Of a stretch of DNA of 6,249 nt, positions 1 through 6,249 are shown one piece after another. Position 1 is the first letter of the stretch. Each line of letters begins with the position of its first letter. Origin of the DNA: a virus; the IMG/VR virus record IMGVR_UViG_3300045988_006681, positions 1-6,249 of that record. The stretch is one strand, 5' to 3'. The notes under the pieces are model-generated. The model saw only the letters and a program-made list of their open reading frames with translations. It made no database searches and had not been told where the DNA came from. Both the position numbers and the translations under genes were made by a program.

Positions 1-55
1 ATGGTGATTACGGCTCTCAGATTAAGGCTCATTATGGTTTTGACGCTGTTCATGA
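1..55. repeat. Terminal direct repeat, copy 1 (identical to 6195-6249); signature of a circular genome linearised with overlap
   Basis: Base-by-base comparison: atggtgattacggctctcagattaaggctcattatggttttgacgctgttcatga occurs at 1-55 and again at 6195-6249 with no mismatch. Confidence 0.97.
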
Positions 56-743
56 CGATTGGAAATCTCAGTTTATTGGTGGTTGTTCTGCTCCTATCCA
101 GATTTCTGAGGTTATTACTACTGCTACTACTGCTGATGAATCTGGTGACCTATTGGCTACTTCTGGTGATATTAAAGGCAAAGGTGTTTCACTTAATCAA
201 GGTTCTTTCACTTTTGATTCTCGTGAACATGGTATTATTATTGGTATTCTATCTATTGTTCCTGAGGCTGATTATCAGTCCTCTATGGTTGATGCTTTTA
301 ATATGAAGACTTCTCGTGAACAGTATTTCCAGCCTGAATTCCAAGATTTAGGTAAACAGCCTATACAGTCTTCTGAGTTGTCGTTTTATGTTTATTCGAA
401 ATCGCCTACTAATCCTAAAGATAGGATTATTAATAATATTATAGGTTTTACTAACCGTTACATGGAGTATAAGACATCATTTAATAAGGTTCATGGTTCT
501 TTTAATACTCACGGTTCTCTTAGTTCTTGGGCTTCTCCTCGTAATAATCCTTTGTTTGTTAAGTCTGATTATTCTTCTGTGTTTATTAGTAATGCTTCGC
601 TTAAAGTTGACCCTCGTATTCTTAACCCTATTATGGCTGTTTCTTATGATGGTACTGAACCTACTGACCCATTTATTTGTGATTGTCACGTTTCCGTTCA
701 AGCTGTACGACCTATGAGTGTTAGTGGTGAACCTATGTTGTAA
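1..743 (+). CDS. VP1: Major capsid protein VP1 (F-like), C-terminal part; continues the 5240-6249 ORF across the circular junction (first full codon at nt 3)
   Basis: Frame 3 is open from nt 3 (GDYGSQIKAHYGFDAVHDDWKSQFIGG...) to TAA 741-743. nt 3 corresponds to 6197, which is in phase with ATG 5240 (6197-5240=957=3x319). The ORF track's TTG 'start' at 153 is internal. C-terminal blocks such as REQYFQPEFQDLGKQPI match my memory of microvirus capsid proteins. The joined CDS is 1698 nt, 565 aa. Confidence 0.93.
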   Translation, partial: GDYGSQIKAHYGFDAVHDDWKSQFIGGCSAPIQISEVITTATTADESGDLLATSGDIKGKGVSLNQGSFTFDSREHGIIIGILSIVPEADYQSSMVDAFNMKTSREQYFQPEFQDLGKQPIQSSELSFYVYSKSPTNPKDRIINNIIGFTNRYMEYKTSFNKVHGSFNTHGSLSSWASPRNNPLFVKSDYSSVFISNASLKVDPRILNPIMAVSYDGTEPTDPFICDCHVSVQAVRPMSVSGEPML

Positions 744-760
744 TTTTAATATTTTTGATT

Positions 761-1225
761 ATGAATTTTAAAGATTATTTTCTAAAATTGTATTTGGCTG
801 TTGGTTATTGTCCTTCTGTCGATTCTTATCCTCCAGAGAGTAAGGATTCGCTTTTGGATTATGATTCACTTTCAGTAATGTTTCCACTTAATGAAGAAAC
901 CGGACATGTAGTTGATTTGCTTACTCGTTTGTTGAATACTACAAATGAGTTGGAACGCAATCAGCTTATGCAGTATTTGCAAGATAATTCTTCTGCGTCA
1001 TCCTTTGATAAGCTTGACGATGAGACTAAATTGCAGTTGCTTAAACCTCGTTCTATTCAGTCTCTTGATGAGTTGTCTGAGTATGGTGATATGTTAAAAT
1101 CCGCTATTGAGCAGTTTAATGCTCCGTCTGACCCTGGTTCGTCTGACCCTGCTTCGTCTGACCCTGCTCCGTCTGACCCTGGTTCGTCTGACCCTGCTTC
1201 GTCTGACCCTGCTCCTGCGTCTTAA
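761..1225 (+). CDS. Acidic 154-aa protein with C-terminal SDPxS repeats; possible internal scaffolding (VP3-like) protein, function not established
   Basis: ORF from ATG 761 (the track's start at 755 is a TTG) to TAA 1223-1225, 17 nt after the VP1 stop. It uses the same T-ending codon bias as VP1/VP2. It is D/E-rich and has the size and position, next to the capsid genes, expected for a scaffolding protein. I recognise no diagnostic motif. Confidence 0.7.
   Translation: MNFKDYFLKLYLAVGYCPSVDSYPPESKDSLLDYDSLSVMFPLNEETGHVVDLLTRLLNTTNELERNQLMQYLQDNSSASSFDKLDDETKLQLLKPRSIQSLDELSEYGDMLKSAIEQFNAPSDPGSSDPASSDPAPSDPGSSDPASSDPAPAS
1121..1215 (+). repeat. Perfect tandem duplication of a 45-nt unit (1126-1170 = 1171-1215), itself three 15-nt subunits gtctgaccctgNtYc; encodes (SDPGS-SDPAS-SDPAP)x2
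   Basis: Six consecutive 15-mers read directly: gtctgaccctggttc, gtctgaccctgcttc and gtctgaccctgctcc, and then the same three again. The 5 nt gctcc at 1121-1125 also match the unit end. Confidence 0.97.
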
Positions 1226-1230
1226 TAGTT

Positions 1231-1262
1231 GCACCCCTTTGGGGTGCTTCTATTGTTTTATT
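1231..1262 (+). terminator. Hairpin gcacccc-ttt-ggggtgc (1231-1247) followed by a T-rich tail; candidate weak intrinsic terminator or attenuator between the acidic ORF and VP2
   Basis: Perfect 7-bp GC-rich stem with a 3-nt loop, starting 6 nt after the stop codon. The downstream ttctattgttttattgttt is T-rich but not a clean U-tract. Confidence 0.45.
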
Positions 1263-1277
1263 GTTTAATTTAAATTT
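1263..1277 (+). promoter_or_regulatory. 15-nt leader motif gtttaatttaaattt, copy 1 (6 nt upstream of the VP2 ATG)
   Basis: Identical 15-mer at 5218-5232, 7 nt upstream of the VP1 ATG. A related gtttaaatttt lies at 3390-3400 before the ATG at 3407. Confidence 0.35.
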
Positions 1278-1283
1278 TTTCTT

Positions 1284-2399
1284 ATGAAAATTAAAATTAA
1301 TCCTTCAATAGGCGGTTCTCTTATTTCTGGTGCTGCTGGTTTGCTTGGTGGTCTGTTTGGTTCGTCTTCTTCTGATAAGGCTGCTAAAGCACAATTACAA
1401 GCCGTTCGTGAAACGAATTCCTTAAATAAAGAGTTGGCTTATCAGCAAAATGAATGGAATTTGCAGCAATGGAATCGTCAGAATGCTTATAATGACCCGT
1501 CTGCCCAAATGTCTCGTTTCCGTGCTGCAGGTATCAATCCTTATTTTGCTCTTGGCAACATTACTTCTGGTAATGCAGAGGGTACTCTTTCTTCTGCTGA
1601 TTTAGCTAATCAACAACCCGTGATTTCACCGTTACAAGGTCAGTCTGGTCAAATTTTCGGTAATGCCCTTTCACAAGCTGCTCAATCCGGTGTAAATGCG
1701 TTTTATGATAACCAGATTAAAGCCGAGCAAGCTAAAAACTTGCAGTTGAAAAATGCTTTTGACGCTCAGTCTCTTGTGTACCGTGTTAATAGTCTCCGTT
1801 ATGACAACCAAGCAAAGATGATGGCTAATGAAGTTTATAATGGTACTATGCAATCTCTCATGAACATTACAAAGAATCAGGAGCGTCAAAGCTACATCAA
1901 GACTGCTACAGATGCACTACAACAAGTCGGTACTTCTTATGATGTTGCCATGAAGCAATTTCAACAGCATTATCTTCAACCACAACAGTATGATATTGGT
2001 AAGATGAACATTAACCAAATGGTTGCAAGTATTGCTAAAATGAAGTCCGAAGAGAATTGGAACAAGAAACAGACTGCTCTTGCCGCAAATTACGCTGCTG
2101 CTGCTCTTCTGTCTTCTCGTGCTTCTTGGCTTAATGCCAATGTTAATGATTATGGTACTCGCAATCACGCTTGGAATGAAACGCAGTCTACTTATCGTCA
2201 AAATTATGTTTTCAATCGTACTAAAGACGCTTTAGTTAAACAGACTTTACTTGGTGTTGATATGCTTACTAATCAAAAACGTATGTCTGATTGGAATGTT
2301 AAAAAAGATTTGTCTGCTCCTTATCGTGGTTTACATGCCTTTGGTGAATTTGGTCGTAATACTATTGGTGCTTGGTCACCTTTTACCGTCTTTAAATAA
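1284..2399 (+). CDS. VP2: Minor capsid / DNA pilot protein VP2 (H-like)
   Basis: 371-aa ORF. It has an N-terminal Gly-rich hydrophobic segment (GGSLISGAAGLLGGLFG), then a Q/N-rich helical region containing NAYNDPSAQMSRFRAAGINPYFAL. That contains the AG(L/I)NP block I associate with microvirus VP2/pilot proteins. Size and position fit. Confidence 0.88.
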   Translation: MKIKINPSIGGSLISGAAGLLGGLFGSSSSDKAAKAQLQAVRETNSLNKELAYQQNEWNLQQWNRQNAYNDPSAQMSRFRAAGINPYFALGNITSGNAEGTLSSADLANQQPVISPLQGQSGQIFGNALSQAAQSGVNAFYDNQIKAEQAKNLQLKNAFDAQSLVYRVNSLRYDNQAKMMANEVYNGTMQSLMNITKNQERQSYIKTATDALQQVGTSYDVAMKQFQQHYLQPQQYDIGKMNINQMVASIAKMKSEENWNKKQTALAANYAAAALLSSRASWLNANVNDYGTRNHAWNETQSTYRQNYVFNRTKDALVKQTLLGVDMLTNQKRMSDWNVKKDLSAPYRGLHAFGEFGRNTIGAWSPFTVFK

Positions 2400-2406
2400 T
2401 AAAATT

Positions 2407-2446
2407 GGTGCGCGCGCGTGTCTCACGTGTGTGCGCCTTTTTTTTT
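2407..2446 (+). terminator. Strong rho-independent terminator downstream of VP2
   Basis: ggtgcgcgcgcgtg / tct / cacgtgtgtgcgcc forms a 14-bp stem (10 Watson-Crick plus 4 G-U pairs, which pair only on the + strand). It is followed immediately by nine T (2438-2446) and starts 8 nt after the VP2 stop. Confidence 0.8.
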
Positions 2447-2538
2447 ATGTGCGAGTATCCGTTAAAGGATACGACAACCCAGCTTCTTTTACTCTATCCG
2501 TTAGGCATCAATACCTATGAAAAACACTAGCCTTTTTG

Positions 2539-2566
2539 TTTCTTTTTGGGCAATGCCAAAAAGAAA
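2539..2566 (+). other. Perfect 11-bp hairpin tttctttttgg / gcaatg / ccaaaaagaaa
   Basis: All 11 pairs (2539-2566 through 2549-2556) verified by hand. The 6-nt loop contains an ATG (2553-2555). Confidence 0.8.
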
Positions 2567-2567
2567 G

Positions 2568-2620
2568 CCGTCGGCAGACCCCGCGGAGCGTAAACGCGCT
2601 CGCTTCCGTGCGCCAGACGG
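2568..2620 (+). other. GC-rich irregular stem-loop
   Basis: ccgtc (2568-2572) pairs with gacgg (2616-2620). ggc (2573-2575) pairs with gcc (2612-2614), with A2615 bulged. cgcgg (2582-2586) pairs with ccgtg (2606-2610), including one G-U. The apical part (gagcg/cgctc or gcg-taaa-cgc) is ambiguous. Confidence 0.45.
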
Positions 2621-2631
2621 AAGGCAGGTTA

Positions 2632-2648
2632 TAGGGCTGCAAGCCCTA
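2632..2648 (+). other. Hairpin tagggct-gca-agcccta
   Basis: 7 contiguous complementary pairs (2632-2648 through 2638-2642). It may instead close at C2638-G2644 with loop tgcaa. Confidence 0.6.
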
Positions 2649-2674
2649 ATCGCCAGTTATCGTTAGTTCTCTGA

Positions 2675-2756
2675 GCGCAACATAATAGACGTTGCGACAT
2701 CAGAAAATTCTGCGTAGGCAAATTTTCCATGTCGTGACGTTTATTATGTTGTGCGC
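2675..2756 (+). other. Long extended hairpin A (about 36 bp over 82 nt)
   Basis: Lower stem of 26 bp, 2675-2700 with 2729-2756: a 2-nt bulge at 2751-2752 and three G-T pairs at 2694/2735, 2693/2736 and 2688/2741. It continues as gaaaatt (2703-2709) / aattttc (2721-2727) and tgc (2711-2713) / gca (2718-2720), with apical loop gtag. Confidence 0.85.
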
Positions 2757-2759
2757 CCG

Positions 2760-2766
2760 GCGAAGC
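2760..2766 (+). other. GCGAAGC mini-hairpin motif, copy 1 (in the 11-nt linker between hairpins A and B)
   Basis: Exact heptamer gcgaagc. The only other copy in the window is at 2880-2886. Confidence 0.6.
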
Positions 2767-2767
2767 A

Positions 2768-2841
2768 GAAAATGGACAATAATTTAGTCGTTTAAATTGC
2801 GACGAAGGAGCTTTTTAAACGTCTAGATTATGTTCATTTTC
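2768..2841 (+). other. Long extended hairpin B (about 27 bp over 74 nt)
   Basis: gaaaatggacaataatttagtcgtttaaa (2768-2796) pairs with tttaaacgtctagattatgttcattttc (2814-2841). Imperfections are one bulged A (2778), one T-T mismatch (2788/2822) and two G-T pairs (2775/2834, 2784/2826). The loop is 17 nt. Confidence 0.85.
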
Positions 2842-2876
2842 ACATTTTCTATTGTCGAACACTCAAGCAGGGAAAG

Positions 2877-2889
2877 CTGGCGAAGCCAG
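2877..2889 (+). other. Mini-hairpin ctggc-gaa-gccag containing GCGAAGC copy 2 (2880-2886)
   Basis: 5-bp GC-rich stem closing a GAA loop. Confidence 0.6.
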
Positions 2890-2919
2890 ACTATTTCTAC
2901 AGTTGTTTTGTACATTTTA

Positions 2920-2988
2920 TCAGTTTTCCCGTTAGGGCAAACCGCTCCCGTCGTTTGCAACCCCTCTTGTCTTATATACGAAAACTGA
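2920..2988 (+). other. Nested stem-loop domain: 9-bp closing helix with an internal 6-bp hairpin
   Basis: tcagttttc (2920-2928) pairs perfectly with gaaaactga (2980-2988). Inside it, gcaaac (2937-2942) pairs with gtttgc (2953-2958) around a 10-nt loop. gg (2935-2936) could pair with cc (2961-2962) across an AA bulge. Confidence 0.65.
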
Positions 2989-3042
2989 CAGAAAATATAT
3001 TTAATCTTGCTAGAGTCTTATTTTGTAAACTTAGACTTTGCA

Positions 3043-3054
3043 TTTCACGTGAAA
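3043..3054. repeat. Perfect 12-nt palindrome tttcacgtgaaa in the AT-rich tail of the non-coding module
   Basis: The sequence equals its own reverse complement. Flanking cat (3040-3042) and atg (3057-3059) extend the pairing across a 2-nt bulge. Confidence 0.7.
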
Positions 3055-3111
3055 CAATGTAAAATTAATTAAAAAACGTTATCATAATACCGGTTATAAT
3101 AAAATAATGCT

Positions 3112-3119
3112 TATATTTG
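3112..3119 (+). promoter_or_regulatory. Candidate Bacteroidota-type -7 promoter box (TAnnTTTG) for the early operon
   Basis: tatatttg is the only exact TAnnTTTG match I found by eye in 2447-3185. It lies 67 nt upstream of ATG 3186. I found no clear -33 TTTG at the expected spacing. Confidence 0.3.
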
Positions 3120-3185
3120 CCTTCGAAATCAGTTACATGGTGTTTCTGGTATATATTATTCATGTAAAAATAAATATTTTGGCTT

Positions 3186-3395
3186 ATGAAAAAGAAACTA
3201 CATTTGCAGCAATTTCTTCGTTGTGTGATTATGTATAATGACATTAATCATATACGGTCTTTACATTTTGCGGTTAATCCCGATTATGTAGACAATTTTT
3301 TAACTATTATACACGATACCTTTGTGAGTCCAGATGTGCAGTTTACTGATATTATCTATTCATATGATAATCGTGATTTTTTCAATCTCGTTTAA
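3186..3395 (+). CDS. Hypothetical 69-aa protein
   Basis: First ORF after the non-coding module. Its start context cttATGAAAAAG is like those of the other genes, and its stop lies 11 nt before the next ATG (operon-like packing). I recognise no motif. Confidence 0.5.
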   Translation: MKKKLHLQQFLRCVIMYNDINHIRSLHFAVNPDYVDNFLTIIHDTFVSPDVQFTDIIYSYDNRDFFNLV

Positions 3396-3406
3396 ATTTT
3401 GTAATT

Positions 3407-3613
3407 ATGAAAAAGGAAATTTTGAAAATTGTTATCAAAGTGTTAATCTATGCTTTAGGTCTTATTGGTAGTTATCTTGGTATTACTGCTTTGACTTCTT
3501 GCTCTTCTAACCGTGCTGTTGAGTGTTCTGGCAGAACAACTATTCTGATTCAAGATACCACTCATATTCAGCATTCTAGTGATTATTTTAGACGTTTCAA
3601 GTATAAATATTAA
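3407..3613 (+). CDS. Hypothetical 68-aa membrane-targeted protein; putative small lipoprotein
   Basis: MKKEILKIVIK (basic n-region), VLIYALGLIGSYLGITAL (hydrophobic h-region), then the lipobox-like L-T-S-C with Cys32, leaving a polar 36-residue tail. The ORF is spaced 11 nt from both neighbouring ORFs. Confidence 0.55.
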   Translation: MKKEILKIVIKVLIYALGLIGSYLGITALTSCSSNRAVECSGRTTILIQDTTHIQHSSDYFRRFKYKY

Positions 3614-3624
3614 ATTCTGTTATT

Positions 3625-5223
3625 ATGATTAGTATTAGAGACCAGACATACAAGATTCGCTCTATGGCTGATTATCAGCCATCAGAAAAGTGTTACAATC
3701 CTCAACGTATAGTTAACAAATATACTCATGAGGTTCTTTATGTTGAGTGTCGTAAATGTCCATATTGTCTACATAAGTATGCTACAGATTTAACTTCTCG
3801 CATAGTTCGTGAGTGCAAACAGCACAAATATAGTTTGTTTTTCACTCTCACTTATGATAATGAACATTTGCCTGTAATGGTTCGTCAGTGTGAGCATGTT
3901 TGGAAACTTGAAAATCGTGATGAAAAGCGTGATGGCTCTGTGCGTTCCCGTTACTTGTTCTTTGATAAAACACCTGATTATCAGTTTCCTCAAAAAATGT
4001 CTACTGATTGTTTTGCTGTTGTCTGCAAAGAAGATATTCAACGATTTCTTAAGCGTTTACGTTCAAAAATAGATTATGATTATGAATTATCCCAAGAACA
4101 AAAAACATTGCGTTACTTTATTTGTTCCGAGTATGGTCCCTGCACCAAACGTCCGCATTATCACGGAATCTTGTGGACCGATGACCCTACAATCTGTAGA
4201 GACTTGCCAAGGCTTATTCGTGCGACTTGGACGTTGTGTGCTCCTTCCAGAATTGATGCACAACTCGTCAGCGGTTCCGCTCCAGAGTACGTTGCGAAGT
4301 ATGTTGCTGGCAACAGCAATTTGTGCGAAGTTCTTCGAACTAAATATACCAAACCGTTCCACTTGGCTTCTAAGAACCCAGTTATCGGCTCTTTCAAAAC
4401 TACTCGAGAAGAAATTCTCGACGTACTCGTTAACCGATTTTTTGAAGTACCTAGAGTCCAAGATGGTTGTATTGAGGAAGCTTCCTATGATATATTACCC
4501 TACTCGTTTATTACTAGATACTTCCCTCCCTGCCAAGGCTTTAGCGTTTCGGATGATTCTTATAAACTATCATTATATGAAAAGTATAGAGATGGCAAGT
4601 ACCTCAAACGTGTTGACCCACAAACAAAACGGTATGTAAATAGTGAGCGCATAGGTTTTGCTTATGTTGATTGCCGATTTAGTTTTAAATATCAAGATTA
4701 TCGGTTCTTTCAGCATATTGTCTCTTTAGCTAATAAGCCTACTACCATTCCCAAACGTGATAAAAATGGTTTTATCGTTGGTTCGCAAGTTGTCTGTTTG
4801 TCTCCCTCCGATATTATTCATTTAATGGGTATGTTGTACGATTCTTACAAATTATATTGTTATAACTCTATGCTCCGCAATCTCGAAGTTATGTCTGATT
4901 ATTTAAAGGATTCTAGTCAATTGAAATTTTCTCTTTTGTCCTTTTATCCTTTTGTGTGGAAAGAGTTACCTCTATATTGTACTAAAGATGATTATGATTC
5001 TAAATTAGTTGTCGGTGGTTTATCTTTACGTAATATGTTGTCCGATTTCGGTTTTAAATATGAGGATATTTATTATGACGGTTGTATTTCTGATGATTTT
5101 ATTTCTGTTATGAATAATAATATCCTTGATAAAAATTATCGTATTCGTTTACAAGATAGTATTCTTAAAAATGATAAAAAGAAAAAGTATTCTGAGTTAT
5201 ATCTCGGTTTTAATCAAGTTTAA
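3625..5223 (+). CDS. VP4: Replication initiation protein VP4 (HUH rolling-circle endonuclease, gene A-like)
   Basis: 532-aa ORF with HUH-superfamily motifs in canonical order: motif I LFFTLTY (3835-3855), motif II PHYHGILW (4153-4176) and motif III two-tyrosine EYVAKYV (4285-4305). The N-terminal Cys cluster CYNP...CRKCPYC is typical of gokusho/alpa-type VP4. A start at Met14 (3664) cannot be excluded. Confidence 0.93.
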   Translation: MISIRDQTYKIRSMADYQPSEKCYNPQRIVNKYTHEVLYVECRKCPYCLHKYATDLTSRIVRECKQHKYSLFFTLTYDNEHLPVMVRQCEHVWKLENRDEKRDGSVRSRYLFFDKTPDYQFPQKMSTDCFAVVCKEDIQRFLKRLRSKIDYDYELSQEQKTLRYFICSEYGPCTKRPHYHGILWTDDPTICRDLPRLIRATWTLCAPSRIDAQLVSGSAPEYVAKYVAGNSNLCEVLRTKYTKPFHLASKNPVIGSFKTTREEILDVLVNRFFEVPRVQDGCIEEASYDILPYSFITRYFPPCQGFSVSDDSYKLSLYEKYRDGKYLKRVDPQTKRYVNSERIGFAYVDCRFSFKYQDYRFFQHIVSLANKPTTIPKRDKNGFIVGSQVVCLSPSDIIHLMGMLYDSYKLYCYNSMLRNLEVMSDYLKDSSQLKFSLLSFYPFVWKELPLYCTKDDYDSKLVVGGLSLRNMLSDFGFKYEDIYYDGCISDDFISVMNNNILDKNYRIRLQDSILKNDKKKKYSELYLGFNQV

Positions 5224-5232
5224 TTTAAATTT
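5218..5232 (+). promoter_or_regulatory. 15-nt leader motif gtttaatttaaattt, copy 2 (overlaps the VP4 stop, 7 nt upstream of the VP1 ATG)
   Basis: Identical to 1263-1277. Confidence 0.35.
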
Positions 5233-5239
5233 ATAAGTT

Positions 5240-6249
5240 ATGAAATCAGTATTTAGTAAAAAGTCTTCTCAAGTTCATTTGCAGCGTAATGCGTTTGACT
5301 TGTCTCATTCCGACGTATTTTCTATTGCGCCTGGAATGCTTCTCCCTATTCATGTTTCTGAGGTTAATCCTAATGAGCATTTTGTTATTAGTCCTGCTAA
5401 TTATGTTCGCACTATGCCATTAAATAGTGCTGCCTTTACTCGTTTGAAACAGCATATTGAGTTTTATTTTGTTCCTATGCGTACATTATGCCGTCAATTT
5501 AATCAGTTTATCGTTGGTACTGATTATAAAATCTCTTCTATTGATTCTTTAAATACTTATAAAGCAGCTTTGCCTTCTTTTAATATCATCAATGCAGCTA
5601 AGGGATTAATTGGTGATCCTACTTTAAATATTTTTGGTCTTCCTTTATCTAATGACCGTCTTCGTCTTTTCGATATGTTAGGTTATGGTCTTAATTCATC
5701 TAACTATAAAACATTCGTTCCTGTTATTGATAGTTTTCTTGTCAATCCTTTTCGTTTTCTCGCTTACCAAAAGGTTTATTTTGACTATTATCGTAATCCT
5801 CTTTATGAGCTTAATGACCCGTCTGCTTATAATGTAGATTCCTCTTTTGGTAGTATCTATGATCTTACAACGAATTCTTCGACTCTTCGTTATCGTAATT
5901 GGAATAAAGATTATTTTACTTCTTTGTCTCCTAGTTTTCAAGGTGCTGATTATTTGACTGACGTTGTTGATATGTACTCTGTTTTGAAATTGGAAGATAA
6001 TTCTAATTTAAAAGGTCATGATTTTCTCCCTGGTACTTCTTCTAATTTAACTTGGCATGGTAATTCTGTTCCGGCTTCTAGTACTGTTGGTGCTCTTATA
6101 CGTTCCGATAGTTCAGGTAATGTGTTTAATATTGCTAACCTCCGTGCTGCCTATGCATTAGATAAATTATATCGTATCTCTATTGCTGCTGGTGATGGTG
6201 ATTACGGCTCTCAGATTAAGGCTCATTATGGTTTTGACGCTGTTCATGA
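5240..6249 (+). CDS. VP1: Major capsid protein VP1 (F-like), N-terminal part; 3' end runs off the window and continues at nt 3
   Basis: I translated from ATG 5240 by hand and found no stop before the window end (last full codon ends at 6247). This ORF is absent from the supplied track, presumably because it lacks a stop. It contains MKSVFSKKSSQVHLQRNAFDLSHSDVFSIAPGMLLPIHVSEVNPNEHF, AYQKVYFDYYRNPLY, RYRNWNKDYFTSLSPSFQG and LRAAYALDKLYRISIAAGDGDYGSQIKAHYGF. I recognise these blocks as conserved in Microviridae major capsid proteins. Confidence 0.93.
   Translation, partial: MKSVFSKKSSQVHLQRNAFDLSHSDVFSIAPGMLLPIHVSEVNPNEHFVISPANYVRTMPLNSAAFTRLKQHIEFYFVPMRTLCRQFNQFIVGTDYKISSIDSLNTYKAALPSFNIINAAKGLIGDPTLNIFGLPLSNDRLRLFDMLGYGLNSSNYKTFVPVIDSFLVNPFRFLAYQKVYFDYYRNPLYELNDPSAYNVDSSFGSIYDLTTNSSTLRYRNWNKDYFTSLSPSFQGADYLTDVVDMYSVLKLEDNSNLKGHDFLPGTSSNLTWHGNSVPASSTVGALIRSDSSGNVFNIANLRAAYALDKLYRISIAAGDGDYGSQIKAHYGFDAVH
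6195..6249. repeat. Terminal direct repeat, copy 2 (identical to 1-55)
   Basis: See 1-55. Confidence 0.97.

What the first reader, a model, noticed from the sequence alone, without database searches (positions are those of the whole stretch)
2400..3185. 786-nt ORF-poor, locally GC-rich, structure-saturated module in an otherwise maximally compact microvirus genome
The other intergenic gaps are 17, 58, 11, 11 and 16 nt (744-760, 1226-1283, 3396-3406, 3614-3624, 5224-5239). In contrast, 2400-3185 has no ORF of 60 codons or more beyond the off-frame tail that ends at 2520, and it makes up about 13% of the 6,194-nt circle. Composition shifts abruptly: by hand count 61 of the 100 nt at 2561-2660 are G+C, against a visibly T-rich, AT-rich coding sequence. 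On the + strand the tract folds into an almost uninterrupted chain of helices: 2407-2437, 2455-2472, 2539-2566, 2568-2620, 2632-2648, 2675-2756, 2768-2841, 2877-2889, 2920-2988 (nested 2937-2958), 3011-3040 and 3040-3059. Capsid volume strongly penalises dispensable DNA in Microviridae, so retention implies function. Candidate functions: (a) a complementary-strand origin read from the packaged ssDNA, as with the hairpin origins of G4, phiX174 and M13; (b) a large structured ncRNA; (c) a captured host-derived element. The module sits directly behind a strong terminator, and I found no TAnnTTTG box inside 2447-3100. That slightly favours a DNA-level role or read-through transcription over an independently promoted RNA. 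I cannot match it to any Rfam family from memory.
Basis: partly seen in the sequence, partly recalled or inferred. Interest (0 to 1): 0.8.

Follow-up and report, generated by a model that had tools for sequence, protein, structure and literature searches.

The report
Hairpin-rich control region of gut microvirus
The gene-free 786 bases are the control region of a temperate gut microvirus: a terminator, three conserved cassettes of single-strand hairpins that most likely let the host start copying the incoming DNA strand, a chromosome-integration site and a promoter.

Summary
2400-3185 has no ORF under any stop-codon reassignment, matches no Rfam family and no tRNA, and is locally GC-rich. It folds far better than shuffles (z = -9.8 on the + strand, -5.4 to -7.4 on the - strand). 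The excess structure lies in 2400-2900.

The tract is composite:
- terminator, 2407-2446
- core cassette, 2447-2665
- double-hairpin cassette, 2668-2848, absent from a near-identical sibling phage
- three-way-junction cassette, 2915-2993
- conserved palindrome, 3041-3056
- dif-like attP, 3077-3104, which is the direct repeat flanking integrated proviruses
- Bacteroidetes-type -7 box, 3112-3119

Stems covary: 43 of 121 pairs show compensatory changes. G·T outnumbers A·C 180 to 8, so the structure is read on the packaged strand. The core is 75-91% identical in microviruses whose capsid proteins are only about 29% identical. It also occurs in an unrelated ~10-kb rolling-circle phage family with a Rep_trans initiator, SSB and an integrase.

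Loops are mostly the DNA-specific mini-hairpin types c(GNA)g and c(GNNA)g, known from the G4, St-1 and α3 complementary-strand origins. No promoter precedes the cassettes.

Best reading: portable, host-primed complementary-strand origin cassettes. This is inferred, not shown. A structured RNA is not excluded.

The parts
2407..2446 (+). Intrinsic terminator ending the VP4-VP1-ORF154-VP2 transcription unit: a 14-bp GC-rich hairpin followed by T9.
   Evidence: Terminator scan. The hairpin is conserved with 6 compensatory pairs in 16 relatives.
2447..2665 (+). Core cassette A. It contains hairpin 2455-2472, mini-hairpin CC-GTTA-GG at 2498-2505, the conserved unpaired tract 2507-2532, hairpin 2539-2566 with a conserved GGGCAATGCC tip, compound GC-rich hairpins 2568-2624, and hairpin 2632-2648 flanked by GGTTATA / TAATCGCC.
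   Evidence: Present on the gene strand in 120 of 120 copies in microvirus loci. 111 distinct versions were collected. Stems covary. It also occurs in a 10-kb Rep_trans phage family.
2507..2532 (+). Conserved single-stranded tract CATCAATACCTATGAAAAACACTAGCC, the candidate priming or recognition site. ATGAAAAACAC is its most conserved part.
   Evidence: Predicted unpaired in the DNA-parameter and centroid folds and in the alignment consensus. Most homologues were found with this motif, so its invariance there is partly ascertainment. In a motif-independent sample, 5 of 9 microviruses have it exactly and 3 more keep ATGAAAAACAC.
2668..2848 (+). Cassette B: two long imperfect hairpins, H6 at 2675-2756 and H7 at 2768-2841. 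It is an insertion/deletion unit.
   Evidence: 13 and 14 compensatory pairs respectively. Precisely absent from L089, whose VP1 is 91% identical. Present at 75-91% identity in phages with about 27% VP1 identity.
2851..2889 (+). Second conserved unpaired tract ATTGTCGAACACTCAAGC (2851-2868), followed by the GCGAAGC mini-hairpin CTGGCGAAGCCAG (2877-2889).
   Evidence: Nearly invariant in 16 sequences that were not selected on it. The hairpin has 2 compensatory pairs, with loop variants GAA, GTA and GCA. AACACT occurs on the + strand only here and in the core tract.
2915..2993 (+). Cassette C: an outer stem CAGTTTTC/GAAAACTG enclosing two hairpins and a conserved unpaired CCTCTTGTCYTATA.
   Evidence: Found in other microvirus lineages. 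6 of 19 pairs show compensatory change and CTTGTC is invariant.
3041..3056 (.). Conserved palindrome CATTTCACGTGAAACA, about 20 nt upstream of attP. Possibly a protein-binding site.
   Evidence: Conserved next to attP in all aligned relatives and proviruses. No excess folding energy here.
3077..3104 (.). dif-like attP, CGTTATCATAA-TACCGG-TTATAATAAAA. The crossover lies within CATAATACCGGTTA.
   Evidence: In integrated proviruses the segment is duplicated as attL and attR, about 6.3-6.5 kb apart, next to the same host flanks. This matches the published dif-like att sites of Bacteroidetes microvirus proviruses (PMC3091885).
3112..3119 (+). Bacteroidetes-type -7 promoter box TATATTTG, serving the s69-s68-VP4-VP1-ORF154-VP2 unit.
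   Evidence: It is the first TAnnTTTG on the + strand after the terminator. It is kept as TATMTTTG or TATTTTTG at the same place in relatives.

Best explanation
The tract is the non-coding control region of a temperate microvirus of the Bacteroidetes-provirus (BMV) type. It lies between the terminator of the single transcription unit (2407-2446) and that unit's promoter (-7 box 3112-3119).

Shown here:
- It contains a dif-like attP (3077-3104), so the double-stranded form can integrate at the host dif-like site without a phage integrase.
- It contains three independently conserved cassettes of hairpins that form on the packaged (+) strand only.

Inferred mechanism:
- After the single-stranded genome enters the cell, host SSB coats it except where very stable mini-hairpins, c(GNA)g and c(GNNA)g, and the longer stems resist melting.
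- These hairpins frame short conserved unpaired tracts: ATACCTATGAAAAACAC in the core and GTCGAACACTCAAGC after cassette B.
- A host priming enzyme (DnaG primase, or RNA polymerase) recognises this landmark and lays down the RNA primer for complementary-strand synthesis, converting ssDNA to the replicative form.
- Because the partner is a host enzyme and not a phage protein, the cassettes are portable. They have been exchanged among microviruses with very different capsid and Rep proteins, and with an unrelated rolling-circle phage.
- Several cassettes in one genome could give redundancy or a wider host range, as with ssoA plus ssoU in some rolling-circle plasmids.
For: 1. Real, strand-specific structure.
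- z = -9.8 on + against -5.4 (DNA parameters) on -.
- 97.6% of cells are paired, against 36-48% when partners are slid. 43 pairs have double changes, against 8-14 when slid. 0 of 500 shuffles reach the observed values.
- 180 G·T cells against 8 A·C cells in stems.
- The element is on the gene (packaged) strand in 120 of 120 microvirus copies.

2. No sign of a separate RNA gene.
- The tract follows a strong terminator, and no TAnnTTTG occurs before 3112.
- In the 10-kb phage the element lies on the strand opposite all genes. There is no -7 box within 400 nt upstream and no consistent T-run downstream.

3. DNA-type loops.
- Five c(GNA)g, c(GNNA)g or c(GNAB)g hairpins with stems of 3 or more pairs lie in 2447-3020 on the + strand. 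0.38 are expected, and 0 of 2000 shuffles reach five.
- None lies on the - strand, and none in the other 5408 nt of the + strand.
- Across 111 distinct cores there are 1.77 per copy on the element strand and 0.11 on the reverse strand.
- GNA triloops account for 110 of 244 small loops. GNRA accounts for 1 and UNCG for 0.
- Loop positions vary only at N, for example GTTA, GCTA, GCAA, GTCA, GCCA and GATA.
- The mini-hairpin review (PMC13037366) reports GCGAAAGC at the G4 primase start site, GCGTTAGC in St-1 and α3, and CCGAAGG in RSF1010 ssiA. It also reports poor SSB binding and much lower stability of the RNA versions.

4. Same layout as G4 oric. In G4, hairpin I with its mini-hairpin lies immediately 5' of the start site CCCTACTG. 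Here the mini-hairpin lies 5' of ATACCTATG.

5. Portability between unrelated replicons that both pass through ssDNA.
- The core is 75-91% identical between phages with 24-30% VP1 and VP4 identity.
- The same core occurs in a ~10-kb phage family encoding SSB, an integrase and a Rep whose close homologues carry PF02486 Rep_trans. Its nearest cultured relatives are the Cellulophaga phages phi12:2, phi12a:1, phi18:4 and phi48:1 (ssDNA phages, by recollection). This Rep is not detectably related to VP4.

6. Precedent. Conserved intergenic hairpins with compensatory changes have been tentatively linked to negative-strand initiation in other microvirus clades (PMC9865509).
Against: - No priming was observed. 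The function is inferred entirely from sequence.
- About 10% of stem cells are G·T, several of them invariant. This is more typical of RNA helices than of DNA hairpins.
- RNA and DNA energy models give the same z-score on the + strand, so thermodynamics does not discriminate between them.
- The packaged strand is also the mRNA-sense strand, so strand specificity cannot separate ssDNA from a read-through RNA.
- About 450-550 nt in three cassettes is far more than the ~140 nt of G4 oric or the ~55 nt phiX174 site.
- One cassette is missing from a sibling phage, so not all of it can be essential.
- The E. coli primase trinucleotide CTG is absent from the conserved tract, and the CS-6 box of ssoA origins is absent.
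- Which strand of the 10-kb phage is displaced or packaged is unknown.
- Most homologues were collected with the conserved motif itself, which inflates its apparent invariance.
Confidence: 0.5

Rival explanations
1. The cassettes encode one or more structured non-coding RNAs. These would be made by read-through of the terminator or from an unrecognised promoter, and would act on a host factor, for example as a decoy, an anti-defence RNA or a regulator of lysogeny.
For: Extensive covariation, conserved G·U pairs and conserved unpaired tracts, as in functional RNAs. RNA-parameter z = -9.8. The element strand is the mRNA-sense strand in microviruses.
Against: No Rfam family matches the window or five homologues. 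The tract lies directly behind a strong terminator, with no TAnnTTTG until 3112. No promoter box or terminator flanks the copies in the 10-kb phage, where the element is antisense to all genes. Loops are GNA and GNNA types with pyrimidines at N. GNRA accounts for 1 of 244 small loops and UNCG for 0. Helices of about 33 uninterrupted pairs (26 + 7) would be RNase III substrates (general knowledge).
Confidence: 0.2
2. The conserved tract plus the adjacent hairpin is the viral-strand (+) origin: the site bound and nicked by the phage Rep (VP4) for rolling-circle replication and packaging.
For: The tract shares AACACTA..AG and a CAA..AT-rich layout with the phiX174 30-nt origin CAACTTGATATTAATAACACTATAGACCAC (my recollection of that sequence). 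It lies in the only large non-coding region. The (+) origin of this phage group is undefined.
Against: The same sequence serves phages whose VP4 proteins are only 23-27% identical. It also occurs in a phage whose Rep is of the unrelated Rep_trans type, with no similarity to VP4. Beyond a 7-mer, the match to the phiX174 origin is no better than chance.
Confidence: 0.08
3. The hairpins are accessory or substrate structures for Xer-type site-specific recombination of the single-stranded genome, as in the folded attP(+) of CTXphi.
For: The element sits about 550 nt from the dif-like attP in microviruses, and next to the integrase gene in the 10-kb phage. Extra dif-like sites were noted in some BMV proviruses (PMC3091885). 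The 5' arm of H6, AACATAATA, resembles the attP/attB arm ACCATAATA.
Against: attP itself is a complete two-armed dif-like site in a region with no excess folding, which fits integration of the double-stranded form. Integrated proviruses exist that lack cassette B, for example L074, L103 and L117. The core contains no dif-like sequence.
Confidence: 0.07
4. The cassettes are selfish, MITE-like hairpin elements that spread among ssDNA or rolling-circle phages and give little benefit to the carrier.
For: Presence/absence polymorphism between near-identical phages. High nucleotide identity across very divergent carriers. Tandem duplications in L064 and L137.
Against: The position (after VP2, before attP) and the orientation are always the same in microviruses, 120 of 120. 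There are no terminal inverted repeats or target-site duplications at the L089 deletion junction, only a 3-nt microhomology. The core has not been seen to be missing from any carrier lineage sampled. Capsid size limits penalise junk DNA.
Confidence: 0.1

Closest known systems
Primase-dependent complementary-strand origin of phages G4, St-1 and α3 (G4-type oric / ssi)
   Same: Non-coding and on the packaged strand of a microvirus. A cluster of stable hairpins with a GCGNNAGC-type mini-hairpin lies just 5' of a short unpaired tract (G4: ...GGCGAAAGCC...CCCTACTG; here: ...CCGTTAGG...ATACCTATG). It depends on host factors rather than phage proteins.
   Different: 3-4 times larger and built of three separable cassettes. 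There is no sequence similarity and no CTG. Additional hairpins lie 3' of the conserved tract, whereas in G4 all three hairpins lie 5' of the start. It is shared with a non-microvirus phage. Priming has not been demonstrated.
Single-strand origins (ssoA, ssoU, ssoT, ssoW) of rolling-circle plasmids
   Same: Orientation-specific, non-coding, heavily folded single-strand signals used by host enzymes. From the plasmid literature (my recollection), they are exchanged as cassettes between replicons with unrelated Rep proteins, and sometimes more than one is present per replicon.
   Different: The CS-6 box TAGCGW is absent from the tract. There is no sequence relation. The carriers are phages of a different phylum.
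Intergenic region of Ff phages (M13/f1)
   Same: About 500 nt of consecutive hairpins lying between the last terminator and the next promoter of an ssDNA phage, concentrating the cis-acting signals (my recollection of that region).
   Different: Ff phages use RNA polymerase at a double hairpin, and the region also holds the packaging signal and the (+) origin. There is no evidence for either here. The phage family is different.
dif-like attachment sites of Bacteroidetes microvirus proviruses BMV1-7 (Krupovic & Forterre 2011)
   Same: No phage integrase. A dif-like site is duplicated at the provirus ends. Genome of about 6.2-6.5 kb with gene order VP4-VP1-...-VP2.
   Different: This explains only 3077-3104 of the tract. 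The paper passages retrieved by term search contain no description of the hairpin cassettes.

Membership tests
G4-type primase-dependent complementary-strand origin | Lies in non-coding DNA on the packaged viral strand | tested here: met
   Located between the VP2 stop and the promoter. On the gene strand in 120 of 120 microvirus copies. G·T:A·C = 180:8 shows + strand folding.
G4-type primase-dependent complementary-strand origin | Stable hairpins including a GCGNNAGC/GCGNAGC mini-hairpin adjacent to the start site | tested here: met
   CC-GNNA-GG or GC-GNNA-GC lies 11-15 nt 5' of the conserved ATG tract in nearly all of the 44 aligned cores. Enrichment is 5 observed against 0.38 expected. G4 comparison; review.
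G4-type primase-dependent complementary-strand origin | Primase recognition trinucleotide 5'-CTG-3' next to hairpin I | tested here: not met
   There is no CTG in 2507-2532. The conserved trinucleotides there are ATG, CAC and (usually) CTA. The specificity of Bacteroidota DnaG is unknown to me.
G4-type primase-dependent complementary-strand origin | Primer RNA made by DnaG on SSB-coated ssDNA | not testable with these tools
   Requires biochemistry.
ssoA-type single-strand origin of rolling-circle plasmids | Conserved CS-6 box TAGCGT/A in a terminal loop | tested here: not met
   The only TAGCGW in the genome is at 4542, inside VP4.
ssoA-type single-strand origin of rolling-circle plasmids | Cassette-like exchange between replicons with unrelated Rep proteins | tested here: met
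   The same core occurs in microviruses (VP4, PF23343) and in a 10-kb phage family with a Rep_trans initiator.
Any Rfam RNA family (release 15) | Covariance-model match at or near the gathering score | tested here: not met
   Window: the best hit has E = 0.9 (a snoRNA, 17.9 bits against a 40-bit gathering score). Five homologous loci: nothing relevant. No tRNA or tmRNA.
dif-like attP of Bacteroidetes microvirus proviruses | Site duplicated as direct repeats at the provirus ends; no integrase gene in the phage | tested here: met
   attL and attR copies are about 6.3-6.5 kb apart, with identical host flanks in many contigs. None of the six ORFs is a recombinase.
dif-like attP of Bacteroidetes microvirus proviruses | Two ~11-bp arms around a 6-bp spacer resembling bacterial dif; recombined by XerC/D | tested here: inconclusive
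   CGTTATCATAA-TACCGG-TTATAATAAAA has the CATAA-N6-TTA layout by eye. No dif profile or Xer binding test was available.
phiX174-type viral-strand origin | The 30-nt origin sequence recognised by protein A | tested here: not met
   Only AACACTA and a few flanking bases are shared. Carriers have unrelated Rep proteins.

The most novel reading that the evidence does not exclude
The three cassettes are a previously undescribed family of portable single-strand elements that move between unrelated rolling-circle phages of gut bacteria. They act on a host factor in a way other than simple priming. Examples would be a large structured phage RNA or folded ssDNA that sequesters SSB, a nuclease or a defence sensor, or that controls the lysis-lysogeny choice.
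Probability: 0.15. Interest if true: 0.85.

Novelty: new variant of a known kind. Interest (0 to 1): 0.6.

Why it matters
Microviruses are among the commonest phages of the human gut, yet how the incoming single strand of the gokushovirus-like and Bacteroidetes-provirus-type groups is converted to double-stranded DNA appears not to have been worked out. Defined complementary-strand origins are known to me only for the coliphages.

This tract gives a concrete, conserved and testable candidate: a ~220-nt core with a defined unpaired tract and mini-hairpins. It suggests that such origins are host-matched cassettes traded between unrelated ssDNA or rolling-circle phages, much as single-strand origins are traded between plasmids. 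If so, the cassette type could serve as a host-range marker for uncultured gut ssDNA phages. It could also be a useful part for engineering ssDNA replicons in Bacteroidales.

The work also maps the attP and the promoter. This shows how the whole transcription unit stays intact in the prophage.

Tried and rejected
- Hidden or recoded protein gene: all six frames carry 12-20 stops, including TAA, in every frame. Small ORFs 2251-2517, 2517-2663, 2830-2985 and 3065-3244(-) have no PHROG hit. The 'MKNTS' ORF starting at 2517 changes frame and length (8 to more than 50 aa) between relatives. Rejected.
- Known RNA family, tRNA or tmRNA: none.
- Host-derived element: a genome-contig scan found one phage-like contig only.
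- Protein-seeded locus search with VP4 found nothing usable. Homologues were obtained instead with conserved DNA words.
- ssoA membership: the CS-6 box is absent.
- sigma-70 promoter scan: uninformative for a Bacteroidetes-type host.
- Host identification from provirus flanks with NCBIfam gave only McrBC-like genes. The one genome-contig hit is labelled as a Lachnospiraceae MAG, which conflicts with the Bacteroidetes-type promoter and may be a binning artefact. The host is therefore inferred, not shown.
- PDB sequence search for the 10-kb phage Rep found nothing. Its family came from the Pfam tags of close homologues.
- Base-composition skew of the 10-kb phage as a clue to its packaged strand: the element strand is T-rich overall, but third codon positions are balanced. 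Inconclusive.
- A Bacteroidetes -7 box inside the H7 stem (TAATTTTG in most relatives) is replaced in the window by TAATTTAG with a compensating change. The pairing is what is conserved, not the box.
Full report
**Context**

The window is a complete circular microvirus genome of 6194 nt with a 55-nt terminal repeat. All genes are on the + strand:
- VP1 major capsid, 5240..743 (Phage_F)
- ORF154, 761-1225
- VP2 pilot protein, 1284-2399 (phrog_8689)
- two small ORFs, 3186-3395 and 3407-3613
- VP4 Rep, 3625-5223 (PF23343 / phrog_942)

The order VP4-VP1-...-VP2 and the size match the Bacteroidetes-associated microvirus proviruses described by Krupovic and Forterre (PMC3091885). The + strand is T-rich, with 55% T at third codon positions, as expected for a packaged single strand.

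**Checking the observation**

Non-coding status:
- 2400-3185 has 12-20 stop codons of all three kinds in each of the six frames, so no recoding rescues an ORF.
- Its short ORFs hit nothing.
- No tRNA and no Rfam family match, either here or in five homologous loci.

Composition and signals:
- G+C is 61/100 at 2561-2660 and 45% over 2447-2900, against 36% genome-wide.
- The terminator at 2407-2437 plus T9 is the strongest in the genome.
- The first Bacteroidetes-type -7 box (TAnnTTTG) on the + strand after the terminator is at 3112-3119.

Folding:
- The tract folds much better than dinucleotide shuffles. With RNA parameters, z = -9.8 (+) and -7.4 (-). With DNA parameters, z = -9.8 (+) and -5.4 (-).
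- In 200-nt windows across the genome, the excess is confined to 2401-2900. 2901-3185 behaves like shuffled sequence.
- Two independent metagenome assemblies, L113 and L089, carry the same tract with both flanking genes at 96-98% identity. A chimeric assembly is therefore unlikely.

**Relatives**

BLAST against deposited phages found partial matches only in pig, human and Ciona-associated microviruses. Exact-word scans of IMG/VR and public metagenomes with conserved words from the tract gave about 130 loci, almost all microvirus-sized gut contigs. A scan of one genome per bacterial species found a single, phage-like contig. The sequence is therefore not a host gene.

The striking point is the contrast between DNA and protein conservation. 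2400-2890 is 75-91% identical in phages whose VP1 and VP4 are only 24-30% identical to the window's. The median VP1 identity of carriers is 29%. The small ORF s68 next to the tract is also unusually conserved, at 63-81%. The segment has evidently been exchanged between very different microviruses.

**Anatomy: a mosaic, not one module**

- *Terminator*, 2407-2446.
- *Core cassette A*, 2447-2665. It has a hairpin, then a four-base-loop mini-hairpin (CC-GTTA-GG, 2498-2505), then an unpaired tract CATCAATACCTATGAAAAACACTAGCC (2507-2532). Next comes a hairpin with the conserved tip GGGCAATGCC (2539-2566), then GC-rich hairpins. This is the part shared by the widest set of phages.
- *Cassette B*, 2668-2848. 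These are the two long hairpins H6 and H7. It is precisely missing from L089, a phage with 91-96% identical proteins, with only a 3-nt microhomology at the junction. It is nonetheless present at high identity in distant phages.
- *Second conserved unpaired tract*, ATTGTCGAACACTCAAGC (2851-2868), followed by a GCGAAGC mini-hairpin (2877-2889).
- *Cassette C*, 2915-2993. This is a three-way junction with a conserved unpaired CCTCTTGTCYTATA. It occurs in yet other lineages.
- *Palindrome*, 3041-3056.
- *attP*, 3077-3104. In many longer contigs, window positions 2400-3104 lie at one end of a 6.3-6.5-kb provirus and 3079-3185 at the other. The repeated core is CATAATACCGGTTA, and the host flanks are the same in most contigs. 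This is the dif-like attachment site known for this phage group.
- *Promoter -7 box*, 3112-3119, conserved in relatives.

Integration at attP leaves promoter, genes, terminator and cassettes as one intact block in the prophage.

**The structure is real and belongs to the + strand**

On 16 aligned sequences, 97.6% of cells in 121 predicted pairs are standard pairs, against 36-48% when partners are slid by 1-3 columns. 43 pairs show changes on both sides, against 8-14 when slid. No shuffle out of 500 reaches the observed values.

Compensatory changes support the terminator (6 pairs), the core hairpins, H6 (13), H7 (14), the 2877-2889 hairpin (2) and cassette C (6 of 19). Two proposed long-range helices are not supported.

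In stems outside the terminator there are 180 G·T cells against 8 A·C cells. The selected fold is therefore that of the + strand alone. A double-strand cruciform or a protein-binding palindrome is excluded.

In microviruses the + strand is both the packaged DNA and the mRNA sense. This result alone cannot separate ssDNA from RNA.

**DNA or RNA?**

Four observations favour folded DNA.

1. *Position.* The cassettes lie between a strong terminator and the only promoter box.

2. *Loop types.* The loops are those that are exceptionally stable in DNA but not in RNA.
   - Five c(GNA)g, c(GNNA)g or c(GNAB)g hairpins lie in 2447-3020 on the + strand. 0.38 are expected, and 0 of 2000 shuffles reach five. 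None lies on the - strand or in the rest of the + strand.
   - Among 111 distinct cores, GNA triloops make up 110 of 244 small loops. GNRA accounts for 1 and UNCG for 0.
   - The mini-hairpin before the conserved tract varies only at the N positions (GTTA, GCTA, GCAA, GTCA, GCCA, GATA), while its outer pair flips C-G to G-C.
   - A 2026 review of 'mini-hairpin DNA' (PMC13037366) reports these motifs (GCGNAGC, GCGNNAGC) at the primase start site of G4 and in St-1 and α3, in RSF1010 ssiA and in N4 hairpin promoters. It also reports that they bind SSB poorly and that the RNA versions are far less stable.

3. *A second, unrelated carrier.* The same core occurs, in one or two tandem copies, in a ~10-kb gut phage family (L057, L077, L080, L137, L064, L115).
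   - That family encodes an integrase, an M15 endolysin, an SSB and a 496-aa Rep.
   - Close homologues of that Rep carry PF02486 (Rep_trans), the rolling-circle initiator family.
   - Its nearest cultured relatives are the Cellulophaga phages phi12:2, phi12a:1, phi18:4 and phi48:1, which I recall to be ssDNA phages. It has no similarity to VP4.
   - There the element lies on the strand opposite to all genes, in the long non-coding stretch between rep and int. No -7 box lies within 400 nt upstream and there is no consistent T-run downstream.
   - Two unrelated replicons that both pass through a single-stranded stage thus share a cis element that cannot be specific to either Rep. That is what is expected of a host-primed single-strand origin. 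From my recollection of the plasmid literature, it also parallels the cassette-like exchange of sso elements among rolling-circle plasmids.

4. *Layout.* The arrangement resembles G4 oric, read here from NC_001420. In G4, hairpin I with GCGAAAGC lies immediately 5' of CCCTACTG, where the primer starts. Here the mini-hairpin lies 5' of ATACCTATGAAAAACAC.

**What speaks against this, and what remains open**

- Nothing here demonstrates priming.
- About 10% G·T in stems, several of them invariant, looks more like RNA.
- The RNA and DNA energy models fit equally well.
- The tract is several times larger than any defined microvirus complementary-strand origin.
- One cassette is dispensable in a sibling phage.
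- CTG, the E. coli DnaG signal, and CS-6, the ssoA box, are both absent. The element is therefore not a member of either defined family, although it may work like them.
- The apparent invariance of ATGAAAAACACTAGC is partly circular, because most homologues were fished with it. In a sample collected with the attP-side palindrome instead, 5 of 9 new microviruses had it exactly. Three others kept ATGAAAAACAC followed by different hairpins.
- The roles of cassettes B and C are unknown. Possibilities are second priming sites (both carry conserved unpaired tracts, and AACACT on the + strand occurs only in the two conserved tracts), an RNA-polymerase-type double hairpin as in Ff phages, or something else.
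- The host is inferred to be Bacteroidales. The grounds are the promoter type, the lack of Shine-Dalgarno-like starts and the published proviruses. The single genome hit is labelled Lachnospiraceae.

**Rivals**

- *Structured ncRNA*, about 0.2. It remains possible for the reasons above.
- *Viral-strand origin for VP4*, about 0.08. It is unlikely because carriers have unrelated Reps.
- *CTXphi-like folded recombination substrate*, about 0.07. It is unlikely because attP is a complete dif-like site in an unfolded region, and proviruses exist without cassette B.
- *Purely selfish hairpin element*, about 0.1. This fits the indel polymorphism but not the fixed position and orientation (120 of 120).

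**Novelty**

Complementary-strand origins made of hairpins are known. So are dif-type attP sites in Bacteroidetes microviruses, and conserved intergenic hairpins have been reported in other microvirus clades (PMC9865509).

The following appear new, and text searches for its motifs found nothing relevant:
- this particular element family
- its three-cassette modularity
- its strong DNA-mini-hairpin signature
- its sharing between microviruses and a Rep_trans phage family

I rate it a new variant of a known kind, of moderate to high interest. It offers a directly testable origin candidate for a very abundant and poorly understood group of gut phages.

Noticed in passing
window 3407-3613: The 68-aa ORF s68 begins with a signal peptide ending in a lipobox-like LTSC. 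It is 63-81% identical in microviruses whose capsid proteins are about 27% identical, so it travels with the non-coding module. It may be a lysis or superinfection-exclusion lipoprotein. No family hit in Pfam, PHROGs or NCBIfam.
   Followed up: partly
window 1105-1247: ORF154 ends in six tandem 15-nt repeats encoding (A/G)(S/P)SDP units. It is followed by a terminator-like hairpin GCACCCCTTTGGGGTGC (1231-1247) in the 58-nt gap. The 1101-1300 window has folding z = -8.5, the only outlier outside the tract.
   Followed up: no
L057 (whole, 10538 nt); also L077, L080, L137, L064, L115: An abundant ~10-kb human-gut phage family encoding a Rep_trans initiator, SSB, a 265-aa tyrosine integrase, an M15 endolysin and an Ig-domain structural protein. 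Its Rep clusters hold hundreds to thousands of member sequences. Its nearest cultured relatives are the Cellulophaga phages phi12:2, phi12a:1, phi18:4 and phi48:1. It carries one or two tandem copies of the core cassette on the non-coding strand.
   Followed up: partly
window 3041-3056: The palindrome CATTTCACGTGAAACA (CACGTG centre) is conserved about 20 nt upstream of attP in essentially all relatives. A related TTTCAC lies in the host flank of attL. It may be a binding site for a regulator or recombination accessory protein.
   Followed up: no
window 2681-2700 (5' arm of H6): AACATAATAGACGTT resembles the attP/attB arm plus spacer, ACCATAATACCGGTT (11 of 17 positions). This could be a degenerate dif half-site inside the hairpin stem, or chance.
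   Followed up: no
L054 3809-3880 and 10108-10212; the same in L058, L105, L123, L124: The host DNA flanking the integrated proviruses is nearly identical across many human-gut contigs. It carries inverted repeats around the dif-like site (CCTCTTTCTTTTT ... AAAAAGAGGAAAG), which suggests one preferred chromosomal site in one host group.
   Followed up: partly
L035 (IMGVR_UViG_3300045988_168943): Another microvirus contig of exactly 6194 nt, but a different phage (VP1 41% identical). It shares only the core motif and the attP-side palindrome. The equal length is a coincidence.
   Followed up: yes

What the first reader, a model, noticed from the sequence alone, without database searches (positions are those of the whole stretch)
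2673..2841. Twin long hairpins built from four copies of one ~15-nt core in alternating orientation, with G-T-only imperfections
Hairpin A (2675-2756, about 36 bp) and hairpin B (2768-2841, about 27 bp) are separated by only 11 nt. Their arms are four versions of one core: R1 aacataatagacgtt (2679-2693, +); R2 reverse complement aacataataaacgtc (2736-2750, -); R3 acaataatttagtcgtt (2776-2792, +); R4 reverse complement gaacataatctagacgtt (2818-2835, -). R1 equals R4rc apart from a 2-nt indel, so R1 could pair with R4 instead of R2. That would give a mutually exclusive alternative fold, a four-way or cruciform structure, or four binding sites for one protein (iteron-like). Of the six non-Watson-Crick oppositions in the two stems, five are G-T (2694/2735, 2693/2736, 2688/2741, 2775/2834, 2784/2826), one is T-T, and none is A-C. 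The upstream terminator adds four more G-T pairs. On the complementary strand these would all be A-C clashes. Selection therefore acts on the + strand, which is both the mRNA sense and, for Microviridae, the packaged strand.
Basis: seen in the sequence. Interest (0 to 1): 0.75.

Follow-up and report, generated by a model that had tools for sequence, protein, structure and literature searches.

The report
Conserved twin ssDNA hairpins, microvirus intergenic region
Two long hairpins in the only non-coding stretch of a gut (Segatella/Prevotella) microvirus are real and are kept folded by many compensating mutations on the packaged strand, and they most likely mark where the host starts copying the incoming single-stranded genome, so this is a new example of a known kind of element.

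Summary
Hairpin A (2675-2754, 36 pairs) and hairpin B (2768-2841, about 29 pairs) fold far better than shuffles (RNA z -10.7, DNA z -8.0).

Homologues occur in about 60 other microvirus contigs. Across 48 distinct sequences, 99.3% of pair cells are paired and 30 of 65 pairs show compensatory double changes. There are 227 G.T oppositions against 4 A.C, so selection acts on the + (packaged, coding-sense) strand.

The proposed R1-R4 alternative fold is 16-29 kcal/mol worse, and covariation does not follow it. The four-copy core shrinks to a basal RACAWAAT motif in divergent members.

Context changes the picture. The window is a circular temperate microvirus. Its dif-like attP lies at 3079-3106, as prophage junctions in Segatella/Prevotella-like contigs show, and not in the hairpins.

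The hairpins sit behind the VP2 terminator and have no host-type promoter upstream. They belong to a mosaic non-coding module that is 85-99% identical between lineages whose VP1 is 27-30% identical.

The A-B linker is always GCGNAGC and the apex of B is always C(GNA)G. Both are DNA mini-hairpin motifs known from primase-dependent origins of G4-like phages.

Best reading (confidence about 0.48): a host-dependent complementary-strand origin. A structured RNA is the main rival.

The parts
2407..2446 (+). Intrinsic terminator after VP2: a 14-bp G+C-rich stem with four G.T pairs, followed by T9. It closes the single + strand transcription unit just upstream of the structured region.
   Evidence: stem and T-run are conserved in 50 relatives
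2455..2472 (+). Small hairpin GTATCC-GTTAAA-GGATAC, followed by the conserved CGACAACCCAG.
   Evidence: compensatory GTTTCC/GGAAAC in L137, L095, L107 and L102
2515..2531 (+). The most widely conserved 17-mer of the module, CTATGAAAAACACTAGC. It is also present in relatives that lack the hairpins. Its function is untested; it is a candidate plus-strand origin.
   Evidence: 18 IMG/VR contigs. The ORF that starts here is not coding.
2538..2567 (+). Hairpin GTTTCTTTTTGG-GCAATG-CCAAAAAGAAAG of the core domain. Its stem length varies through matched indels in the two arms.
   Evidence: (I5)
2675..2754 (+). Hairpin A: 26-bp lower stem, 2x1 internal loop, 7+3 bp upper stem, and apical loop GTAG (2714-2717). 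It has four G.T pairs.
   Evidence: 15 of its 36 pairs show compensatory double changes and 99.4% of cells are paired. It is absent in L137, L158 and L095, which keep hairpin B.
2760..2766 (+). GCGAAGC in the 13-nt spacer between A and B. It matches the DNA mini-hairpin motif GCGNAGC.
   Evidence: GCGNAGC in 48/48 sequences with N = A, G or T. In 50 non-coding regions there are 130 copies on the + strand and 0 on the - strand. The motif is described in review PMC13037366.
2768..2841 (+). Hairpin B: invariant base GGACA/TGTTC with a fixed G.T at 2775/2834, and an apex closed as C2804(GAA)G2808 on tandem G.A/A.G.
   Evidence: 15 of 29 pairs show compensatory double changes. The apex is C(GNA)G in 48/48, with all four bases seen at N.
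2842..2866 (+). Nearly invariant unpaired 3' flank ACATTTYC..TGGTCGAACACTCAA. It is retained even in variants that have only hairpin B.
2877..2889 (+). Small hairpin CTGGCGAAGCCAG carrying a further GCGAAGC (2880-2886).
3043..3054 (.). Perfect palindrome TTTCACGTGAAA, conserved just upstream of attP. It is a possible protein-binding site.
3079..3106 (-). dif-like attP. On the minus strand it reads TTTTATTATAA-CCGGTA-TTATGATAACG. This is the crossover site for integration at the host dif.
   Evidence: Prophage junctions in L108, L109, L111, L133, L144, L145 and others. It matches the host dif at 23/28 positions and is the best site in the genome.
3112..3119 (+). Bacteroidota-type -7 promoter motif TATATTTG (TAnnTTTG), upstream of orf3186, orf3407, VP4 and VP1.
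   Evidence: it lies on the phage side of attL in prophages

Best explanation
The twin hairpins, the GCGNAGC mini-hairpin between them and the invariant unpaired flank 3' of hairpin B are a structure of the packaged (+) single-stranded DNA. I propose that it acts as a host-dependent origin, or an enhancer, of complementary-strand synthesis (a single-strand initiation signal).

Proposed mechanism (inferred, not shown):
1. After the genome is injected, host SSB coats the DNA.
2. The long stems, capped and flanked by very stable GNA-type DNA mini-hairpins, stay folded.
3. They present a landmark at which the Segatella/Prevotella priming machinery (primase, or RNA polymerase acting as primase) makes the primer that converts ssDNA to the replicative form.
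4. The same signal would serve for every + strand displaced during rolling-circle replication after prophage excision.

Hairpin B, the linker and the 3' flank form the constant unit. Hairpin A is an optional, probably paralogous, addition.

Shown here: the structure, its conservation and covariation, its strand specificity, its DNA-type loop motifs, its untranscribed setting, and its independence from the phage proteins. Inferred: the priming function and the host factor involved.
For: 1. The structure is real and selected. Folding z-scores are -10.7 (RNA) and -8.0 (DNA). 30 of 65 pairs have compensatory changes and 99.3% of cells are paired; 0/500 shuffles reach this and slid controls give at most 12.
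2. It is specific to the + strand, which is the packaged strand in Microviridae (established knowledge). There are 227 G.T against 4 A.C, and the + strand is more stable in 48/48 sequences.
3. The setting is the only non-coding gap, directly behind a strong intrinsic terminator. Among 50 relatives there is no conserved Bacteroidota -7 motif on the + strand between the terminator and the hairpins. A discrete transcript is therefore not expected.
4. The loops are DNA-type. The linker is GCGNAGC in 48/48 and the apex of B is C(GNA)G in 48/48, with N free. Divergent apexes of A are C(GNNA)G or C(GNA)G, with GTTA, GCTA and GATA, none of which is an RNA GNRA loop. GCGNAGC occurs 130 times on the + strand and 0 times on the - strand in the non-coding regions, with three copies in the window (Poisson P about 5e-5). 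Review PMC13037366 reports these motifs at the primase-dependent (-) origins of G4, St-1 and alpha3 and in RSF1010 ssiA (CCGAAGG), and reports that they bind SSB poorly.
5. The function looks host-dependent rather than phage-protein-dependent. The cassette is 85-99% identical between genomes with VP1 27-30% and VP4 about 24% identical. All integrated copies share the same host flanks.
6. There is precedent. PMC9865509 found conserved, compensated hairpins in other microviruses and proposed the same role.
Against: - There is no experimental evidence.
- Relatives that carry the same module and sit in the same host flank (L107), and others (L002, L105, L094, L098, L003), lack both hairpins and show no other long hairpin. 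Hairpin A alone is missing in L137, L158 and L095. The cassette is therefore not indispensable: another part of the module could be the primary origin and A/B an accessory.
- No host promoter element is conserved in the stems. TAnnTTTG is present in 22/50 and flips with compensatory changes.
- The ssoA hallmark CS-6 is absent.
- G.T tolerance and covariation fit an RNA equally well.
Confidence: 0.48

Rival explanations
1. The hairpins act as RNA. They would be a structured non-coding RNA or a 3'-UTR-derived element made by read-through of the VP2 terminator, for example to stabilise the late mRNA or as a regulatory or immunity RNA in lysogens.
For: G.U pairs at fixed positions and strong covariation are typical of functional RNAs. 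The RNA fold is very stable. The sense strand is the one under selection.
Against: - A strong terminator lies immediately upstream.
- No conserved host-type promoter lies between it and the hairpins.
- There is no terminator-like 3' end after B, because its base is A-U rich.
- There is no Rfam match.
- The loops follow DNA mini-hairpin rules (GNA triloops, GNNA with a pyrimidine at position 3) rather than GNRA or UNCG.
- Uninterrupted helices of 26 bp and 19 bp would be RNase III substrates (established knowledge).
Confidence: 0.13
2. The hairpins have some other role in the packaged ssDNA that is not priming. Examples are a packaging or orientation signal like hairpin [A] of f1, a barrier or pause signal for rolling-circle synthesis, or protection of the ssDNA against host nucleases or defence systems.
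For: The same evidence for + strand ssDNA structure applies. The f1 packaging signal is likewise a long imperfect hairpin of about 78 nt placed directly after a terminator (established knowledge). The cassette is optional within the family, as expected for an accessory function.
Against: Packaging in microviruses is coupled to rolling-circle synthesis into procapsids, and no packaging signal is known in the family (established knowledge for phiX174). Independence from the very divergent capsid and Rep proteins argues against a signal read by phage proteins.
Confidence: 0.12
3. The hairpins are related to Xer recombination. They would be folded ssDNA dif-like sites as in CTXphi attP(+), or XerD-binding decoy or accessory sites, because each hairpin base carries ATTATGTT, which resembles a XerD half-site.
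For: The genome does use the host dif/Xer system. PMC3091885 reports an additional dif-like sequence near one end of Prevotella proviruses BMV4-6 and draws the CTX analogy. TTATGTTCATT in the 3' arm of B matches the bacterial XerD-arm consensus at 10/11 positions.
Against: - All prophage junctions fall at 3079-3106, 240-430 nt away from the hairpins.
- The hairpins have no XerC arm (no ..ATAA) and no matching central region.
- XerD-like 11-mers with 10/11 matches occur seven times in this AT-rich genome, so the resemblance is at chance level.
- The host XerD arm is TTATGGTAAAT, and attP itself, not the hairpins, resembles it.
Confidence: 0.06
4. The four core copies are double-stranded DNA binding sites (iterons or operators) for one protein, either VP4 at a plus-strand origin or a regulator.
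For: The basal motif RACAWAAT/ATTWTGTY is conserved in sequence, not only in pairing, in both hairpins. VP4 matches the gpII-like Rep family PF23343, whose origins contain repeated binding sites (established knowledge for f1).
Against: - A purely dsDNA role does not explain compensatory changes at 30 pairs or the G.T-only asymmetry.
- The cassette is near-identical between genomes whose VP4 is about 24% identical.
- The cassette is absent from viable-looking relatives.
Confidence: 0.04
5. The region is a conformational switch between the A/B fold and an R1:R4 + R2:R3 fold (four-way or cruciform alternative).
For: R1 and the reverse complement of R4 are nearly identical in the window, so the alternative helices are possible on paper. 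97% of cells can pair because the core is invariant.
Against: The alternative is 29 kcal/mol (RNA) or 16 kcal/mol (DNA) less stable. At the only variable core position the cross-hairpin pair is broken in 6 sequences and kept in 2, while the within-hairpin pairs are always compensated. Variants without hairpin A cannot form it.
Confidence: 0.02

Closest known systems
Primase-dependent complementary-strand origins of G4, St-1 and alpha3 (Microviridae, Bullavirinae)
   Same: Both are clusters of stable hairpins on the packaged + strand in a non-coding gap. Both contain DNA mini-hairpin motifs: GCGAAAGC or GCGTTAGC in those phages, GCGNAGC and C(GNA)G here. Both depend on host rather than phage proteins (review PMC13037366).
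   Different: There is no sequence homology. Here there are two much longer stems (36 and about 29 bp) rather than three short hairpins. The host is a Bacteroidota species whose primase specificity is unknown, and no priming has been demonstrated.
Minus-strand origin of filamentous phages f1/M13 (hairpins [B] and [C] of the intergenic region)
   Same: Both have two adjacent long imperfect hairpins of about 150-170 nt in total, on the packaged strand. Both lie in a multi-hairpin intergenic region right after a terminator and before the early promoter. Function depends on orientation (established knowledge).
   Different: In f1 the stems mimic -35/-10 promoter elements for RNA polymerase. Here the host -7 motif is not conserved in the stems. 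The virus family is different and the sequences are unrelated.
Single-strand origins (ssoA/ssoU/ssoT/ssoW) of rolling-circle plasmids and ssi signals such as RSF1010 ssiA
   Same: They are host-specific, strand-specific, non-coding hairpin cassettes that are exchanged between replicons independently of the Rep gene. ssiA carries a CCGAAGG mini-hairpin like the ACGNAGG apex of hairpin B.
   Different: The ssoA hallmark CS-6 (TAGCGW) is absent. The RSB element was not examined. RSF1010 ssi sites are read by a plasmid primase, whereas no primase is encoded here.
Conserved intergenic hairpins of reekeekee- and roodoodoo-microviruses (PMC9865509)
   Same: Both are hairpins found by comparative genomics in microvirus non-coding regions, with compensatory substitutions, and both are proposed but unproven minus-strand origins.
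   Different: The clades, hosts and sequences differ, and those are single, shorter hairpins (13-64 nt). Here the element is a twin hairpin with mini-hairpin caps inside a module shared across deeply divergent lineages.
CTXphi attP(+) folded hairpin (XerCD substrate)
   Same: Both are in ssDNA phages that use host XerCD/dif, and both have a long hairpin formed by inverted repeats on the + strand.
   Different: The integration junction is not in the hairpins, and the hairpins do not reconstitute XerC and XerD arms. Integration here looks like the double-stranded type seen in VGJphi and the enterogokushoviruses (PMC7062461).

Membership tests
G4/St-1/alpha3-type primase-dependent (-) origin | A cluster of stable hairpins on the packaged strand in a non-coding region. 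| tested here: met
G4/St-1/alpha3-type primase-dependent (-) origin | A mini-hairpin motif (GCGNNAGC or GCGNAGC type) at the priming hairpin. | tested here: met
   GCGNAGC in the linker in 48/48 and C(GNA)G at the apex of B in 48/48. It is found only on the + strand, 130 against 0. The motif definition comes from PMC13037366.
G4/St-1/alpha3-type primase-dependent (-) origin | Primer RNA made by host primase at a defined trinucleotide 3' of the hairpin on SSB-coated ssDNA. | not testable with these tools
   This needs in vitro priming or 5'-end mapping. The invariant 3' flank 2842-2866 is the candidate site.
f1/M13-type RNA-polymerase-dependent (-) origin | Two adjacent long hairpins on the + strand in the intergenic region after a terminator. 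| tested here: met
f1/M13-type RNA-polymerase-dependent (-) origin | Host promoter-like elements presented in the stems. | tested here: not met
   The Bacteroidota -7 motif TAnnTTTG is in the 5' arm of B in only 22/50 sequences and flips with a compensatory change. There is no -33 TTTG at the right distance.
ssoA of rolling-circle plasmids | The CS-6 sequence (TAGCGT/A) in the terminal loop. | tested here: not met
   The only TAGCGW in the window is at 4542.
ssoA of rolling-circle plasmids | The RSB recombination/RNA-polymerase binding sequence in the stem. | not tested
   No reference sequence was at hand.
phiX174-type PriA primosome assembly site | A hairpin of about 55 nt recognised by PriA (n'). 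| not testable with these tools
   No sequence consensus is available; it needs PriA binding or ATPase assays.
CTXphi-type folded attP(+) | The prophage junction falls inside the hairpin. | tested here: not met
   Junctions lie at window 3079-3106 in all prophage contigs examined.
CTXphi-type folded attP(+) | The stem reconstitutes XerC and XerD arms around a central region resembling the host dif. | tested here: not met
   There is only a XerD-like half-site, at chance frequency, and no XerC arm. The hairpin 28-mers match the host dif at no more than 15/28 positions, against 23/28 for the true attP.
Any Rfam RNA family | A score at or above the family gathering threshold. | tested here: not met
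   The best hit is 17.9 bits against a threshold of 40 (snR98, E 0.11-0.9).
XerCD/dif-integrating microvirus (context of the element) | A 28-bp dif-like site in the phage and dif-like direct repeats flanking the prophages. | tested here: met
   a bacterial flank (CusA/CzcA, 85% identical to Segatella copri)
XerCD/dif-integrating microvirus (context of the element) | No phage-encoded recombinase. | tested here: met
   The ORF inventory is VP1, ORF755, VP2, two ORFs of 68-69 aa, and VP4. Pfam gives only a Rep domain, in VP4. VP1 and VP2 were assigned by homology only.

The most novel reading that the evidence does not exclude
The twin hairpins are not a replication signal. They would be the core of a discrete structured + strand RNA of about 190 nt, expressed from the prophage or by read-through, that regulates lysogeny or superinfection. 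That would be the first non-coding RNA class described in Microviridae, travelling with attP and a small lipoprotein gene as a host-adaptation cassette exchanged between microvirus families.
Probability: 0.12. Interest if true: 0.75.

Novelty: new variant of a known kind. Interest (0 to 1): 0.5.

Why it matters
Minus-strand origins are known experimentally only for the phiX174/G4 group and the filamentous phages. For the microviruses that dominate the human and pig gut, nothing is known about how the incoming ssDNA is primed.

This element has exact coordinates and 30 covarying pairs. Its invariant unit is GCGNAGC, hairpin B and the 3' flank. It occurs in phages of Segatella/Prevotella, a major gut genus. 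That makes the question testable with synthetic-genome resurrection, as was done for the enterogokushoviruses.

The module also shows that non-coding, host-interaction DNA moves between microvirus lineages whose capsids are only 27-30% identical. That qualifies the view that microviruses rarely exchange genetic material.

Tried and rejected
- **Rfam** (whole window and 2400-3200 at permissive E-values): only sub-threshold chance hits.
- **tRNA/tmRNA scan:** none found.
- **CTX-like folded dif site in the hairpins:** rejected, because the junctions are at 3079-3106 and the dif-likeness of the arms is at chance level.
- **R1:R4 alternative fold:** rejected on energy and on covariation.
- **Long-range helix 2449-2454 / 2855-2862 closing a 415-nt domain** (suggested by alifold): not supported. 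Both sides are invariant, L095 breaks a pair, and the 5' piece occurs without the hairpins.
- **ORF 2517-2666 as a small protein:** rejected. Three different frames are used across the hairpin, lengths range from 11 to 117 aa, and many copies have premature stops.
- **Bacteroidota promoter inside hairpin B (TAATTTTG):** not conserved.
- **ssoA CS-6 motif:** absent.
- **L078 (11.7 kb) as a tandem of two microviruses** that might explain module exchange: rejected. The extra DNA is a host restriction-modification flank.
- **An equivalent long hairpin in relatives that lack A/B:** none found.
- **The low-complexity pattern GAAAATTCT..AAATTTTCC in IMG/VR:** gave mostly chance hits and was replaced by a more specific pattern.
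Full report
**What the window is.** The 6249 bases are a circular microvirus genome of 6194 nt; bases 1-55 repeat at 6195-6249. All genes are on the + strand:
- VP1: 5240, wrapping round to 743
- an ORF at 755-1225
- VP2: 1284-2399
- two small ORFs: 3186-3395 and 3407-3613
- VP4: 3625-5223, with a Rep domain PF23343

The only non-coding gap is 2400-3185. It is richer in G+C (47-50%) than the rest of the genome (about 33%). The finding lies in the middle of this gap.

**The observation.** With RNA or DNA parameters, 2660-2860 folds into the same two stem-loops. The energies are far below those of dinucleotide shuffles: RNA -83.7 kcal/mol, z -10.65; DNA -44.4 kcal/mol, z -7.97; 0/200 shuffles in both cases.
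- Hairpin A spans 2675-2754 with 36 pairs, four of them G.T.
- Hairpin B spans 2768-2841 with 27-30 pairs, two of them G.T, plus one T.T opposition and one bulged A.
- There is no A.C opposition.
- The minus strand folds less well (-62.9 kcal/mol).

**Relatives and covariation.** blastn against GenBank phages showed that parts of the gap are conserved in pig-faeces microviruses. MG945191 carries both hairpins at only about 70% identity. A pattern taken from invariant positions (AGCAGAAAANGGACA, 45-62 nt, TGTTCNTTTTYACATTT) found the cassette in 12 loci already fetched (11 IMG/VR contigs and GenBank MG945191), 46 metagenome contigs and one GTDB contig.

I aligned 48 distinct sequences (A4). For the two hairpins:
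- 99.3% of 3117 pair cells are standard pairs.
- 30 of 65 pairs carry compensatory double changes. The shuffle mean is 11.3 and 0/500 shuffles reach 30. Sliding the partner by 1-3 columns gives 6-12.
- G.T/T.G cells number 227, against 4 A.C/C.A.
- 18 pair columns ever show G.T, against 4 that ever show A.C.
- Several wobble pairs sit at fixed positions, for example 2677/2752, 2688/2741 and 2775/2834.
- The + strand fold is more stable than the - strand fold in 48/48 sequences, with RNA parameters (mean difference 17.5 kcal/mol) and with DNA parameters (5.1 kcal/mol).

Selection for intrastrand pairing on the + strand is therefore well supported.

- The shared core is real in the window (AACATAA--TAGACGTT; 6/2000 shuffles). 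In divergent members (L097, L101, MG945191) only the basal RACAWAAT/ATTWTGTY motif remains common to A and B.
- Forcing R1 to pair with R4 costs 29 kcal/mol (RNA) or 16 kcal/mol (DNA).
- At the one core position that varies, changes are always compensated within a hairpin (7 and 3 double changes, none broken). They break the cross-hairpin pair in 6 of 8 cases.
- Variants that lack hairpin A altogether (L137, L158, L095) cannot form the alternative at all.

I reject the switch or cruciform reading.

**Context: a temperate, dif-integrating phage.** Many cassette-bearing contigs are longer than a microvirus genome. In all of them, homology to the window stops at about 3106, while window 3079-3189 reappears at the other end of the phage genes.

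The 28-bp overlap, TTATCATAATACCGGTTATAATAAAATA (3079-3106), flanks the prophages as imperfect direct repeats. The bacterial flanks are constant. Read on the minus strand, the sites have dif architecture:

| Site | XerC arm | centre | XerD arm |
|---|---|---|---|
| host dif | TTTAATTCTAA | CCGGTA | TTATGGTAAAT |
| phage attP | TTTTATTATAA | CCGGTA | TTATGATAACG |

The phage attP is by far the best match to the host dif in the genome, at 23/28 positions.

One left flank encodes a CusA/CzcA RND pump and an outer-membrane factor. The pump is 85% identical to Segatella copri and Prevotella proteins. The host is therefore a Prevotellaceae species.

This agrees with two published reports:
- dif-flanked microvirus proviruses in Bacteroidales (PMC3091885)
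- XerCD-dependent integration shown experimentally for the enterogokushoviruses (PMC7062461)

Neither paper mentions hairpins. attP is not in the hairpins, which lie 240-430 nt upstream of it at the right end of the prophage.

**Are the hairpins dif-like?** Each hairpin base contains ATTATGTT, which resembles a XerD half-site. I tested this idea and found no support:
- XerD-consensus 11-mers with 10/11 matches occur seven times in this AT-rich genome.
- The stems have no XerC arm.
- The hairpin 28-mers resemble the host dif no better than coding sequence does.

The CTXphi analogy is therefore not supported, though XerD binding cannot be excluded without experiments.

**The module.** The gap is a mosaic of elements:
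- terminator, 2407-2446
- a small hairpin, 2455-2472
- a core with the invariant 17-mer CTATGAAAAACACTAGC (2515-2531) and several hairpins
- hairpin A
- GCGNAGC
- hairpin B
- an invariant unpaired flank, 2842-2866
- a variable stretch
- the palindrome TTTCACGTGAAA, 3043-3054
- attP
- a Bacteroidota-type -7 promoter motif, TATATTTG, 3112-3119

The ORF that starts in the 17-mer is not coding: three frames, 11-117 aa.

Some relatives have B but not A (L137, L158, L095). Others have neither hairpin and no substitute long hairpin (L002, L105, L107, L094, L098, L003). L107 sits in the same host flank. GCGNAGC, hairpin B and the flank are thus the constant unit of the cassette, A is optional, and the whole cassette is dispensable in some genomes.

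**Exchange between lineages.** The cassette is 85-99% identical to the window's in genomes whose VP1 is 27-30% and VP4 about 24% identical. In genomes with about 50% VP1 identity (L097, L101) it is only 68-70% identical. The lipoprotein-like orf3407 travels with it, at 55-93% identity.

The module has therefore been exchanged between deeply divergent microvirus lineages that use the same host. That argues the hairpins are read by host factors and not by VP4 or the capsid proteins.

**DNA or RNA?** Both readings use the + strand. Three points favour DNA.
1. The hairpins lie directly behind a strong intrinsic terminator. No conserved host-type promoter lies between it and them in 50 relatives. 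No terminator follows B.
2. The loops obey the rules of DNA mini-hairpins.
   - The spacer is GCGNAGC in 48/48 (N = A, G or T).
   - The apex of B is C(GNA)G in 48/48, with all four bases seen at N.
   - Divergent apexes of A are C(GTTA)G, C(GCTA)G, C(GATA)G, C(GAA)G and C(GTA)G, which do not fit the RNA GNRA loop.
   - GCGNAGC occurs 130 times on the + strand and never on the - strand in the 50 non-coding regions. It occurs three times in the window's 786-nt gap (Poisson P about 5e-5).
   - The review of these motifs reports them at the primase start sites of G4, St-1 and alpha3 and in RSF1010 ssiA (CCGAAGG), and reports poor SSB binding (PMC13037366).
3. Uninterrupted helices of 26 bp and 19 bp would be RNase III substrates if made as RNA (established knowledge).

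None of these points is decisive.

**Mechanism proposed.** On the incoming SSB-coated + strand, the two stems and the mini-hairpins remain folded. They mark the place where the host priming machinery starts the complementary strand. The invariant unpaired flank 3' of B (2842-2866) is the natural candidate for the primer start, by analogy with G4, where priming starts 3' of hairpin I and runs into it. This is an inference.

Arguments against:
- The cassette is optional.
- No promoter element is conserved in the stems, so an f1-type mechanism is not supported.
- The ssoA CS-6 motif is absent.

I put 0.48 on this explanation, 0.13 on an RNA function, 0.12 on another ssDNA-level role, 0.06 on a Xer-related role, and less on dsDNA iterons or a conformational switch.

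**Novelty and interest.** Hairpin-based minus-strand origins are a known kind. Conserved, compensated hairpins have been noted in other microviruses and given the same tentative role (PMC9865509).

What is new here:
- a specific, well-supported structural family of about 60 members with 30 covarying pairs
- no Rfam match
- DNA mini-hairpin caps
- an abundant group of Segatella/Prevotella phages as carriers
- its place inside a non-coding module that moves between lineages

I rate it a new variant of a known kind, with interest 0.5.

Noticed in passing
window 3079-3106 (and prophage junctions in L108, L109, L111, L133, L144, L145): There is a dif-like attP (minus strand TTTTATTATAA-CCGGTA-TTATGATAACG). 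Prophages are flanked by imperfect 28-bp repeats with constant host flanks. The host dif deduced from them is TTTAATTCTAA-CCGGTA-TTATGGTAAAT. One flank encodes a CusA pump 85% identical to Segatella copri. The phage is therefore temperate and integrates at the host dif.
   Followed up: yes
window 2400-3613 compared with L037, L119, L135, L142 and others: The non-coding module and the two small ORFs are 85-99% (nt) and 55-93% (aa) conserved between genomes whose VP1 is 27-30% and VP4 about 24% identical. Closer capsid relatives (L097, L101) have a more divergent cassette. This indicates module exchange between microvirus lineages.
   Followed up: partly
window 2515-2531: The invariant 17-mer CTATGAAAAACACTAGC is found in 18 IMG/VR microvirus contigs, including those without the hairpins. 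It shares AACACTA with the phiX174 origin (recalled from memory). It could be the plus-strand origin.
   Followed up: no
window 2517-2666: This 49-codon ORF (MKNTSL...) is annotated as a hypothetical protein in MG945191. It is not coding: relatives use three different frames across the hairpin, and lengths range from 11 to 117 aa.
   Followed up: yes
window 3407-3613: orf3407 encodes a 68-aa protein with a signal peptide and a lipobox-like LTSC. It is conserved across lineages together with the module. It may act in lysis or superinfection exclusion. It has no Pfam hit.
   Followed up: partly
window 3043-3054: The perfect palindrome TTTCACGTGAAA is conserved immediately upstream of attP in nearly all relatives. 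It is a possible regulator or accessory-protein site.
   Followed up: no
window 1128-1217: Six tandem 15-nt units (TCTGACCCTGSTYCG) encode SDP(G/A)(S/P) repeats at the C-terminus of the ORF at 755-1225.
   Followed up: no
L108 (GTDB contig CAVBFV010000077.1): This 11.3-kb contig, in a bin labelled Lachnospiraceae, carries the prophage with the same att flanks as contigs whose flanks look like Segatella/Prevotella. It is probably mis-binned.
   Followed up: partly
L078 1-6990; L150 2202-4043: The host DNA to the right of the dif site differs between contigs. In L078 it is a MutH-like endonuclease plus a C5 methylase. In L150 and L143 it is an AAA-ATPase/PD-(D/E)XK protein, and L143 also has McrC. 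Defence genes therefore sit next to dif.
   Followed up: partly
window 2583-2589 and 2880-2886: There are two further + strand GCGNAGC motifs (GCGGAGC and GCGAAGC) in small hairpins of the same gap. The 5.4 kb of coding sequence has none on the + strand.
   Followed up: partly
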